From: a virus
Taxonomy: Duplodnaviria > Caudoviricetes
Length of the DNA: 56,221 nt
Strand: one strand, 5' to 3'
Virus record (IMG/VR): IMGVR_UViG_3300020045_002855
Span: 1-56,221 of that record
In this document: positions 1 to 56,221 of the stretch, piece after piece
Layout: the number at the start of each line of letters is the position of its first letter
Position numbering within the stretch: the first letter of the stretch is position 1
The notes under the pieces: generated by a model
What the model was told of the DNA's origin: nothing
The model's input: the letters and a program-made list of their open reading frames with translations, nothing else
Database searches by the model: none
Position numbers and translations under genes: made by a program

Positions 1-87
1 GAAACTGAAACACTCTGGGACGAAGTAAGGAAAGTAGATAACGCTTGGCTTACAGAAGTAGCCAAAAACCTGGAAAAGAAGGATTAA
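1..87 (+). CDS. 3' end of a probable tail assembly chaperone (partial)
   Basis: Frame 1 reads ETETLWDEVRKVDNAWLTEVAKNLEKKD* and sits immediately before the tape measure gene, the usual chaperone position. Confidence 0.5.
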   Translation, partial: ETETLWDEVRKVDNAWLTEVAKNLEKKD

Positions 88-112
88 GCCCGCTATAACG
101 CGGGCTTTTTTA
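86..112 (+). terminator. Intrinsic terminator
   Basis: AAGCCCGC-tataac-GCGGGCTT stem followed by a T run. Confidence 0.8.
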
Positions 113-157
113 TTTCTTGAGTTTAAAATCGCTGTAAGCGATTTTTAAGGTGACGCA

Positions 158-3100
158 ATGGCAGACGATATTAGTTTTGACTTTAACACGACGGAAACTC
201 GTAGGCAGGTAGGGCTTCTGGAGAAGAGTCTCGACAACCTATTTGAGACAATCAAGAAAGTAGACACCGTAAGCCTTGATAAAGCTCGTAGGGAACTTGA
301 GCAGATAGGAAAGTCTAGTTCTGTAGGACTGCAAAACCTCTCTAAGAACGTGCAGTCAGAGTTCGACAAGGTACAGAGCATCGTACAGACTGCACAGGGT
401 CGGTTCTCCCTTGGTCAGGTAAGGGCCTTGCAGGCAGCGCAGGCGTCTATTGCCAATAGCTTAGGGGAAAGTCGGGCTACCCTGAATGTCCACCTCATCG
501 AGATGGGCCAGAACGCTAAGGCAGTATATGCGAGAAACCTGCACGAACTGGAAACCATGGGGCAGGAGGCTGCAGCCAAGGTCTACAAGGGACTGGCAAG
601 TAGCGCCCCAAGACTGACACCAGATCAGGAAAATATCCGTGAGCTTAACCGCTATGCTTCTGCCGTAGAGACTATTGCTCAGAAAATTCAAAGGAGCCGT
701 GACAGGCTAGCTGATGAAGGAGGTAAGAGGTACCTAGGGCCTGTCAGCTGGAGGATTTTTGAGCCAGACCGGATGCTCAGTTCGGCAATGCACAAGGATA
801 ATGAGCTAATTCAGAAGGAGTTGTCTAGCTACTATGCGAATTTGGAGAAAGCCAGCGCGCTCAAGCTCCAGATTCAAGAGAGACTGTCTACAGGCAGTGT
901 TGGCGCTGTCCGTGCAGCTTCTCCACGAATGACGATGGAGAACAGAGAGCAGCAGTACGCAGAAGCCATGTCGGCTATGCGGAGCCATTACACAAACCTT
1001 GGTGCAGTTCCCAGCCCTTTCAACGACTTGCCTAAGACTCTAGACAACGTTGCTGAGAAATCTAAAGCAGTTAGTACGGCTTTCAAGGGTTTAACGGTAG
1101 ATAGTAACGACGCCCACGCTGCAGTCAGAGGTTTAGCATCTGGCTTTGGAGCTATGTGGCTCACTTATGGCCGTATCATACCTCTAATGGCTGGTGCTGC
1201 GGTATCTGGCCTTACCAAGAGGGTTTTCGATATTGGTTCGGATGTTGAGTACAACATCAAGGCTATGGAAGTGCTGGGCATGTCTACTGGAGGTGTACGC
1301 CTTGCCATCCAGACAATGGCGGAGAAGTCCATGTTCTCCATGCGGGAAATGAGTGAGGCCATGGTAAGGCTCGGTCAGTCAGGGCTGAATGTTAAGGAAT
1401 CCTTACAGGTATTACAACCCGCAGCAGAACTGGCCACAGCGGGTATGGTTGACCTCAAGACTTCCACGGACCTACTCCTGCAGGTTAACTCACTATTTGG
1501 TCTGAGTGCTGGAGATACGACTAAAACTGCCGCCAAGTTGTTTGAAGTTACCAAAGCTGGTGTCTTGAACGTAGAAAATCTAAAGGGTTCTTTCAAGGCT
1601 GCGTCGGAAACTAACACACGTTTTGGTAAGTCACTAGAAGAAACCCTAGCCATCTACGGTGTCTTAGCTAAGGCAGGTATTAAAGATTCTGCAGGCGGCA
1701 CAGCTGCGGTTAACTTTCTACGGGATATGAGCATACGCTCAGGGGAGGCCGGAAAGGCTGTAAAAACACTTGAAGATACTGTTAACAAGGTTCGCGCAGC
1801 AGGTGAGAAGCCTTGGAAGTTCAGCATGTTCAACGCTGACAAGAGCCAAAAAACTGCAGTAGAAGGCTTCAGAGAGCTGAACGAGCAACTACAAAAACTT
1901 GATCCAGAGAAGGCAGACGAACTGTTAGCTAAGATCGGTAGCGACAGAGGTCTACGCACGTTCTTTAGCATTGTACGTGAAGGCACTGCAGCCATTGATG
2001 AGATGGTCAACAAACTCAAGAACGTCAAGGGTGATGAGACATTCCTGGCGGCTAATGGAATGCTTGATACGGTTAAGGGTGCAGCAGCTCAACTGAGATC
2101 AGCCTTTGAGAAATCAATGGATATGGTGTTTGATACTAACGCAACTAGCTTTAAAACTTTCATCCTTGACATTCGAGATGCTATAAACTCCCCTGAGTTT
2201 GTGTTAGGGGTAAACCAAATGGTTACCTCTATCAAGCAGTTGTACGATATTTTGACACTTGTGTATCCTGCAGCCAAGCTCTTCTTAGAGGTTTGGGTTG
2301 GTTACAAAGTTCTGCAGATGGGTACAGTAGCTGTGCAGGGTTTAGCAGCAGCTATCTCTATGTTGCCACGCTCTATGACCCAAGCTACGTTGGCAGCGCA
2401 GACAATGGGGGCTGTGAGCCTAGGTACTGCCTCTGCACTCAACTCCACTGCCACTATGGCAGCAGCAGCTGGTGGGGGCCTTGGTCTATTAGGTACTGCC
2501 GTCAGATTCCTAGCTAACCCTATAGTTGGTGTCATAACTACACTAGGTGTATTAGGTGCTACATGGTACGCTACTAGGGATGCAGCTAGAACCTCACTTG
2601 GTGAGACTACAGATGAAGTTCTGCGAAGCGGTAAAGTTAATGTAGCTCAATTTCAGCTAGAAATTGACAAACTTCGTGTGTTGCAGGGCTTACGCAATGC
2701 ACCAGCCAGCCCTTACAAGGTCCTAGACGACAACATTGTTAGTGCTCAGACGGAACTGGCTAACCTGAAGGCCCAGGCAGCAAAACCTACAAGAACCGGC
2801 GTGGTAGGGGCGACGGAGGAAGCCATAGCGAGCAAGAGAGCCGCTAGGATAGTAACGCTTGAGGCTGAGATTAACCAGAAGTTAAAAGCTCTAGACCGCG
2901 CACGCACCAAAGATGCAGTAGAAGAGCAAGAAGCCCGAATGAAGGCAGAGCGTAAAGCTCAGGAGGAGCAGGACAGACTTAAAGGTACGCTAACTACACC
3001 AGACATGTCAGCGCCGAAAGGAAAGTCTGAACTTGAGAAAGCCCAGGACAAGGCTAAGGCTCTGACAAAGACTGCTGCAGAGTACGCTGCAGCGGCTAAC

Positions 3101-4489
3101 GCAGAGACCGAATCTGTCAATGCTTTGACAGAAGTAGAAAAGAAACGTGTAAAGACTATGACTGACGTAGCTCTGCTGCGTGCAGAATACCTCAGCAGTT
3201 CCCCAGCAGTTCAGGCAGCTATCCGCAAAGAAACGGATAAAGCAATGGAACTGGCCAATGCAGCACTTGAAGACGATAAGGTTCGGCAAGCTCGGGATAG
3301 TCGTGTTAAGTCTGCGAAAGAGATGGCAGAAATCCTAGAGAAAGCTAGATCAAGCAGCAGGGCCTTCTGGGAGAAGGATACCAACGCACAGGCTAAGACA
3401 GCAGAAACTAACGCACTAAATCTGGCACTTGTTAATATGACAAGAGCACAGAAAGCTTCTGCTACAGCTATTAACGAAGCTAACGCTCAGTTCGCTACGG
3501 GGATGGAGCCTCTTACAAAACTTCTCGAAGAAGCTCAATCGAAGCTAGATACGCTTTACTCTACGGCAGCAAAGAAAGATGTTGGGCAGAGCGGTACCCC
3601 TAACTTTGATGCTGCAAGTCAAGAAGCATTGATAGTAGAGGCTACTATAGCAAGACTTCGGATAGAAATTAATACATACAAGGAACTAGCAGCTGCTAAG
3701 GCTGCAGCGCGTGGCAATGCTGCCGAAGCTGCAGTTATAAGGGAGGATTTGCAGAAGTCTACAGTAGATTTTGCTGCTGGAGCTAAAAATGCTCTGACTG
3801 ACTACTTAGATAATACTACGGACGTTGCTGGAGACACTAAGAATGCGTTTAAGAAAGCATTCTCTGGAATGGAGGACGCAATTGTCAGTTTCACAAAGAC
3901 TGGAAAATTTAGTGTCTCGGATATGGCTACGAGTATCATATCTGATTTAATACGTATTCAGATTCAGCAGAGTATTACGCGACCTTTAGGGAATGCCCTA
4001 GCTAGTTTTATGCCTAGTTTCTTCGGACCTAGCAGTCCAGCGGCAGCACAACCTGCAGGCCTGACGCTACAGTCAAGTCCTATGATTAGCAGTCTTATCC
4101 CTAGTGCTAAAGGTAATGTATTTCAAAGCCCAGGCCTATCGGCTTACTCTGGGCAAATAGTTAATACTCCTACAACTTTTGCATTCGCAAAAGGCGGAGG
4201 TCTTATGGGAGAGGCCGGACCAGAGGCTATTATGCCCTTAACGAGGGCTGCTAACGGAAAGTTAGGTGTCCAATCCACAGGTGGAAGCTCAAACGTGCAG
4301 GTTATTGTGAATAATAACTCCACAAATACCCAGATAGACAAGAAAGAGTCTACTGATAGCAGAGGCAATAGAAGCGTAGAGCTTACAATCAGTGATATGG
4401 TTGCCGGAGAAGTTCGTAGGTCCGGCAGCTCTGTCCATAACGCAGTACGAGGCACCTTCGGAGCCTCCCCAAAACTTGTAGGAAGATAA
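158..4489 (+). CDS. Tail tape measure protein
   Basis: 1443 aa, Ala-rich and helical; TP901-type core region, central hydrophobic segments, C-terminal GLMGEAGPEAIMPL motif typical of tape measures; precedes minor tail genes. Confidence 0.93.
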   Translation: MADDISFDFNTTETRRQVGLLEKSLDNLFETIKKVDTVSLDKARRELEQIGKSSSVGLQNLSKNVQSEFDKVQSIVQTAQGRFSLGQVRALQAAQASIANSLGESRATLNVHLIEMGQNAKAVYARNLHELETMGQEAAAKVYKGLASSAPRLTPDQENIRELNRYASAVETIAQKIQRSRDRLADEGGKRYLGPVSWRIFEPDRMLSSAMHKDNELIQKELSSYYANLEKASALKLQIQERLSTGSVGAVRAASPRMTMENREQQYAEAMSAMRSHYTNLGAVPSPFNDLPKTLDNVAEKSKAVSTAFKGLTVDSNDAHAAVRGLASGFGAMWLTYGRIIPLMAGAAVSGLTKRVFDIGSDVEYNIKAMEVLGMSTGGVRLAIQTMAEKSMFSMREMSEAMVRLGQSGLNVKESLQVLQPAAELATAGMVDLKTSTDLLLQVNSLFGLSAGDTTKTAAKLFEVTKAGVLNVENLKGSFKAASETNTRFGKSLEETLAIYGVLAKAGIKDSAGGTAAVNFLRDMSIRSGEAGKAVKTLEDTVNKVRAAGEKPWKFSMFNADKSQKTAVEGFRELNEQLQKLDPEKADELLAKIGSDRGLRTFFSIVREGTAAIDEMVNKLKNVKGDETFLAANGMLDTVKGAAAQLRSAFEKSMDMVFDTNATSFKTFILDIRDAINSPEFVLGVNQMVTSIKQLYDILTLVYPAAKLFLEVWVGYKVLQMGTVAVQGLAAAISMLPRSMTQATLAAQTMGAVSLGTASALNSTATMAAAAGGGLGLLGTAVRFLANPIVGVITTLGVLGATWYATRDAARTSLGETTDEVLRSGKVNVAQFQLEIDKLRVLQGLRNAPASPYKVLDDNIVSAQTELANLKAQAAKPTRTGVVGATEEAIASKRAARIVTLEAEINQKLKALDRARTKDAVEEQEARMKAERKAQEEQDRLKGTLTTPDMSAPKGKSELEKAQDKAKALTKTAAEYAAAANAETESVNALTEVEKKRVKTMTDVALLRAEYLSSSPAVQAAIRKETDKAMELANAALEDDKVRQARDSRVKSAKEMAEILEKARSSSRAFWEKDTNAQAKTAETNALNLALVNMTRAQKASATAINEANAQFATGMEPLTKLLEEAQSKLDTLYSTAAKKDVGQSGTPNFDAASQEALIVEATIARLRIEINTYKELAAAKAAARGNAAEAAVIREDLQKSTVDFAAGAKNALTDYLDNTTDVAGDTKNAFKKAFSGMEDAIVSFTKTGKFSVSDMATSIISDLIRIQIQQSITRPLGNALASFMPSFFGPSSPAAAQPAGLTLQSSPMISSLIPSAKGNVFQSPGLSAYSGQIVNTPTTFAFAKGGGLMGEAGPEAIMPLTRAANGKLGVQSTGGSSNVQVIVNNNSTNTQIDKKESTDSRGNRSVELTISDMVAGEVRRSGSSVHNAVRGTFGASPKLVGR

Positions 4490-4855
4490 ATGGCGATTAC
4501 TTATGTATGGCCTATAGGGCTGCCGCAGATGCCGCAGCCTAGCTATAGCGAAACAGGCGGTGTACTGATTCTACGTACACCTATGGATGCAGGCCCTGCG
4601 AAAATGCGCAGGAGGGGGATACGACCTGCAGTTTTGACACTTACCTATGACATGACCACAGCTCAGGTTTTGATTCTTGAGACTTTTGTGCAGGACACGT
4701 TAAGGGGCACCAGCAGATTTGGCCTACCTCATCCAAGACTTGAAACTCAGGTGGAGGCTCGTATAGTACCTTCCAGTGAAGGTCAGTTGTATGCGACTAA
4801 GTATGTATCACCTAACTGGTGGGAAGTGTCGCTGAGTGCGGAGGTTCTACCATGA
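4490..4855 (+). CDS. Distal/minor tail protein
   Basis: 121 aa directly after the tape measure; WP..LPQ and LRTPMDAGPAKMRRR motifs typical of this position. Confidence 0.75.
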   Translation: MAITYVWPIGLPQMPQPSYSETGGVLILRTPMDAGPAKMRRRGIRPAVLTLTYDMTTAQVLILETFVQDTLRGTSRFGLPHPRLETQVEARIVPSSEGQLYATKYVSPNWWEVSLSAEVLP

Positions 4856-5469
4856 GTAGGTTAGCAAGTCTGTCCCCTGCTGCTCTGCGGGCTATGTTTA
4901 GCACAGATAGCGACGACTCTTTAATGATGTTGCTAACCTTGACTAATCCAGCACTTGCAGCACCCGTAAGAATCACAGAAAACTACACCCACAAGTATGA
5001 GTACCTAACAGCAGGCAGCATGACGGTTACAAACCTATCTACAGGTAGTGCCAGTGCTTACACATATCTTCCTGCAGACGAGGTTATAAAAGACGCTATC
5101 AACTACGACACATCTAATGCTCTTTACGGTGTCAAGTCTGGTTCTAGGTATTTTCTGTTTGTGCCTTTTAGTATGAGCCTACCAACGGAAGAAGCCGCTT
5201 CTTCTCCTAGGTGCTCTATAACCATTCAGGATGTTACTCGCCTAATAGTCCCAGTAATCCGAACAATTAACACGGCGCTGACAGCAAATACGGAACTTGT
5301 TCTAACTTCAACTCCTGATGTTATCGAAGCGTCTTTCCCGGCGTTTAAAATGGCAGGGGTTACTTACACATCTTCTACAGTAAGTGCAGAGCTTACTGTA
5401 GAATCGATGGATATTGAGCCTTTCCCAGCTCACACATTTACACCATCCTACTTCCCAGGAATTTTTTAA
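4852..5469 (+). CDS. Minor tail protein (DUF1833-like, functional analogue of lambda gpL)
   Basis: Start chosen at the ATGA overlap with the previous stop; PFSMSLP, I+ITIQDV-like segment and C-terminal EPFPAHTFTPSYFPGIF motif. Confidence 0.7.
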   Translation: MSRLASLSPAALRAMFSTDSDDSLMMLLTLTNPALAAPVRITENYTHKYEYLTAGSMTVTNLSTGSASAYTYLPADEVIKDAINYDTSNALYGVKSGSRYFLFVPFSMSLPTEEAASSPRCSITIQDVTRLIVPVIRTINTALTANTELVLTSTPDVIEASFPAFKMAGVTYTSSTVSAELTVESMDIEPFPAHTFTPSYFPGIF

Positions 5470-8400
5470 TGCAGCAAAGCTGGTCCAACCAATACATAGG
5501 CATACCTTACGCAGCAGAAGGTAGAGGCAGGGACGGCCTAGATTGCTGGGGCCTTGTAAGACTTGTTCATGCGGAGCAGTTTGATAACCAGCTACCCAGT
5601 TTTAAAGGTGTGTATGAGCCTGGGTCTAGGCAGAGTGTAGCAGAAGCTATAGCTACGCATAAAGAAGGCTGGTCCCCAGTTACTGCAGAGAAGTCAGGAG
5701 ATGTTGCGCTATTCCGTATTCACGGAACAGAATCTCATGTTGGCGTGATTACCCGTCCAGGATTTTTCCTGCATGTAAGGGAAGGCCAGAGTGCTGTAGT
5801 TGAGCGATTAAACTCTAGTCTATGGAAAAGCCGTTTAGTGGGTTTATTCCGGTACACAGAAGGTTCAGAATCCCTGCACCTTCGGGCTAAACCGCACCCT
5901 CTAAAAACAGTGAGGATAGACGCAGAGGTATCTCCAGGGCAGTCACTCACACAGCTTGCAGGGCATATCAGAGACCAGTCTCAGGTTAGCAACGAAGTAA
6001 CTATATCTGGTGTAATGTTTGTAGATGGTCTACTAATACCTCAAGAGTTATGGGAAACCTGTGTCCCTGCTCCAGGCTCAAGAGTAGAGTACAGAGCCGT
6101 AGCTACAGGCAGCGGCATGGGCCGGATGTTTGCGATGCTTGCTATTATGGCCATTGCTATGGTAGCAGCACCTTACGCAGTAGCGGCATTGGGCATGACT
6201 ACTGTAAATGCTGCAGGCCTTACAGTAGCTGCAGCAGGTTTTACCGCAGGTCAGGTCGCCTTGGCAAGCGGTTTCATATCTATGGGTATTAACATCGTAG
6301 GTAATCTGCTACTTAACGCTATATTCCCTGTAAGGCAACCAAGTTTAGGCAGTCCAGCTACTGCAAGCACTCCTACTTACTCCCTTCAAGGCGGGAGTAA
6401 CACAGCTAATAAGTACGGGGCAATCCCTGTAATTCTAGGAAGATTTAGATATACCCCACCGCTAGGGGCCCAGGGTTATGTAGAGGGCTCTTCACGTACT
6501 AGCTATTTGCGTATGCTGTTGGTATGGGGTTACGGTCCACTGCAGATTAATGATATTCGCATAGGTGCCACAGCTCTGTCAAAATTTGACGAAGTAGAGA
6601 TAGCCACCATAATGGGTACAGGTTCGGAGGACATGCACGCCTTTAACAGTATCTACGGTAAAGACGTTGAACAAAATACAGTGGGTGTTAAGTTAATCTC
6701 TACAGATGACTACACCGAAAGGCAGTTTACTACGTCTACAGACCGAATTACAGTTGTGCTGAACTTCCCCCAAGGTTTGTGTACTATGAACACGACCAAC
6801 GGAAATACAGAGAATGCGACTGTAAGGGTTAATCTACAGGTCCGTAAAGCAGGTTCTGGTGATGCCTGGGCAGAGGTTAAAGAAACAGTAAGAGCTTACA
6901 AAGCCACACTTGCGCCTGCTTACTTTGACACAGATGAGACGACAGCAATTGAGAAAGTGTACTGCTGGACACGATTTAGTGTTGACAACACCGGAAACAT
7001 TATCAAGCGTGTAGGGAGCTTTACTGCAAACCCTGCAGCCAACCCCAGCGGTTATGTACTTGAGAAACTGAATGAGCAGTTTTTTATGGGGCCGTTTCAG
7101 ACGGAACCTACAGAAGACTTTGTACGGCTACCAGATTACGTGGAGGATGAGGAATCCCTGTGGGATGTTTGCATGTTTGGGGATGACGTATTTTCTTCTG
7201 TAGATCGACGGGGAGACAGAGGTTATGGGATTGTAACAGGATGTAACCTGACTGTCTCTGGTGCAGAAGTTACAATAGCCTCTGGCACGGTTATGCGTGC
7301 GATTACTCAGACTTTTGATTTGACTCGTGCTACGAAGATTGCGTTTTCTAAAACTGTAAGTTTTAGGGTACCTTACGATACCTACTCTGTGCGTTGTTAC
7401 AGGTTTAACCCTACACCTACAGGAGGGGGTCAGGTACTTGACGAGACCTACTTCCAAACCATGACAGCCTACGGGAGAGTGCGGCCTACAAACCCCCCAA
7501 AACCTTTAGCTATGAGTGCTATAAGGATTAAGGCGACTAATCAACTCAACGGTAGTGTTGAAGGCATTATAGCTACGTGTACGTCTATATGCCTTGACTA
7601 CAATCATTTGACAGATACCTGGGTCACTAGACCTACGAGAAACCCTGCAAGTCTGTTCAGGTATGTGTTGCAGCACCCAGGCAATGCCAAGCCTGTCGCA
7701 GACGCTAATATTAATATTGCTGCGTTGGAAGATTTTCATAATTTTTGTCGTACTAACCGGTTCAACTATGATGGTGTTCTGACTGGTCAAATGTCCTTGT
7801 TGGACTGCCTCAGAGACATTGCTGCTACGGGTAGGGCAAGTCCCACTCAAGTTGACGCAATGTGGACTGTTATTATTGACCGAGAGAGGTCGGAAATAGC
7901 CCAGCACTTTACACCACACAATTCGTGGGGGTTTGAAGGTTCGCGTTCGTTGCCTGTACTGCCAGATGCTTTCAGGGTAAACTTCAACAACGAAGCCAAG
8001 GGTTATCAACTCGATGAGTTGATTGTGTATAACGATGGGTTTACATCAGCTAATTCTCAGTTATATGAAACTTTAACACTTACAGGTGTAACTAATGCTA
8101 CTATAGCTCACAAGCAGGCTAGGTTCCATTACGCCCAGTTGAAGCTCCGCCCAGAGACCTATACGCTTAATGCAGACATAGAACACCTTGCCTGCACCAG
8201 AGGGGACCTGGTAAAAGTCGTTCATGATGTTCCTATGTGGGGTATAGGAAGTGGACGCATAAAAAACAGACTCAGCAGCACACTACTGGAACTTGATGAA
8301 CAGTTCCCTATGAAGGCTGGGACGCAATACACTATTCGTATTCGACTGGCTGACGGCTCTTCCATAACCCGCACTGTTGATAGTGTAGGTGCGGACGGGT

Positions 8401-11267
8401 ACTACACCGAGATAACCTTGACTAGCGGAGTGTCTACGCTACAAGGAGAACCTAACAACCTCGTTATGTTTGGCGAACTGGCCGCAGAGTCTGTTGATCT
8501 CATTGTTCAAAGTATTGAGCCCGGCGATAACATGACCGCTCGGTTAACCTTGGTGGACTATTCGCCTGAAATCTACGACATAGATGGTATAGCCATACCT
8601 GAATTTGATAGCCAGATTACCCAAGCAGACGTACTGAAACTGCCTATTATCCTAGCTAAACCCGTAGTTAACAGGGTTGCATCTGACGAAACTGTAATGG
8701 TTAGGGTAGCTCCGGGTAAATACATATACAACATACGTGTTAGTTATGTCAACCCTAAGAATAAACCAAAGGACGTAAACGGAGTGGAGGCCCAATGGGA
8801 GTTTACTTCGGACACTTCTACGGAATGGCAGCACTCAAATCTGACACCAGTAGAGCTAGGGGCTGTAACACTTGATAATGTGCAAGAAGGGTTTGCTTAC
8901 AGGTTCCGGCTGCGATATGTAGACCGTGTAGGCAGGACTGGTCCGTGGTCTGATGTAACTACCCACACGGTAGCAGGACGAGTTAACCCTCCAGGAACTG
9001 TAGCAGACCTTGCTGTAACCGTTTCAGGTGCTAGGTTGCTACTTAACTGGACAGCTAGCCCTGAACCAGATGTTACTCGCTATGAAGTCAGACTGGTAAA
9101 TTCCAGTTTTGGTGTTAATGACACCAATCGAGTGTATCTGGGCGGTTCAACATCCTGCTACTTTACGCCGCAGGCACTAGGTACTTACACCTTTTACGTA
9201 AGAGCTATTGATGATGTTAAGCATTACTCAAACTCTTCTGCATCCGTAGTGTACGTATATGCCGCTCCCATAGCTCCTGCTACTTTGTCCTCTACTTTCC
9301 AGGACACCAGTAACACTAATGCAACCGTAACACTTGATTGGGCTAATGTCGATACACCCTTTGGTGTGCAGGATTATATAGTAACCTATGACAGTGTCAC
9401 TAAGACGGTACTTGCTAGCGTAATAACATTGCCTGCCTCCTGGATTGGCAGTAAAACCTTTAACGTAAAGACACGGGATAAGCTGGGAAATCTTTCTGCT
9501 AACCGATCGCATGTGGTAGTCAAAGCCTTGCCAGCCACGCCTGCGGTACCTACCGTTAAAGCCCTAACAGGCTCTCTAACACTTGATTGGTCAGATACCC
9601 CTAGGACAAGTCTGCCTGTCTGGGGTTATGAACTTCGTAGGTTGGACACTGGTTGGGGTATGAGCGACTTTACTTACAAGGGTTCAGCCTCTGGTTGTGT
9701 AGTCGCAGGTTCGGACTTAACCCTTGGTAGCAATACGTTCTATCTTAAAGCAGTAGACACTGATGGCAACTATTCAGCGGTAGCGTCGGTACTGACTTAT
9801 AACTATGTAGCACCTCCCAATCCCTCAAATATTACATATCTATTTGCAGATACCTCACTAACAGCAGCCACTGTAACTTTAGAGTGGGACGATGTTTTTC
9901 CTGTTTTGGGGTTGAAGCAGTACCAGATTAGTTGGGCATCTAAGACAATAACTTCTAAGTCAAGCACTGTTACTGTGCCTGCTAACTGGATTGGTTCTAG
10001 GACTTTCACAATTAAAACCGTAGACCAATTAAACAATGTGTCTACAGGCCAGTCCTTGGCTATCACAAAACTTGTCCCTGGGGTTGTCACCAATCTGCGG
10101 GCGCAAGTTATTGATAACAATGTCCTGCTGTACTGGAATCTGCCTACTAAGACCTCTTTACCTGTCAGTCACGTTCGCGTGCGGAAAGGTACTACTTTTG
10201 CTGGGTCTTCTTTGGTAGGAGACAAGGCTGGTGGATTCACTGCTTTGTCTGAGTTGGCTGCTGGAACTAATACTTACTGGGTCTCTGCTGTAGATACTGA
10301 TAACTATGAGGGCACCGCTGTTTCTGTACCTGCCAATGTTAGCGAACCTCCAGACTTTGTATTTCACGGTTCTTACGCTTCTAGTTTCGGCGGTACGAAG
10401 AGCAACGCTCTAACAGACTCCACAACACTTGTCCTACCTGTAGACACTACCACAACATTCCAAGATCACTTCATTGGTAATAGCTGGTCTACCCCTAACG
10501 ACCAAATCGTGGCGGGTTTTCCCTACTATTCGCAACCTACTCCAGCCTCTAGCTACTACGAAGAGGTGTTTGATTTTGGTACAATCTTAGCATCTAGTAA
10601 AGTCTCTGTGTCTTACACAGCAGAAACTCTAGCAGGCTCTCCTGTATTTGTGGTTTCTATAGGTTTATCCGATGACAACGTTACTTACAGTACAACCACC
10701 GGAGTCACGGAATTGTTCGGTGCCGCATGGCGCTACGCTAAGGTTCGCGTAGCAGTTTCTCAGGCAGCCGATACACACGCCCTAGTGCGTATGGATCGGC
10801 TGGTGGTGCGGGCCGATGCAAAGTTGAAAAACGATGCTGGTGCAAAAGCCTGCCTGAGCACAGACACTAACGGAACAGTAGTAAATTTTGCCCTACCCTT
10901 TATTGATGTATCAAGTCTTACAGTAACTCCTGCTAGCACTACTGCTGTAACAGCAGTCTATAATTTCCAGGATACCGCGCTGTCTGGTACTTATTCTGTA
11001 GCAAGTAATGTAGCAACAGTGACGGTGACGGGTCATGACCTTGAGGTTGGGCAGAAAGTAAGGCTTGCTTTCACATCTGGCACAGCACCGAATGGTGTCT
11101 ACTCCGTAGCATCGGTAACCAGTTCCAGTGTGTTTACTGTAGCTTTGACGACTCCGAATACTAGCGGAAACATCAGCACCTACCCGCAAGGGTTTAGAAT
11201 CTACCTATTCAATTCCGCAGGTGCGCGAATTAGCGCAACTGCTTCATGGTCAGCAAAAGGATATTAA
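5469..11267 (+). CDS. Central tail/host-specificity protein (J-like) with fused N-terminal NlpC/P60 peptidase and tail-assembly domain; FN3 repeats
   Basis: N-terminus has GIPY..GLDCWGLV..SHVGV..FLHV (NlpC/P60); YGAIPVILG and TRNPA are J-type motifs; repeated W..YE(V/L)R..FYV(R/K)A(I/V)D FN3-like units. Confidence 0.88.
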   Translation: MQQSWSNQYIGIPYAAEGRGRDGLDCWGLVRLVHAEQFDNQLPSFKGVYEPGSRQSVAEAIATHKEGWSPVTAEKSGDVALFRIHGTESHVGVITRPGFFLHVREGQSAVVERLNSSLWKSRLVGLFRYTEGSESLHLRAKPHPLKTVRIDAEVSPGQSLTQLAGHIRDQSQVSNEVTISGVMFVDGLLIPQELWETCVPAPGSRVEYRAVATGSGMGRMFAMLAIMAIAMVAAPYAVAALGMTTVNAAGLTVAAAGFTAGQVALASGFISMGINIVGNLLLNAIFPVRQPSLGSPATASTPTYSLQGGSNTANKYGAIPVILGRFRYTPPLGAQGYVEGSSRTSYLRMLLVWGYGPLQINDIRIGATALSKFDEVEIATIMGTGSEDMHAFNSIYGKDVEQNTVGVKLISTDDYTERQFTTSTDRITVVLNFPQGLCTMNTTNGNTENATVRVNLQVRKAGSGDAWAEVKETVRAYKATLAPAYFDTDETTAIEKVYCWTRFSVDNTGNIIKRVGSFTANPAANPSGYVLEKLNEQFFMGPFQTEPTEDFVRLPDYVEDEESLWDVCMFGDDVFSSVDRRGDRGYGIVTGCNLTVSGAEVTIASGTVMRAITQTFDLTRATKIAFSKTVSFRVPYDTYSVRCYRFNPTPTGGGQVLDETYFQTMTAYGRVRPTNPPKPLAMSAIRIKATNQLNGSVEGIIATCTSICLDYNHLTDTWVTRPTRNPASLFRYVLQHPGNAKPVADANINIAALEDFHNFCRTNRFNYDGVLTGQMSLLDCLRDIAATGRASPTQVDAMWTVIIDRERSEIAQHFTPHNSWGFEGSRSLPVLPDAFRVNFNNEAKGYQLDELIVYNDGFTSANSQLYETLTLTGVTNATIAHKQARFHYAQLKLRPETYTLNADIEHLACTRGDLVKVVHDVPMWGIGSGRIKNRLSSTLLELDEQFPMKAGTQYTIRIRLADGSSITRTVDSVGADGYYTEITLTSGVSTLQGEPNNLVMFGELAAESVDLIVQSIEPGDNMTARLTLVDYSPEIYDIDGIAIPEFDSQITQADVLKLPIILAKPVVNRVASDETVMVRVAPGKYIYNIRVSYVNPKNKPKDVNGVEAQWEFTSDTSTEWQHSNLTPVELGAVTLDNVQEGFAYRFRLRYVDRVGRTGPWSDVTTHTVAGRVNPPGTVADLAVTVSGARLLLNWTASPEPDVTRYEVRLVNSSFGVNDTNRVYLGGSTSCYFTPQALGTYTFYVRAIDDVKHYSNSSASVVYVYAAPIAPATLSSTFQDTSNTNATVTLDWANVDTPFGVQDYIVTYDSVTKTVLASVITLPASWIGSKTFNVKTRDKLGNLSANRSHVVVKALPATPAVPTVKALTGSLTLDWSDTPRTSLPVWGYELRRLDTGWGMSDFTYKGSASGCVVAGSDLTLGSNTFYLKAVDTDGNYSAVASVLTYNYVAPPNPSNITYLFADTSLTAATVTLEWDDVFPVLGLKQYQISWASKTITSKSSTVTVPANWIGSRTFTIKTVDQLNNVSTGQSLAITKLVPGVVTNLRAQVIDNNVLLYWNLPTKTSLPVSHVRVRKGTTFAGSSLVGDKAGGFTALSELAAGTNTYWVSAVDTDNYEGTAVSVPANVSEPPDFVFHGSYASSFGGTKSNALTDSTTLVLPVDTTTTFQDHFIGNSWSTPNDQIVAGFPYYSQPTPASSYYEEVFDFGTILASSKVSVSYTAETLAGSPVFVVSIGLSDDNVTYSTTTGVTELFGAAWRYAKVRVAVSQAADTHALVRMDRLVVRADAKLKNDAGAKACLSTDTNGTVVNFALPFIDVSSLTVTPASTTAVTAVYNFQDTALSGTYSVASNVATVTVTGHDLEVGQKVRLAFTSGTAPNGVYSVASVTSSSVFTVALTTPNTSGNISTYPQGFRIYLFNSAGARISATASWSAKGY

Positions 11268-12455
11268 ATGGCAGATCACAATAAACCCACTCTAACGAGT
11301 ACCTACACTAACTTTCTAGCGGAACTGGATGCGAGGTTAGACGACCTTGCCTTAGGTCTAGACCCCGCTAACACTACAGTTACGAATATAGTTACTAACT
11401 CTATCCGTTGGAGTTCTGCCAGCAATAAGTGGCAGAAATGGAACGGTACAACATGGTCAAATCTGACCACAGGTTACTCCATACCTCTAGTAGCAGGAAC
11501 AGTAGAGGACACACCTATAGGAGCTACTACTCCAAGTAGCGGTAAGTTTACAAACGTAGAGACTACGAATGCTGGTAGTGCATCTACTCCCTCTCTTAGG
11601 GTAGGTGCTAGCAATAACGGGTTTTATATTTCTGGCTCAACCCTTCGGGTGTCCTATGCAGGCACTGCAGTGGCAGCTTTTGGCACGGGATCGAATGTCG
11701 TAGGGTCTACCGTACCATCAGTTAATGTATTTTTATATGTTAACGGGAGTTCAGTAGCATCTTCCGCTAATGCCTACGGCATTTTTACTAGTATAGGTTT
11801 TACCACGGACGGGACTAAAGCTATCAATGTCTACCAGAATCAAGCATCGTGCGACCTGCTTGATGACGGTACTGCTAGGACATTCAGCAAGGTTTATGGG
11901 TATAGCTCAGTAACCCCTGTAGTGTCGGGTCTTACTGCTGGTACTACTGTAACAGCTTTTGCGCATGCAAGGGGTGGGGATGTACCCTCTACTGTGTTCA
12001 CTGCTGCTTATGGTGATTACCAGGAGATGGATGCACTTGCAGGTTACCAACGTTGGTCATATTATTCTAGTGGTACGGCTCCTGCGTATATAAGAGGAGA
12101 TACTACCTTAGCAGGTAACATAATCAAAAAACAACCTGCTCCTGCAGCTGTGAACACTACGGCAACACTTACAACCTCTGCAGTGCTTGGGTACATAGTA
12201 ACAAGTAATCCTGCATCTGGTATAACTCTGACGCTACCTACAGGTACTCTGCTAGACGCAGCAATACCTTCTATTGCTGCAGACCAAAGTGTAGAGTGGT
12301 GCATCATAAATACCAACGCCTCTAATACTGTTACGGTAGCAGCAGGAACTGGGCACACTGTTATCGGGAATATGGTAGTAGCTCTGAGCACAAGTGCTCA
12401 GTTCAGAAGCCGTAAGACTGCGGCAAATACTTTTGTAACCTACCGGGTGGGCTAA
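11268..12455 (+). CDS. Tail fibre / receptor-binding protein
   Basis: 395 aa, Thr/Ser/Gly-rich; KWQKWNGTTW and TPIGATTPSSGKFT fibre motifs; follows the J-like gene. Confidence 0.75.
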   Translation: MADHNKPTLTSTYTNFLAELDARLDDLALGLDPANTTVTNIVTNSIRWSSASNKWQKWNGTTWSNLTTGYSIPLVAGTVEDTPIGATTPSSGKFTNVETTNAGSASTPSLRVGASNNGFYISGSTLRVSYAGTAVAAFGTGSNVVGSTVPSVNVFLYVNGSSVASSANAYGIFTSIGFTTDGTKAINVYQNQASCDLLDDGTARTFSKVYGYSSVTPVVSGLTAGTTVTAFAHARGGDVPSTVFTAAYGDYQEMDALAGYQRWSYYSSGTAPAYIRGDTTLAGNIIKKQPAPAAVNTTATLTTSAVLGYIVTSNPASGITLTLPTGTLLDAAIPSIAADQSVEWCIINTNASNTVTVAAGTGHTVIGNMVVALSTSAQFRSRKTAANTFVTYRVG

Positions 12456-12457
12456 AT

Positions 12458-12853
12458 ATGGAACCTATTGAATCTTTCACTAGCGGGAAACTGCACGCAG
12501 TAACAGTGAACCTGAACGGCTCAAAGCTTGTAATCTATGACGGGGTAGAGGTTTCTCCCTCAGAAATAGAGCTAACGCCTTTAGAACAGCTAGAGGTGGA
12601 CAGTGCTGTGTATATACCTCCTGCTGTACCGCTGAAAATAACTATGGCACAGGCGAGACTTGCTCTGCTAACTGCAGGCCTTCTAGAACTTGTAGACGCC
12701 CAAGTCAGTTCTTTACCTGCTGTTGCCGCCATTAACTGGCAATATAGGCAAAACGTGGAGAGAGACTCCCCTTTGGTAGCCTCGCTAGCGGCAGCCCTAA
12801 ACCTTGATGCTGCTGCTGTAGACAACTTATTTATACTAGGAGCTTCGCTGTGA
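12458..12853 (+). CDS. Tail-fibre-associated protein (chaperone-like)
   Basis: ITMAQARLALL...W....V.RDSPLV..LA..L.L....VD.LF motif common next to fibre genes. Confidence 0.6.
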   Translation: MEPIESFTSGKLHAVTVNLNGSKLVIYDGVEVSPSEIELTPLEQLEVDSAVYIPPAVPLKITMAQARLALLTAGLLELVDAQVSSLPAVAAINWQYRQNVERDSPLVASLAAALNLDAAAVDNLFILGASL

Positions 12854-13083
12854 GCTACATAAACAAAATTTTGATAGCCCTGGATCAGGTGGTTAATACT
12901 CTACTGTTAGGGGAACCTGATGAAACCTTGAGTAGTAGGGCATACAGAATGGAACAGAAAGGTCAGCCTTACTGGGGTTGGACCGCTAAAGCCATCAACT
13001 GTATTTTCTTCTGGCAGGAGAACCACTGTCGAGGTTCCTACGCAAAAGAAAAAGCCAGGGCACATCTACCCAAGGATTTTTAG
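12850..13083 (+). CDS. Conserved small phage protein found beside tail fibres
   Basis: LIALDQ..N....G.PDETLSSRAYR...I..IFFWQ.NHC motif. Confidence 0.65.
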   Translation: MSYINKILIALDQVVNTLLLGEPDETLSSRAYRMEQKGQPYWGWTAKAINCIFFWQENHCRGSYAKEKARAHLPKDF

Positions 13084-13191
13084 CTGCATATCTGGAACAT
13101 GTGAAATCCTGAATCTAGCAAAAGGCCCATTACGTTTAAAATCTGAGTCAGCGCGATGTTGTCAGATTTTATACAACATCGAAAACACCCT

Positions 13192-13644
13192 ATGACAAAC
13201 ACACAACCCAACCAGCACAGAGTTATTTGCTCTATATCTCACGCTCTGTGGGATACTGACCTAATAGCTTCAAGGCTTGTCCTTGCTTTTGGAGAATTGT
13301 TTTGGGGTGTGATGTTACTATGGCCAGGATCTACTTTTGATCGACCTGTGTACTCACACATGGGACAACTACTTCCAGAGGTCGCTTGGGGTGCTCTATT
13401 TCTAGCTTCTTCTGCCACTCAAACGTTTATTGTTGTGTCTCAGAAGCTACACAACAAATTCGCAAGGTGCTTCGCAGCGTGGAACGCCTTGTTCTGGGGG
13501 TACACAGTAATTAGCATGCTTATGTCAGTCTACCCACCCCCAGCAGCTATTGGCGGAGAAGTGGCTATAGCAATTGCAGCTTTTTGGATTTGGGTACGGC
13601 CATACATACTAGCAGAAGGATATAAACGTGCAGGACACCCGTAA
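13192..13644 (+). CDS. Multi-pass membrane protein (holin/antiholin candidate)
   Basis: About four hydrophobic segments; first gene of the lysis region; an alternative upstream ATG exists at 13156. Confidence 0.55.
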   Translation: MTNTQPNQHRVICSISHALWDTDLIASRLVLAFGELFWGVMLLWPGSTFDRPVYSHMGQLLPEVAWGALFLASSATQTFIVVSQKLHNKFARCFAAWNALFWGYTVISMLMSVYPPPAAIGGEVAIAIAAFWIWVRPYILAEGYKRAGHP

Positions 13645-13957
13645 ACAGTGGATTTCTGAGGTGCCCCAAGATGGTAGCCAGTTAAACCTGACTCATGTAT
13701 GGAAACTCCTGACGGAAGTTTCCATTGATGTAGAGGAAATGAAAAGGCAGCAGGTTGAATACCTCACCGCATTTAGCCTCAACGATTTAAACAAGGCTGA
13801 TCTTGACGGGCACAGAAGGCAGCACATCCAATTAACTAAAGCCCAGCAAGTTATGGATGGTTATAAGTATGAAATGACTAAGAAAGTTTTAGGTGTACTC
13901 ACTGGAGCCTTGGTAACATTTTTAGTCATGGCTGTCAAGCAGCATTATGGGATCTAG
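13628..13957 (+). CDS. Coiled-coil protein with C-terminal transmembrane helix (lysis-associated)
   Basis: C-terminal VLGVLTGALVTFLVMAV segment; directly upstream of the endolysin. Confidence 0.55.
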   Translation: MQDTRKQWISEVPQDGSQLNLTHVWKLLTEVSIDVEEMKRQQVEYLTAFSLNDLNKADLDGHRRQHIQLTKAQQVMDGYKYEMTKKVLGVLTGALVTFLVMAVKQHYGI

Positions 13958-13958
13958 T

Positions 13959-14519
13959 ATGCAATACCCTGATATTCTTATAGGTTGTTGGGGTATGACC
14001 AAAGCAAGGGCTGTGGTCTGGGTACCTGTGATGCTGGAGGCTGAGAATCTCGCAGCTATTAATACTAAACAAAGAAGAGCGTGCTGGCTGGCCCAGCTAG
14101 GGCACGAAAGTGGCTGTGGCCTGTGGTTGAAAGAGTTGTGGGGGCCTACGAAACAACAACTAAAGTATGAACCACCTAGCACGCTTGCAAGAGCGCTTGG
14201 TAATGTCAGTCCAGGTAGCGGTAAGAGGTATATGGGCAGGGGCCTGGTACAGATCACAGGAGAAGGAAACTACAAATTTATTACTTCGGAGATGCGTAAG
14301 ATTCTTCCTGGTTCCCCTGACTTTCATGCACAACCAGAGTTACTCTCTCAGCCTAGGTATGCCGCACTGTCTGCGGCGCTTTTCTGGAAGCGTAAGAATC
14401 TTAATACTTTCTGTGATAGTTTAGACTTCTCTGGTCTGACTAAAAGAATTAATGGCGGATACACAGGACTTGCACACAGGCAGACCTTGTACACTAAAGC
14501 CCTAACCTTACTAACTTAA
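13959..14519 (+). CDS. Endolysin, glycoside hydrolase family 19
   Basis: LAQLGHESG, YMGRGLVQITG..NY and TKRINGG motifs. Confidence 0.92.
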   Translation: MQYPDILIGCWGMTKARAVVWVPVMLEAENLAAINTKQRRACWLAQLGHESGCGLWLKELWGPTKQQLKYEPPSTLARALGNVSPGSGKRYMGRGLVQITGEGNYKFITSEMRKILPGSPDFHAQPELLSQPRYAALSAALFWKRKNLNTFCDSLDFSGLTKRINGGYTGLAHRQTLYTKALTLLT

Positions 14520-14536
14520 GCATTACAGGAGCCAAG

Positions 14537-15148
14537 ATGCTTGACTTAATCACAAACCTTTTGGGTGGAGTTCTGTCCGGTGGAGCCACAGGTCTCCTGG
14601 GTGTGCTCCTGCAACGTTACTTCGACCTCAAGCACAAACAGCAAGAAGTAGAAGTCGTCAAGCTGAATCTGGCTAACTCTATTGAGTTAGCGAAGATGGA
14701 AAACGCAAGAGCCCAGATTCGGGCAGATGCTGACAAAGAGACTGCGCAGATTCAGGCCGATGGTGCTTTCGCAGTTGCAGAACAGGATACGATTGCCAGA
14801 GAGGCGGAAGCGGATTCTCGAAACCTGCAAGCCGCCTTCGACGCAGACAAATCGACCTACCTGTTACCCGCTGCGCAACTCCAGAAAGGATTTTGGGGCA
14901 CCGTTATAGCCATGCTTATGGCTATGGTAGACTTTATGAGAGGGGCTCTGCGACCCTTGCTGACCGCGTATTTAGTTGTGCTTACTACATACATTTTTGT
15001 GTGGGCAGCAGACCTTACTAAAGCTTCCGGTGGACTTAACCAGGAACAGGTTAACCATATAGTAGTGATGATAATTACTAATGTTCTTTATTTAAGCACT
15101 GTTAGTGCTCTATTTTGGTTTGGTACACGACCTCCAAACAAGTCGTAA
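14537..15148 (+). CDS. Holin-like membrane protein
   Basis: N-terminal Gly-rich hydrophobic helix, coiled coil, then RGALRPLLT and FWFGTR motifs resembling 3TM holins; follows the endolysin. Confidence 0.6.
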   Translation: MLDLITNLLGGVLSGGATGLLGVLLQRYFDLKHKQQEVEVVKLNLANSIELAKMENARAQIRADADKETAQIQADGAFAVAEQDTIAREAEADSRNLQAAFDADKSTYLLPAAQLQKGFWGTVIAMLMAMVDFMRGALRPLLTAYLVVLTTYIFVWAADLTKASGGLNQEQVNHIVVMIITNVLYLSTVSALFWFGTRPPNKS

Positions 15149-15176
15149 TAAAGGGAGCCTAGGCTCCCTTTATTAC
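15145..15176. terminator. Bidirectional terminator (perfect 32-bp palindrome)
   Basis: GTAATAAAGGGAGCCT|AGGCTCCCTTTATTAC between convergent late and replication operons. Confidence 0.85.
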
Positions 15177-15298
15177 TTCTTAGTTGGAGGCAACTTTTTG
15201 GCTGCCTCCAGTTCTCGAACTTCTGTGTAGGTGGTCCACCAAAGAATACCCGCCACAACCAGCATTAACAAGACCAATATTAAAAGCAAGGTTTCCAT
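15173..15298 (-). CDS. 41-aa single-pass membrane protein (not in the ORF track)
   Basis: METLLLILVLLMLVVAGILWWTTYTEVRELEAAKKLPPTKK*; its ATG overlaps the sbcC-like TAA (TAATG). Confidence 0.65.
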   Translation of the reverse strand: METLLLILVLLMLVVAGILWWTTYTEVRELEAAKKLPPTKK

Positions 15299-17367
15299 TA
15301 AATCTCCACTAAGTTTGCCGCAAGTGTGTCTGATAGGGAGCTATGGGTGACTAATAACACCTGATCGTAACCCGCACCTACCAACACTCCAAGCATGTCG
15401 GTTTCCCTTTCTGCATCACAACCAGAAGCTGGTTCGTCAACCAATAGAAACCCTACGTTGCCAAGGAATGTCTTTTGCAAAGCAATACGAATTGCTAAAC
15501 CCAGAGCATCCTTGGTAGATCCACTGTAAGCTGCTATGGGTTTACTGTCAACCATGAAACCGCTATCTACCCTAGTCACAATGCTGGGCACACCTCGAAT
15601 AGCACTAAAATGGTGAGACACAGAGGCTAAAACAAGGTTCCACAAACGTTTCGCAACAATAGGCCGTGCGTCACGGAGCTTCTTGATAATGGCATTATGG
15701 ACGTTATAACTCTCCAGAGCAACCTTGACTTCTGCCAAGGTCGCTACCCGGAGTTTATAAGCGTCAACACTTGCTAAGTAAGCGTTCTCCAAACTCTTCA
15801 ACGCAAACTCAACGTCAGCCAACTTCATTCGGCTTGCGGCTACGGTATCAGCAGCCATCTTGGTGTGCAGAATCTCTGCCTCAGCTTCTGCAATAAGTCG
15901 TTTATCCCCCTCTTCGTCGTATGGAAATAGCTCAAAATTTTCTACCTCAGATTTGATAGTCTCTAAAGCCTGCAAGGAAGCCGAGTAAACTGCGTTATTG
16001 CTAATAGCAGCAGCATTCGCTGCACGAGCTTGAGCAAGTAAACCCTTGTAGTCCGTAGCGGGGACTTCTTCGGTTGGCAGATCTACTTCTGATTTCCATG
16101 TAACTAGGTAAGGAACAAGTGCTGTATCTACGTTCAGGTACTTGCTGTTTCTGTCAGCCAGTTTTAGGAGCTTGAGGTCTAACATGTCTGTAGACTGCAA
16201 TTCTGCAATTTTCTTTTTGGTTGCCTCGATTGTCTCCGTTGCAGCAGTAATGTCTAGTTGTATTTGTTCAAGCTTCACTGCTGTAGCAGCATTTACAGCT
16301 ACAACTTCTGGTACGTCCTGCAATAATTTACCGCAGAGAGCACAAGATTCATCGTAAATGCCTGATGCTTTCACAACAGCAAACTCCGTTTGCTTTGCTG
16401 CCTTTACCTTCTCCGCAGTCTTTAAGTTGACCAGACAGTTACTAAGCTGCTCCCTATTCTCTGCTCTATCACGGAATCCACCAGCACCCGCCGAAAGAAC
16501 TTGCCACTCTAAGTAAGCTGCCCGTTTACCTGAGTAGTCTACCTGCTCCACTACTTTACTTTCTAGGTCGGTTAAGTCTGAGACCTGCAATATAGCTCCC
16601 CTAGCAACTTTTTGCTCCAAAGCAGTCTGCTGCGTCAATAGGCTTTGATACTTTGCTTTTTGCGCGGCAGCCTGCTGCAGGCTCAGTTGTGCAGCCTTAG
16701 CTGCTTCTGCTAGAGTAGCAAACTGCATAGCAGTCAAGATTTCTTGGTCGTGCTTTAGTCGCGCAGTCGCCTCTGCAACTGCCAGCACAGCCTCTGTAGC
16801 ATCAAGTGTCGGCTCCACCAGGTCTCTCGATAACTCCACAACTTTTAGTTCAAGTTGCTTTGTGTTACCGCAGGGAAGTTTGTCCTGAACCTTGGTGATT
16901 AGGTTGTCAATCAGTGCCAAGTTTGAAAGCTTTTCGATCAGTGGGACGGCACCACCTTCCAGCGTGCCCCTAATCTGCCCTTGACTAGCCAGCATAATAG
17001 CAGAAGCTGTGGCAGCGTTCACCTTAAATAAACGCTCAACATATGCAGTCACTTCTGTTTGACCAGAAACAAGAATGCCGGTAGAAGTCAATTCTGCTCC
17101 GCTCTTACTTCGTGTGATTTTGTAATCTACACCTGCATGAGAGAATTCCAGCGCAACTTTCAAAGTAGCAGTAGGCTTACCCCAGGTGACTGTCTCATCT
17201 AGAGACATTGGAAGTGCTTTAGTGCCATAGAATGCGTAGCCGATAGCCTCGAATCTAGTAGACTTGGATGCCTCATTCGCTCCACGAATAACATTGAGAC
17301 CCGGAGTAAACTCCATTCGTGCCTGCTCTACTTTTTTAAAGTTTGTAAGCTCTAGTGATTTAATCAT
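15298..17367 (-). CDS. sbcC: SbcC/Rad50-like ATPase
   Basis: MIKSLELTNFK start, variant Walker A GANEASKST, coiled coil with CALCG zinc hook, YSGS signature, LLVDEP Walker B, LVTH. Confidence 0.9.
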   Translation of the reverse strand: MIKSLELTNFKKVEQARMEFTPGLNVIRGANEASKSTRFEAIGYAFYGTKALPMSLDETVTWGKPTATLKVALEFSHAGVDYKITRSKSGAELTSTGILVSGQTEVTAYVERLFKVNAATASAIMLASQGQIRGTLEGGAVPLIEKLSNLALIDNLITKVQDKLPCGNTKQLELKVVELSRDLVEPTLDATEAVLAVAEATARLKHDQEILTAMQFATLAEAAKAAQLSLQQAAAQKAKYQSLLTQQTALEQKVARGAILQVSDLTDLESKVVEQVDYSGKRAAYLEWQVLSAGAGGFRDRAENREQLSNCLVNLKTAEKVKAAKQTEFAVVKASGIYDESCALCGKLLQDVPEVVAVNAATAVKLEQIQLDITAATETIEATKKKIAELQSTDMLDLKLLKLADRNSKYLNVDTALVPYLVTWKSEVDLPTEEVPATDYKGLLAQARAANAAAISNNAVYSASLQALETIKSEVENFELFPYDEEGDKRLIAEAEAEILHTKMAADTVAASRMKLADVEFALKSLENAYLASVDAYKLRVATLAEVKVALESYNVHNAIIKKLRDARPIVAKRLWNLVLASVSHHFSAIRGVPSIVTRVDSGFMVDSKPIAAYSGSTKDALGLAIRIALQKTFLGNVGFLLVDEPASGCDAERETDMLGVLVGAGYDQVLLVTHSSLSDTLAANLVEI

Positions 17368-18367
17368 TGTTTAGTTTCTCCAAAACTTCAGCCTCTTCTT
17401 TACTCAAAATTTCTTTCAAAGCCTCCCACACAGAGAAACTTTGCACTGCCTCAAGGTTTTCTTCAAACATAGCTGCTGTCCCATCTTCTGATAGAACGGT
17501 AACAGCGTTAGTGATGACAAACGCTGGGTGCTCCTTACGCAACTTGTTAATAGCATTAAGTGCGGTAGAAGCCTGTTCCGTAGTAGCAGAACCTGTAACT
17601 CGCACGAATTTGTGTGCAGTTATAGATAGCGCCTGCCAACCCATTTCGGTGAACTCAGTTGCCCGATCTGCACACTTGACAAGTGTCAGTACCCCGTCTT
17701 CGATTACTGAGTAAAACTTGTCACTAGGGTTAAGCCAGTCTGAAACAGACGAAGCGATTTGGTTACCTGGGATGGTGACTTTGCCATATGTGCGTCGATC
17801 GTGCTCATGAGCACAGATGATTTGCTTTGCTTTGCACGCGACAATCTGCTCTTTCGACAAATTCAAGGATTGGTCCGATTGGGCTGCGAAGTGGTTGTCA
17901 ATGTTTACATGTACAAACAGGTAGTCACAGTCAGGAACTTTAGCCATCTCCAGGTCGAAGAGATCCTGGTTAGCCACATGACTTACTATATAGCCGTAGT
18001 CTGTCATTACCCCGCCACCTTTAACAACCGTAACGGTGTCAGGGTGCAACCTTGACAACAGCGAACATAGTAAATCAAAGCTTGATAGGTCGGTGGAAGT
18101 CCTACATAAATCGTGGTTGCCTGCTACTAACCAAAGTTGGTAACCTTTTGCAAGCCAGGTATTAAGACTTGTGAACACAGGTAGCAGGTCTGCTGCAGTG
18201 ATTGTACCCTTGTCCATCAAGTCTCCCAAAATCATTAAGTCCGATTCTGGTAAGAGTGCCTCGAAGGAGGTTTGCAGGTGTTGCTTGAGTTGCTGCTGAG
18301 TAGCAGGAGTTGTACCTGCGGAGCGGCTTGCTCCCAGGTGTACGTCGTTAAGAATAGTCAGTTTCAT
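17360..18367 (-). CDS. sbcD: SbcD/Mre11-like metallophosphoesterase nuclease
   Basis: DVHLG, GDLMD, GNHD and HEH motifs; adjacent to the SbcC-like gene. Confidence 0.88.
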   Translation of the reverse strand: MKLTILNDVHLGASRSAGTTPATQQQLKQHLQTSFEALLPESDLMILGDLMDKGTITAADLLPVFTSLNTWLAKGYQLWLVAGNHDLCRTSTDLSSFDLLCSLLSRLHPDTVTVVKGGGVMTDYGYIVSHVANQDLFDLEMAKVPDCDYLFVHVNIDNHFAAQSDQSLNLSKEQIVACKAKQIICAHEHDRRTYGKVTIPGNQIASSVSDWLNPSDKFYSVIEDGVLTLVKCADRATEFTEMGWQALSITAHKFVRVTGSATTEQASTALNAINKLRKEHPAFVITNAVTVLSEDGTAAMFEENLEAVQSFSVWEALKEILSKEEAEVLEKLNND

Positions 18368-18389
18368 ATTAGAAGTTCTATCAGGTTAA

Positions 18390-18413
18390 GTAAGGGGTGT
18401 TACCACCCCTTAC
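18390..18413. other. Intergenic 10-bp hairpin (GTAA tetraloop on the - strand)
   Basis: GTAAGGGGTG-ttac-CACCCCTTAC; weak U tail, so possibly a processing or stability element rather than a terminator. Confidence 0.5.
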
Positions 18414-18421
18414 TCTGGGGT

Positions 18422-18841
18422 TTACTGCTTTGCGTGCAGAGTAGTATTCTCTAACGCTGTGGCGACTTCCTTGAGGAGTTCAAAACACTCTGCATGAACT
18501 TTAACGTAAGGTATTTTCCTGGCCTCAAGATGTACCTCAAAACCTAGAACCCGGCCGAAGCCTCCAGGACTGATAAGCTTTACCAAGTCTTCCCAGCCTG
18601 GGTTCTCTGCCAGCACCACCCTGCCGTCTAGTTTCGCTAGAGGTGCAGAGAAGAACCGGGCTACTGGGAAAGTCTCATAAGAGCCATCCCCAGGTAGCGC
18701 ACTGTCTGGGTAGAACTCCCGCCACTCCAGCAAAACACTGCCCGTGGAAACTTTCAGGTTTAGCGACTGAATACGCTTGGAACTGATTCCAGGGCAAAAC
18801 TTCTCAAGTGCTTTTATGAACACTTCTGATTCTTCCGTCAT
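18422..18841 (-). CDS. Hypothetical protein
   Basis: 139-aa ORF coupled to the upstream gene by an ATGA overlap. Confidence 0.6.
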   Translation of the reverse strand: MTEESEVFIKALEKFCPGISSKRIQSLNLKVSTGSVLLEWREFYPDSALPGDGSYETFPVARFFSAPLAKLDGRVVLAENPGWEDLVKLISPGGFGRVLGFEVHLEARKIPYVKVHAECFELLKEVATALENTTLHAKQ

Positions 18842-19245
18842 AACAACTCCTTTAAGTTTGTTGGCGCAGTATCGCGCAAATCCCAGCTGCCACCTACGCT
18901 ACGGTCTATAAACCTTGACAGTCCGTAACCCCTCCACAACTTTAACCCACTATGATAAATAAGTACAAGTCCCTGTGCTCCCGCCATCTCTAGTAGTCGC
19001 ATCCTACCTACCTGAGCAGGATCAAAATTGAGGTAAGGCAACCTATAATCATGCTGAGTTTCCTTACACTCTAACATGAAGGTTTTTCCGTCATCTAGAA
19101 ATAAGTAGTCACAAAGCGTAGGTTGCCGCGAACCCATATGAGCATCTGGGAATCTGTACCATGCTCGCTTCTGCGTCACGCAGAGCCCCTGCAAATGTTT
19201 TTGCAGGAGCCCTTCTGCTATCTTACCACGATTAGCGGTTGACAT
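18838..19245 (-). CDS. RecU-like Holliday junction resolvase (PD-(D/E)xK)
   Basis: ANRGK.AE, CDY and LECKET motifs. Confidence 0.8.
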   Translation of the reverse strand: MSTANRGKIAEGLLQKHLQGLCVTQKRAWYRFPDAHMGSRQPTLCDYLFLDDGKTFMLECKETQHDYRLPYLNFDPAQVGRMRLLEMAGAQGLVLIYHSGLKLWRGYGLSRFIDRSVGGSWDLRDTAPTNLKELL

Positions 19246-20074
19246 TTGTCAGATTAGCGTGACGAGCCTGCATCCAACCCCGGAAATTACCAGAAGCAGT
19301 TTCTGGACGTAGTGCAGGCCACGCCTGATGTTCCACAGGACTTGCGTGGAGAGGGGCAGAACCTACAAGTCTTTGATACAAAGCCCTGTCTGCCTCTACG
19401 AACGGCACTTTCTTGTCGTGTGTCAAATAAGAAACTCTTGCGCAACGGGCAGCACTAATCTCCAACAAGGTTTGAATGCTGTAGTTCGTGCGTTCAGCCT
19501 CTATAACATAAGGAAGATGAAGTTGACTTTTTTCTAACTCCCAGGCCACACTTACTCTGCTTCTAATTTCAGGAATGCACTCGTCTATAGCTTTCTTCAT
19601 CGCTTTAGCCAGAACCTGAAACTCAGGTTGTGCATCGGGATGGTCACGCAACTCGAAGAAGTTATCCCACTCGGTAGATGAGATAATTGTGTGCATCCAC
19701 TGCCAGGGTTCCAGAATCCGGTTAGCTACTTGCTTCGCCAGCCCCAGCCTGTCCAGGGCCCAGGCAAAGCAGACTGCCGCCCGCGCCGCACCTTTCCACA
19801 CGGATACCGCCGCCGACTTTTTCCACCCTGAAAGCTGACTGTGTGCCTGCATCCCTGGCTGGTTCTGACCCCAGTGGACAGGCATGGCGGGGTCGTTCCA
19901 GACCTGCTTTAGCATAACCTTTACAGGTACTGCCCTACTGCTCATAGCGTTCCGTGAGAAAACTCTGTGCGTCATCACCTCTCCGTGAATGAACCTGTGG
20001 TACTTGCACTGCAGAGAGTACAAGGGTTTGCCATGATGCGCAACAGAGGCTGCAATTACTTTTACTTCGATCAT
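19232..20074 (-). CDS. thyX: Flavin-dependent thymidylate synthase ThyX
   Basis: EVMTHRVFSRNAMSSRA, KQVANRILEP, WDNFFELR..PDAQPE, HASPVEH. Confidence 0.93.
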   Translation of the reverse strand: MIEVKVIAASVAHHGKPLYSLQCKYHRFIHGEVMTHRVFSRNAMSSRAVPVKVMLKQVWNDPAMPVHWGQNQPGMQAHSQLSGWKKSAAVSVWKGAARAAVCFAWALDRLGLAKQVANRILEPWQWMHTIISSTEWDNFFELRDHPDAQPEFQVLAKAMKKAIDECIPEIRSRVSVAWELEKSQLHLPYVIEAERTNYSIQTLLEISAARCARVSYLTHDKKVPFVEADRALYQRLVGSAPLHASPVEHQAWPALRPETASGNFRGWMQARHANLTNVNR

Positions 20075-20721
20075 TTTGATTCCTTATAGTCTGTATATGG
20101 CATAACCCTACCTTCTCTGCGTAATTTTTTAGTTACTGTGTTGTAATTCTCCCCTGTAACCCTGGAGTATTCAGCTAAGGTCATTTGTTTACCTTTGTAC
20201 ATAGTAAATACATTGCTTCTCATGTTGTTCGCTTGTTGTGTAGCATCCGCCCACCTGCAGTTGGCTGGATAATATCCTTTTTCATTATCTATTCGGTCTA
20301 AGGATAGACTATCCCCTGGAGTTCCCATATCAGCAAGAAAATTTTCAAAGTATTCCCACCGGTCACAAACCCTTATTCCGCGACCCCCGTAAGACGGCCA
20401 CCAGGTACTACTTTCGCTATTACAGCGATTTTTCATATCTGCCCAGCATCTGTAAGCTTTCGCGTGGGTTATTCGATAGTGTTTAGCGTCCTTTTTAATA
20501 ATTTCTAACCTTAAGCAGCCACAAGACTTGCTACTTCCGTTTAGAATGTTTTGAACAAGAATTTCCCCGTAGTTACCGCATTCGCAAAGAACTTTGCAGT
20601 ATGCTCTTATACCTTTACTCGGAAGCTTAGATATTATTGTCCAGCGGTTAACCCTATCTCCGACCTTAAGAAGTGGGACTTTTTGTCTATTAGTACATAT
20701 GATTTCGGTTAACATAAACAC
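20071..20721 (-). CDS. Free-standing HNH-type homing endonuclease
   Basis: CECG and SKSCGC, W.DMKNRC, YGGRGIRVCDRW, SLDRIDN.KGY...NCRWA...QANN; inserted between polymerase and thyX. Confidence 0.85.
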   Translation of the reverse strand: MFMLTEIICTNRQKVPLLKVGDRVNRWTIISKLPSKGIRAYCKVLCECGNYGEILVQNILNGSSKSCGCLRLEIIKKDAKHYRITHAKAYRCWADMKNRCNSESSTWWPSYGGRGIRVCDRWEYFENFLADMGTPGDSLSLDRIDNEKGYYPANCRWADATQQANNMRSNVFTMYKGKQMTLAEYSRVTGENYNTVTKKLRREGRVMPYTDYKESK

Positions 20722-20731
20722 ACAATAAAAA

Positions 20732-20824
20732 TGGCCTGACTGGCTGCGAAGTTAGAACGGGTCGAGTTAACCCCATCGCTGCCAGTCAGGCCACATTTAC
20801 ACACTCGTAGTTTCCAGGTTCTAA
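20732..20824 (-). promoter_or_regulatory. Structured leader upstream of the HNH gene
   Basis: 13-bp perfect inverted repeat 20732-20744/20781-20793; loop boxes complementary to 20803-20807 and 20818-20824. Confidence 0.5.
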
Positions 20825-20851
20825 ACTGGGCCAGGATAACCTGGCCCAGTT
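20824..20851. terminator. 12-bp hairpin after DNA polymerase (terminator-like)
   Basis: AACTGGGCCAGG-ataa-CCTGGCCCAGTT, 3 nt from the polymerase stop. Confidence 0.6.
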
Positions 20852-20854
20852 ATT

Positions 20855-23800
20855 TTACACAGTTTCAATGGGCTTCAAAATCTTTTCTACAGCCGCCAGA
20901 ACTTTCTCTTCCGAGAACTCCTCGCCGATTTCAACAAGTGTCCCGAAGGACTTGCCAAAACCTATGGAAGAAGCTGATGGTACTACTTCAAGGAACTGCT
21001 CAGTCATGAAACCGTGGAGTTGCCGTGTCACTTCTACAATGTCTTTTACTCCTACAGAGTGTAGACTTTCATCATGTACACTAAAGTACCACTCGTAATC
21101 GTAGTCGTCCAACAACCTACTGTCCCAGATACGAGTCATAACTCTCTTAATCTGTGTACCACCAGCAGCCTGGATTCGTGCATTACCCGCTTGGCGCATA
21201 GCCTTACTAGCAATGTACTTATCTTCAGATAGCAGTAGAGGAGCAAGGTGTCGAACGGTACCCCCGTGAATTTCTACATACCCATTCACGTTAGCAAATC
21301 TCTCGCATTCATCCTTCCAGGTTTTGATTCCTGGGAACTGTGCGTAGATAGCATCTAGGTAAGCTTGTGCTTCCTCAACAGTAATACCCAAACCTTCTGC
21401 AATTTTAGGTGCCGTTGCGCCGTATATGCTAGCAAATAATGTGATCTTTGCACTTTGTCTGATAGCTGTATATTCTTTCTCTGTTTCTGGGGCTTTTAAC
21501 CGAAGGCGAAACTCCTGATATTCGCACCCAGCAATGCGAGAACCAACAATGCTATGTACATCCCTCAACTCGTCTTTAGTGCCTAAGTAGCACGTCAGCA
21601 AGTTAGAGTCCTTACAGTAGTCTGCAAGTTGCCGAACTTCCTGCGCCGATTCGTCCAGGGATACCACAAGTGCTTTCTTGTGGTGTGGAACGATAACAGA
21701 CCGTACCCCACCGTAAGATGAGTCCATCTGCTGGATGTTGGGACTGTTCCCTGTGAACCTCCTTGTGTTAGTAGCAGACTGCCTCAGAGAAGGGTGCAGC
21801 TTGCCAGTAGAGTGATGCAAAAGCTTAGGGTACGGTTCCCAGTAAAGTCCGTTACGGGTCGTAATAGACTTCATCTCTACCAGGGCTTTGACTACTGGCA
21901 CAATATCATCAGGTATATCACCCATACGAATAGCCAACTTGAAAGCATCCTCGTCTGTACGGGCAGTACCCTCCTTGACTCCTTTAGCCCTCATGAGGTC
22001 TGTAGGCTTGTTCCGCAGCCTGACAGGGGCCTTGATAGTGTCGTAAAACAAAGACTGTAGCTGCTTAGGGCTGCCTGTGTTAATAACAGGCTTACCCTGG
22101 AAGTGGGCAGCAACCATCTTGTTAATAGACTCTACATCCTCAGTAGCAATAAACGATGCCAGAATACTAGCATTTTCTGCTTCTAGACCACGAACTAACC
22201 TCGCAATAGAAGAAACTTTCCGAACCATAGTCTTGAGTTCAAGGCCCAGTACGATCTGCACAGCCTCCTTGATACTCGCAGGGGTCAATTCCGTGTACAC
22301 CGGGCACACAGTACCTTCCCAGCCGTTTGCCACAAGGAAGGAATCAACAGTAACGCTTAACTCCTCCCTGAGCTTAACGTCTGCAGCAGACAACTCACTC
22401 AACCTTGCCATGTCAAGTTTGATACCCCGTGTGTAAGCCATAGCCTGCAGGTACATAGGTTTCTGTTCATCCCCCAGGAAAGAAGGTAAAGTTCCTTCAA
22501 GTTCCATAAACAGCTTGAAGAAATTCCACAGACCTGCGCTGGTGTAAACGTCATCACATCCGTAGTGAAGAACTCTCTCACCTGTGATCTGATTCATCTT
22601 CAACCCACCAGTCACAGACACATAGCTCTCCTGCTCATACCCAAACAACTTCTGGGATAGCTGTTTCAGTCCGTGGCTAAACTGGTTCTCATCCCAAAAA
22701 GATGCTGCAATCCGGGTATCCACCATGTTAGGGTACATACCACGCCAACCATTACCTTGCATGAACGACGAGATCTCGTTATACATAACAGGCAACTCAA
22801 ACCCTGCCGCGTTGTGTGCAGCAGTGTGTTTGGTTGGGTCCAAGCTAGTAACCATCTCAGCAAACTGCTGCAGTGTCACGTTGTTTGTGTCTGCGTGGTC
22901 AACTGAGATATAGTAAGCGTATTGACCGTTAGCACCAAAGGAGATAGAACCCCCTGTAATCTTACTACCAATAACATCAACACCATCTGCTTTACCTTGA
23001 CCAGCTAACCAATCATCGGACTCGTCACTTGTTGACGTTTCCAGGTCAAGTGCATAGAACTTACTTTCTGCAACTTTTGACTTCAAGAATGCTAGTGCTG
23101 CACTGTAGTTGTCGGCAGTTACTAGCCTCATCTGAGCACCCCAACCCTTCAACCTACTGTCTGCAATCACCCCATGCACAAACCCAGGCATCCACTGCAA
23201 AGGGTCTTTGAAATGGTTTACCCACTCTGGGTGCAACTTAGCCAGTTTGTAAGAACGAATGAAGTCTGCGCGACCTTCGTAAATACGGCCGACCATCTTG
23301 TTCTGTGTAGCCTCTAGAGCCAGATCTTCCAGGTTACCTAGTTCACCCAGGCGGACCATTTCAGCCATACCGTCTTCACCGAACTCACGATCAAAGTCCA
23401 GCCACTTGGCTTTCCCAAAGCCGTGAATGCCTGTGATCTTGTCACCTGTGTCACCTACCATAGCCTTGTAAAGACTAATGTATTTGCAGGGGAATAGGCC
23501 GTACTTGTTAATACCTGACTCGCCCTGCGCAGAAACTGTGATCTTTGCGCCGTGAACGTTGATACCGTTCAATACAGAAATATCCCCGTCACGAGATTCA
23601 ATGTCAAGGTCTTCTCGGATGTTTTCTGCTAGCCATGCCAATACGTCATCGGATTCACAGTTATCTTGTTGAACAGCCACAGCACCTAAGCTGCGGAACA
23701 GTTCTACAACTTCATCGCGCAACTTCTGAAACTCTTGGTAGGACTCCGTTGGTCTGCCCCTTCCCTGCTTGTAATTCTTGTCAATCATCAAGCGTGGGGC

Positions 23801-24019
23801 TTTGGAGTTCATACCCTCCACCACCAGAACCAGGTCCATTGGAGTCATGTTCCTACGGTCAAGTGCGGCTTTGATGGAGTTGATGACGAACTCGTAACCG
23901 TAAGCTGCCGTGTTGACAGTGACTTCTTTGTCCTCAAAAGAAACCTTGTAGCCTTCTGGGTCAGTACCTGCTAACAGGCATGACCAGACTGTAGAGCTAA
24001 TGTCTATAGCAAGTTTCAT
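20855..24019 (-). CDS. polA: Family A DNA polymerase with N-terminal 5'-3' exonuclease and 3'-5' exonuclease domains
   Basis: 5'-3' exo motifs YKQGR, ESDD, SRDGD, GDTGDKITGI; 3'-5' exo motifs DLETS, HNAAGFE, YGCDD; polymerase motifs LDESAQEVR, RQSAKITLFASIYG, VHDE. Confidence 0.93.
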   Translation of the reverse strand: MKLAIDISSTVWSCLLAGTDPEGYKVSFEDKEVTVNTAAYGYEFVINSIKAALDRRNMTPMDLVLVVEGMNSKAPRLMIDKNYKQGRGRPTESYQEFQKLRDEVVELFRSLGAVAVQQDNCESDDVLAWLAENIREDLDIESRDGDISVLNGINVHGAKITVSAQGESGINKYGLFPCKYISLYKAMVGDTGDKITGIHGFGKAKWLDFDREFGEDGMAEMVRLGELGNLEDLALEATQNKMVGRIYEGRADFIRSYKLAKLHPEWVNHFKDPLQWMPGFVHGVIADSRLKGWGAQMRLVTADNYSAALAFLKSKVAESKFYALDLETSTSDESDDWLAGQGKADGVDVIGSKITGGSISFGANGQYAYYISVDHADTNNVTLQQFAEMVTSLDPTKHTAAHNAAGFELPVMYNEISSFMQGNGWRGMYPNMVDTRIAASFWDENQFSHGLKQLSQKLFGYEQESYVSVTGGLKMNQITGERVLHYGCDDVYTSAGLWNFFKLFMELEGTLPSFLGDEQKPMYLQAMAYTRGIKLDMARLSELSAADVKLREELSVTVDSFLVANGWEGTVCPVYTELTPASIKEAVQIVLGLELKTMVRKVSSIARLVRGLEAENASILASFIATEDVESINKMVAAHFQGKPVINTGSPKQLQSLFYDTIKAPVRLRNKPTDLMRAKGVKEGTARTDEDAFKLAIRMGDIPDDIVPVVKALVEMKSITTRNGLYWEPYPKLLHHSTGKLHPSLRQSATNTRRFTGNSPNIQQMDSSYGGVRSVIVPHHKKALVVSLDESAQEVRQLADYCKDSNLLTCYLGTKDELRDVHSIVGSRIAGCEYQEFRLRLKAPETEKEYTAIRQSAKITLFASIYGATAPKIAEGLGITVEEAQAYLDAIYAQFPGIKTWKDECERFANVNGYVEIHGGTVRHLAPLLLSEDKYIASKAMRQAGNARIQAAGGTQIKRVMTRIWDSRLLDDYDYEWYFSVHDESLHSVGVKDIVEVTRQLHGFMTEQFLEVVPSASSIGFGKSFGTLVEIGEEFSEEKVLAAVEKILKPIETV

Positions 24020-24540
24020 TTCATAATTCCTAATCTTAGAAGATAGTCTGAAACGTCAGACTCCAGTTCTTTTAACGTTCCCTGGTTGTAGACTATGAAG
24101 TCTCCAACCTTAATAGGTAGCGGCATCTCGGAAACGTGGGTAGCCTGACCTTCTGCCAATTTCACCCCTCGACCTGTGAGGTGCCAGACAGAACCCAAAC
24201 GACGACGTACCCAGGAAACTTCGTTCTCAAACCTTACGTCAGAGATAACAAATCTACCTTCTCCCACCTTGGCATCTGCCAAATTCACCCAGAAATCTGT
24301 ATCAAGGTTTCGTGCCCATTCTGTGCCCAGCGTCTGAGCGGCCTTGCGGTAGCTGTAATCTTTGCCAGGGATAGGCATCTCTTTGAGGGCTCTGTCGGCT
24401 GGCTCTACGATACCCACGACAGCGAGTGCCTGCTTGAGTGGGCCTGCAAAGCTGTATTTAGTGAAGCCGTAGTGGGCCACAAGTATGTCAGCTACTGTGT
24501 CTTTGCCCGCGCCTGCTCTGCCTGTCAAACCAATTAGCAT
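24016..24540 (-). CDS. Deoxynucleoside monophosphate kinase
   Basis: IGLTGRAGAGKDT, FAGPLK, QTLGTEW.R, ISDVRFENE, HVSE. Confidence 0.9.
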   Translation of the reverse strand: MLIGLTGRAGAGKDTVADILVAHYGFTKYSFAGPLKQALAVVGIVEPADRALKEMPIPGKDYSYRKAAQTLGTEWARNLDTDFWVNLADAKVGEGRFVISDVRFENEVSWVRRRLGSVWHLTGRGVKLAEGQATHVSEMPLPIKVGDFIVYNQGTLKELESDVSDYLLRLGIMK

Positions 24541-24550
24541 AAACTCTCCA

Positions 24551-24572
24551 AAGAAAAGGCCCGAAGGCCCTT
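24551..24572 (-). terminator. Intrinsic terminator
   Basis: On the - strand GGGCC-TTCG-GGCCT followed by TTTCTT. Confidence 0.7.
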
Positions 24573-24574
24573 AG

Positions 24575-25054
24575 TTAAATCCTGCCGCCTTCTAGCAACC
24601 CGTTTTCCAGAAGCATCACCTCTAGCTTCGGTTCCGGTTTCCAGTAGTTCGGGCCTTTCATGACCTTGGCTCGGTCGTCGAGAATAGCTTTGCCATCTGC
24701 ACCCAGCTTGCTAAAGTTAGACTGCATGATAATTTCAAGTGTTTGGTCCAGTGGGATACCGTAGCGGGCCATCTCACTTGCTGCGTAGATGATAATGTCG
24801 CCTAGCCAGTCAGTCAACATAACCATAGCTTTTTGGGCTTTGGCATCTTCGACAGCTTTGTCGGAACCCTCAGGATTCACGTCTTCCAACACAGTCATGA
24901 TCTCGTCACCTTCTCGAAGTTCTTCTTCAAGAATGGCCATGAACTGCTCTACCCGCTGAATGGCTCCGCCCACCTCTACAAACGTAGGGTCATGGGGATG
25001 AGGTAACGAGTACATTGCGTTGAACTGCTGGATGTCTTCTGCGAACTTGCTCAT
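24575..25054 (-). CDS. MazG-like/all-alpha NTP pyrophosphohydrolase
   Basis: LEEE..E, D.LGD..Y, SNFSKLGADG....D...KV.KGPNY..P motifs. Confidence 0.85.
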   Translation of the reverse strand: MSKFAEDIQQFNAMYSLPHPHDPTFVEVGGAIQRVEQFMAILEEELREGDEIMTVLEDVNPEGSDKAVEDAKAQKAMVMLTDWLGDIIIYAASEMARYGIPLDQTLEIIMQSNFSKLGADGKAILDDRAKVMKGPNYWKPEPKLEVMLLENGLLEGGRI

Positions 25055-25063
25055 ATCTAACTC

Positions 25064-25312
25064 CTATATGGTTACTGCCAAAATGGCATCTATACCGCGA
25101 ACATTCAAAGCTTCCTGCAGCTCTACCACCTTGTCTGCAGGAACTTCGTCTACCAGAACCTTGGTGCTATTGAAGAAGGTCGCTGACGGTGGCAGGGTTA
25201 GGTAGTAGCCCAGCCAGTATCGAGTACCTGCTTCCGCATAACTTTCTGCCAAAGCTATCAAAGCCTTGGTCTTCCCTGACCCTGCAGGACCAGTCAGTAC
25301 CATTACACCCAT
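25064..25312 (-). CDS. Small P-loop protein
   Basis: GPAGSGKT Walker A and VLVDE Walker B in only 82 aa; GGAG RBS. Confidence 0.55.
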   Translation of the reverse strand: MGVMVLTGPAGSGKTKALIALAESYAEAGTRYWLGYYLTLPPSATFFNSTKVLVDEVPADKVVELQEALNVRGIDAILAVTI

Positions 25313-25322
25313 AGTAATCTCC

Positions 25323-26027
25323 TTAGATGTTCTTCAACTTTTCCAACGTGAAACGAAGGTCACGGCCAATGTCTGCCTGGTCTAGCAACCATGTCCGGTA
25401 ACTTTTAGGAACCTTGATGATCGGCACACCAGCGTGCATGCCCCAGGGCATTTTGCTCAGCATCTTCGGCACCATGGCACGAGCAAACAGCGTGGCAAGA
25501 TCTACCCCCGTCAGCGGCAGAATGCGCAGCAGCAGGTCTCGCACAGACTTCACATCACCCAGCGCGGTATGGCTTTCCTGCACAGACAAACCCAGCTCTG
25601 CCTGCAGCGTAGCCAATTTGTGGTTTGTTGTGCCGGTGATGTATTGCCGTGACAGGTCAAGCGTGCAGAGCTTCCGACCTATCTGCATGTAGGGCGCGAT
25701 CATTCGTGAGTCGAATGACACATTGTGGCAGATGATGTTGATAGGGGTTTTACCTACCCCAGTCTCTTCTACCACCTGCGCCATAGTAGGCGCATCTACC
25801 ACATCTTCCATGCTGATACCGTGGATTGCCTGGGCACCTGGGTCGATAGGCCGTTCAGGGTTGACAAGTGTTCGGTACTCGTCAAGTACATTGAAGTCTT
25901 TGTCAATCTTCATCCACGCAATTTCGACAATACCTGCTGACAACGAGGCCGTTTCGGTATCTAGGATGTAGATAGGTTCGTCACTAATTTCAGGTGATAC
26001 TTCCGGTGTCAATTTGATCGTGTCCAT
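25323..26027 (-). CDS. DEDDh 3'-5' exonuclease (exonuclease X / DnaQ-like)
   Basis: LDTET, HGIS, HNVSFD, HTALGD; C-terminal MPWG.H.G..I..VP.SY..WL domain as in ExoX. Confidence 0.88.
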   Translation of the reverse strand: MDTIKLTPEVSPEISDEPIYILDTETASLSAGIVEIAWMKIDKDFNVLDEYRTLVNPERPIDPGAQAIHGISMEDVVDAPTMAQVVEETGVGKTPINIICHNVSFDSRMIAPYMQIGRKLCTLDLSRQYITGTTNHKLATLQAELGLSVQESHTALGDVKSVRDLLLRILPLTGVDLATLFARAMVPKMLSKMPWGMHAGVPIIKVPKSYRTWLLDQADIGRDLRFTLEKLKNI

Positions 26028-26041
26028 TTTTATCCTTGTAG

Positions 26042-26069
26042 AAAAGGGAACCGAAGTTCCCTTATTTTT
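26042..26069. terminator. Intrinsic terminator
   Basis: AAGGGAAC-cgaa-GTTCCCTT (TTCG loop on the - strand) flanked by A/T runs. Confidence 0.75.
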
Positions 26070-26071
26070 CT

Positions 26072-26770
26072 TTAGACAGCCACAGTGAACTTGGCAATAG
26101 TGTACGTGTCCGTACCCTTTTGTGCAAGTTCTGTGGTGGCCTTAATTTGCACAGCCTGTTCAGCCGTGATACTGCCTTTTGCCAGAGCATAAGCGGTGTT
26201 AGCTTTGTAACGGTCAAATTGGACCTTAGAAGCTGGGCTGAGATCGAATTGTGCGAGAGTGCCGTTAAAAGTGTCACCGTTCTTAGCGCACACTTGCAAA
26301 GCAGCTACCACAACCACTCGGTCCTTGATGGACGCCTTGGGGTAGCCATTTTCACGCAACCATTGCAGATGTTCGGCGACAGGGGTATCGTCACTGCAGG
26401 TGATGCGGTCACGGGAGTAACGCACGTCTTCCCTTGGTGCCTTGTCATCGTTGGGAGAGATAACAAAGCTCTTCTGGTAAGAGAGAAGTTCAAAAAGAAC
26501 TGTGTCACCAAGGTTCGTCTTGGTCTCACGGTCCACGAAGTTGCCGTTCGTGGTGATAATCTGTGCCAAGGTGTTGTAGTCAACTTCCAAAGCGTCTTCC
26601 AGGCGGTCCAGCACTTTCATGTCGAGCTTGTTGGAGACCGCCAGGGCGGCAGGAGCAGCGACGGCCACCGCAGTTGCAGTAGGAGTAGCAGAGGTGGCAG
26701 CGGCAGAGGCTTCGGCCACACCAGCAGCATCATCGGACTCGAAAGCAGGGGTATTTTTCAGCAAAGACAT
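26072..26770 (-). CDS. Hypothetical replication protein (possible ssDNA-binding protein)
   Basis: Has its own promoter and terminator and lies beside the primase-helicase; function inferred from position only. Confidence 0.45.
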   Translation of the reverse strand: MSLLKNTPAFESDDAAGVAEASAAATSATPTATAVAVAAPAALAVSNKLDMKVLDRLEDALEVDYNTLAQIITTNGNFVDRETKTNLGDTVLFELLSYQKSFVISPNDDKAPREDVRYSRDRITCSDDTPVAEHLQWLRENGYPKASIKDRVVVVAALQVCAKNGDTFNGTLAQFDLSPASKVQFDRYKANTAYALAKGSITAEQAVQIKATTELAQKGTDTYTIAKFTVAV

Positions 26771-26837
26771 TTGTAATTTCCATTTTTGTTTGGCCGTTCT
26801 TTCCGGCCTGTCAACCAGCAAACACTGGATTTCCTAC

Positions 26838-26848
26838 ATTCTAGCACA
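26838..26848 (-). promoter_or_regulatory. Extended -10 promoter candidate
   Basis: TGTGCTAGAAT (TGnTAGAAT) on the - strand, upstream of the 26770 start. Confidence 0.45.
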
Positions 26849-26852
26849 AAGG

Positions 26853-29732
26853 CTAAACTGCTAGTTTCTGTATTTTGCCCATGAACTTGGGCACGCCCGC
26901 CCGGTACAGCCCATCAAGGTCTAGCACCACTGTTTCTACAGCCATCCTCTGTGTACCAGAGGACTTCTGTATGAACTGTGGTACGTCTAGCATAGCCTGG
27001 GCAAAGGCTGCTTCGCTAGGGAACAAGGGTGTCTGGCCTTGGTGTTTGGTGTAGAGGCAATACTTGACATAAGATGCCCGAGGCACCAAAACAAGTACGC
27101 CTTTTCCGCCAACTTCGGTTAAATTGTATTCAAAGCTATCCTCCAAGTGGTAAGGGTGCGTAACTGGCAACCGAGTCATGTCAGAGAAACTTGTCAGAAT
27201 CTTGATGTATTCTGGTACGGTACTCTTAGCCATAACTTCCAACCCGTTAAAGATTGCAGGTTCAAGTTTTAGAAATATCTCACCAAACAGTGGCTCAAAC
27301 TCTTCTGCATAAATGTCCCGCAACAGACGCTTGAACTTATGCAACCCAAACAAGGCTACTGAGTTGTTGTAAACATTCCGCAACTTGTTATTTGCTCTGC
27401 GAGTGTACTCAATTTCGTCCATTTCTCCAGAAGCTACTAAAGCTCCGTCTGTAGTTCGCAGCATGTGTCGGTCACGTGCCCAGGCATAAACTCTGTTGAA
27501 CTCTTCTGCTACGTTGGTAACCGTAGCATGTTTCGCAACACGGGCCGCTAAGGTCAAGCCTAACGTAGCCAGAATCTGGCGGCGAGAGTGGAACTTTTCG
27601 TAAACACTGTAGGCTTTCGCAGATACAAGTGCGCTGGGGCGCTTGAGGGTTACCAGTACCATACGCTCCATGATAGCCGTTTCGGTTTCCACAGCTTCCG
27701 CCATAAAAATGATAGGGCCGCTTAGGACGATCTGGTTGAGAGCAGCGTAGTTCTCCTTGTTTCTGCTGCCACCACCACGAGAAGTCGTCTTCATGTTGTA
27801 GGCATCCCGCATGGTCGCCCGGTACTTCTCCAACACCTCTCGGTTCATCGTAGAGGGCTTGTACTCATCCAGCATAACTGGGATAGAGCCACTACCTCCA
27901 ACAAGTGCCAAGAAGGCAAAGGGAGTACCCGATGGAGTTACACTTACAGGGCGCTTCTTGTAGTAGAACAAGCTTAGGAAGTCCTCAGTCATTGAGGACT
28001 TTCCAGAGCCTGCTGTACCATATACGTGCAGCAATGGAAACTGTCCGTGTGCGTGGTGCAATAGCTGCCTCCAAAAAGAAGCAGTCATCCAGCCTAGAAG
28101 CTTGCCTATTACCTCTGGTGTCTGACAGGTAAAAAGAGCTGTCAACATAGTCGTCAACTCTTCCTTATTGCCCTCTACAGACAGGAACTCGTCTAAGTTT
28201 GGGGCCTTAGTCAGGTCTGTTTCAAGCACGCCTTCGGGGGTCGGGAAACCTTGGAACTCAAACTCAATACCCAGATCGGTGACCCATTGTGGGCACTTGA
28301 CACCCTCGTTATCTGCCCATACAACAAAGGGTTCTTTAAGGGCTGGGTTCGGGTGCTTGATTAGACTCACCAGATTCAGACCTTCGGAGTCTATCAGGTA
28401 CTTGGTTTCACTTACGGCTTTTAACATGATTTGATACAGACCTCTGGCGTGGTTATCAGTCCCTGTGAATGAACCGCCAAAAGGCATGACTGCGGCGTTT
28501 AAATTAGAAGAACCTGCAAAAGTAGAGGGCAGCATCTTGATAGTGCCTCCCAGACCTTGCATCGTAGCTACAAGACCCGTAATCTGCTCATCTGCTATTG
28601 CGATTAACTTCTTTACATCTGTAAAGAGAAAGTTGCTAATCGCCATGTCACCGGCATCACCCTTGCTGACTGTATAGCAGTTGCCGCTGATAGTGACACC
28701 ACAACTGAAAGTTGCACTGTCAGTTACCTCTCCAGATTCACTAATCGTAATGGTAGGTGCCCGATAAACAAGTGCCTTGATTGGTTCAAAAGCATACTCA
28801 TAGGCAAAGTTATCTTCCACGTAGAAGAACATCCGACGCAACTCACCTTCACGTTTAGCTGGGGAGTTGTACCTACTACCGTCAGACTCGTGATTGGAGA
28901 TTAACCCAGCGCACGCTTCTACCAGGGCATCTTCGCTCATGTTGCTTTCACGAGCATACAAGGCCAATTGAATAGCTATTTTGTTGAAGCCTACGTCTGC
29001 CAGGTTTTCACCTCGCATAACCTGCTGCACTGTAGGGGCATGAGATTGAAGCGCAGCTAGATCGACTGGCTTTGTCTTTTTCTGCTTGACCGACAGGGCT
29101 TTTTGTTTCGCTGAAAGGTACTCTAGTGCGAACGTGGGCCGGAAGATCGGAGGTGGAACGCTGAAAACTCTTGGAACTTTGCACAGTGTAGAGTAGCCTT
29201 CTCCAGTTAGTGAGCGCAACTCCTCCGCTGTGATCGAGACCTTGTAGTTACCATTCTCCCGTATGTTATAGGGAGTGCGAAGCATACGACCCTTACGTGC
29301 TGTGTACACCTTATGGTCAAGTGTATCCACAGCGTAACGCAAAGCCATCTCCTTGTATATGGCAGGCAACCGAACTTGAGGCGCGGGCTTTTCAACAAAG
29401 CAACCCATAGGTACTAGAAGATGAAGACCCTTCTTACCACTCAGAAAAATCTGAATGTCCTGTTCTTCCAGACCTTCCTTTATCAGCCGTGCCAAAAGTT
29501 GTTGGGCACCTGCGATAGAGTCTTCAATATCTTCTGCGTCTAGGTCAAAGTACAAACTACCCAAATATCGTGCTTTTTCAGTCTCTTCCCTTGTGGGACG
29601 ATCGTCAAGTAGTGTGTCTATCGCAAGTACAGTTACGAAAGTGGGGCGTATAGTGTTAAATTCATGTGCCCTGTTTTCCTGAATCGGTATCCATTTCTCG
29701 TCTCCACCTGTGGGCTGGTAATAGAAGAACAA
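26853..29732 (-). CDS. Primase-helicase (AEP-type primase plus P-loop helicase)
   Basis: LYFDLD, SGKKGLH and RMLR primase motifs; GTAGSGKS Walker A and MLDEYK Walker B. Confidence 0.87.
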   Translation of the reverse strand: MFFYYQPTGGDEKWIPIQENRAHEFNTIRPTFVTVLAIDTLLDDRPTREETEKARYLGSLYFDLDAEDIEDSIAGAQQLLARLIKEGLEEQDIQIFLSGKKGLHLLVPMGCFVEKPAPQVRLPAIYKEMALRYAVDTLDHKVYTARKGRMLRTPYNIRENGNYKVSITAEELRSLTGEGYSTLCKVPRVFSVPPPIFRPTFALEYLSAKQKALSVKQKKTKPVDLAALQSHAPTVQQVMRGENLADVGFNKIAIQLALYARESNMSEDALVEACAGLISNHESDGSRYNSPAKREGELRRMFFYVEDNFAYEYAFEPIKALVYRAPTITISESGEVTDSATFSCGVTISGNCYTVSKGDAGDMAISNFLFTDVKKLIAIADEQITGLVATMQGLGGTIKMLPSTFAGSSNLNAAVMPFGGSFTGTDNHARGLYQIMLKAVSETKYLIDSEGLNLVSLIKHPNPALKEPFVVWADNEGVKCPQWVTDLGIEFEFQGFPTPEGVLETDLTKAPNLDEFLSVEGNKEELTTMLTALFTCQTPEVIGKLLGWMTASFWRQLLHHAHGQFPLLHVYGTAGSGKSSMTEDFLSLFYYKKRPVSVTPSGTPFAFLALVGGSGSIPVMLDEYKPSTMNREVLEKYRATMRDAYNMKTTSRGGGSRNKENYAALNQIVLSGPIIFMAEAVETETAIMERMVLVTLKRPSALVSAKAYSVYEKFHSRRQILATLGLTLAARVAKHATVTNVAEEFNRVYAWARDRHMLRTTDGALVASGEMDEIEYTRRANNKLRNVYNNSVALFGLHKFKRLLRDIYAEEFEPLFGEIFLKLEPAIFNGLEVMAKSTVPEYIKILTSFSDMTRLPVTHPYHLEDSFEYNLTEVGGKGVLVLVPRASYVKYCLYTKHQGQTPLFPSEAAFAQAMLDVPQFIQKSSGTQRMAVETVVLDLDGLYRAGVPKFMGKIQKLAV

Positions 29733-30209
29733 TTAGATTACTCCTGGAAAATTCTTTGTGAAAATAGCCCTCTCAACCAGATAACTAACCCCCTCGTGTC
29801 GGTCCCTTGGGGCGAGTTTGGTCTTACAGTGCAAGGCAAACCGGGCATTGTACTTTCCGTTGTACTCCAAGTAAGTTACAAGTGAGTTCTGTGGGTGAAA
29901 CACAAAGCACCCTTCCGCCAACTCCACAGGAGAATAGCCAAGGTTTAGGAACCTACCTTGTCTATCCTTCCATGTGGACTCAAGTCCCTCACGTAAAGAG
30001 ACTTGGAGATCTACGCAGGTCAGCACATCTTGTATATAGGGTTGACCAAATAGCAGACGATAGAGGAGAATCTCTTTCTGCTGGAATCCTGCAAAGCGGT
30101 GAAAGGCTCTGCAGGATTCCCACCTGGAAAGTTGCTCAGGTGTTAAGGTTGATAGGCTTATGCAGCCATCAACTGGACCTTGGAGAAGGCCCTTTGTGTT
30201 GTCTATCAT
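29733..30209 (-). CDS. Hypothetical protein
   Basis: 158-aa ORF abutting the primase start. Confidence 0.6.
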   Translation of the reverse strand: MIDNTKGLLQGPVDGCISLSTLTPEQLSRWESCRAFHRFAGFQQKEILLYRLLFGQPYIQDVLTCVDLQVSLREGLESTWKDRQGRFLNLGYSPVELAEGCFVFHPQNSLVTYLEYNGKYNARFALHCKTKLAPRDRHEGVSYLVERAIFTKNFPGVI

Positions 30210-30245
30210 GAAAATCCAAAGAAAATGCAGTCAATATTCTACTCC

Positions 30246-31655
30246 CTACAGCCTACCCAGCAGCATGTCACGTAGATTCTTTTTTGTCCTCTCCACTTTG
30301 GAAACTAAGTCATCGTTAGCGAAAAGTCGCTGTAGAAGCTCTACCTGCACAGTGCCTTCGGCTACTGCGAACCTTTGAGTAGGCGTTTTTAACTGCCCTA
30401 CTCTATCTAGTCTGCCCAAACTCTGCTTAGACAGTAGAGGTGTAGTGCTAGTCTCCAGGAACAGAGACTCCCAGCAAACACCTTGAGGGTTTAGTCCTGC
30501 ACCGCAGCTCTGTGGTTGACCCACAAGAACCCTTGTCGCAGGGTCATCCATAAATAGGTCAATGGATTTCTGCGAGTCGGCTTCTGAGTAAGCAGCTACA
30601 GCCTGGATTCCTTTATCTTTTAGGTAGGCTAGAACACTACGACTTGTCAGCTTGTAAAGAGTCCAGACAATAAGTTTAGACCTACCTTCTTTTTCACAGG
30701 CTGTTTGATCTATAACAGAATCAAGTAGTTCGTAACCTGCTGACTTGTTTGTAGCGTCTCCACTAAAGTAGTCGTAGTTGATAATAATCTGTTGCAAATT
30801 ATGGTAAAGCCTCTGCGCCGTTGTAGCGTCGATCTTTGTTCCATCATCTAGCAAAAGCAACTGCTCATCCACGAGTCTTTCGTACAATTTCTTATGTTGC
30901 GACGAAAGTTGATAAGTGCAGTCTGGGTAGATTGGGTCGTTCTTATATCCGTGAATCTCTTCTTTAGTCCTAGAGATGCGATGAATGGCGAAGTTTTCTG
31001 CCAGTACGTCAAGGTTTCGCCACTTAGTGACGGAGCCGAAGAAGTCTCGTTCCTCTACATGCAACCGCTCAAAGTGACCCACACTTCGGTAAAGCTGGGG
31101 AGACTTGAGCTTGATGTAGCTGTAGGCATCTGCAGGCTTTGACGTAGGGGTGCCTGTCAACATCTGCAGAGAATTACCTGCTGACAGATTTTGCACTTTT
31201 TTGAATAGTACGGATTGGGGGTTTTTTATTCCATGAGCTTCATCCACGATTAATTCAGGGTGCCTGTTGCGTAGTGCAGTATCAAGTCTCCCGAAGTCAT
31301 CCCTAAAAATTGCGTGGGAGCAGACAACCCACCTTGCTTCTGAAAGGTCTAAACCTTGCCTGTAAGTAGGTTTGCCTTGGTACTGGACTACCCGCTCAGA
31401 AACTTTCTGCAACCACCTCACCCAGGGTCTGATAAGGATTGGTGGAACTGTCACTACAGTAACGTTAGATCCCAACATCAAGGAAACTACGGTTGATAGA
31501 ACGGTTTTACCTCCTCCAACCTCATAGGTACACAGGGTTCTACCCCATTGTACCATTGTTTCAGCATCTTTCTGTTGTATCTCAGTTAGTTGAAATCCAG
31601 CCTTAGCGGAGAAGCCTGTGGCTGCATCAAACTCCGTATAAGATTTATAAGTCAT
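30246..31655 (-). CDS. SF2 (SNF2-like) helicase
   Basis: EVGGGKT, IVDEAH, LTGTP, GAGLNPQ, QSLGRLDRVGQ. Confidence 0.9.
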   Translation of the reverse strand: MTYKSYTEFDAATGFSAKAGFQLTEIQQKDAETMVQWGRTLCTYEVGGGKTVLSTVVSLMLGSNVTVVTVPPILIRPWVRWLQKVSERVVQYQGKPTYRQGLDLSEARWVVCSHAIFRDDFGRLDTALRNRHPELIVDEAHGIKNPQSVLFKKVQNLSAGNSLQMLTGTPTSKPADAYSYIKLKSPQLYRSVGHFERLHVEERDFFGSVTKWRNLDVLAENFAIHRISRTKEEIHGYKNDPIYPDCTYQLSSQHKKLYERLVDEQLLLLDDGTKIDATTAQRLYHNLQQIIINYDYFSGDATNKSAGYELLDSVIDQTACEKEGRSKLIVWTLYKLTSRSVLAYLKDKGIQAVAAYSEADSQKSIDLFMDDPATRVLVGQPQSCGAGLNPQGVCWESLFLETSTTPLLSKQSLGRLDRVGQLKTPTQRFAVAEGTVQVELLQRLFANDDLVSKVERTKKNLRDMLLGRL

Positions 31656-32020
31656 CTGCAGGATTCCAGTACATAAGTAGTCTGTGGGTCCAAGTCTCCT
31701 AGGTTCTCGTCCACCAAGCGAATGAATTGTTCCTGATTAAGTAACGTTATCCAGGTCTCTAGTGGCTCTCCTTTAATCTGAACTTGATTTACAAATACAT
31801 GAGCCATACGAAAGTATTTACAGGCCTCTACGTGATCGGCAGAAGTGGTTATTACACCTCTTTTAGCTGCCCACGTTAGATTGAAAGCTGCATAATCAAG
31901 ATGTGCTATGGCTCCTATGCCGTGCCTTCCTGCCGGGGTGTCTAACACATACTCCGATGGGTGTTTGGGACTCCAGTAGAATTTACTCAATTGCTGGAAT
32001 AGTTCCTGTACTGTCTGCAC
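31652..32020 (-). CDS. Hypothetical protein
   Basis: 122-aa ORF; GGAGG RBS; stop overlaps the helicase start. Confidence 0.55.
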   Translation of the reverse strand: MQTVQELFQQLSKFYWSPKHPSEYVLDTPAGRHGIGAIAHLDYAAFNLTWAAKRGVITTSADHVEACKYFRMAHVFVNQVQIKGEPLETWITLLNQEQFIRLVDENLGDLDPQTTYVLESCR

Positions 32021-32161
32021 TAAATCCCTCCTTTCTGAAATTTTCCAACATCTGCAACTTATCTGCTTTAGATGTAAAGTAGTCTTCCGTGACCTGAACT
32101 ACGTCTGATTGCACACTCCCCACGTAGCGCGCCCACATGTCACCTGCTATAACTACAAACA

Positions 32162-33055
32162 TTACATATCCTCCTGTGCTCGCCAACCAATCCAGCGGCC
32201 GTGCCGTGGTTGGCCATTAGTCATAGTGCCGTAGCTCATGCTACGGAACTTGACTAAGCGCCCTGTATAAGCAGCTTGATTGTTCCAGATCTCGGTACGT
32301 TCTGGGTGCGTCAAACGACCTGCTGCAACTCTTATTTGCAGGCCTGTGGTTAAGTCTGTAGCAATAAAGCCACCGCACATGCCGTTACCGACCTTGTTCT
32401 CCGCATGAGTTGAACGCTTGGTCTCCCCCACCTCGTTGGTGTAGGCTTCGTTGTTGTTGGTCTCAGCTTCATACACTGAAAGGATACGAGCTTCCCAGTC
32501 ACTTTCGGGCTTGAGTTTCAATTGGATTTGATTCTTAGCGGTGCTACGACCTTGAATGTAAGGGCCTGTAGGGTCTTTGAGGATTGCGCCTTCGTAACCT
32601 TCCTCAATAAATTGGGAGTAATAACTATCTACGTCGGCTTGGTTGGAGCAGTAAAACTGCTCTACCAAAACTACCCGAGGCTGTTGCAGGGCATTCACCT
32701 TAAATGCCAGAGTTACGGACCTCTCAGCCGCGTTTAGTTTGGGTTCATTCACAAGGTCAAACACATGGAAGCTGAACTCTGGCTCTCCTGCGTGACTCAT
32801 GACTGCACTGAATGTGCGTCCATAAACACCCTCGTCTGCAGGGTTGCCTACAAGTAGTTCCCCATCAAAACCATCTGGTACGCTGGCCTCCAGCCAGTCA
32901 CGAATGAACTTGTTGGGTATAGGTTTGCCGCTCTTGGTAATTGCCTTACCTTCGTGGATAACGCAACGAATGCCATCTAGTTTTTTAGACGCAAGGATGG
33001 GGAACCTTAGCGCATACTTGTCACTGGGAGCGCAACTTCGCATAGGTTTAAACAT
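32162..33055 (-). CDS. ATP-dependent DNA ligase
   Basis: KLDGIRC, FDGEL, FHVFD, EGAILK, KLK and PRH motifs; start set at MFKPM. Confidence 0.92.
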   Translation of the reverse strand: MFKPMRSCAPSDKYALRFPILASKKLDGIRCVIHEGKAITKSGKPIPNKFIRDWLEASVPDGFDGELLVGNPADEGVYGRTFSAVMSHAGEPEFSFHVFDLVNEPKLNAAERSVTLAFKVNALQQPRVVLVEQFYCSNQADVDSYYSQFIEEGYEGAILKDPTGPYIQGRSTAKNQIQLKLKPESDWEARILSVYEAETNNNEAYTNEVGETKRSTHAENKVGNGMCGGFIATDLTTGLQIRVAAGRLTHPERTEIWNNQAAYTGRLVKFRSMSYGTMTNGQPRHGRWIGWRAQEDM

Positions 33056-33509
33056 TTTTAGCCTTATGTTTGAGTTCTGAATCCAATCGTTTGAGAACCT
33101 TGCGCAAGTCCTCATTAGTCATGTTGTCAAGTTGTGCATCATGCACTGCACAAGTCTGAATAAGAAGCTCTTTCTCGTGCTCCTCCATCATCGCACGACC
33201 TTGATCTACACTGTTTAAGTAGACCACAGCTTCTGTAACTAAACTCAGCGCCGTACTCAACTCACTCAGGTGACTTGCGTAGAACATCTTAGAGGTCATA
33301 ACTGCAACGGTGAAGGCACCTTGCAGTAGAGTGTAATCTGTGACCGTTGCAGTGTCTTCTAGGACGAGCTTGAGGGCTGAGTTACTTGTTAGCTTTAGCT
33401 GCAGCACGTCTTGGCTGCTTAATGATGCTTTACGACTTCTAGCGATAGCTAGTTTTTGTAAAGTTCGTGTAGGGCTGTAACTCTTTTTCCGGCTTTTGCT
33501 GACTGGCAT
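33048..33509 (-). CDS. Hypothetical helical protein
   Basis: 153-aa ORF with basic N-terminus, within the operon. Confidence 0.55.
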   Translation of the reverse strand: MPVSKSRKKSYSPTRTLQKLAIARSRKASLSSQDVLQLKLTSNSALKLVLEDTATVTDYTLLQGAFTVAVMTSKMFYASHLSELSTALSLVTEAVVYLNSVDQGRAMMEEHEKELLIQTCAVHDAQLDNMTNEDLRKVLKRLDSELKHKAKNV

Positions 33510-33699
33510 TCATTCTTTCTTTGACTGAGTGAGGGATTACGGGTTTATAGCACCATGCAAGTGCGCCATCATGCCAGGGACCTGGGACAAGAACTCCACC
33601 ACAGGTTAGTACAAGCAGGTTCTCTCCGCGTGGCGGGGCTTTCTCAAGTGGGTCGTACATTACCCATTCAGGGTTAGTCGGGTGCTTTGGGTCGCTCAT
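33439..33699 (-). CDS. Hypothetical protein
   Basis: AGGAG RBS; PPRG..LLVLT.GGVLV.GPW......W motif. Confidence 0.55.
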   Translation of the reverse strand: MSDPKHPTNPEWVMYDPLEKAPPRGENLLVLTCGGVLVPGPWHDGALAWCYKPVIPHSVKERMNASQQKPEKELQPYTNFTKTSYR

Positions 33700-33730
33700 T
33701 TATCTCCTTTGGTTGAAGTCTGTGGTGTAT

Positions 33731-33949
33731 TCATTTTATCTCATTCATAAGTGAAAATGCTGTCTCGATGGCAAGTCTTATGCCCGCAGATAGGTTTCCT
33801 CCTCCTATTTTTCTAGCTGCTCTAGCATGCCATGATGTAATTCTTGCGTTGTAGTTGTCCATTGCACAGTCTTGTGATGGGTTTAGTCTGGGTCTTCCGG
33901 CCTGCGTAACAGGTTCTGGGTTACTTTCGTCCTGCGAAATATTTTGCAT
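33731..33949 (-). CDS. Small ribbon-helix-helix-like DNA-binding protein
   Basis: AGRP....., beta-like YNARIT, then ARKIGGGNLSAGIRLAIE; AGGAG RBS. Confidence 0.55.
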   Translation of the reverse strand: MQNISQDESNPEPVTQAGRPRLNPSQDCAMDNYNARITSWHARAARKIGGGNLSAGIRLAIETAFSLMNEIK

Positions 33950-34011
33950 TACGTCTCCTGCCCTATTATTAGTTTGTTCTGAATTTTATCACTCAGGACT
34001 AGGAGGTAACT

Positions 34012-35022
34012 ATGACTTTTGAGGCTGTCCTCTCGGACCTCAAAACGCACGAAGACAAAAGTCAAGCGCGATTTGAGGAATTACGTACTACCATTGAAGG
34101 AAAAACCATGTCAGAACCTGTCAGCGTTAAAAACATTTTTGATGGCAACCCTGCCGCTAGCATGATCCCCCTGCTAACAGGTGGGATGGGAAACACGGGG
34201 GCGGCTATGGGTGGGGGCCTTGGTGCCGGTTTGCTGGGCGGAGTCTTGGGCGGCGTGCTGCTCAATCGTGGCGGCTTGCTTGGGCAGGACGGCGCTGGGG
34301 GTGGTGTTGTCACTCCTGCACTACTTGCCTCAAGTCTTGCCCAGGTGACGGACACCCAAAATAATACTACCGTGATGCAGTCCCTTGGGGACATTAAAGC
34401 GTCCATACCCTTGGCGGAAGGTCAAGTCCAACTTGCTCTTGCAGGTACACAGGCTTCACTGACAAGCCAGGCTACTATGAACCAACTAGGTTTGCTGGCT
34501 GGTCAGGCCAGTATTACCAAGTCTGTATCAGATGCCATAGCGTCGTCTTTGGCCTCTCAAAACAACCTAAATGTTAACATTTTGAACAGTGCTGCTGCAA
34601 CTAAAGAAAGCATTGCAGCTTTCGGTGTGGCAAATCTGACAGCTACTCAAAATGCACAAACTGCGGTTACTGCATCCATCAACGCCAGCACCAAGGAGAT
34701 CATCTCTGCGCTGAATGATCAGAATGTTGCCAACCTGCAACGTCAGCTAACTGTCGCTGAACAGGCTTTGCTGGAACGTAATGCTGTACTACGTAGTCGT
34801 GAGACAGAAATTAATATCACGAACACTAACACAGCAAATGCGCAGCAAATGCAGACGCAAAACCAACAGCAGCAACAGTTCCAAATCTTGGCTAACCTAG
34901 CTGCTACTGTCAGTAACTTGGCAAATGATATTCAGGTGGTGCGTCAGGGACAGGTAACGTTCAACAGCGGCACTATGGTGGGATCAGGGACCCAATCAGC
35001 AGCAAACACAAAGGTAAATTAA
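34012..35022 (+). CDS. Gly-rich hydrophobic segment plus long Gln/Asn/Ala coiled-coil protein, function unknown
   Basis: Only long + strand ORF in a 40-kb - strand block; AGGAGG RBS; second in-frame ATG at 34108 with an AAGGAA RBS. Confidence 0.85.
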   Translation: MTFEAVLSDLKTHEDKSQARFEELRTTIEGKTMSEPVSVKNIFDGNPAASMIPLLTGGMGNTGAAMGGGLGAGLLGGVLGGVLLNRGGLLGQDGAGGGVVTPALLASSLAQVTDTQNNTTVMQSLGDIKASIPLAEGQVQLALAGTQASLTSQATMNQLGLLAGQASITKSVSDAIASSLASQNNLNVNILNSAAATKESIAAFGVANLTATQNAQTAVTASINASTKEIISALNDQNVANLQRQLTVAEQALLERNAVLRSRETEINITNTNTANAQQMQTQNQQQQQFQILANLAATVSNLANDIQVVRQGQVTFNSGTMVGSGTQSAANTKVN

Positions 35023-35049
35023 AACCTCGTTACGGTTTGCTAATGTTAG

Positions 35050-35073
35050 AAAAAGGGGCTTAGGCCCCTTTTT
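35050..35073. terminator. Bidirectional terminator
   Basis: AAAAAGGGGC-ttag-GCCCCTTTTT between convergent genes. Confidence 0.85.
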
Positions 35074-35278
35074 CTTTTACAGAGTCCTGCCAGGATGTTA
35101 CAAATTGTTTCACTGCGCTCCGCCCTTGTTCTGTCTCCAAGAACACCTGAAACTCGCCCAGGGCGGATGAAACAAATAGCTGCTGCTCTTTGCTAAGGGC
35201 AGCAGCTACAGAAGCTTTTGCTTCTGGAAACAGGTCAATCAAACTGACTCCTGGAAAAAGAGTAGAGAGTACGCTCAT
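35060..35278 (-). CDS. 72-aa helical protein convergent with the coiled-coil gene
   Basis: MSVLSTLF...LSKEQQLFV....F..FLETEQGRSAV..F; AGGAG RBS preceded by a 13-bp hairpin (35293-35329). Confidence 0.7.
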   Translation of the reverse strand: MSVLSTLFPGVSLIDLFPEAKASVAAALSKEQQLFVSSALGEFQVFLETEQGRSAVKQFVTSWQDSVKEKGA

Positions 35279-35352
35279 AATTTCTCCTATATCAAACCAG
35301 TTATCTGGGAATACCGGATAACTGGTTTGCTGTTTTCCCGACAAGTATGGGA

Positions 35353-35484
35353 TCAGACGAAACTGGACTTACCGCACTTGGTGCAGCGGAACATCTTGCC
35401 CATGCCCATGTTGATGCGTACACCCTCATCCCAGGTGTGATGGCAGCGACGTCGGGCCAGCCAGGTGCGAAACAAATTCAACAT
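35353..35484 (-). CDS. Small Cys/His zinc-ribbon-like protein
   Basis: MLNLFRTWLARRRCHHTW...FRCTKCGK; AAGGA RBS. Confidence 0.5.
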   Translation of the reverse strand: MLNLFRTWLARRRCHHTWDEGVRINMGMGKMFRCTKCGKSSFV

Positions 35485-35524
35485 GTCAGATCCTTTCAAG
35501 TGGTGTCCGGCAGGGAGATGGGAA

Positions 35525-36927
35525 TTACGCAGGAATGGCAACAATAGCCAGCGGAGGAACCATTGCGCCGCCTGCTCCACCTGCTTTCGCAGTTGCCGAT
35601 CCAGCAATCACAGTCCACTGCTGAATCGTGCCAGTGACGGCTTGACCAGGAGTCAACCCTGACATCTCGGTGGTCATGCTTACCACGCCTTTTTGTCCTG
35701 AAATACCAACGGCTGCTGCGCGTGTAGTAGTGCTTTGCGTGCCAGCCATGCGCATAAAAAGCACATCATTTGCAGTCCACTCGTAATAGACCGAAACCTG
35801 AAAAATGACCTTGCCAGTTGGTCCAGCCACTGTCGTAATCTTGCCGTTTGTCGCGTCAATATTTGCCGCCGAAGTAGTTGTCGCGACGGATAGGGCGGTT
35901 GTGGGTGAGTAGATGGTATCAACGGGTGCTGGTGGGATTCCAGACCTAAGTGCTGCAGTTTTACGCGCAGCACTTAGTGGAGTTTCTGCTTCTGATTTGT
36001 ATGTTGCTGGTAAGCTGGCTACAAGCTCTCCTGACAGATTTGTGAACCCGGCAAACTTCGCGGTGCTAGCACCTGCCGAGCAAAAATGCTCACACATCAA
36101 AACACTTGATGGCACATCAGAAAGTTTAAAAACACTGATTGCCAGCACCCCGCACATAGCGGCAATTTCAGCATCCGTGATGGTCATTTGCGATCCATCA
36201 GGCAGCGTTGTGTAAGCAATGCCTGATGTGGCATCCAGTATGGAATCGCAAATCCATGGGTTACGCCGTCAGCAGCAGGGTTTGTAAAGTTTTGAGTCTT
36301 GACAACAAATAGATTGCCAATGCCATTACAGACAAACCATTTGGCTTGCCCGGTAGCCCCGGTTCCCGGAATGACCGACATATGCAACCAAGACTTGGGT
36401 ACGTTAGTTCCACCGCCCTCGTAAATACCATCCCATGCTGCATAAGTCGTATTTCCGTTACCGTCATCAGAACCGGCAGGCATGGTCCATGAACAAACAA
36501 CCCGGCCAACCGGACCTGACTGCTGTGATTGATAGTAGTCGGCCAATCCGCCTGAGCCAGCGCCAGCCTGATTATTTACGATCAACCGCCCTGAGTTGAT
36601 AATTGGGGTCCGGCCGGTCGCATTGAATGTGTAGTCAGCCACCTGCCCAGTGTCCAAAAAACTGGGCGGTGCACCATTTGTCTTTGTTGTGAAATCCACA
36701 TACGCAGACAAATTCCCATCCCCATCCACCAAGATTCCACCAGTACCGGTGCCTCGAAGCGTGAATGTTACACCCGTATCACTGTTTACGCAGTGAGAGC
36801 CTAACGCAGGAGCATAACCACCACTAGCAATAGCTGCGTTAATGGTGGCAATTTCTGCCGTTGTGTACGCACCAAGGTAGGGCGTATTCACACCTCGGAG
36901 TTGGCGCAAAAAGTCTAAGACAGCCAC
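35525..36927 (-). pseudogene. Fibre/receptor-binding-like gene split into two ORFs (36184-36927 and 35525-36187), probably by a -1 frameshift near 36258-36260
   Basis: Gly/Thr/Ala-rich beta-type sequence in both halves; the downstream frame is open from 36268 and reads PWICDSILDATSGIAYTTLPDGSQ into MTITDAE. Confidence 0.6.
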
Positions 36928-37135
36928 GGGAGTCCTTATAAATAAGGTTCATTTTACTGCTACCCTCTTCTATAGAGGGTAGCAGTATGTCTCACATCCC
37001 TGAGGGAGCAGGGAAAACGTGGTCGTAACAGACCTGACGACTGCCATACTGGTCTTTGCGAATGCTGAGACATGTCAGGTCTCTTGACTATCGCATGAGT
37101 AAGAGGCCCCATAAGTGTACACCTTGCGGTCTTCT

Positions 37136-37321
37136 TTAGGGCGAAGTGCATAGCTGCTCCAGGCGTTTTTGGAGTTCTTCCACCGTAGGGCATTCTTTCC
37201 AAAGCGCCGTGACTTCTGTCAAGTTCATGTTAACCAGAAGAGTGTATTGTTTGCTTAACGCTCTGCATGCGTCTAATAGGTCTTGTAGAACCTGCAAAGC
37301 TTCGATCTCTTCTGTAGTCAT
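37136..37321 (-). CDS. Hypothetical protein
   Basis: MTTEEIEALQ...; ATGA-coupled, AGGAG RBS. Confidence 0.5.
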   Translation of the reverse strand: MTTEEIEALQVLQDLLDACRALSKQYTLLVNMNLTEVTALWKECPTVEELQKRLEQLCTSP

Positions 37322-37659
37322 TTCTGCTCCTTGCAACCACGCCACGCAAAACCCTGTATTTCTCCTGTTCTTTCTCTCAGAGAATTTCTTAATGCCCACT
37401 CCTTTGAGGAGTGCGAATAGAACCAACCGTTATCCCACCACGCCCAGCGTACAGCTTTTTTACTCTGCACCTCAAACAACTTTTGATATAGTCCTTTGTG
37501 TACTGGGCTCACACTAGCAGGAAACCAGTACGTCTCCTGACCTGTAGTTGGAAATTCCTTGTTAAGGCTAGCCAGCCGATTGTCCAGTTTCTTTGCTACT
37601 TCTCGTAAAGCCTTAATGTTCTCATCCATCGTCTTTGTAGGATCGAAGACCAGGTTCAT
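37318..37659 (-). CDS. Hypothetical protein
   Basis: 113 aa; WFP....PVH.GLY and WRG motifs; ATGA-coupled. Confidence 0.6.
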   Translation of the reverse strand: MNLVFDPTKTMDENIKALREVAKKLDNRLASLNKEFPTTGQETYWFPASVSPVHKGLYQKLFEVQSKKAVRWAWWDNGWFYSHSSKEWALRNSLRERTGEIQGFAWRGCKEQK

Positions 37660-37886
37660 GACTTCTCCAGTTTGCGTTGTTTGTGGTCCATATTAAACCA
37701 CCAGGAATAACAAGCTTTGTTAGCTAACTCTTGATCTTCTTTCAGAATCTTCTTTAGATCTACAGAAGCCGTCCCTGCTTGGTAGCCCTTGGCGTAGACC
37801 TTGCCAAGTTCTTTGTGGTAGTTGGCAAATACATAAACAGCCGAGATGATCTGTACTACTACGTAGCACATGAGTAACTTACTCCG
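37656..37886 (-). CDS. Small membrane-anchored protein
   Basis: N-terminal hydrophobic helix LLMCYVVVQIISAVYVFA. Confidence 0.55.
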   Translation of the reverse strand, partial: RSKLLMCYVVVQIISAVYVFANYHKELGKVYAKGYQAGTASVDLKKILKEDQELANKACYSWWFNMDHKQRKLEKS

Positions 37887-38043
37887 CATAGCAAGACTCA
37901 CTCAGAAGTCTTTCAAATGCTTCTTTCCAGAGCAGGGCAGCACCTGACCAGACCGGGTAAGGGTTATGTACCTCTGCGCCCGATAGTGCTTCAATTGCAG
38001 CTTTTTCAGCCCTATTAATTACTACTGCTTGAGAGATAATCAT
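37879..38043 (-). CDS. Hypothetical protein
   Basis: MIISQAVV...NPYP..S.AA..W; AAGGAG RBS. Confidence 0.55.
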   Translation of the reverse strand: MIISQAVVINRAEKAAIEALSGAEVHNPYPVWSGAALLWKEAFERLLSESCYAE

Positions 38044-38213
38044 GCTAACTCCTTCATCAAAATCTGAGTCTGTTCTCTGCGCAAAGCAAGTTGGCATTCA
38101 TTGTGGTACTGGAACAGTCGGATGTAGTCCTCTGGACGACCTCCAAACTTTTTCGCACGTTCAGTTGCAGAGGGCACAAGGATAATGGGTTTGTTGCATC
38201 GTTTGCAATTCAT
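38040..38213 (-). CDS. 57-aa CxxC protein (not in the ORF track)
   Basis: MNCKRCNKPIILVPSATERAKKFGGRPEDYIRLFQYHNECQLALRREQTQILMKELA*; stop overlaps the next start. Confidence 0.6.
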   Translation of the reverse strand: MNCKRCNKPIILVPSATERAKKFGGRPEDYIRLFQYHNECQLALRREQTQILMKELA

Positions 38214-38232
38214 GGTTCTCTCTTTTTAAAGT

Positions 38233-38342
38233 TTCAACTAACCCCGCTAGCATGAAGCAGCTTGCTTTAGTGTTTGGGTAGTCTATGTGGTAAGTACAGA
38301 CGTTTGTACCTGCGGAGCTAAACCGCAAGTCGGGATGTTGAA
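38233..38342 (-). ncRNA. Candidate multi-branched structured RNA directly after a tRNA-like gene
   Basis: Closing stems TTCAAC/GTTGAA and CCCG/CGGG enclose hairpins TGCGG/CCGCA, GTACA/TGTAC and AAGCA/TGCTT. Confidence 0.4.
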
Positions 38343-38344
38343 GG

Positions 38345-38420
38345 TGGTTGCGTAGACTGGCCTTGAACCAGTGTCTTCCAGGGGATGTACCTGTTGCTCT
38401 ACCTACTGAGCTACTACGCG
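38345..38420 (-). tRNA. Initiator-like tRNA (CAT) with a non-canonical anticodon loop
   Basis: 76-nt cloverleaf, CGCGTAG/CTACGCA acceptor with C1:A72 mismatch, encoded ACCA; loop TACATCC lacks U33 and purine 37. Confidence 0.75.
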
Positions 38421-38427
38421 GAATCTG

Positions 38428-38507
38428 TGGCCCCTTCTGCAGGAATCGAACCTGCGACGCACACTAGCTGCGCAACTAATGCCGCTCTGCCACTGAGCTA
38501 AGTCGGG
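38428..38507 (-). tRNA. tRNA-like gene with an extended anticodon hairpin and no readable anticodon
   Basis: Canonical D arm (GCTC-AGTGGCA-GAGC), T arm (GCAGG-TTCGATT-CCTGC) and CCA; 22-nt anticodon arm; two acceptor-stem mismatches. Confidence 0.65.
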
Positions 38508-38524
38508 AAACAAAATATTGCATT

Positions 38525-38705
38525 CTGTCACTTTAGCAATCTTTCTAGATCTGCGCACAAGAGGGTGATGCCCTGGCAAATAGTCATGACTGCTAAAGTG
38601 ACAGCCCTTGTTTAAGGGACTGTCTACAGCTAGGCGGGAGGATTATGGCTAAACCTATCTAGCTGTACCTAAGCCCTGCTTAGGACTGCGGTGCCATTAC
38701 ACCGC
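38525..38705 (-). ncRNA. Candidate structured RNA / leader of the tRNA-like cluster
   Basis: Five adjoining stems, including a 14-bp perfect inverted repeat (38525-38538/38591-38604) and a 9-bp one (TACAGCTAG/CTAGCTGTA); no credible ORF. Confidence 0.5.
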
Positions 38706-38714
38706 TCTGGGTTC

Positions 38715-39080
38715 TTACTCCGCCGAAGCAATCTCAGCGGCAGGAGCAATCTCAGCGGCAGGAGCAGTCTCAGCTTCTGGAGCAATCTCAGCGGCAGGAG
38801 CCACCACAGCGTCTGCCAGCTTCCACACACCAACTGCCACGATGGTGCCATTCTCACCGGGCACAGGGCGGACGGTGAACTTGCTCTTGTCACCGGTGCG
38901 TTTCTTGTAGGCCGACAGGGCGCTGGTCAAGCGTGCTTGGACCTTAGCGGCATCCACCACTTCGGTTTCCAGCACGGCTTCATCGGAACCTGCAACCAGG
39001 GCCGAGAAGTCATACTTGGAGCCCTTGGTGGACATGCGGACCAGGGCTGGCATTTTGGCGACTTGAGTAACGATAGACAT
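38715..39080 (-). CDS. Small putative DNA-binding protein with an APAAEI-repeat tail
   Basis: SKYDF...FTVR...VGVWK core seen in small phage proteins; 18-bp tandem repeats at the 3' end; AAGGA RBS. Confidence 0.65.
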   Translation of the reverse strand: MSIVTQVAKMPALVRMSTKGSKYDFSALVAGSDEAVLETEVVDAAKVQARLTSALSAYKKRTGDKSKFTVRPVPGENGTIVAVGVWKLADAVVAPAAEIAPEAETAPAAEIAPAAEIASAE

Positions 39081-39192
39081 TTGGGAAATCCTTTTGGTTG
39101 GTTGAAGTACGTAGTATAACGAAAAACTAGAGTCAGGGAAAATTTTTCAAACTATTTCTGGGGGGAGACCTGTTGCGTATTTTCCACATACG

Positions 39193-39534
39193 TCAGACGG
39201 TCTGGTCAGGGGCCTTTGCAGGCTTCTTTGCTTGGAGCTTGGTCACGGGCTCTGTAATCTTACTGGCACGCTGAAAGCCTTGCTTGGCCTCCCGGAGAAG
39301 GGTTGGCTCTTCCACCGCCACCTTCAATTCAAACTCGCCGACAAGTCCAGATGCCGCAGCGAAAGCCTGTTTTTGTATGTCAAGTCTTTTGATCTTAGCT
39401 TCCAGCATCGTAACTTGAGCCTGCCAAGATTCAAGTGTCCCATAAGCCTGCAGTAGGGCTACTTGGCAGCGTTCCAGCTCTTTGCCTACCAAAACTTCCA
39501 CGCTAGGGTTGAACAGGTTCTTGATGAATTTCAT
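39193..39534 (-). CDS. Hypothetical coiled-coil protein
   Basis: 113-aa ORF in the operon. Confidence 0.55.
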   Translation of the reverse strand: MKFIKNLFNPSVEVLVGKELERCQVALLQAYGTLESWQAQVTMLEAKIKRLDIQKQAFAAASGLVGEFELKVAVEEPTLLREAKQGFQRASKITEPVTKLQAKKPAKAPDQTV

Positions 39535-39730
39535 AAGTCTTTACTTTCTTACCTTTGTAATATGATGAATGAATAGCCCACATAGAGTGTTTCATCACCA
39601 GTATGTGACGAACTCTCCCCTCTGTGGCGGTTGGTAGGGCTGCTTTAATGGAGAAGAAGCCTGCAACTTTAGCACCTGATGAGGTAACTACAACTACAGG
39701 CCTCTCACCCTTGTACTCTTTAAGTTTCAC
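39503..39730 (-). CDS. Hypothetical protein
   Basis: 75-aa ORF tiling between neighbours. Confidence 0.45.
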   Translation of the reverse strand: MKLKEYKGERPVVVVTSSGAKVAGFFSIKAALPTATEGRVRHILVMKHSMWAIHSSYYKGKKVKTYEIHQEPVQP

Positions 39731-39732
39731 AG

Positions 39733-39972
39733 TCAGATACCAAGGTTTCCTGTTTCGGGTGTGAGATTAACGTCACGGCGTTTTCCTTTAACTAATCTTA
39801 AATGGTCATCTTTGACCTGCAACCACCCGATTACAGCACCTTTATACTTGATGCTCCACTTTCTGCGCTGCTGCGTTTGGTAACCTTGCGCAGCGACAGC
39901 CAGCAGTGTCCGCAGTGTTACACCGAGATCGGTAATCTCGATGTAACCCTCTTGGTGGAGGTGAACTGACAT
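39733..39972 (-). CDS. Hypothetical protein
   Basis: 79-aa ORF; start overlaps the peptidase stop. Confidence 0.5.
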   Translation of the reverse strand: MSVHLHQEGYIEITDLGVTLRTLLAVAAQGYQTQQRRKWSIKYKGAVIGWLQVKDDHLRLVKGKRRDVNLTPETGNLGI

Positions 39973-41120
39973 TACGTAAAGAACCGATTCAGTACGTCAA
40001 CTTCCATTTGCAACGCTTTCTTCTTGGCAAAAAGCAGACATAAAAGGTCAGACGCAATGGTGGGTTCTTCCTCAACAAGTGCTATAAAATCCTCATAAGT
40101 GTATTGCTCCAACTCCTCCATAAGTGAAAGGGTTGGCACGACAGGCTTAGATACAGGAGCCTTAAAAGGAGAGTTTGTCTTTCCGCCTGCTCTGGTATCA
40201 AGTAATCCGTAGAAGTCTTCATTGAACATATTTCGCTGGTACGGCGGCTCTACTGCAATCTTTCGTACTGTAGGAATCTTGCCCCAGTTCACTTTGATTG
40301 CAGCAGCGACAAACGCCTCAAGGTGGTCCACATCAAGATATTCGTTAGGGGTGTGTTGGTCCATGTAACCTACCCCCATGTTGAAACACTCAGGAATTGC
40401 TTTAGCGTAAATCTTTGTGTCAGTAAATGAACCCCTGTGCGAGACTTCATAAGGTAGGCCGAGGTCTGTAAAGGCCTTGGCGATAGCCTCTCCCGCAGCT
40501 ACAGAGGCACATGGTGAGCCACCTTGTGTGCAAATCACCTCATAGTTATCTGCACGATCAAAGGCAATAGCCCGGTCAAACATTTCCAGCCACGCTTGGT
40601 TTTTAGCCAGGAAAGCTCGTGACCCAATGCCGCCCTTCTCTTCACCTGTATTGAAGATATAAGAGCCAGGAACCTTGGCTTCCATCATCTTCAACATGAT
40701 GTAGATACCCGCACCATCGTCAGCACCGAGGCAACCAGACGTTTTCTTGTCCAGCAGCATCAAGTGTCCCATAGTAGGGTCAAATGCCAGTGCTTGCTGC
40801 GTGCCATCGCTCTCCTTGGCACTGTGGCAGGTATCCACATGGCAGCTAAATAGCGTGGTACTCTTTGGGTCTGTAACAGCCGTGATTACACCTTCCACAC
40901 GAATTTCTGGGACGTACCCCAGGGACTTGATGTAAGCGTGCAGCCAGATACGAAAGTCAGTATCACCCTTGCTACCGTGGCAGCGCCGTGTACTGAGAAT
41001 CCGGTGCAGCAGGGGGTCTAGCAACTCTTTAGACTGTGGCACGGATGGTGACGGGATTGAGGGTGCCGCCTGGGAGGTTGTAGCTGGTTGCAGGGGTGAG
41101 GTCAGTTTCTGGTTGGTCAT
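39972..41120 (-). CDS. M28/M20-family zinc peptidase
   Basis: CHVDT, LGADDGAG, GEEKGGIGS, AIAFDR, FTD and QHT.NE metal-ligand motifs; start uncertain (41120 or 41147). Confidence 0.85.
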   Translation of the reverse strand: MTNQKLTSPLQPATTSQAAPSIPSPSVPQSKELLDPLLHRILSTRRCHGSKGDTDFRIWLHAYIKSLGYVPEIRVEGVITAVTDPKSTTLFSCHVDTCHSAKESDGTQQALAFDPTMGHLMLLDKKTSGCLGADDGAGIYIMLKMMEAKVPGSYIFNTGEEKGGIGSRAFLAKNQAWLEMFDRAIAFDRADNYEVICTQGGSPCASVAAGEAIAKAFTDLGLPYEVSHRGSFTDTKIYAKAIPECFNMGVGYMDQHTPNEYLDVDHLEAFVAAAIKVNWGKIPTVRKIAVEPPYQRNMFNEDFYGLLDTRAGGKTNSPFKAPVSKPVVPTLSLMEELEQYTYEDFIALVEEEPTIASDLLCLLFAKKKALQMEVDVLNRFFT

Positions 41121-43056
41121 TTGATGCTTTCGTTTGGGCATGTTCATTAATAATTGTTTGTGTCAACTCTGCCAATTCAGTTGGCACTTCAATTTTCGTA
41201 GTAGTTACATTGCCTTGGTTATCGTAAGACTCAGGCGAAGTTTCCGCCATATGTAGGTTGTACCACCGGAATACTTCTAAGTGGTCCTTCGCTTCTGGGT
41301 ACCTTTCTCGGAGTTGCTTCTGCAGAATGTGAAGCGCTTTTCTAATCAGTTGCGCTGATTTGGTGCCAGACATGTAGATCATCTGGTCGTCAACCCTTAC
41401 TCGGTCATCGTAGCCAAGGTTTGCCAACGCTCCTACGACACCCCTCTCAACGCTGGAGTAGCTATTGGCTCGCAGTGTGAGGGCTCTGCGCCACAGGTCT
41501 GATCCTGGTTCCGTGTCGGGTCGCTTGCCTTTCAGGTAATAGAAAGTATTATTAAAGATAGTAACACTCTCCGTGTTACGTAAGAACTCATAATTGCCAT
41601 CCCACAACTCAACTACACCGCTGTAACCCGGTACAACTTTACGGTTTGATTTTGTGCGGCGAATGCAGGTCTTGTCAGAAACATAAGCCTTGATCTTACT
41701 ATCTGCACTATGTACCTGTGTCCAACCCTTTTGGACTCTAGAATGGTGCATAACTACAAAATCTGCATTCCCACTTACATGGTGTACAACATCAGATGTT
41801 TTTAGGTACCCTTCGCCAGTTGTTATGACATTTTCTCTTTCTACCCAACCTTGCTCTCCTGGGTAGTAAAGCTCGCTCAACTTCACAAAACCCAAGCGCT
41901 GCCGCATTTCCTGCGTGTCTATGTAGTGTTCCAAGGACCTGTATGAACGCTCCCGGTGCTCAAACGTCTCGTCCAGGCACAGCACCTTAAAGGTGCTTTC
42001 ATTTACAAACACTCTTGCCACCTTGGCTGCAGGCGGTACGTTACATTTCTGCACAAAACGTATCTTACCTAAATGGTAAATCTGTTCTGCTTTGTGCAAC
42101 AGAGTGGAAAAGACCTCCCCTGTAATGTAGTCCTGCTGCATAAAGTCAGCTGATGAAATGTTCTCAAGTCTTAATACACCTGAGGCACTGGTTCCACTGA
42201 CACCTGCATTATATTTAATACTCCTGACAGCCAGCAAGGTTTTGGCACTGACCTGTACAAGTTCATTGTCTATCCGAACTACGTTTGGGTCGGTGCCTCC
42301 TGAGTCTAGATATGGGAAGATAAATTCATTGTTGTCTTCTTCCTGTCTAAGAGGGATAACCTTAAACTTTGCCCCAACCATAGTTCTGCGTTGGATACCA
42401 AGTCGCTCTAAGCGTTTCAGCAGCTTTGCATCCCCATAAACACGGACATAAGAACGACCTCCTGGCCCATCGAAAACCAGGCTTCGCGCATTGATGTTGC
42501 CGTCTTTGTCACGCATAACCGCCAAAGAGATACCTGGAGCGTCGTAGGCTTCTACTGGGTGATGCGATAGATGAGGGAACTGCTTCGACATGCAGGAACT
42601 TGGGCCTGTCAGGTAGGCGTTCTTGATAGCCTCTGCACCTGTCAACAACTCCAGTTCTGTAGACATATCAGCAAGGTGCTCTGCTACAAGTTCTTGTACG
42701 TACTCGTCTTTGTAGAAAGGAAAGTAACGGACAATGAAGCGGCCCAGTGAGATTTGCTGTTGACGATCTGCCTCACCGCTGCGTGCGTCTGGTGTGAAAG
42801 CCACCAGGGCCTTATCCAGGCTAGAAACATGTAGGCAGAACTGCCCCAAGGTGTTGAGAAACTCCGTCACATGGGTAGATTCGTACACACCTCGCGTGAT
42901 TCGCTCTTTCTCTCTCTCTACCCACCAGGGGCAGATAGCACTACCCCCAGTAAGTTTTGTGTACAGTGGCACATCTCTCACCGACCAGGAACGCTTGTGG
43001 TTTAGCCAATCTTCCTCAGTAGCGATTTTAGCGCTTAAGGCTTCTTTTATAGACAT
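41029..43056 (-). CDS. Large conserved phage protein of unknown function
   Basis: AAGGAG RBS before the ATG at 43056; GPSSCMS, ARSLV, RVYGD and FPYLDS motifs. Confidence 0.7.
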   Translation of the reverse strand: MSIKEALSAKIATEEDWLNHKRSWSVRDVPLYTKLTGGSAICPWWVEREKERITRGVYESTHVTEFLNTLGQFCLHVSSLDKALVAFTPDARSGEADRQQQISLGRFIVRYFPFYKDEYVQELVAEHLADMSTELELLTGAEAIKNAYLTGPSSCMSKQFPHLSHHPVEAYDAPGISLAVMRDKDGNINARSLVFDGPGGRSYVRVYGDAKLLKRLERLGIQRRTMVGAKFKVIPLRQEEDNNEFIFPYLDSGGTDPNVVRIDNELVQVSAKTLLAVRSIKYNAGVSGTSASGVLRLENISSADFMQQDYITGEVFSTLLHKAEQIYHLGKIRFVQKCNVPPAAKVARVFVNESTFKVLCLDETFEHRERSYRSLEHYIDTQEMRQRLGFVKLSELYYPGEQGWVERENVITTGEGYLKTSDVVHHVSGNADFVVMHHSRVQKGWTQVHSADSKIKAYVSDKTCIRRTKSNRKVVPGYSGVVELWDGNYEFLRNTESVTIFNNTFYYLKGKRPDTEPGSDLWRRALTLRANSYSSVERGVVGALANLGYDDRVRVDDQMIYMSGTKSAQLIRKALHILQKQLRERYPEAKDHLEVFRWYNLHMAETSPESYDNQGNVTTTKIEVPTELAELTQTIINEHAQTKASNDQPETDLTPATSYNLPGGTLNPVTIRATV

Positions 43057-43107
43057 GAATCTCTCCTTTAAAGTTGAGCATTGCTGCTCGGTGGGTGTAA
43101 TCTGGAA

Positions 43108-43182
43108 TGGTCTCAGCAACAGGAATCGAACCTGTATCTAGCGCTTAGGAGGCACTTGTTCGTTCCATTGAACTATGCTGAG
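43108..43182 (-). tRNA. tRNA-Arg (CCT)
   Basis: CTCAGCA/TGCTGAG acceptor, loop CTCCTAA, T loop TTCGATT, encoded CCA. Confidence 0.93.
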
Positions 43183-43186
43183 AGTT

Positions 43187-43261
43187 TGGTCTGCCCTGCC
43201 GGAATCGAACCAGCATTGTGGAGGTAGAAGCTCCGTCTATTATCCGTTATAGGAAGGGCAG
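43187..43261 (-). tRNA. tRNA-Arg (TCT)
   Basis: CTGCCCT/AGGGCAG acceptor, loop CTTCTAC, T loop TTCGATT, encoded CCA. Confidence 0.92.
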
Positions 43262-43265
43262 TAGT

Positions 43266-43341
43266 TGGCGCGCCGGACAGGATTTGAACCTGCGACCGAT
43301 GGCTTATGAGGCCACAACTCTAACCGCTGAGTTACCGGCGC
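43266..43341 (-). tRNA. tRNA with CAT anticodon (elongator Met or Ile2)
   Basis: GCGCCGG/CCGGCGC acceptor, loop CTCATAA, T loop TTCAAAT, encoded CCA. Confidence 0.92.
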
Positions 43342-43347
43342 TTATTC

Positions 43348-43539
43348 TTAGGTGCGAATTTCTTGCAGCACTTTTTGTACCTGTGTCAAAAGAATCTGCG
43401 CATTGGTGATGTTGTTTAGTGCTTGATTAACTAAAAAAGCGTGTGAATACTCTGTATTCTTCAGGTGGGTGTCTTTCAAAAGACGTACAATCATATCAAG
43501 TTTTGCAGCACTTGAGTGCATTTTGTCTTCGTTATTCAT
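43348..43539 (-). CDS. Hypothetical protein
   Basis: 63-aa helical ORF. Confidence 0.5.
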   Translation of the reverse strand: MNNEDKMHSSAAKLDMIVRLLKDTHLKNTEYSHAFLVNQALNNITNAQILLTQVQKVLQEIRT

Positions 43540-44050
43540 GACTGGCTTTCGAGTTGAACTTGCTTTCGAGGTATTTCCAGGCTTGGAAGGCTTCCGCTAG
43601 TGTCCAGGAATCAAGCGTTTGATGTATTGGTTCCTTTTGGTCGGCGGGCTTAGGTGGGGCACTTGCTGGTAGGTTTGCCTGGGGCGAGGCAATAACAGGT
43701 GGAGAAACGGGCAAGGGAAAGGGGAATCCTTGTTTCGGGGTTTTGGCAGAAGGCTTTTTGGGTAGTGGAAGCAGTTCATACTCACGGCCCAGTGCTGAAT
43801 AGACCTTGACTTGCTGCCGACCTAGCGCATTAGGGCCTGCGCCGGTGAAACGCTTCTCAAGTACGGAGTTTACCATCTTCCGCTTCTCCAAAACATGGAG
43901 AACTTGGTGCGTACCACTGCCGTAGATAGGCCCCAATTGGGCCGCAGTCTTCTTGGGGTTGTCACGCAAATACAACCACACTTGTTCAGTCAAGGGTTTG
44001 CTACCGATGACCTTGCGCACTTTTTGTAACTCGTCTTGAATTGTTGGCAT
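43532..44050 (-). CDS. Putative winged-helix DNA-binding protein
   Basis: VWLYLRDNPKKTAAQL....VLHVLEKRKMV pattern followed by a Pro-rich linker. Confidence 0.5.
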   Translation of the reverse strand: MPTIQDELQKVRKVIGSKPLTEQVWLYLRDNPKKTAAQLGPIYGSGTHQVLHVLEKRKMVNSVLEKRFTGAGPNALGRQQVKVYSALGREYELLPLPKKPSAKTPKQGFPFPLPVSPPVIASPQANLPASAPPKPADQKEPIHQTLDSWTLAEAFQAWKYLESKFNSKASHE

Positions 44051-44125
44051 GTTCTCACCTTGGTTGAGGGTGGAGCAGGTAGTGGGTGTGAAACCTCACA
44101 TAGAAACTTTACCCGCTAAACTGGC

Positions 44126-44704
44126 TTACTTGCTCTTCTTGGCGACGGTCTTCTTGGCGACAGGTTTTGCAACCGGCTTCACAGCTTTAGCTGCAGGCTT
44201 CACCACTTTGACCGTAGGTTTGACTTTGGTCACCGACTTTGCAGGGGCTTTGGCAACCGTTTTAGCCGTAGCAACCGCCTTCACAGGGGCTTTGACTACT
44301 TTCGCCGCAGGTTTGGCCGTTTTTGCGGCGGTTTTGGTTGGCGCTTTGGCCTTCGGTGCTGCAGTTTTCGCTGGAGCCTTGGCCTTCGGTGCCACTGGTG
44401 CCACTGGTGCCACCGCCGGTGCCACAACCGACACAGCCACTGGCGCAGCCATGCCATCATCAAGTGCTTCGCCGGTCAGTTTGTCGGAGATGACGCGGTA
44501 GTGCTCACGACTTGGATCTTCGATGAAGAACTTGATCTTACGGCTGTGGGGAATGCCGTGGGCGCGGCGCACTTCTGCGTAGATACGCTTTTTGGTAGCC
44601 TTGCCGGTCCGGCTGTAGACACGCTTGCCTTGGTTGTCAAAGGTGCTATTTACACGGTTGGCCAGCAGTTCACGAGCTTGTTTCTCGGTTATGTACATCT
44701 TCAT
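44126..44704 (-). CDS. Histone H1-like protein (basic N-domain plus Pro/Ala/Lys/Val repeat tail)
   Basis: About 100-aa tail of PAK/KPAAK/KTVAK repeats. Confidence 0.75.
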   Translation of the reverse strand: MKMYITEKQARELLANRVNSTFDNQGKRVYSRTGKATKKRIYAEVRRAHGIPHSRKIKFFIEDPSREHYRVISDKLTGEALDDGMAAPVAVSVVAPAVAPVAPVAPKAKAPAKTAAPKAKAPTKTAAKTAKPAAKVVKAPVKAVATAKTVAKAPAKSVTKVKPTVKVVKPAAKAVKPVAKPVAKKTVAKKSK

Positions 44705-44899
44705 TTGATATTTTCCTGTCAAGGTTGTTATGCAGAAACAGTTCTGCGGGATTAAGCGGTTATCAAGCGCTTAAACAAGTCTAGTGGGACTTGTTTAAGG
44801 GTTTTGACTTTTAGTTTGCGTAGTACCAATCGCCCTCACGACGAATGAACGCTTCCGTCTTACCCACCTTGATAGACAGGCCTGGACTGCTTAGAGCTG

Positions 44900-45181
44900 T
44901 CAGCATGTTTTGACTAGTTCCCCAGAAACGGAGCCTTGGCAGCTCAGGATTGGATACCAGTACGCCGTATGCAGAGCTGGTGCCACCTTCTCAGGTGCAG
45001 GCACTTCCATGTCACCGATCTTGATGGTGTTGGGTTTGACACGGATGTTGCTGTGCAGGTAGCTGTATAACATGTGTATAGGGTCTATACAACTATCCCA
45101 CTTGCCATTATGAAAGTATTCCAGTTGCTTCCCGTCAATCAAAGCCTGCAACAAGTTCTTTGTGTGTTCATTCATAATCAT
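44900..45181 (-). CDS. Hypothetical protein
   Basis: MIMNEHTKNLLQALIDGKQLEY...RVKP.TI.IG..EVPAP; ATGA-coupled. Confidence 0.6.
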   Translation of the reverse strand: MIMNEHTKNLLQALIDGKQLEYFHNGKWDSCIDPIHMLYSYLHSNIRVKPNTIKIGDMEVPAPEKVAPALHTAYWYPILSCQGSVSGELVKTC

Positions 45182-45630
45182 TCTCCAATCAGAATCCGGC
45201 GGACGGCCACGGCACGAAACTCGAAGTCCTTGACGTCCCAATAGCTGTAGCCGAGCTCGAAATCCTGCACATAGGCGTAGTGGCGGGAGGTCTGCGAGCT
45301 GGTCCAGTGGTAGCCAGGCTGGAAAATCTGCGGCATAGTCGCTGCACACAGCATGGCTTCGGCCTGGCTGGGAAGGTAACAGTCGCCGGGCAGGGCGCGA
45401 ATGGTGATGGCCAGTGGGCTGCCTGCCTCGGCCATGGCCAGGGTGTTGGCGTGGCCGTCGAAGCGGCTTTGCGCGCCGGGGATATCCTGGCCGTACTCGC
45501 CCCAAGGTCCCTTTGGAAGGTCTTGTTCTGCAGGAACAAGAATGTGCCAGTGCCGCTTGCCATCTGTGGCAATTCCTGCATAGTGGGCGTTTTGTTCAGG
45601 CCAGTATTGGCCGGGAAGTGGCATTTTCAT
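45178..45630 (-). CDS. DUF1566/Lcl-type (C-type lectin-like fold) protein
   Basis: DG.ANT.AM, YLPSQAE, HWTSSQ...AYVQDF..G.......FRAVAVRR. Confidence 0.75.
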   Translation of the reverse strand: MKMPLPGQYWPEQNAHYAGIATDGKRHWHILVPAEQDLPKGPWGEYGQDIPGAQSRFDGHANTLAMAEAGSPLAITIRALPGDCYLPSQAEAMLCAATMPQIFQPGYHWTSSQTSRHYAYVQDFELGYSYWDVKDFEFRAVAVRRILIGE

Positions 45631-45920
45631 GTTTGATCCTTTGATATTTCTGCCATAAACAGAAGGGCGTAGACCCTTCGCTGGTAAGCTTGTTTAATTT
45701 CCTGCGGCTCTGCCGGACCTAAGCGTGTTGGACCCATGAAGTAGGCAAACTCCCCTCCTGAATGGTCAAACACACCCTTAAAGTCTTTTGCGCATTTCAG
45801 CTTGATTGGGTGATCTGGTGGGAAGTCACTTAGGTACACCCTGGATATAGCGTAGCATGCTCCGTAAGAGCTTTTTTCTACGTACTCGGCAGCCGCTAAA
45901 AAGATTTCTGAGGCTTTCAT
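45627..45920 (-). CDS. Hypothetical protein
   Basis: MKASEIFLAAAE...GACYAI...RRVYALLFMAEI; AGGAG RBS. Confidence 0.6.
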   Translation of the reverse strand: MKASEIFLAAAEYVEKSSYGACYAISRVYLSDFPPDHPIKLKCAKDFKGVFDHSGGEFAYFMGPTRLGPAEPQEIKQAYQRRVYALLFMAEISKDQT

Positions 45921-46073
45921 GCTAGTGTTCTCCTACGAGTTCCAGGAACACCTGCCACTCCCTGGAATCAGCTTTCAGTACACGATAGTCGTCAGACTTG
46001 TGACTGTACTCAGGCAGGTCTGTTCTGTAGCACCAAGTGCCACAGGGCCAGCTAATCACGTCGTCTTCCGAGG

Positions 46074-46334
46074 TCATAGCAGCGGCAACTGCGGCAAGAC
46101 AAGTTCTTCTTGGTAATACCAGTGAGAGACAAGGTCTTTAATTGTCGTGCCTAGGTACGTGCCTTCTGGCGTTGACCAACCTGTGTAACCCTCTTTGATG
46201 TAGATGGCCATCGTGTCTTCTCCATCGAACGAGTACCACAGCATGGGACACCCACCCTGCAACTGCACGCTGAGTGGTTTCCAGCTCTTTGGTACGGTAA
46301 CCCGCCCAGGTATGAGATCAAGTTTGTGAATCAT
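46074..46334 (-). CDS. Conserved small phage protein
   Basis: PLSVQLQ...P.LW...TG......YLGT......V.H motif; AAGGA RBS. Confidence 0.6.
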   Translation of the reverse strand: MIHKLDLIPGRVTVPKSWKPLSVQLQGGCPMLWYSFDGEDTMAIYIKEGYTGWSTPEGTYLGTTIKDLVSHWYYQEELVLPQLPLL

Positions 46335-46824
46335 GATTGGTTTCCTTTAAGCTTGGAAAAAGCGCAAGCCATTCGCTGTAACTGTCTAAACTGTTATCGT
46401 AACCTTCCGGCATGAGAACAGTTTCCTGATGCACAAAAAGACCGTGTGGGTCTACATCTTCTCCTCGTTTAACAGGTAGACGAAGGTAATTCCACGGGCA
46501 TGTGTGCTCGTTATAGTAGTACACATCACTACTGAAATCCCAAGGTCTTTCTTTAGGTACAACCTTGGAATCTTTAGGTACAACCTTGGAACCTTTAACT
46601 ACAATGTGAATAGGTGGCATCACATCTAAACGCAGCAGAACAAGTGTCTTCACCCGCTTTTGGTTGTTTGGTTTTACGTGTAGCTTTCCGTTAGAATCCA
46701 GCAGACCCTTATAACCACAGCCACATGAATCGCAAAACCAAGGTCCGAAGGACGTGCCTAATCTTATGTTAACCGTCGTTACGCTGGAGTCTCCACACTC
46801 CGGGCAGCTTATGAATTTTTCCAT
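46318..46824 (-). CDS. Zinc-ribbon protein
   Basis: CPECG and WFCDSCG; YYYNEHTCP; internal 21-bp tandem duplication. Confidence 0.65.
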   Translation of the reverse strand: MEKFISCPECGDSSVTTVNIRLGTSFGPWFCDSCGCGYKGLLDSNGKLHVKPNNQKRVKTLVLLRLDVMPPIHIVVKGSKVVPKDSKVVPKERPWDFSSDVYYYNEHTCPWNYLRLPVKRGEDVDPHGLFVHQETVLMPEGYDNSLDSYSEWLALFPSLKETNHDSQT

Positions 46825-46826
46825 GG

Positions 46827-47183
46827 CTATGGCAAGGTCTCTATGTACCTGTCAAACATAGCCAAGACTTCTTGATGACTGCTGGAGTCATTAAAATCGG
46901 GAATACAGCAATACTTCGTGTTAGCCGAAATGTATTCAGCAAACTTCTGCTTAACGCGGATAGCATTGAGGTAAGCAAACTTTGCCTTTATGGCACTTTT
47001 GTAGATAGCGCCTATCGCACAGAAGCAAACAGCTTCCCTGGCTAGGTAGTCAACATGCTGACTTTTACTGCCTCGTGCTATGTATCCCTGAGTCCAATTT
47101 TCAGGCTTCTCGATGAGGGCTCTCGCTGCTATGAGGATTTCTTTGTCCATTTGGACTTTCCATGAATCGTTTTCTTTAGTCAT
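46827..47183 (-). CDS. DUF6197-like protein
   Basis: L..AR.LI..PENWTQG..AR...CFCAIGAI...FND...H.EVLAMFD. Confidence 0.7.
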   Translation of the reverse strand: MTKENDSWKVQMDKEILIAARALIEKPENWTQGYIARGSKSQHVDYLAREAVCFCAIGAIYKSAIKAKFAYLNAIRVKQKFAEYISANTKYCCIPDFNDSSSHQEVLAMFDRYIETLP

Positions 47184-47764
47184 GTTGACTCTCCGTAAAT
47201 CGCTTTCAACCGCAGGTATTCAAGTCTTTCTGCATCCATAACTGAGAAGAATTCGGTTGGACTTACGCCAAGTTTTTTGAGGGTTGACTCAATTTGAGCT
47301 TTGGTGTAAATCTGCTCTGACTCGGTTTGAGCTTTGGTGTAAATCTGCTCTGACTCGGTTTGAGCTTTGGTGTAAATCTGCTCTGATAAAACAAGGTCTT
47401 GCTGGTTGATTTCTCCTTCTAGGTATTCTCCGTAGATTGTGAAGCACTGATCATATGAAGTTCCGTTAACCGCACCCCTGAACGAGTATTTTACATCTTT
47501 ATCGAAACTTACGATCGTAACGGAGTCCCCTTGCCGATTTTTGTAGGTTTTGCCTACTTCAAACTTAGGTTTTGACATAATAAGATCTCCGCTACATGCC
47601 ACATCTTTTGACAATTTACCCTCTTCTGTGTAAATCTCGCGGTATTGGTTTTTGTCAGGCCTTGTTACAAGTCCCTCCACGGGGAAGGTTATTGTCCCAC
47701 CTTTACCAGTTATTACCACACGTTCTCCAACACCGTTTAGAAAAACTTGCCCTACTTCAATCAT
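47180..47764 (-). CDS. Hypothetical protein with two tandem small beta domains and 11-aa repeats
   Basis: EVG..(F/Y).N..G..V.I...G.....DL(I/V) occurs twice; SEQIYTKAQ(T/I)E three times. Confidence 0.65.
   Translation of the reverse strand: MIEVGQVFLNGVGERVVITGKGGTITFPVEGLVTRPDKNQYREIYTEEGKLSKDVACSGDLIMSKPKFEVGKTYKNRQGDSVTIVSFDKDVKYSFRGAVNGTSYDQCFTIYGEYLEGEINQQDLVLSEQIYTKAQTESEQIYTKAQTESEQIYTKAQIESTLKKLGVSPTEFFSVMDAERLEYLRLKAIYGEST
47285..47386. repeat. 33-bp tandem repeat, three copies
   Basis: TGACTCGGTTTGAGCTTTGGTGTAAATCTGCTC; contiguous and in frame. Confidence 0.95.
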
Positions 47765-47774
47765 GATTGATCCT

Positions 47775-48200
47775 TTACAAATTTTCTCTGAGAACTTTCT
47801 CAAATGTGCTTATGTCATCGAACTCCGTCAGACCTTGCTCTGATACGACTTTAACAACTTTAACAACTTGAGCAATCGAAAATTTCTGATTATCACGCTT
47901 CCACACTTCTAGTGTTACATCACCACCGGCGGATACGTACTGAATAAACGAATCTGCAGGTTCTATGACGTAATAGAGAAGGCTTACCATAAGCTCTTCG
48001 TCAAGCGTGCATTTCTGCGCGAGAATTTCAAGTGTGAATTTGAGAGGCTCGTCGTGTGTAACTGTTACCCAGCAGCATGCTTTCTTGCAAGTATCTTTGA
48101 GAAAGTCAAAATGCGACTTGACTTCTTCTTCTGTACCATTCTCTGTTGCACTAGCACCGTCAAACTCATAGATTAACGATTCTTGGATACGAAGTTTCAT
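47775..48200 (-). CDS. Hypothetical protein
   Basis: 141 aa; AAGGAG RBS. Confidence 0.6.
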   Translation of the reverse strand: MKLRIQESLIYEFDGASATENGTEEEVKSHFDFLKDTCKKACCWVTVTHDEPLKFTLEILAQKCTLDEELMVSLLYYVIEPADSFIQYVSAGGDVTLEVWKRDNQKFSIAQVVKVVKVVSEQGLTEFDDISTFEKVLRENL

Positions 48201-48207
48201 AAGGTTT

Positions 48208-48303
48208 CTCCTTTTCTAAGTTGGGGTAGCTTAGAAAAGGAGCCTCGCAGGGAGGGAATCAGCGGGGTCTAGACCGGCCATTGACTCAGGCGAGGCTCCT
48301 TTT
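48208..48303 (-). promoter_or_regulatory. Two-state RNA leader (alternative stems controlling an RBS)
   Basis: 14-bp inverted repeat 48235-48248/48290-48303 and 13-bp inverted repeat 48208-48220/48230-48242 share 48235-48242. Confidence 0.6.
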
Positions 48304-48345
48304 ACGTCGGTTTTATACTCTTTTTGGCAGGTGCCTAATGAGAGG

Positions 48346-48858
48346 TCACCGTCCGTCTACGTAAGCAACAAGTGCATCAATGTCAAGTTGTAGGGCGGCG
48401 ATGGCCTTAGTCAGTTTGACTGGTCGGTTTTCAATGGTCTTCCACATGGCCATGTCTTTTTCCAGTTTGGCAATCTTCTGGAAAATTTGGGTGTCGGTCA
48501 GAGTTGATGCGTCTTGACCGTCGATAAGGGTGATTTGTTCAATGTTTTTCATTGGGTGTTCCTCTGAGATGCTTGAGCGTGCTGGGAAAGCTGGATTAGC
48601 CGGTAGAATTTTCGGATTGATGTAGTAATCAGGCCTGTGGTAATCTTCCGATGTAGGCTCTGCCTCTACAATCAACTTTTCTGCGACAAGTTTTGCCTTT
48701 ACCCCTTCCGGGGGTCGTTCCAGGAACTCACAGATAGTCTCTATCTTGTCTCCAGCACAAAACATTCTGCGTAACTGTTCTTTCTCTTCCTCAGTCCAGA
48801 GCTTGCCTTTGTTTCTGAAAGTTTTGCTTGTGGCCCAGTAAGCGTTATAGGGTGTCAT
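48346..48858 (-). CDS. Protein with an N-terminal Myb/HTH-like motif and C-terminal coiled coil
   Basis: NKGKLWTEEEKEQL..MF..G..I..I...LER....V..KL. Confidence 0.6.
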   Translation of the reverse strand: MTPYNAYWATSKTFRNKGKLWTEEEKEQLRRMFCAGDKIETICEFLERPPEGVKAKLVAEKLIVEAEPTSEDYHRPDYYINPKILPANPAFPARSSISEEHPMKNIEQITLIDGQDASTLTDTQIFQKIAKLEKDMAMWKTIENRPVKLTKAIAALQLDIDALVAYVDGR

Positions 48859-49229
48859 TCCGGTACCTCCAGGCCATGCTCTGTAGCAAGTTTTGACATA
48901 GCAAGTTTGAACCTTTCTATGAAAAGTTCGTCACTAGGTGCTGGTGCATCGTGTATATACTGCATCTTGGCTAGAAGTGCTTTTGTAGATTTGTCTCCCA
49001 TGTCAATCCCCGCTTGAATCAAGGCGGGTTTAAGTGCTCCTGAACCGTAATCTACAGACTTCCCTTCCAACCTTCGATGGTAGGATTCATCCGGTAGTAA
49101 GTGTCCTACTGCACATTTACGTCCTTCTGGCCCACGGTACATGCAGTGGCCCAGCCCATCGGAGGACTGACCACCTTGGGCAATAACGCCCAGGTACGCT
49201 TGGTTGAACATCTCTTGCAATGTTTTCAT
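48855..49229 (-). CDS. Hypothetical protein (paralogue of 49567-49932)
   Basis: QEMFNQAYLGVIAQG..S...CMYR....KCAVGHLLPDE.Y...MQ..HD. Confidence 0.7.
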   Translation of the reverse strand: MKTLQEMFNQAYLGVIAQGGQSSDGLGHCMYRGPEGRKCAVGHLLPDESYHRRLEGKSVDYGSGALKPALIQAGIDMGDKSTKALLAKMQYIHDAPAPSDELFIERFKLAMSKLATEHGLEVPE

Positions 49230-49570
49230 TTGATTTCCTTTAACGTGGCGCTCTCTGAGTAGTAACCGTTAGATTCTCCAAACCAGCGAATATCTACCCA
49301 ACCTTTTACAGTAGCAAGTTTGTAGAAAGTCCATGTCTGAGAGGGGTCTTTTCCTCTCTCGGACTTTTTAAGCGACTCTTCCGCAACAAGGATTGGAGAG
49401 CCTACTAAGTCTTCTAGGTCACCTGTAATAGACTCTATATAGACCGTTTCGCAGCAATCCTGTGCATGGTACTGCTTGTAAGTCTTACCTTCTATGTCCG
49501 TAAAGAAGATTGCTGAACCTTCTTGTATGACGGATTTAAAGGTCTTGCCCTTTAAGTCTCCAAATTTCAT
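49226..49570 (-). CDS. Conserved phage protein
   Basis: YH.QDCCE.VYIE.I.GDL.DLVG.PIL.AEE...TWTFYKLAT.KG.V.IRW.GESNGYYSE. Confidence 0.75.
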   Translation of the reverse strand: MKFGDLKGKTFKSVIQEGSAIFFTDIEGKTYKQYHAQDCCETVYIESITGDLEDLVGSPILVAEESLKKSERGKDPSQTWTFYKLATVKGWVDIRWFGESNGYYSESATLKEIK

Positions 49571-49932
49571 ACTCCCTCCGGTATGGTCAGGTTATATCTA
49601 GTGGCAAGTATTTCCATCTTGGCTTTAAACTGGTCGATGAACGGATCACCTGAAAAGTCATGTGCATCTTGCAGGTCGGACAGAAACTCCAAGTGCTTTG
49701 CAGCATCTGGAAAACCGCCAGCTTCAAGTGCTTCGCCCATGGTGCCGCACTCTACATTGCAGGAGACACCGGCACCTTCAAAGTCTTCCTTGTAGTGCTC
49801 GTCTGGTATCAAGTGTCCTATCCCACATTTGGCGGTGCCGTCACGGTACAGACAGTTCTGGCCGTGGCCGCTCCTACGACCTTGCTGGATTACGCCTATA
49901 TAGGCTTTATTGAAAGCTTCTTGGTAGTTCAT
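49567..49932 (-). CDS. Hypothetical protein (paralogue of 48855-49229)
   Basis: QEAFNKAYIGVIQQG..S...CLYR....KCGIGHLIPDE.Y...LQ..HD. Confidence 0.7.
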   Translation of the reverse strand: MNYQEAFNKAYIGVIQQGRRSGHGQNCLYRDGTAKCGIGHLIPDEHYKEDFEGAGVSCNVECGTMGEALEAGGFPDAAKHLEFLSDLQDAHDFSGDPFIDQFKAKMEILATRYNLTIPEGV

Positions 49933-50261
49933 TCGTTTATTACCCACTTAAGACGTTCTACTGTTTCTGCTTTGTCGGTCGTCGTCTCTGGGAAGTCTGG
50001 GACCAGAGGAGCCCACTTCCCATCTGAAAACATCAAGGTGGTATTGAATAGAAATCGTGGCAGGTTAAAGCTGTCTGGGTGGCGTGGTGCTCCTGTTTCC
50101 TGTTCCGCAGTTACACCAAGTTCCTTGAAATGCTCTATGTAAGGTAGCCAACCAGCAAGGCAGTGTGCTTGTCCTACTGTGTAGTCCTTGAGATCTACGG
50201 AGTCTTCTGGCAGTTCCTGTATGAAATCAAGTGCTGCTTGTGCGTTTTCTTTGTAGTTCAT
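49929..50261 (-). CDS. Hypothetical protein
   Basis: AAGGAG RBS; AHCLAGWL motif. Confidence 0.6.
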   Translation of the reverse strand: MNYKENAQAALDFIQELPEDSVDLKDYTVGQAHCLAGWLPYIEHFKELGVTAEQETGAPRHPDSFNLPRFLFNTTLMFSDGKWAPLVPDFPETTTDKAETVERLKWVINE

Positions 50262-50276
50262 AGTTCTCCTTGTAGG

Positions 50277-51008
50277 TTAGAACCCAAACGGTAGATGGTC
50301 GTCATTAACAAGCTCTGGGATTGCTTCTTGCTTGACCTCTATCTTTGACCACAGCACGTAGCAATGCTCTTCATCCCCAGGCATGAAACGGAACTCAAGT
50401 TCCGCCACATTGGGGGTGTTCTCTGCCCATGCCACGATATAGCCTGGAGGCGGTGTCGTAGCTTCTCCGTTGAAGAATTTTTGATGCTCCTTGCGGATTT
50501 TTAGGTGTGGGCCTTCCGGCGTGGGGTTTGATGGCGGGGTGATAGGGGACTCAACCGACCTGCTGATACCCTCAGCAAGCTGCCCTTTAAACACCGCTCT
50601 GGCAAGTGTCCAGGGGTCTGGCGTAGGGTCTTTAAAGCCGAACCTTGTATCGCCCTCAAAGACTTTTGCTCCTATCTTCTCGTAGAAACTAAGAATTACT
50701 CCCGGTGCAGTTTTCACCCAATCAGAGAAGTTTGTATTCTCTACCAAGGCTAAAGGCGTATTGTCGTGCAGGATAATGATTCGTTTCTCGCCATGCCTTA
50801 TTGGTGCAGGCTTTGCCTTTACCGCCCGACAATTCGAGCAGCCAGCAGTGCCTTTAACCACTTGCTGGGCATTTCGTTCTGCTTTTGCCTCGCATTCAAT
50901 GCATGTTACGTGGAAAAAAGCCCCACCACTTGAGGTCTTTTTCTCGCTCAGGCTTTCGATGTACCATGTGCCAAGTGTTTGGCCCACAAAAGATTTAGCT
51001 GTTGCCAT
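50277..51008 (-). CDS. Hypothetical protein with an N-terminal zinc ribbon
   Basis: VGQTLGTW...CIEC...GCSNC resembles N-terminal domains of phage HNH proteins; acidic DDHLPFGF C-terminus. Confidence 0.6.
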   Translation of the reverse strand: MATAKSFVGQTLGTWYIESLSEKKTSSGGAFFHVTCIECEAKAERNAQQVVKGTAGCSNCRAVKAKPAPIRHGEKRIIILHDNTPLALVENTNFSDWVKTAPGVILSFYEKIGAKVFEGDTRFGFKDPTPDPWTLARAVFKGQLAEGISRSVESPITPPSNPTPEGPHLKIRKEHQKFFNGEATTPPPGYIVAWAENTPNVAELEFRFMPGDEEHCYVLWSKIEVKQEAIPELVNDDHLPFGF

Positions 51009-51012
51009 AGGT

Positions 51013-51681
51013 TTACCAAGGTTTTAAGTCTTCTGGTTCGTAAGGAACCACGCAATGTGCAAGTTCTCCGTAGATTGCTGTGGCTTCTGCCCTACGTGCT
51101 GCTTGCCGACCTTGCGCATAATCAAGGTCTCGTTTAATCATTGCATAGGCATAAGTATCACTATCCGACCAACCCTTGGCATCGTAGTGGCCAGATTCAA
51201 AGCGCTCTTTATAGAACTGAAAATCTTTTCTAAGGGCGACTTTTTCAGCGTATTCAATCTGCTGGAAATGCTTTCGAGTAGCCACAAGTGCCGCTGGATT
51301 CTCGTTGAAATGGCCTTTTTTGCGAAGGATTGGTAACAAGTCGTAACAAACCCAACGCTTGAATTTAAGGGCTGCTGCGGTTTTGGACTTCATAACAAGT
51401 TCGTATAGGCCACCTTCTGTCAAGGCGTTAACCTTTCTTGGGCCTGCTGCGGTTTGTACTGTGACGATGAGCATGGCAGCAGGATCAAGATTTCTTAGCG
51501 CATTAGCTACGCTGGCAATCTCAAGTGCCGCACATACGTCGTTAGCTACAAACAAGGCTTGGTCAGCTTGTAGGTGCATACGGATTTCGTGGCTCTCGAA
51601 CTTGAAAACTTCGATTCCTGGGTTCGGAATGGTCAGGTAGCCGGTTTCGGCGAGTTTAAGGGGAAGGGTTTTATCGGCCAT
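51013..51681 (-). CDS. BRO-N domain (antirepressor-like) protein
   Basis: F.FE...IR......FVANDVC.AL.I, LTEGGLYELV.KS....A.KFKRWV...LLP.LRK.G.F. Confidence 0.88.
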   Translation of the reverse strand: MADKTLPLKLAETGYLTIPNPGIEVFKFESHEIRMHLQADQALFVANDVCAALEIASVANALRNLDPAAMLIVTVQTAAGPRKVNALTEGGLYELVMKSKTAAALKFKRWVCYDLLPILRKKGHFNENPAALVATRKHFQQIEYAEKVALRKDFQFYKERFESGHYDAKGWSDSDTYAYAMIKRDLDYAQGRQAARRAEATAIYGELAHCVVPYEPEDLKPW

Positions 51682-51712
51682 TTGGAAGCTATCCGTTAAT
51701 TGAGAAGCTGCC

Positions 51713-51742
51713 AGTTTAAGGCAAATTTTGACTGCTATGCAA
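51713..51742 (-). promoter_or_regulatory. Sigma70-like promoter for the early - strand operon
   Basis: TTGCAT-N18-TAAACT about 30 nt upstream of the BRO gene. Confidence 0.55.
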
Positions 51743-51744
51743 GT

Positions 51745-52779
51745 ATTTTAAGGGGAGCCTCCTGTTATTTGCAGGGGGGTCAGAATTCTTGTAGGGATTG
51801 ATAACTGTTTTTGTTATTTCTCTGCAATGTTAGCCAAATATTACTTAGGCATTTTAAATTTCTTTGGTTTTAGACCTTGGATTTTGAATAGATTGGACAA
51901 GCTCTCCTATTCAAAATCCGGCTTTTTTAGCCGCCAGTATAAAAAATATGCATTTGTGGGGTGTTCTGAGCACCATAGGAATTTCCCTCTATTTTTTGTA
52001 AAAAAGCTTCCTTAGATGCTTTTTTAACTAGGACTAGCTAAATAGTAGCTTGTTAGATAGTCATTTTTAGCTGTATTGAATAGGAAGTTTCCGGTGTGAA
52101 ATATTAGATTTTTCTAAGGAGGTATCCGGCGTTTGCCTGTCTTCGCTTGCTCCTGTTTGTTTTTGGAGCGGGTTTGTTTGGTTCTTATGGTGTCTTGGTA
52201 GGTGCTTACATATATATTTTGATGTATATGTAATTTGTTGTTGTTTTACTGCCTAAAAGACTTGCTTTTCAGCCTTTTTATGGTATTTAAATCAGATCTA
52301 AAATCTAAAAGTCTAACATTTTATTAGATTTAGATTAGATTTTATATTAGAGGGGGGGGGTACCCCTTAACAAGAGGCGAGAAGAAATATTAGAAAAACC
52401 GTTTTTAAGGAATTTTCACGAGGCGTGACTTCTAATAATCCAAATAAAATATATATCAGTTCTTTTTTTATTAGTTTTAGATTAGGTTTCAGATTGTTAG
52501 AACTTGACTTTGCAGGAAGAACTTGTCGAAATTCAACCTGCAAAGACTTGTCTAAAGGCTTGCAAAGGCTTGTTTTGGGCCGTTTGAGCCCCTTAAATAC
52601 GAAACCCAAGCGAAGGTAGCCGGACAAGAAAAAACGGCTCAAAAGCCGTTTAATCCTCTTAATCATCTTCATTTAGTAAGGTTCAAACCTTACTTTTTGA
52701 TAGCCATTCTTATTTATTTTTCAAAATACCATATTTTGGCCTATATAAAGGACTTTTGTAACTGAATGTAACATCTATG
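51745..52779. other. About 1-kb AT-rich non-coding region (origin or DNA-transfer/packaging signal candidate)
   Basis: No credible ORF; TCTAA/TTAGA repeats in inverted orientation, G9 run, GGGGTACCCC palindrome, several hairpins. Confidence 0.55.
52626..52651 (-). terminator. Intrinsic terminator ending the right-hand gene cluster
   Basis: On the - strand AAACGGCT-tttg-AGCCGTTT followed by TTTCTT. Confidence 0.65.
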
Positions 52780-53004
52780 TCACACTAACTTTACGTGGTA
52801 AAAAGAACCTTGATACTCGCCAGCCGCAGTAGCAAAAGACAATCCGAACTTGATTTTCAGACTCTCTGCCGCTTGTAAGTGGTTTGCACCAATAGAAAGC
52901 GCATGGTCATACGGACTTGTATGACTCCCAAGCTCACATTTAGCCACCATTCGAGGGCCTTTTGTATTTGTAGGCCCTTTAAACAGGGTTTTGATGGCTG
53001 TCAT
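52780..53004 (-). CDS. Conserved small early phage protein
   Basis: AI.T...GPTN..G.R..A......T.PYDHALS...NH..AA..L motif; start overlaps the upstream TAA. Confidence 0.65.
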   Translation of the reverse strand: MTAIKTLFKGPTNTKGPRMVAKCELGSHTSPYDHALSIGANHLQAAESLKIKFGLSFATAAGEYQGSFYHVKLV

Positions 53005-53084
53005 TATTTCCAGCCCATAGAAACTTTCCATGCGGTGGCTGGATTCAAACCCAGACGGCGAAGGGCAAAGTAAACTTTTAACAT
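53004..53084 (-). CDS. 26-aa peptide (not in the ORF track)
   Basis: MLKVYFALRRLGLNPATAWKVSMGWK*; GGAGAATCAAATG leader; TAATG coupling to the next gene. Confidence 0.55.
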   Translation of the reverse strand: MLKVYFALRRLGLNPATAWKVSMGWK

Positions 53085-53108
53085 TTGATTCTCCAGAGAA
53101 GGCTACAA

Positions 53109-53154
53109 CAAGGCAGCAAAACGCCAAGGCAGCAAGGCAGCAAGGCAGCAAAAC
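53109..53154. repeat. CAAGGCAG 8-mer, four copies (three contiguous)
   Basis: caaggcagcaaaac gc caaggcag caaggcag caaggcag caaaac; intergenic. Confidence 0.85.
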
Positions 53155-53238
53155 ACTTGATAGCGCGCTTTTCCAAGCCGACTAATACGAAGCCTGCAGG
53201 AAAGCAGAAAGAGGCTCAAAAGCCCGAGAAACACTTGA

Positions 53239-53478
53239 TTACCGCAAAAGCTTTTCAAGTTCATTGGTAAGCGCCAAACGAAAAGCCTTCTGCGTTTTGC
53301 ATTCCTGCACATCCGATCGAATGCCGCAGCATTCCACCCGTTGGACCCACAAACCAAAAGCCTTACAGGCAACAGTGTGGATTTTTCCGCCGTGCGAAAC
53401 TTCAACGGTGCAGTTCCACCATGTATTTGTTTTGGCGTGAGCGATAACTGCGCTCACGTAAGTATCAATCGCGAACAT
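53239..53478 (-). CDS. Hypothetical protein
   Basis: 79-aa ORF, Cys/Trp-containing. Confidence 0.55.
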   Translation of the reverse strand: MFAIDTYVSAVIAHAKTNTWWNCTVEVSHGGKIHTVACKAFGLWVQRVECCGIRSDVQECKTQKAFRLALTNELEKLLR

Positions 53479-53611
53479 GGATTAACCTATGCAACAAACG
53501 AACTTTGTCACGGTAAATCTGGGCATTGCCGAGCAAACCTTGCCGGACCATCAGCAGAGCTTGACGGTATTCAACAATTGCGGCGGCTACGGCGGGATGG
53601 CATGGTTTCAT
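53465..53611 (-). CDS. 48-aa protein (not in the ORF track)
   Basis: MKPCHPAVAAAIVEYRQALLMVRQGLLGNAQIYRDKVRLLHRLIHVRD*; GGAGAATCAAAATG leader. Confidence 0.55.
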   Translation of the reverse strand: MKPCHPAVAAAIVEYRQALLMVRQGLLGNAQIYRDKVRLLHRLIHVRD

Positions 53612-53706
53612 TTTGATTCTCCAAAGAAGAGGCTTGAGGCTGCGCAGGTATCGGCGGAGCGGTTAGAAGCCCCCAAAACCCGATTACAAGCCTACTTAAC
53701 CCTATC

Positions 53707-53901
53707 TCAAACCTTTCTTAACAGGGAAGTACATACAAAGACCTTGTTAAAGTCTGCGTTATTGCCGCCATAGTGCAAGGGCAAAACAGCACCCTTGCCA
53801 TCTGTACGGTGGTTTCTATATGTGAATGTGCGAAAACCCTCAACTGTGTGGAAGAAACACACGTAAGAAAATTCTCCGGCGGCAATCATATTTTTATCCA
53901 A
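53707..53901 (-). CDS. Hypothetical protein
   Basis: 64-aa ORF; weak RBS. Confidence 0.35.
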   Translation of the reverse strand: MDKNMIAAGEFSYVCFFHTVEGFRTFTYRNHRTDGKGAVLPLHYGGNNADFNKVFVCTSLLRKV

Positions 53902-54037
53902 GTTAAACGCACGTCACAAAACCATTGCAGATTGTGACGTGCGAAATAGATAGGAGTGTAAGGGTTGATGGCATCAATCGTTTCAGATAACGCCATCAAC
54001 TGGACCTTGTTAATCAGGGTCCAGTTTAGGTGTGACA

Positions 54038-54667
54038 TTAAGCCGCCTCAGATTCCAGCGCCGCAAATTCAGCCGCAATCGCTGCATCCAAAGCATCGCC
54101 TTGCAAAGCCTCTACGGGGGCCGTGGCGCTACCGTTTTCGATAGCCAAGGGGTCGGCCTCAACTGCCTCAAAAGTCGTGGCTGCAGCCACTTTGGCATCG
54201 AACTCAGCAGCAGCTGCAGCCGCAGCAGCCGCCATGTTCATTTCCCCCACCAGGACGGCATGGTTCAAAGCATCCAGCAGAGCACGCTTTTCGCCCTTGA
54301 ATGGCGCAGGCAAGCCCTTCTTGTTGAGTGCCTTGTCTTTGGCATTCAGACCGGCAAACACACTTGACCATGCGGCGCGGTTTGTCATGTGTGGGTTAAC
54401 CACGCGGCCAGTGGTCAGGTCCATATCAATGGCCGGATGGGTCACGAAATCCGTGAAAAGGGCACCAAACACCGCCGCGCATTCGCGGGCCAGTGGGGCA
54501 AATTGCCCATTGCCCCACCACTTGACAGCGTGGGCATTGTTCACCTGTTGCCGAACGACCTTGTTAGAGGAGAGAGAACCCGCCATTTCTGTGCGTTGGG
54601 TTTCTACCCCCTTTTTCGATACCTGCACGATTACACAGGATGCATCAAACTTGGAGATATTAGACAT
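54038..54667 (-). CDS. Hypothetical protein with an acidic Ala-rich tail
   Basis: 209 aa; AAGGA RBS; flanked on both sides by hairpin chains. Confidence 0.75.
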   Translation of the reverse strand: MSNISKFDASCVIVQVSKKGVETQRTEMAGSLSSNKVVRQQVNNAHAVKWWGNGQFAPLARECAAVFGALFTDFVTHPAIDMDLTTGRVVNPHMTNRAAWSSVFAGLNAKDKALNKKGLPAPFKGEKRALLDALNHAVLVGEMNMAAAAAAAAAEFDAKVAAATTFEAVEADPLAIENGSATAPVEALQGDALDAAIAAEFAALESEAA

Positions 54668-54889
54668 GGTAAGTTCCTTTTAAGTTTGCGCCTAGATAGT
54701 GGCGCGGTATCAGTGCAAAACGCACTAAATAGGCTTAATGCCTATTTAGTAGGTTCTAATCGGGTAAGTGCTTCAAATATAGGGGCGCAAACCGGCCTAT
54801 GACAATCTGTTTAGCTAAAAACAGATTGGAGGCTGTAACCGTTATGCGGTTACAGTGGGCAGGGTTTAACCAGTATTCAAGGGAAAACA

Positions 54890-55111
54890 TCATTTAATTC
54901 CTGTAAGTGCGGCAGCAAGCATGCGACCCACCAACTGTCCAATCTGGGCAGTTGGAGACTTGTCGCCATCGTTATTGCGGGCGAACGATGGCCCAAACGT
55001 TGCCAGCGCTTCGGCAGCGACGGCAACGCGGGCGGCAGGGGAGCTGGCCAACTCCCATTTTTGGGCCAGTCCTGCCAGCAGGTGCTGGCCAAGCGCGGTA
55101 TCGGGGCTCAT
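54890..55111 (-). CDS. Hypothetical protein
   Basis: 73 aa; ATGA-coupled to the upstream gene. Confidence 0.5.
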   Translation of the reverse strand: MSPDTALGQHLLAGLAQKWELASSPAARVAVAAEALATFGPSFARNNDGDKSPTAQIGQLVGRMLAAALTGIK

Positions 55112-55506
55112 GCCCCACCTTCCACAAAACCGCCATGCTCAAACACGGCGGTTTTCACTACCGTGCCGTCCGGCTGGACGGTTTCGGTGCTCTTACGCAC
55201 CGAGTAAGCGTAGAGGGGCGTTATGCCCACTGCACGAAGGGCCCGCTCGAGCGGGCCCATCAGGTAGGGGGCCCCACCGATTAGGGCGTGGGTAGCCCCT
55301 ACCACCGTTTTGGGGTCGCAGGCTGGCCCCATGCCCCTTGCCGCGGTAGACGCAGCAAGGGCGATACGGGTAGCCTTGTCGGCTACCTCAGCCTGCGTAG
55401 GCAGGCCGTCGAAATTCAACAGGTGGGCCAGCTGGCCCGGAAATTCCACCACACCAGCCGCCACTTGGGCGGGTGTGGCTGCGTGCTGCGTTAAATTGAT
55501 AATCAT
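55108..55506 (-). CDS. Csx20/Csx15-like protein, candidate viral ring nuclease (anti-type III CRISPR)
   Basis: N-terminal INLTQH..TP.Q, central ALIGG, C-terminal AYSVRKSTETVQPDGTVVKTAVFEHGGF; resemblance judged by eye. Confidence 0.55.
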   Translation of the reverse strand: MIINLTQHAATPAQVAAGVVEFPGQLAHLLNFDGLPTQAEVADKATRIALAASTAARGMGPACDPKTVVGATHALIGGAPYLMGPLERALRAVGITPLYAYSVRKSTETVQPDGTVVKTAVFEHGGFVEGGA

Positions 55507-55571
55507 GAAATTCCCCTCAAAGGCAAAATTGCCCGTAAATGCGCACTTAATGTGCGCATTAACTGGCTATC

Positions 55572-55832
55572 TCAACCCTCACTCGTTAGAGTGAGACTGT
55601 GGGCTTTTGCCCACTCGCGCATTTCTGCGCCCAACGTGCCATTGCATGACACGTTGCAGAATCCGAAGCCGCCGCAGGGCGACAGCTCCAGAACCCGGCC
55701 AAACACCAGCACTGTGTTTGGCCACTGGATACGCTCTTCGTATCCAGTTTCGTCATCGAACCGCAGTTCGACTTCACCCGGACGGGTGACGTGAGGTAGC
55801 CCGGAAAGGGCTACAGAAATTTCATAGCTCAT
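55572..55832 (-). CDS. Hypothetical protein
   Basis: MSYEISVALSG...; AGGAG RBS. Confidence 0.55.
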   Translation of the reverse strand: MSYEISVALSGLPHVTRPGEVELRFDDETGYEERIQWPNTVLVFGRVLELSPCGGFGFCNVSCNGTLGAEMREWAKAHSLTLTSEG

Positions 55833-56221
55833 GGATTTTCTCCTGTGTGAAATAAACACGACGCAACCGCCTGTCCGTAGAGGGGCGGTTAAAGCGTATT
55901 TATTTATCGTGCATGCCGATATATCGTTATTAAAACAATATTTAATGGCAAACCCCTATGATGCAGCATATGTGCAGGGGGCACGTTTCCGGGGATTAGG
56001 CCGGGTAAATCAAAGTTTGAATGGGGATACCCTCTAATAAATAGTTAAGCCCGTTATTCAACGCCGGGCAGGGTTACGTTACCAGTCATTCTCTGCACTG
56101 GTGGCAATGGGTTTTCTAACCTATTCAAATATGCATACAACACGCCATATGCAAGGGCGATATAACCGGTTCGTTAAACCGGGCAGATATTGGTTACATG
56201 ATTGCATTACGCAGCGCACGC

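What the first reader, a model, noticed from the sequence alone, without database searches (positions are those of the whole stretch)
38345..38420. Initiator-type tRNA with all four anticodon-flanking bases rewritten
Seen: a 76-nt cloverleaf with the bacterial fMet hallmarks CGCG.../...CGCA-ACCA (C1:A72 mismatch) and a centred CAT. The loop is TA-CAT-CC instead of CT-CAT-AA, so near-invariant U33 and purine 37 are lost, and only two of the three initiator G:C anticodon-stem pairs remain. The D, T and acceptor stems are intact, which argues against random decay. Established: anticodon nucleases such as enteric VapC cut tRNA-fMet in the anticodon stem-loop. Inference: either a nuclease-resistant initiator or a non-decoding decoy.
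Basis: partly seen in the sequence, partly recalled or inferred. Interest (0 to 1): 0.7.

Follow-up and report, generated by a model that had tools for sequence, protein, structure and literature searches.

The report
Phage initiator-type tRNA with aberrant loop
A freshwater phage carries a well-folded start-codon (initiator-type) tRNA gene whose codon-reading loop breaks two near-universal tRNA rules, but related phages carry other versions at the same spot, so it may be a defence-evading variant or a copy that is losing its function.

Summary
Window 38345-38420 (minus strand) is a 76-nt tRNA(CAT): ARAGORN, Rfam 46.7 bits. It has C1xA72, A73-CCA and loop T32 A33 CAT C37 C38.

Two of the "defects" are natural variants. 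A29:T41 is the normal alpha-proteobacterial initiator stem (PMC5389676). T32/C38 recurs in viral CAT tRNAs. A33 plus C37 is the real oddity: 0 of 189 viral initiator-stem CAT tRNAs have A33, and 0 of 275 viral tRNAs have C37.

The loop is not conserved. The only full-length relative has TTCATAA at the syntenic gene. A third allele, seen in one metagenome contig, has CCCATAA. Against the relative, the gene is 65.8% identical while its flanks are 88-92% identical. Seven of 21 stem pairs changed on both sides and still pair.

So the cloverleaf is under selection while the anticodon arm varies. My best reading (0.4) is a selected counter-defence initiator variant. Lineage-specific decay (0.33) is not excluded. 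There are no expression data and no independent reads of this allele.

The scan had already noted the neighbouring odd tRNA in another genome.

The parts
38345..38420 (-). 76-nt initiator-type tRNA(CAT) with C1xA72, A73 and an encoded CCA
   Evidence: ARAGORN; Rfam tRNA 46.7 bits; the minimum-free-energy fold is the cloverleaf; 56.6 bits on the initiator model R1
38383..38389 (-). Anticodon loop T32 A33 C34 A35 T36 C37 C38. It lacks T33 and a purine at 37. T32/C38 replaces C32/A38.
   Evidence: Sequence read; rarity
38421..38427 (-). 7-nt spacer between the two tRNA genes, which implies co-transcription (inferred)
   Evidence: Coordinates; sequence
38428..38507 (-). Upstream partner: an 80-nt tRNA-like gene. 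Its anticodon arm is a 7-bp stem with an 8-nt loop (foldable to 9 bp plus a GCGC tetraloop). It has acceptor mismatches at 4:69 and 5:68. It is 92.5% identical to the relative's copy.
   Evidence: (35.7 bits)
38508..38580 (-). Conserved upstream non-coding stretch, 90.4% identical to the relative. A promoter or leader is inferred only.
   Evidence: no sigma-70 consensus match
38280..38344 (-). Conserved downstream non-coding stretch, 87.9% identical to the relative, with a 6-bp GC hairpin at 38310-38328
   Evidence: no terminator-consensus match

Best explanation
This is a genuine phage-encoded tRNA of the bacterial initiator type. It is kept under selection for its L-shaped body and its formylation-type acceptor end. 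It lies second in a two-gene unit, behind a highly conserved tRNA-like RNA.

Inferred mechanism: the host MetRS charges it through the CAT anticodon. It is formylated through C1xA72, G2:C71, C3:G70 and A73. It then serves as an extra initiator, or as a bait. [quoted passage not shown]

Shown: the gene, its fold, its initiator-type acceptor, allele diversity at the locus, and structure-preserving divergence. Inferred: charging, formylation, use in initiation, and any link to a nuclease.
For: 1. The body is intact. All stems pair except the designed 1:72 mismatch and 27:43, and all tertiary bases are present.
2. Against the syntenic ortholog, 7 of 21 pairs changed on both sides and still pair. 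The 1:72 mismatch is kept although base 1 differs, CxA versus GxA.
3. Positions 1-4 and 69-76 are identical to E. coli metZ.
4. The score on the initiator model minus the score on the generic tRNA model is +9.9 bits here and +16.6 for the ortholog. It is -14.9 for the window's other CAT tRNA and -20.5 for tRNA-Arg(CCT).
5. Both violated near-universal bases lie in the anticodon loop, and CAT is kept in all three alleles seen.
6. Each single oddity recurs in other well-formed viral tRNAs. T37-C38 occurs in the initiator-type tRNAs of L310 (54.8 bits) and L290 (50.7 bits). A33 occurs in L216 tRNA(CAT) (65.4 bits) and in L099/L128 tRNA-Lys. C33 occurs in 14 of 189.
7. C38 sits at the VapC cleavage bond (PMC4105405 passages). 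The evasion concept is published (PMC10264068 passages).
Against: 1. The odd loop is not conserved. The only full-length relative has TTCATAA.
2. No public run holds this allele, so there is no independent read support and no RNA evidence.
3. T33 and a purine at 37 are needed for normal anticodon presentation. A37, G29:C41 and C32/A38 form the initiator-specific arm conformation in E. coli (PMC2528185 passages), and all of them are changed here.
4. On the initiator model the gene scores 56.6 bits, barely above a non-initiator CAT tRNA at 53.0 and well below the ortholog at 72.7.
5. The D stem lacks A11:T24.
6. The host and its nucleases are unknown.
7. This finding was picked as an outlier from a very large scan, so a chance combination of two roughly 1% oddities is not excluded.
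Confidence: 0.4

Rival explanations
1. Lineage-specific decay. The initiator-type tRNA is dispensable for this phage, its anticodon loop has drifted (T33 to A, A37 to C, A38 to C), and the gene is an early pseudogene whose body has not yet degraded.
For: The relative has a normal loop. The tRNA gene is the least conserved piece of a 500-nt conserved intergenic block, at 65.8% against 88-92%. The Rfam score drops from 56.1 bits in the relative to 46.7. The initiator-model score is close to that of a non-initiator CAT tRNA. More distant relatives of this phage group lack the tRNA pair altogether: among the 80 peptidase-anchored loci (L003-L082), only L003, which is the close relative's own contig again, carries it.
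Against: Apart from position 27:43, the only violations lie in the loop. All 21 stem pairs bar the designed 1:72 mismatch and 27:43, and all tertiary bases, are intact. CAT is retained. T32/C38 is a recurring natural pair, and Y37-C38 recurs in two other viral initiator-type tRNAs.
Confidence: 0.33
2. A body-only role unrelated to defence. The cloverleaf would serve as an RNase P/Z processing signal or a stabiliser for the co-transcribed, highly conserved tRNA-like RNA or for neighbouring transcripts, so the loop is free to vary.
For: A 7-nt spacer follows the 92.5%-conserved partner. The stems are compensated while the loop and arm vary in all three alleles.
Against: This does not explain why CAT, A73 and the 1:72 mismatch are kept in both full alleles.
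Confidence: 0.15
3. Extended pairing or a private start context. C37 and C38 (and A33) would pair with G at -1 and -2 (and T at +4), so the tRNA would favour starts of the form GGATG(T).
For: The idea came from earlier notes of this scan on other phages. The loop is exactly complementary to GGATGTA.
Against: In my crude gene calls, GG at -2/-1 occurs in 2 of 85 starts and G is the rarest base at -1, 7 of 85. GGATGTA occurs 7 times against 4.98 expected, and 21 of 100 shuffles reach 7. GGATGT occurs 23 times against 20.3 expected.
Confidence: 0.03
4. A sequencing or assembly error in the loop.
For: No independent run holds this allele.
Against: The three substitutions within 6 bases are all transversions, with no indel, inside an otherwise coherent gene. 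The gene also differs from the relatives at 23 other positions in a structure-preserving way.
Confidence: 0.03

Closest known systems
Bacterial initiator tRNA-fMet (E. coli metZ, fetched; alpha-proteobacterial 'first A:U' type, PMC5389676)
   Same: CAT anticodon, C1xA72, G2:C71, C3:G70, G4:C69, A73-CCA, G30:C40 and G31:C39. A29:T41 is as in alpha-proteobacteria.
   Different: A33 instead of T33, C37 instead of A37, T32/C38 instead of C32/A38, C11:G24 instead of A11:T24, and an A27xG43 mismatch.
Phage tRNAs with anticodon-loop mutations proposed to evade anticodon nucleases (van den Berg et al. 2023, PMC10264068; passages read)
   Same: A phage-encoded tRNA whose differences from the canonical isoacceptor lie in the anticodon loop, next to a known cleavage bond (38|39 for VapC on tRNA-fMet).
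   Different: That paper reports that phages of VapC-bearing Shigella mostly avoid encoding tRNA-fMet. Here an initiator type is encoded. The changes remove T33 and the purine at 37, which that paper's main text does not mention (0 hits for 'U33' and for 'position 37'). Its supplementary tables were not visible to me.
Viral initiator-type tRNAs with T37-C38 loops found here (L310:10587-10664, L290:3947-4022)
   Same: A CAT anticodon, a CAGG/CCTG anticodon stem, a weak or mismatched 1:72 pair, and pyrimidine-37 plus C38.
   Different: They keep T33. L310 has the A11:T24 D stem and scores 86.9 bits on the initiator model, against 56.6 here.
L243:7237-7311, a phage initiator-like tRNA of the same architecture
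   Same: C1xA72, a C11:G24 D stem, a CCAGG/CCTGG anticodon stem followed by AAG, A73-CCA.
   Different: It has the canonical CTCATAA loop and sits in an unrelated, GC-rich phage contig.
Initiator tRNAs of multicellular eukaryotes with C33 (PMC8887486; passages read)
   Same: They show that an initiator can work without U33.
   Different: They have C33, not A33. A37 is kept and is modified. The domain of life is different.

Membership tests
Bacterial initiator tRNA (tRNA-fMet) | Anticodon CAT | tested here: met
Bacterial initiator tRNA (tRNA-fMet) | Non-Watson-Crick 1:72 (C1xA72), with G2:C71, C3:G70 and A73 | tested here: met
   Identical to E. coli metZ at positions 1-4 and 69-76
Bacterial initiator tRNA (tRNA-fMet) | Three consecutive G:C pairs at 29:41, 30:40 and 31:39 | tested here: inconclusive
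   Two of three are present. A29:T41 is the natural alpha-proteobacterial variant. It occurs with a canonical loop in 72 of 99 matches.
Bacterial initiator tRNA (tRNA-fMet) | A11:T24 in the D stem | tested here: not met
   C11:G24. The ortholog L001 and L243 share this.
Bacterial initiator tRNA (tRNA-fMet) | Canonical loop with pyrimidine 32, T33, A37 and A38 | tested here: not met
   The loop is T32 A33 CAT C37 C38
Bacterial initiator tRNA (tRNA-fMet) | Profile score typical of initiators | tested here: inconclusive
   Model R1: 56.6 bits, against 72.7-86.9 for L001, L243 and L310, 53.0 for a non-initiator CAT tRNA, and 25.9-39.8 for Arg tRNAs
Bacterial initiator tRNA (tRNA-fMet) | Methionylation, formylation and P-site initiation | not testable with these tools
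   Needs biochemistry
Anticodon-nuclease-evading phage tRNA (PMC10264068) | Phage-encoded tRNA with loop changes at or near a known cleavage site | tested here: met
   C38 lies at the VapC A38|C39 bond.
Anticodon-nuclease-evading phage tRNA (PMC10264068) | The host encodes a nuclease that targets the matching host tRNA, and the phage tRNA is insensitive to it | not testable with these tools
   The host is unknown. Searches gave no route to host genomes.
tRNA pseudogene | Broken stems or lost tertiary bases across the molecule | tested here: not met
   Only 27:43 and the loop deviate

The most novel reading that the evidence does not exclude
The A33/C37/C38 loop is an adaptive redesign. It would be a natural bacterial-type initiator tRNA that still starts translation without the U-turn uridine and without a purine at 37. 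It would be one of several fast-swapping alleles at a phage locus that escape host enzymes aimed at the initiator's anticodon arm.
Probability: 0.2. Interest if true: 0.7.

Novelty: new variant of a known kind. Interest (0 to 1): 0.42.

Why it matters
If this tRNA is functional, it would show that initiation in bacteria tolerates the loss of both U33 and purine 37. It would also extend the published idea that phage tRNAs evade anticodon nucleases to the initiator tRNA, the one tRNA that phages were reported to avoid encoding (PMC10264068).

The locus offers a simple natural experiment. Three alleles of one tRNA sit between nearly identical flanks, so they could be compared directly for charging, initiation and nuclease sensitivity.

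If it is decaying, it is an ordinary phage pseudo-tRNA. In that case it mainly warns that "two G:C pairs" and T32/C38 are normal variation.

Tried and rejected
Searches for relatives
- blastn of 37800-39000 against INPHARED phages gave no match.
- blastn of the tRNA alone gave only generic tRNA-body matches of at most about 80% identity (Ile, Asn, Phe tRNAs).
- Exact-pattern scans found nothing beyond the relative's contig. These were: the tRNA with a free loop; the odd-tRNA arm in viral, metagenome and genome collections (one search hit only the relative's contig); the odd-tRNA 5' part plus T arm; the tRNA 3' part; and the third-allele fragment.
- Peptidase-anchored loci: of the 80 kept loci (L003-L082), only L003, the close relative's own contig again, carries the tRNA pair.

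Sequencing runs
- No RNA holder was listed.
- None of the four runs laid covers the window-type tRNA. X1 and X4 do not reach the locus.

Rejected or uninformative tests
- Extended loop-to-mRNA pairing was rejected.
- Consensus promoter and terminator scans found 0 sites.
- At a permissive threshold, Rfam adds only a weak YrlA match, 24.7 bits against a gathering score of 69, which I take to be tRNA-likeness.
- Pfam and PHROGs on 20 + 10 neighbouring ORFs gave no informative function and no PIN, RNA ligase, formyltransferase or deformylase. I did not scan all ORFs of the genome.
- I tested whether a group I intron explains the tRNA 5' halves ending A-CAT-C in other phages. No intron matched at the gathering score.

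Limits
- The host could not be identified.
- Supplementary tables of PMC10264068 may list phage tRNA-fMet cases.

Full report
WHAT IS THERE

The window is the whole held record, 56,221 bases in one contig. It is a tailed phage, and probably a fragment. It encodes a tape-measure protein, a central tail fibre J-like protein, an endolysin, PolA-type DNA polymerase, primase, helicase, SbcCD, ligase and thymidylate synthase. No head genes were seen among the 19 large ORFs I scanned against PHROGs.

ARAGORN finds six tRNA-like genes and Rfam confirms five. The finding is the 76-nt gene at 38345-38420 on the minus strand, at 46.7 bits. Its minimum-free-energy fold is the cloverleaf (z = -2.49; 2 of 200 shuffles fold as well).

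Read, the gene has:
- acceptor stem CGCGTAG/CTACGCA with C1xA72, then A73-CCA;
- D arm GCTC-AGTAGGTA-GAGC;
- anticodon stem ACAGG/CCTGG, with A27xG43 and A29:T41;
- loop TACATCC;
- variable loop AAGAC;
- T arm ACTGG-TTCAAGG-CCAGT.

All standard tertiary-interaction bases are present.

WHAT IS ORDINARY AND WHAT IS ODD

Positions 1-4 and 69-76 equal those of E. coli metZ. The acceptor end is therefore exactly that of tRNA-fMet.

The "missing" first G:C pair is not a defect. [quoted passage not shown] In a scan of IMG/VR for CAGG-NN-CAT-NN-CCTG plus a T loop, 72 of 99 distinct matches carry this stem with the canonical CTCATAA loop.

T32 with C38 is also recurrent. Loops of the form TT-CAT-NC make up 14 of 90 and 10 of 99 matches in the two scans, while C32 goes with A38.

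The real oddities are A33 and C37:
- A33 occurs in 0 of 189 matches. A pyrimidine at 37 occurs in 3 of 189 (L115, L290, L310).
- Among 275 distinct ARAGORN tRNAs from 190 viral loci, position 33 is T 260, C 13, A 2, and position 37 is A 240, G 32, T 3, C 0. None has both deviations.

These samples are biased. The loci were chosen through a peptidase homolog or through the CAT patterns, and they include host tRNAs at prophage ends.

Each single oddity does occur in well-formed viral tRNAs:
- T37-C38 in the initiator-type tRNAs of L310 (54.8 bits) and L290 (50.7 bits);
- A33 in L216 tRNA(CAT) (65.4 bits) and in two near-identical tRNA-Lys genes;
- C33 in 14 of 189, and in the tRNA-Ile of the cultured Erwinia phage Ea9-2.

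The D stem is C11:G24, not the A11:T24 of metZ. The ortholog and L243 share this.

RELATIVES

Public data hold very few relatives. One IMG/VR contig (G001, 73,929 bases; its peptidase is about 70% identical) has the same two-gene unit. The two phages are 64-80% identical at DNA level in most aligned coding regions, but the roughly 500-nt intergenic block around the tRNAs is far more conserved. Identity by segment:
- upstream 73 nt: 90.4%;
- upstream tRNA-like gene: 92.5%;
- the tRNA(CAT): 65.8%;
- downstream 65 nt: 87.9%.

The ortholog has G1xA72, three G:C pairs and a normal TTCATAA loop. Between the two alleles, 7 of 21 stem pairs changed on both sides and still pair. No stem is broken apart from one anticodon-stem mismatch in each allele, and the 1:72 mismatch persists although base 1 differs.

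Contigs of four freshwater metagenome runs were laid on 36500-40500:
- X2 carries the relative's allele.
- In X3, a 226-nt contig (depth 8.5) matches 38406-38542 with 4 differences. It then diverges from about tRNA position 15 onward into a third allele, with loop CCCATAA (C33) and an A31xC39 mismatch.
- No run holds the window's allele.

So at least three alleles of this tRNA sit between near-identical flanks. All keep CAT, and each has its own irregularity in the anticodon arm. The sharp breakpoint in X3 points to exchange by recombination rather than gradual drift (inference).

INITIATOR-LIKENESS BY PROFILE

I built a covariance model from 21 canonical initiators, 20 from viral loci plus metZ. 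Scores are below.

| tRNA | Initiator model R1 (bits) | R1 minus Rfam generic tRNA score (bits) |
|---|---|---|
| L310 | 86.9 | |
| L243 | 77.5 | |
| Ortholog in L001 | 72.7 | +16.6 |
| The finding | 56.6 | +9.9 |
| Window's other CAT tRNA (G1-C72) | 53.0 | -14.9 |
| Window tRNA-Arg(CCT) | 39.8 | -20.5 |
| Arg tRNAs overall | 25.9-39.8 | |

The finding leans initiator, but its absolute score is no better than that of a non-initiator CAT tRNA.

HOW IT MOST LIKELY WORKS

The body and acceptor end are under selection. The anticodon arm is either under different selection or under none.

E. coli tRNA-fMet has an initiator-specific arm conformation built from A37 with G29:C41 and from C32 with A38 (PMC2528185, passages). 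All of these bases are changed here together.

Enteric VapC cuts tRNA-fMet between A38 and C39 (stated in PMC4105405, passages). Phage tRNAs have been proposed to escape such enzymes through loop mutations (PMC10264068, abstract and passages). Initiators of multicellular eukaryotes work with C33 (PMC8887486, passages).

My best reading (0.4) is a selected variant that is still charged and formylated, and that either replaces the host's attacked initiator or acts as a bait for the attacker. Charging, formylation, initiation and any nuclease link are all inferred.

The main rival (0.33) is decay in this lineage. It is favoured by the normal loop of the ortholog and by the low scores. A body-only role (0.15), extended pairing with the start context (0.03; tested and disfavoured) and sequence error (0.03) follow.

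NOVELTY

This is a new variant of a known kind, namely phage tRNAs with altered anticodon loops and phage-encoded initiator-type tRNAs. I searched the held literature four times. In the listings and the passages I read, I saw no description of a natural bacterial-type initiator with A33 and a pyrimidine at 37. That is no proof that none is in print.

THE NEIGHBOUR

The upstream 80-nt tRNA-like gene is more conserved than anything around it, and it shows a compensated T-stem change. Earlier first-stage notes of this scan flagged the same RNA in another genome. It may be the functional core of the locus and deserves its own follow-up.

Noticed in passing
window 38428-38507 (-): An 80-nt tRNA-like gene. 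Its anticodon arm is a 7-bp stem with the 8-nt loop TTGCGCAG, foldable to 9 bp plus a GCGC tetraloop in the relative. It has conserved acceptor mismatches at 4:69 and 5:68. It is 92.5% identical to the relative's copy and shows a compensated T-stem pair. It is unlikely to decode in the normal way.
   Followed up: partly
window 38214-38714: The whole roughly 500-nt intergenic block, apart from the tRNA(CAT) and about 30 nt near 38625-38654, is 77-92% identical to the relative, against 64-80% for most coding regions. It contains several conserved hairpins.
   Followed up: partly
window 43108-43341 (-): A cluster of tRNA-Arg(CCT), tRNA-Arg(TCT) and a second CAT tRNA with G1-C72, C4-G69 and C5-G68. 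The last may be tRNA-Ile2 (that identity is recalled, not tested). The phage uses AGA+AGG for 37.5% of Arg codons and ATA for 22% of Ile codons. The relative lacks the second CAT tRNA at this position.
   Followed up: partly
window 43187-43261 (-): The tRNA-Arg(TCT) has TC instead of TA at positions 8-9 and the loop CTTCTAC. It scores 47.1 bits, against 65.7 for its ortholog, so a second tRNA of this phage also departs from the relative's copy.
   Followed up: no
window 44326-44417 (+): The ARAGORN 'tRNA-Cys' of 92 nt has no Rfam support. It is probably a false call.
   Followed up: no
L290:4299-4371 (+): A viral tRNA with C1xA72 and the loop TTTATAA (anticodon TAT), next to the T37-C38 initiator-type tRNA. 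It may be an initiator-type acceptor on an AUA-reading anticodon.
   Followed up: no
L204, L206, L209, L210, L213, L214, L218-L220: Mostly large-phage contigs with tRNA 5' halves ending A-CAT followed by insertions. Rfam tRNA matches of 101-118 nt occur at L210, L213 and L214. No group I intron matched at the gathering score.
   Followed up: partly
L216:7252-7316 (+): A type II hammerhead ribozyme match (58.3 bits), 1.5 kb from the A33 tRNA(CAT).
   Followed up: no
L221:54-129 (Erwinia phage Ea9-2): The annotated tRNA-Ile has the loop CCGATAA, so it has C33 in a cultured phage.
   Followed up: no

Follow-up and report, generated by a model that had tools for sequence, protein, structure and literature searches.

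The locus described here lies in the genome of an uncultured freshwater tailed phage, whose IMG/VR virus record (IMGVR_UViG_3300020045_002855; 56,221 bases, with an estimated completeness of 73%) was analysed over its whole length and is called the window below. Pfam and PHROGs identify genes for a tape-measure protein, a family-A DNA polymerase, a primase, a helicase, a ligase, ThyX and an SbcCD-like nuclease. The closest match to its DNA polymerase is only 28% identical, which leaves the phage without a close cultured relative. ARAGORN locates five tRNA-type genes on the minus strand. Three ordinary tRNAs lie at 43108-43341, at some distance from the locus as the first-pass annotation of this DNA had described. 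An initiator-type tRNA-Met(CAU) gene with the loop UACAUCC occupies 38345-38420 (-), and 7 nt upstream of it, a spacing that agrees with that annotation, is an 80-nt gene including an encoded CCA (38428-38507, -) that ARAGORN can label only as 'tRNA-???'. The latter gene, which sits inside a leftward operon, is the subject of this report.

A sixth ARAGORN call is a 92-nt 'tRNA-Cys' at 44326-44417 (+), to which Rfam assigns no tRNA match. It falls in a low-complexity stretch opposite a minus-strand open reading frame and is probably false. Among the 41 distinct open reading frames scanned with Pfam and/or PHROGs, none belongs to a family with a known tRNA-directed function. A permissive Rfam scan around the locus returned only tRNA and sub-threshold noise.

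Most of the 80-nt RNA is built like a tRNA. The Rfam tRNA model RF00005 matches 38431-38507 (-) with 35.7 bits (E 7.6e-4 for a search of the whole window), above its gathering score of 29. Nucleotides 1-7 (38501-38507) form the 5′ strand of the acceptor stem and 38432-38438 its 3′ strand, followed by a discriminator G (38431) and the encoded CCA (38428-38430). The D arm (38484-38498) has a 4-bp stem and a 7-nt loop with GG, and the T arm (38439-38455) has a 5-bp stem and the loop UUCGAUU. U8, A14, G18 and G19 are all present, as are a 2-nt connector, a 5-nt variable loop and a 7-position acceptor stem. Sequence reading, ARAGORN and cmscan thus bear out the original description of a canonical D arm, T arm and CCA combined with an anticodon arm of 22 nt.

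The extended anticodon arm (38461-38482, -) forms 7 bp (G.U, C-G, A-U, U.G, U-A, A-U and G-C) around an 8-nt loop, UUGCGCAG (38468-38475), whose UGCGCA core is self-complementary. In the RNAfold structure two further pairs (U.G and U-A) close, so that 9 bp enclose a loop of GCGC. The first-pass annotation had proposed 9-10 bp with a loop of 2-4 nt; the 9-bp form stands as the maximum, whereas a tenth pair would leave a loop of 2 nt, which is not realistic sterically. At position 35 ARAGORN assigns a 4-base anticodon, gcgc, and cmscan flags a 16-base insert in the anticodon region. On a 5-bp stem, however, no 7-nt loop with U33 is possible, in line with the earlier description of an arm that leaves no anticodon. 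The two neighbouring acceptor mismatches claimed for this gene are also real: positions 4:69 and 5:68 are G.A and A.A (5′ sides at 38504 and 38503), adjacent purine-purine oppositions that cmscan reports as two non-standard pairs. In the window copy the cloverleaf is computed at -25.5 kcal/mol, 3.8 above the minimum-energy fold of -29.3 (z = -1.03).

Compared with RF00005 tRNAs, the RNA shares the acceptor, D and T arms, the elbow nucleotides, the 5-nt variable loop and the encoded CCA. It differs in having an anticodon arm of 22 nt rather than 17 nt, in lacking a 7-nt loop (U33, triplet, R37) on a 5-bp stem, and in carrying the tandem purine-purine mismatch at 4:69 and 5:68. The gene is classed here among tRNA mimics: it passes the RF00005 threshold, and fails on anticodon-loop geometry and on a paired acceptor stem. 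Because it passes a curated Rfam threshold and because the same arm recurs in an independent phage genome, the mimic is more than a chance match.

That second genome is the sole related IMG/VR record that carries the mimic, a 73.9-kb contig designated L006 (identical with L011, L015 and G001) that CheckV rates as 100% complete. Its copy, at 12647-12726, is identical to the window copy at 74 of 80 bases (0.925) and scores 35.4 bits with RF00005. For this copy, energy minimisation yields the cloverleaf itself, with the 9-bp arm (-27.3 kcal/mol). The true tRNAs that the two phages share are less alike (66-87%), with 50 of 76 bases identical for tRNA-Met and 54 and 65 of 75 for two tRNA-Arg genes. 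Among their proteins, a peptidase shares 71% of 380 aligned residues and a 696-aa protein has 45% identity, and the nucleotide identity of aligned coding pieces ranges from 64 to 77%. Fourfold-degenerate sites in the peptidase and 696-aa genes are saturated, with identities of 0.29 (129 sites) and 0.33 (142 sites), and those of the adjacent orf121 are 0.63 identical (49 sites).

The six differences between the two mimics are distributed in a manner that leaves the structure intact. Two fall in the D loop, both outside A14, G18 and G19, and the D stem is invariant. One falls in the arm, where U.G becomes C-G; the other 21 of its 22 bases, including all eight of the loop, are identical. Two form a single compensatory change in the T stem (C-G to U-A), and the last is at an acceptor mismatch, where position 68 (38436) is A in the window and G in L006. 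A.A is thereby replaced by A.G, still purine-purine, and L006 has a tandem G.A/A.G; a fully paired 7-bp acceptor stem is absent from both copies. In total, 23 of the 25 drawn pairs are kept in both copies, the two mismatches are unpaired in both, and none of the six changes breaks a pair. In contrast to the mimic arm, the anticodon stems of the true tRNAs in both phages drift with compensation. The RNA thus departs from every working tRNA design in two respects, both of which are kept in L006: an arm that is two base pairs and one loop base too long and whose sequence is conserved, and the tandem purine-purine mismatch at 4:69 and 5:68.

If neutral positions differ at a rate of 0.37, the probability of six or fewer differences in 80 nt is 1.3e-9, and that of at most one in the 22-nt arm is 5e-4. 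At a neutral rate of 0.21 the corresponding values are 1e-3 and 0.04. With two full mimic sequences available, covariation amounts to one compensatory pair, and a shuffle control on the two-row alignment (252 of 500) is uninformative at that depth. The whole intergenic block is 87% identical between the two phages, and part of the likeness of the mimics may result from recent recombination. Retention of the extended stem by a homologue had been named at the outset as the check on a simple pseudogene. Because the related phage keeps the 22-nt arm with that single change, this alternative fails. Judged by its pattern of sequence conservation, the gene is probably not a simple pseudogene and probably encodes a selected, non-decoding tRNA-shaped RNA.

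Searches for additional relatives were made with several parts of the locus. A blastn comparison of the locus and 20 kb around it with INPHARED phages gave no match, and the exact arm has no occurrence elsewhere in IMG/VR. A looser pattern of arm plus T loop found eight stretches in IMG/VR, of which only the L006 contig (as L011) contains a tRNA at the match. The same contig was the only one retrieved from IMG/VR with an acceptor/D pattern that leaves arm length free, and the only one found with an upstream spacer pattern. In metagenomes, the arm plus T-loop pattern has no match, and the acceptor/D pattern finds five unrelated stretches, with an ARAGORN tRNA in none; one of these is an intron-bearing tRNA of another kind, and two others read as apparent coding sequence. 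Among GTDB species genomes the arm plus T-loop pattern finds 26 stretches, and no ARAGORN tRNA coincides with any of the 26 matches. In two of these loci, L020 and L022, ARAGORN places a tRNA elsewhere, in L022 a true tRNA 77 nt from a match that itself has no tRNA shape. The 696-aa neighbour protein has eight distant relatives, and alignment leads to five IMG/VR loci, one of which (L015) is the L006 contig; the other four lack the mimic. Together, the pattern scans of IMG/VR, JGI metagenomes and GTDB species genomes place the mimic in exactly one other record.

Sequencing runs provide a further view of variation at the locus. Logan contigs from four runs (X1, X2, X3 and X5), each from a different study, cover 38428-38518 or more. 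Small word shares give three of these runs a freshwater or freshwater-sediment label, and the fourth has none. None of the listed runs that contain the locus is an RNA run. The X5 piece has three differences from the window, and X1 has four over 38406-38542. Among the differences listed for X1 is 38438 T>G, a change that would disrupt U7-A pairing in the absence of a matching change at nucleotide 7. In X2 and X5 the stretch 38335-38427, which holds the tRNA-Met cassette, is replaced at a joint by 94 unlike letters, and X1 diverges within the tRNA-Met gene. The loop of this neighbour is UACAUCC in the window, UUCAUAA in L006 and CCCAUAA in X1 (read from a loose end). The run contigs and the L006 comparison therefore indicate that the adjacent tRNA is exchanged among at least three lineages, all of which retain the mimic with its upstream hairpins. 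On the strength of these alignments, the tRNA-Met(CAU) gene is a swappable cassette outside the conserved unit. The first-pass annotation had interpreted the two adjoining genes as a cassette of decoys, each altered in its decoding arm. This idea is not sustained, given that the L006 neighbour is an ordinary initiator-type tRNA and that the sequencing runs replace the neighbour with unlike sequence while the mimic stays.

The other side of the mimic is part of the conserved unit. Conserved hairpins and an AU-rich spacer at 38508-38626 (-), identified by alignment and consensus folding, are covered in all four runs, and X1 keeps 38518-38626 while 38627-38808 is replaced. Over the approximately 200 nt upstream of the mimic (38508-38712, -) there are five conserved hairpins, with a consensus fold of 61 pairs, three of which are compensatory between the window and L006. 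Mimic and hairpins together make up one block in the window, L006, X1, X2, X3 and X5. Next in order is orf121 (38715-39080, -), whose silent-site identity of 0.63 is twice that of nearby genes (~0.3). Its C-terminus carries PAAEIA-type repeats that differ between the window phage and L006, and it has no match in Pfam, PHROGs or INPHARED. A consensus scan of 37800-39300 found no intrinsic terminator and no sigma-70-like promoter on the minus strand; its single promoter-like match is on the plus strand.

What might such an RNA do? Our preferred explanation, held tentatively and at somewhat less than an even chance, is that it is a selected non-decoding tRNA mimic that would be processed like a tRNA and act by binding a tRNA-recognising factor. 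The mimic would be transcribed together with its neighbours in the leftward operon and excised like a tRNA, as suggested by the U that precedes nucleotide 1, the intact elbow nucleotides and the encoded CCA. It would then fold into a normal L-shaped body that reads no codons. This stable, tRNA-shaped RNA could occupy a protein that recognises tRNAs, with a host nuclease directed at tRNA, or another tRNA-binding factor, as the most plausible partner, and the conserved arm would make a specific contact with the bound protein. The best-kept features of the mimic are those read by RNase P, by the 3′ processing and CCA enzymes, and by other proteins that bind the tRNA body. Because the arm is kept at the sequence level while true tRNA stems drift with compensation, a sequence-specific contact is favoured over a mere spacer. 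That the target is specifically a host tRNA-directed nuclease or similar, with the mimic as its decoy, is on its own a guess that we consider unlikely to be right in this exact form, and it fits a neighbourhood in which the adjacent initiator-type tRNA has a loop that changes between lineages.

We also considered an elaboration in which two mimics pair to form a particle with two tRNA heads. Such a dimer could bridge or capture a tRNA-binding enzyme that is itself oligomeric, for example a defence nuclease. The loops of two molecules might kiss, or their arms might merge into a 22-bp duplex. A UGCGCA loop-loop duplex has 6 bp and a computed energy of -10.3 kcal/mol, and the homodimer is computed at -70.9 compared with 2 x -29.3 kcal/mol for the monomers, favouring it by ~12 kcal/mol. 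Dimer formation would explain why the arm is frozen in sequence as well as in pairing, unlike the drifting stems of the true tRNAs. The prior chance of a palindromic four-base centre is 1 in 16. This model-based proposal is a lead rather than a finding, and we regard it as a long shot.

The 8-nt loop raises the possibility that the gene is instead an unusual decoding tRNA, which reads a GCGC codon with a +1 shift or reads a triplet in the manner of yeast mitochondrial tRNA-Thr. ARAGORN's 4-base anticodon agrees with this proposal, and so does the order of the loop, with a U, a U33-like U, GCGC, A and G (U before and A after the four bases). The loop UUGCGCAG has the 8 nt of a quadruplet or +1-suppressor loop, although it sits on a 7-bp stem and can alternatively close to 4 nt. 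Loops of this size are known from frameshift suppressors and from one natural mitochondrial tRNA, the latter described in PMC7609411. In the same paper, the longest known natural anticodon stems have 6 bp, accompanied by a connector and a variable loop that are both shortened. The 7-bp stem of the mimic has a normal connector and variable loop, and decoding is therefore unlikely. The tandem mismatch in the acceptor stem also weighs against it. Moreover, when compared with synthetase identity rules, the RNA (C1-G72 with G73, C20 in the window and G20 in L006, no A20 and no G3.U70) presents no recognisable synthetase identity set. A blastn search places it nearest to phage tRNAs of several different isotypes, with E values of 4e-3 or worse.

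A decoding function would be expected to leave a trace among the genes, and we scanned both strands for GCGC sites at which a started frame passes by a +1 shift into a frame of at least 80 codons without an upstream start. In the window, 3 of 276 GCGC sites pass this filter, and 184 of the 256 quadruplets give as many or more; in the complete genome G001, 8 of 526 sites pass and 90 of 256 quadruplets are as good. Start-less frames gated by GCGC are thus not above background in either, and neither the window (73% complete) nor complete G001 contains a convincing gene that requires the shift. The best candidate, which is also the only one on the minus strand, lies at 49251. Its GCG does not match the frame of the real gene in which it occurs, and the gene downstream has an ATG and a ribosome-binding site of its own. 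A +1 shift is not needed to explain a seemingly divided ligase, because an ATG that overlaps the preceding stop codon serves as the start of the ligase. A fibre-like pair (36184-36927 and 35525-36187) would, by frame arithmetic, need a -1 shift, for which a tRNA with an 8-nt loop gives no explanation. In the window, the complement of the loop occurs elsewhere four times (2.4 expected; 29 of 100 shuffles have as many), and TGCGCA occurs 22 times (14.8 expected; 2 of 100 shuffles have as many); we base no conclusion on either count. Taking both sides together, we judge decoding to be quite unlikely. Two further readings of the locus were rejected: the arm is a perfect hairpin without the bulges of a bulge-helix-bulge or small intron, and the gene is not an attP remnant, given its full cloverleaf and the lack of an integrase among the 41 open reading frames scanned.

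Somewhat better placed, though still improbable in our estimation, is a role as a processing or stability element, in which the tRNA shape recruits RNase P and 3′ enzymes and the released mimic is a by-product. By cutting the long operon transcript, these enzymes would give the upstream hairpin RNA (38508-38626) its 3′ end and the tRNA-Met cassette its 5′ side. Such a role is in keeping with the single block formed by the mimic and upstream hairpins in all relatives seen, with the lack of a nearby minus-strand promoter or terminator, which fits co-transcription with the neighbours, and with the elbow, acceptor end and CCA being the best-kept parts. Yet the true tRNA only 7 nt away would give the same cuts, making the mimic redundant. 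Nor does a processing signal need any particular arm, and the mimic's arm is nearly invariant where true anticodon stems drift. The least probable of the alternatives, and one that we rate as very unlikely, is that the gene is a decaying tRNA pseudogene, or a passenger that is alike in the two genomes only through recent recombination of co-circulating phages. The acceptor mismatches and odd arm could indeed result from decay, the boundaries of the tRNA-Met cassette show that recombination occurs at the locus, and likeness between the two phages is higher across the whole block, and at the silent sites of orf121, than elsewhere in their genomes. However, mimic identity exceeds even those silent sites (0.925 versus 0.63), no substitution breaks a pair, and one pair co-varies. 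Conversion of a 17-nt arm to a paired 7-bp stem with an 8-nt loop would also require at least two coordinated changes (two base pairs and one loop base) and cannot arise from any single indel, and simple arithmetic gives seven consecutive pairs a chance probability of ~0.001.

Returning to the preferred explanation of a tRNA mimic that binds a tRNA-recognising factor, precedents exist for non-decoding RNAs of this general type. Gammaherpesvirus vtRNAs and mascRNA are non-decoding tRNA mimics whose body is recognised by tRNA enzymes. The same is true of bacterial YrlA (RF02553) and of the tRNA-like domain of tmRNA, from which the phage RNA differs in lacking a Ro-binding stem and tmRNA features, and in ending at the acceptor stem like a real tRNA. 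The YrlA threshold is not reached, the best value being 24.7 bits compared with 69, for a stretch spanning the junction of the mimic and tRNA-Met genes.

Known tRNAs with altered anticodon arms resemble the mimic in part. The +1 frameshift-suppressor or quadruplet tRNAs sufD, SufB2 and sufJ have 8-nt loops on 5-bp stems and a known codon target, and yeast mitochondrial tRNA-Thr(UAG) provides a natural 8-nt anticodon loop (PMC7609411). These RNAs share with the mimic the 8-nt loop, with a pyrimidine and U before the four central bases and a purine after them; they differ in having a 5-bp stem and a known codon, whereas the mimic has a 7-bp stem and no GCGC-dependent gene was found for it. PMC7609411 also lists tRNA-Pyl, tRNA-Sec, allo-tRNA and mt-tRNA-Ser(UCN) as having 6-bp anticodon stems with a 7-nt loop, compensated by a 1-nt connector, a 3-nt variable loop or an 8/9-bp acceptor stem. 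The mimic likewise has an elongated anticodon stem in an RNA that can form the L shape, but adds two pairs and a loop base without any of the compensation described there.

A second group of comparators consists of phage tRNAs linked to the evasion of nucleases. In the cited portion of one study, substitutions in phage tRNA anticodon loops are proposed to permit escape from VapC, PrrC and colicin D/E5 (eLife 2023, PMC10264068), and a T5 tRNA is described as neutralising PARIS in the cited part of another (PMC11464382). As presented in these portions, they are, like the mimic, phage-encoded tRNA shapes altered in the arm that host tRNases attack, and the mimic adjoins an initiator-type tRNA with a lineage-specific loop. 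The tRNAs in those portions, however, decode with a loop of normal size, whereas the mimic has no usable anticodon geometry and could therefore be at most a decoy, not a replacement tRNA. One survey refers broadly to phage tRNA-like structures that are left unclassified (PMC10690425). Our literature search found no phage-encoded, anticodon-less tRNA mimic with a function, though the supplementary tables of PMC10264068 and PMC10690425 may list similar genes.

Current explanations of phage tRNA genes invoke codon supply or the replacement of host tRNAs by nuclease-resistant versions, and the mimic, which retains what tRNA enzymes recognise but lacks a usable anticodon, fits neither. Phages may thus put the tRNA shape to a third use, such as a decoy, sponge or processing handle. 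Because the mimic adjoins an initiator-tRNA cassette that is exchanged between lineages, the locus may be a hotspot of conflict over host defences directed at tRNA. Standard annotation may also overlook a wider class of such genes, as phage sequences encountered in this work contain several other tRNA-shaped genes with abnormal anticodon arms.

One of these is in L006 itself, where a 98-nt tRNA-shaped RNA follows tRNA-Arg(CCU) at 7839-7936 (+). It matches RF00005 with 32.1 bits (fold z = -3.1), and has a 7-bp acceptor stem, a T arm, ACCA and an abnormal interior. The window retains only a 3′ remnant of it, at ~43085-43105 (-). A distant relative, the GC-rich phage contig L017, has three tRNA-Glu-like genes on its plus strand (9009-9084, ~9362-9440 and 9447-9524) whose anticodon loops can be taken as either 6 or 8 nt long and are able to close further, to 4 nt; two are 'tRNA-???' to ARAGORN. 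In L004 (2426-2493 and 2634-2709, both on the minus strand) a tRNA-shaped gene matches the mimic in its D arm, variable loop and T arm, but its anticodon arm is shortened to 13 nt; it lies ~140 nt from a RAGATH-21 RNA (91.5 bits). A phage tRNA-shaped gene in L005 (1503-1583, +; 53.4 bits) combines a 5-bp anticodon stem with a 16-nt loop. Finally, a cultured phage, Rhodococcus phage Hiro (NC_048669.1), encodes a tRNA with a 6-nt anticodon loop (L060:1494-1568, +), which sister records annotate variously as tRNA-Val, tRNA-Arg or tRNA-OTHER.

Follow-up and report, generated by a model that had tools for sequence, protein, structure and literature searches.

Does a short open reading frame (ORF) near one end of a phage record encode a ring nuclease that would destroy cyclic tetra-adenylate (cA4), and so protect the phage from type III CRISPR immunity? 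The window, by which we mean the whole stretch of DNA analysed, comprises 56,221 bases; it is a linear virus record from IMG/VR, ~73% complete according to CheckV. In the initial annotation, which was made from the sequence, the ORF was proposed as a candidate new Csx20-like anti-CRISPR ring nuclease, perhaps unrelated to AcrIII-1. According to the accessible text of Hoikkala et al. 2025 (PMC12409355), Csx20 is a cA4 ring nuclease, as shown for one Csx20, and is present in 4 of 28,114 phage genomes; the accessible text of a second study (NAR 2026, PMC13551039) lists a csx20-aca14 operon of Pasteurella multocida among acr genes and proposes that phage csx20 homologues are co-opted counter-defence genes. 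The claim of novelty therefore falls, since the activity of Csx20, its copies in phages, the counter-defence idea and a Pfam family (PF27247) already exist. The accessible parts of the literature describe, as further viral ring nucleases, AcrIII-1, AcrIII-2 (a viral SAVED protein) and, as a proposal, a viral Csx15 ('AcrIII-3'); no assay of a viral Csx20 homologue is reported in the papers found.

The Csx20-like gene and its setting in the window

The 132-aa ORF was recovered with its N- and C-termini exactly as quoted in the initial annotation (Table 1), and its start codon, ATG, stands 6 nt from the GAGGGG of the putative ribosome-binding site. It is a real gene and not a chance frame, because it is matched by 711 proteins and is modelled by AlphaFold2 with a mean pLDDT of 93.9. 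Other genes of the window encode a lambda-type tape-measure protein, a gpJ-like tip protein, a family A DNA polymerase, an SNF2 helicase, an SbcC-like ATPase and tRNAs. Megablast returned no close cultured relatives of the window, and the best match of its DNA polymerase, to Vibrio phages, is 27.8% identical. No RNA runs are listed as carrying the window sequence; two DNA runs contain no more than 0.09 and 0.06 of its sampled words. Neither a Cas10 palm (Cas10-palm2) nor a RAMP gene was detected across the 56,221 bases of this ~73% complete record, which extends to the entire record the earlier observation that no cas genes lie nearby; the Csx20-like gene thus stands alone in a phage, as had been proposed, and is not itself CRISPR-associated, no type III locus having been detected in the 56-kb record at that level of completeness.

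Table 1. Features at the GC-rich end of the window
Feature	Position	Strand	Remarks
Csx20-like gene (PF27247 'MJ1673' family)	55108..55506	-	132 aa; predicted CARF-like homodimeric ring nuclease
Shine-Dalgarno-like GAGGGG(AA) 5' of the start codon	55511..55518	-	Read from the sequence
73-aa ORF, ATGA overlap with the Csx20-like stop	54890..55111	-	Orphan helical protein
86-aa ORF upstream, orphan	55572..55832	-	AGGAG-type ribosome-binding site; frame extends to GTG at 55859
209-aa ORF downstream, Ala-rich C-terminus	54038..54667	-	Same GC-rich end island; GC 56.2%
Long stem-loop, perfect 9-bp inner stem, ATTAA loop	55519..55580	-	Inverted repeat I3
Three strong hairpins between the 73-aa and 209-aa ORFs	54719..54856	-	Inverted repeat I7

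A distance of 715 bases separates the gene from the end of the record, and it is part of a GC-rich island whose edge is an AT-rich stretch with few ORFs. Its GC content is 62.9%, against 47.8% for the whole window, and that of three neighbouring ORFs is 56-61%. Because GC at third codon positions (GC3) is 67.7% in the Csx20-like gene, whereas it is 41-51% in the phage core genes, composition marks this gene as a recent acquisition of accessory character.

The overlap with the 73-aa ORF was read correctly in the initial annotation (the plus strand is tcat at 55108-55111), and the suggestion that this ORF encodes a partner was rejected as regards a conserved one. Pfam, NCBIfam, PHROGs and PADLOC assign the 73-aa ORF to no family, and neither Pfam nor NCBIfam gives a helix-turn-helix (HTH) or ribbon-helix-helix (RHH) match for it; a homologue is absent from 139 related loci, and among 5.8 billion proteins it finds only itself. 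The Atlas model of the protein (pLDDT 0.73) has only generic, helical look-alikes. The 86-aa and 209-aa ORFs were likewise set aside as known anti-defence genes: neither has a phage match or is assigned to a family by these four libraries, and for the 86-aa ORF the protein collection returns only itself.

Two regions of potential RNA structure flank the gene pair. The long stem-loop, which is situated between the 86-aa ORF and the ribosome-binding site, folds as RNA at -29.5 kcal/mol (z -4.76; 1 of 200 shuffles as good), and is possibly a terminator, a processing site or an operator. The hairpins beyond the 73-aa ORF fold with z-scores of -5.33 and -2.07, and their region includes a sigma-70-like promoter match at 54805-54776 (10/12, a match to the consensus only).

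Relationship to Csx20 and extent of the family

The 132-aa protein belongs to a large, mostly viral family. A word-indexed protein search yielded 711 matches at E <= 0.001 among 824 candidates, the best non-self match being 57% identical over 97% of the query; an exhaustive HMMER search yielded 1643 representatives of clusters defined at 50% identity at E <= 0.001, with 1121 at <= 1e-10. Two peptide patterns located 217 stretches in IMG/VR, 196 of them confirmed relatives, and one pattern located 64 stretches in 185,579 species genomes, of which 59 were confirmed, many in Saccharibacteria or Paceibacterota metagenome-assembled genomes (MAGs). Among 50,697 cultured-phage records a relative is carried by four: Rhodothermus phage RM378 (43.2% identity over 97%), Pasteurella phage Pm86 (a half-length copy), Fusobacterium phage JD-Fnp4 and one uncultured record. 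Precomputed Pfam annotation assigns PF27247.1 to all 120 matches listed and to the window's own protein; PF27247 is named 'MJ1673' in Pfam 38.1 (Atlas naming), and the nearest Atlas clusters are 60-82% viral. As for fusion partners, a Pfam scan of ten long relatives identified DUF4116 in one and otherwise gave sub-threshold noise.

Against the NCBIfam model of Csx20 (NF040559, CAS_Csx20), the ORF scores 27.3 bits (E 3.9e-6) where the equivalog cut-off is 70, and so it is not Csx20 sensu stricto; the PADLOC Csx20 model matches it at E 1.7e-6. When the ORF is searched alone, the NF040559 match is confined to its C-terminal 37 residues (92-128); all 58 aligned family members match this model at E <= 0.01 (best 3.7e-12), and in other members the match covers positions 2-121 of 124. 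Bona fide Csx20 sequences were taken from the phylum of one carrier, in which 16 of 301 genomes were above the cut-off, with scores of 138.6-165.1 bits; alignment of 15 of these against the family profile by hhalign gave a probability of 97.05% (E 7.8e-11), with 113 columns aligned along almost the entire length. By profile comparison, the family is clearly a true, full-length, distant homologue of Csx20 and a member of the Csx20/MJ1673 superfamily; the likeness to Csx20 noted at the outset is upheld by this alignment, by the 58 matches to NF040559 and by a common core of residues.

In the 15 bona fide Csx20 proteins, the N-terminus conforms to hhhFSHxLTxxQ and the C-terminus to TTKRxxxE...RVFxHVRFRxY. 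The pattern that the initial annotation gave for Csx20 is largely right when compared with these proteins; its 'DG...K' element fits the viral clade better. Invariant residues in the viral clade (58/58) and in Csx20 (15/15) are H8/H7, Q14/Q13, G78-A79/G75-A76, F122/F116 and H124/H118, while R104/R98 is kept in 57 of 58 and 15 of 15, and Y99/Y93 in 50 of 58 and 15 of 15, respectively. His8 and the arginine of the SxR motif (R104), which had been singled out as targets for mutation, are thus conserved in both groups. The ORF is intact and keeps all family-invariant residues; its H8, Q14, G78, A79, R104, F122 and H124 align with invariant residues of Csx20. Four invariants of Csx20 are absent from the viral clade (W37, S38, Q71 and D73, the latter two in a QGDFGAT loop), and three are found only in the viral clade (T6, K118 and G126). 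Since residues invariant in Csx20 have been lost and others gained by the clade, its substrate or chemistry could differ.

A tree was built from the window's protein, the 15 Csx20 proteins and 133 loci with at least 100 profile positions, shorter fragments being dropped. A branch with SH-aLRT support of 100 separates the 15 Csx20 rows from the 134 others, among which viral and cellular labels are mixed, with 24 changes. One MAG possesses both a true Csx20 (157.3 bits, beside a Cas10-like frame) and a member of the clade, on separate contigs. In sum, the ORF resembles Csx20 in its length (~125-130 aa), its whole-length homology, its H/Q/GA/Y/R/F-x-H-x-x-F core, its order of structural elements, its predicted dimer and the location of some of its close relatives inside type III loci; it differs in belonging to a separate clade with far lower scores (27.3 versus 138-165 bits), in residing in a phage without cas genes, and in having its own invariants in place of W37/S38 and the QGD loop.

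Pasteurella phage Pm86 has a copy that is 50.9% identical to residues 74-128 of the ORF and so falls within its clade; this copy, too, has a small overlapping ORF 3' of it. It differs in consisting of a 66-aa C-terminal half, whereas the ORF here has 132 aa, and in that its downstream ORF encodes an RHH protein, whereas the 73-aa ORF is an orphan with no RHH or HTH match. The role proposed for the Aca14-regulated phage csx20 homologues in the accessible text of PMC13551039, namely counter-defence by co-option, is the same as that considered here. With AcrIII-1/Crn2 (DUF1874), as presented in the accessible text of PMC12409355 and PMC13551039, the likeness is that of a proposed small viral homodimer destroying cA4; the fold class is different, that of the ORF being predicted as CARF-like Rossmannoid. 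In agreement with the initial annotation, which held the ORF to be unrelated to AcrIII-1, a Pfam scan at E <= 1 gave no match to DUF1874, only a chance match to DUF6011.

Predicted fold and dimer

The AlphaFold2 model of the ORF, built with a 58-row alignment, has a pTM of 0.84 and a mean pLDDT of 93.9, compared with 93.6 for a control model of Csx20, and the two models have an identical order of elements (b-a-b-a-a-b-a-b-b), of which the last two form a long C-terminal beta-hairpin. No solved relative was found by sequence (best E 1.6), and Foldseek searches of the model against the PDB gave nothing at E <= 0.001. Crn1 (Sso2081 / Sis0455) and the CARF domain of Cam1 are among the best solved structural matches in these weak structure searches; BFVD contributes three viral models at E <= 0.001, the best of them with a TM-score of 0.81 and 47% identity. 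The predicted fold fits the CARF-like class to which Csx20 is reported to belong; structure by itself is no proof of this.

The protein is predicted to form a symmetric homodimer. With two AMP molecules added, ESMFold2 modelled the homodimer with an ipSAE of 0.69, against 0.00 for the best control; of the proteins used for calibration, 20 of 30 solved as pairs and 1 of 23 solved as single chains attained this mark, in runs without the alignment and ligand used here, so that these counts are approximate. Three runs of the homodimer agreed in at least 97% of contacts, with a partner pLDDT of at least 87. The modelled interface is symmetric and comprises residues 76-88 (the MIGGAPYLM motif), 99-103 and 125-132, thus involving the conserved MIGGAP. 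Two or three tandem copies of the domain occur per chain in 18 of 262 relatives fetched, as one would predict were the dimer the working unit.

Genomic context of relatives and candidate function

The gene has no conserved neighbour: the three largest clusters of neighbouring genes occur at 12, 11 and 9 of 139 loci, the first encoding a TrmB-type regulator (confirmed for one member) and the other two encoding terminase large subunits, as judged only by eye. On two related Saccharibacteria contigs, the gene is followed immediately by one whose P-loop product contains a Cas_csx3 (Crn3) domain. A small ORF on the same strand lies just downstream in 64 of the 139 loci. Ten such ORFs of relatives were examined, four of which have an HTH or RHH domain above the Pfam cut-off, among them the RHH ORF overlapping the copy of Pm86; the ten were chosen by eye, and the proportion is not an unbiased rate. 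By analogy, the arrangement of the gene with such regulators resembles that of acr-aca operons.

Among viral carriers, RAMP genes were found in none of 50 records, 10 of which are at least 90% complete; this count covered L002-L051, that is, 50 of the 80 viral loci kept out of 196 confirmed. Counts for cellular carriers covered 50 of 59 genome loci, L085, L115, L126 and L139 being second contigs of MAGs already included and L135, L136, L137, L138 and L140 also lying outside the sample. Csm1 was above the cut-off in 5 of the 50 cellular carrier genomes, and Cas10-palm2 in 15 of 50, an upper bound that is probably in part false because the model also fires in Escherichia coli. Of the 26 genomes of <=1.6 Mb, mostly MAGs of the candidate phyla radiation, 25 are without a Cas10 match. 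The gene and a Cas10 share a contig in only 2 of the 50 cellular carriers: in L104, Cas10-palm2 and four RAMP genes come before the gene, which is in frame after WYL and WCX domains; in L116, it has a Cas10-like gene with RAMP fusions on one side and a Cas_NE0113 gene on the other. The proteins of both loci are nested among viral rows of the tree, to which they are 66% and 62% identical, respectively. Therefore, the viral clade, beyond Csx20 proper, is tied to type III signalling.

The ORF probably encodes a stand-alone cA4 ring nuclease that acts as a type III anti-CRISPR, and we infer binding of cA4, its cleavage and an effect on CRISPR immunity as follows: the phage would express a CARF-like member of the Csx20/MJ1673 family that stands alone and forms homodimers; the dimer would bind cA4 made by the Cas10 of a host type III CRISPR system and would cut it, independently of metal, into linear products; and cA4-dependent effectors would then stay inactive or be shut off. 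What counts against this explanation is that the ORF scores far below the Csx20 cut-off, that the clade has lost several residues invariant in Csx20, that few of the cellular carriers have a Cas10 or Csm1 match above the cut-off, and that the DNA polymerase, at 27.8% identity to its best match, gives no pointer to a host, so that a type III system there is presumed.

A bolder alternative, which we consider unlikely, is that the viral MJ1673-like clade is a distinct and abundant counter-defence family whose substrates have shifted or broadened beyond cA4 by remodelling of the pocket, in which T6, Q7, K118 and G126 may replace the F-S, QGD and R residues of Csx20. A clade broadened in this way could disarm several cyclic-oligonucleotide defences, and this would explain the frequent occurrence of the family in phages and in small genomes of the candidate phyla radiation without detectable Cas10.

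Equally compatible with the predicted fold and dimer is a sponge that binds cA4 tightly, cleaves it slowly or never, and sequesters the signal as some Csx15 proteins do, and the viral clade indeed lacks the QGD loop residues that are invariant in Csx20. This explanation is rather improbable: the two histidines and one arginine that are invariant in Csx20 and in the clade point to conserved chemistry and not to binding alone, and a published argument holds both that the output of cyclic oligoadenylates by type III systems is too high for effective sponging and that Csx15 is not seen in phages.

It is more doubtful still that the protein is a nuclease or binder of other immune nucleotides, such as cA3 or those of CBASS, or has a broad spectrum and serves against CBASS or multiple systems. 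Csx20 also degrades cA3 at 10 uM enzyme according to the accessible text of PMC12409355, the clade has T6, K118 and G126 as invariants in place of Csx20 residues, and many carriers are small genomes without detectable Cas10; however, two clade members are inside type III loci and none was seen beside a CBASS cyclase, the weak CBASS_cyclase_a match of one A1 member (E 0.0041, NCBIfam) is probably due to chance, and the carrier MAG contigs may be mis-binned phages because the tree mixes viral with genome labels. Least likely of all is a role outside counter-defence, either as a nucleotide-sensing or regulatory module of phage or cell or as a decaying passenger gene, for although no neighbour is conserved in more than 12 of 139 loci, the flanking ORFs in the window are orphans and no RNA runs are listed for it, the ORF is intact with every family-invariant residue, conservation of the family over its 1643 clusters is strong, and four of ten hand-chosen downstream ORFs encode HTH or RHH regulators in an acr-aca-like arrangement.

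The Csx20-like gene is a credible counter-defence candidate of a kind already anticipated in print. The copy in the window introduces no new principle; it is an intact and typical representative of its clade and could become the first viral member to be tested biochemically. Few viral enzyme families are known to destroy the messengers of type III systems, namely AcrIII-1, AcrIII-2 and the proposed viral Csx15. Should the viral Csx20-like clade prove active, it would add to these another family, apparently a numerous one (196 IMG/VR contigs, 1643 clusters), and would provide a compact tool to switch off cA4-dependent effectors.

Gene island at the end of the phage record

Three of the four genes in the island that carries the Csx20-like gene are orphans, and the island has a GC content of 56-63%, compared with 47.8% for the window as a whole; an AT-rich (29-38% GC), ORF-poor tract at 51750-52750 adjoins it. 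The hairpins between its small genes, two of three with an ATTAA loop on the minus strand, may be terminators, processing sites or operators. Within the tRNA cluster of the phage, ARAGORN assigned a four-base anticodon (gcgc) to one tRNA-like gene.

Features of the phage window and of loci encoding Csx20-like relatives
Feature	Location	Source	Details
GC-rich gene island	53998-55860 (-)	window	four genes (86, 132, 73, 209 aa), record end
Strong hairpin between small genes	54719-54755	window	z -2.07
Strong hairpin between small genes	54803-54856	window	z -5.33
Strong hairpin between small genes	55519-55580	window	z -4.76
tRNA cluster	38345-38507 and 43108-43341	window	
P-loop protein, C-terminal Cas_csx3 (Crn3) domain	L118:10554-12056	Saccharibacteria	500 aa; adjoins Csx20-like gene
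P-loop protein, C-terminal Cas_csx3 (Crn3) domain	L109:1964-3460	Saccharibacteria	500 aa; adjoins Csx20-like gene
WYL + WCX + Csx20-like domain	L104:8645-10387	Synergistaceae MAG	580-aa open frame
C-terminal half of Csx20-like gene	L171:309-699	Pasteurella phage Pm86	66 aa; unannotated; record end
Tandem Csx20-like genes	G321:C3:48319-49223	Methylomarinum MAG	equal scores

Relatives in bacterial and phage loci

In both Saccharibacteria loci, the Csx20-like gene and the Cas_csx3 gene make an adjacent pair of ring-nuclease-type genes, and a MYG1-family exonuclease comes after the Cas_csx3 gene; Cas10 was not detectable in either genome. In the Synergistaceae locus, the WYL-WCX-Csx20-like frame comes immediately after a Cas10 gene and a set of four RAMP genes. 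It could encode a ring nuclease joined to a ligand-sensing regulator; alternatively, the high GC content and scarcity of stops in this frame could have produced an artefactual fusion. The N-terminal half of the Csx20-like gene is missing or disrupted in the Pm86 record, and the remaining half is overlapped by a 71-aa RHH_1 ORF that is probably Aca14-like.

Tandem domains and genes

Besides its paired Csx20-like genes, the Methylomarinum MAG carries two Csm1 genes, on contigs other than that of the pair. Of the 262 fetched relatives, 18 (among P0121-P0140) have the Csx20-like domain repeated in tandem, with two or three copies per chain; the long C-terminal extensions of some of these chains match no Pfam family, except for DUF4116 in one. 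Such chains parallel the idea of a duplicated Csx15 leading to SAVED, as outlined in a preprint (bioRxiv 10.64898/2026.10.26.761840).
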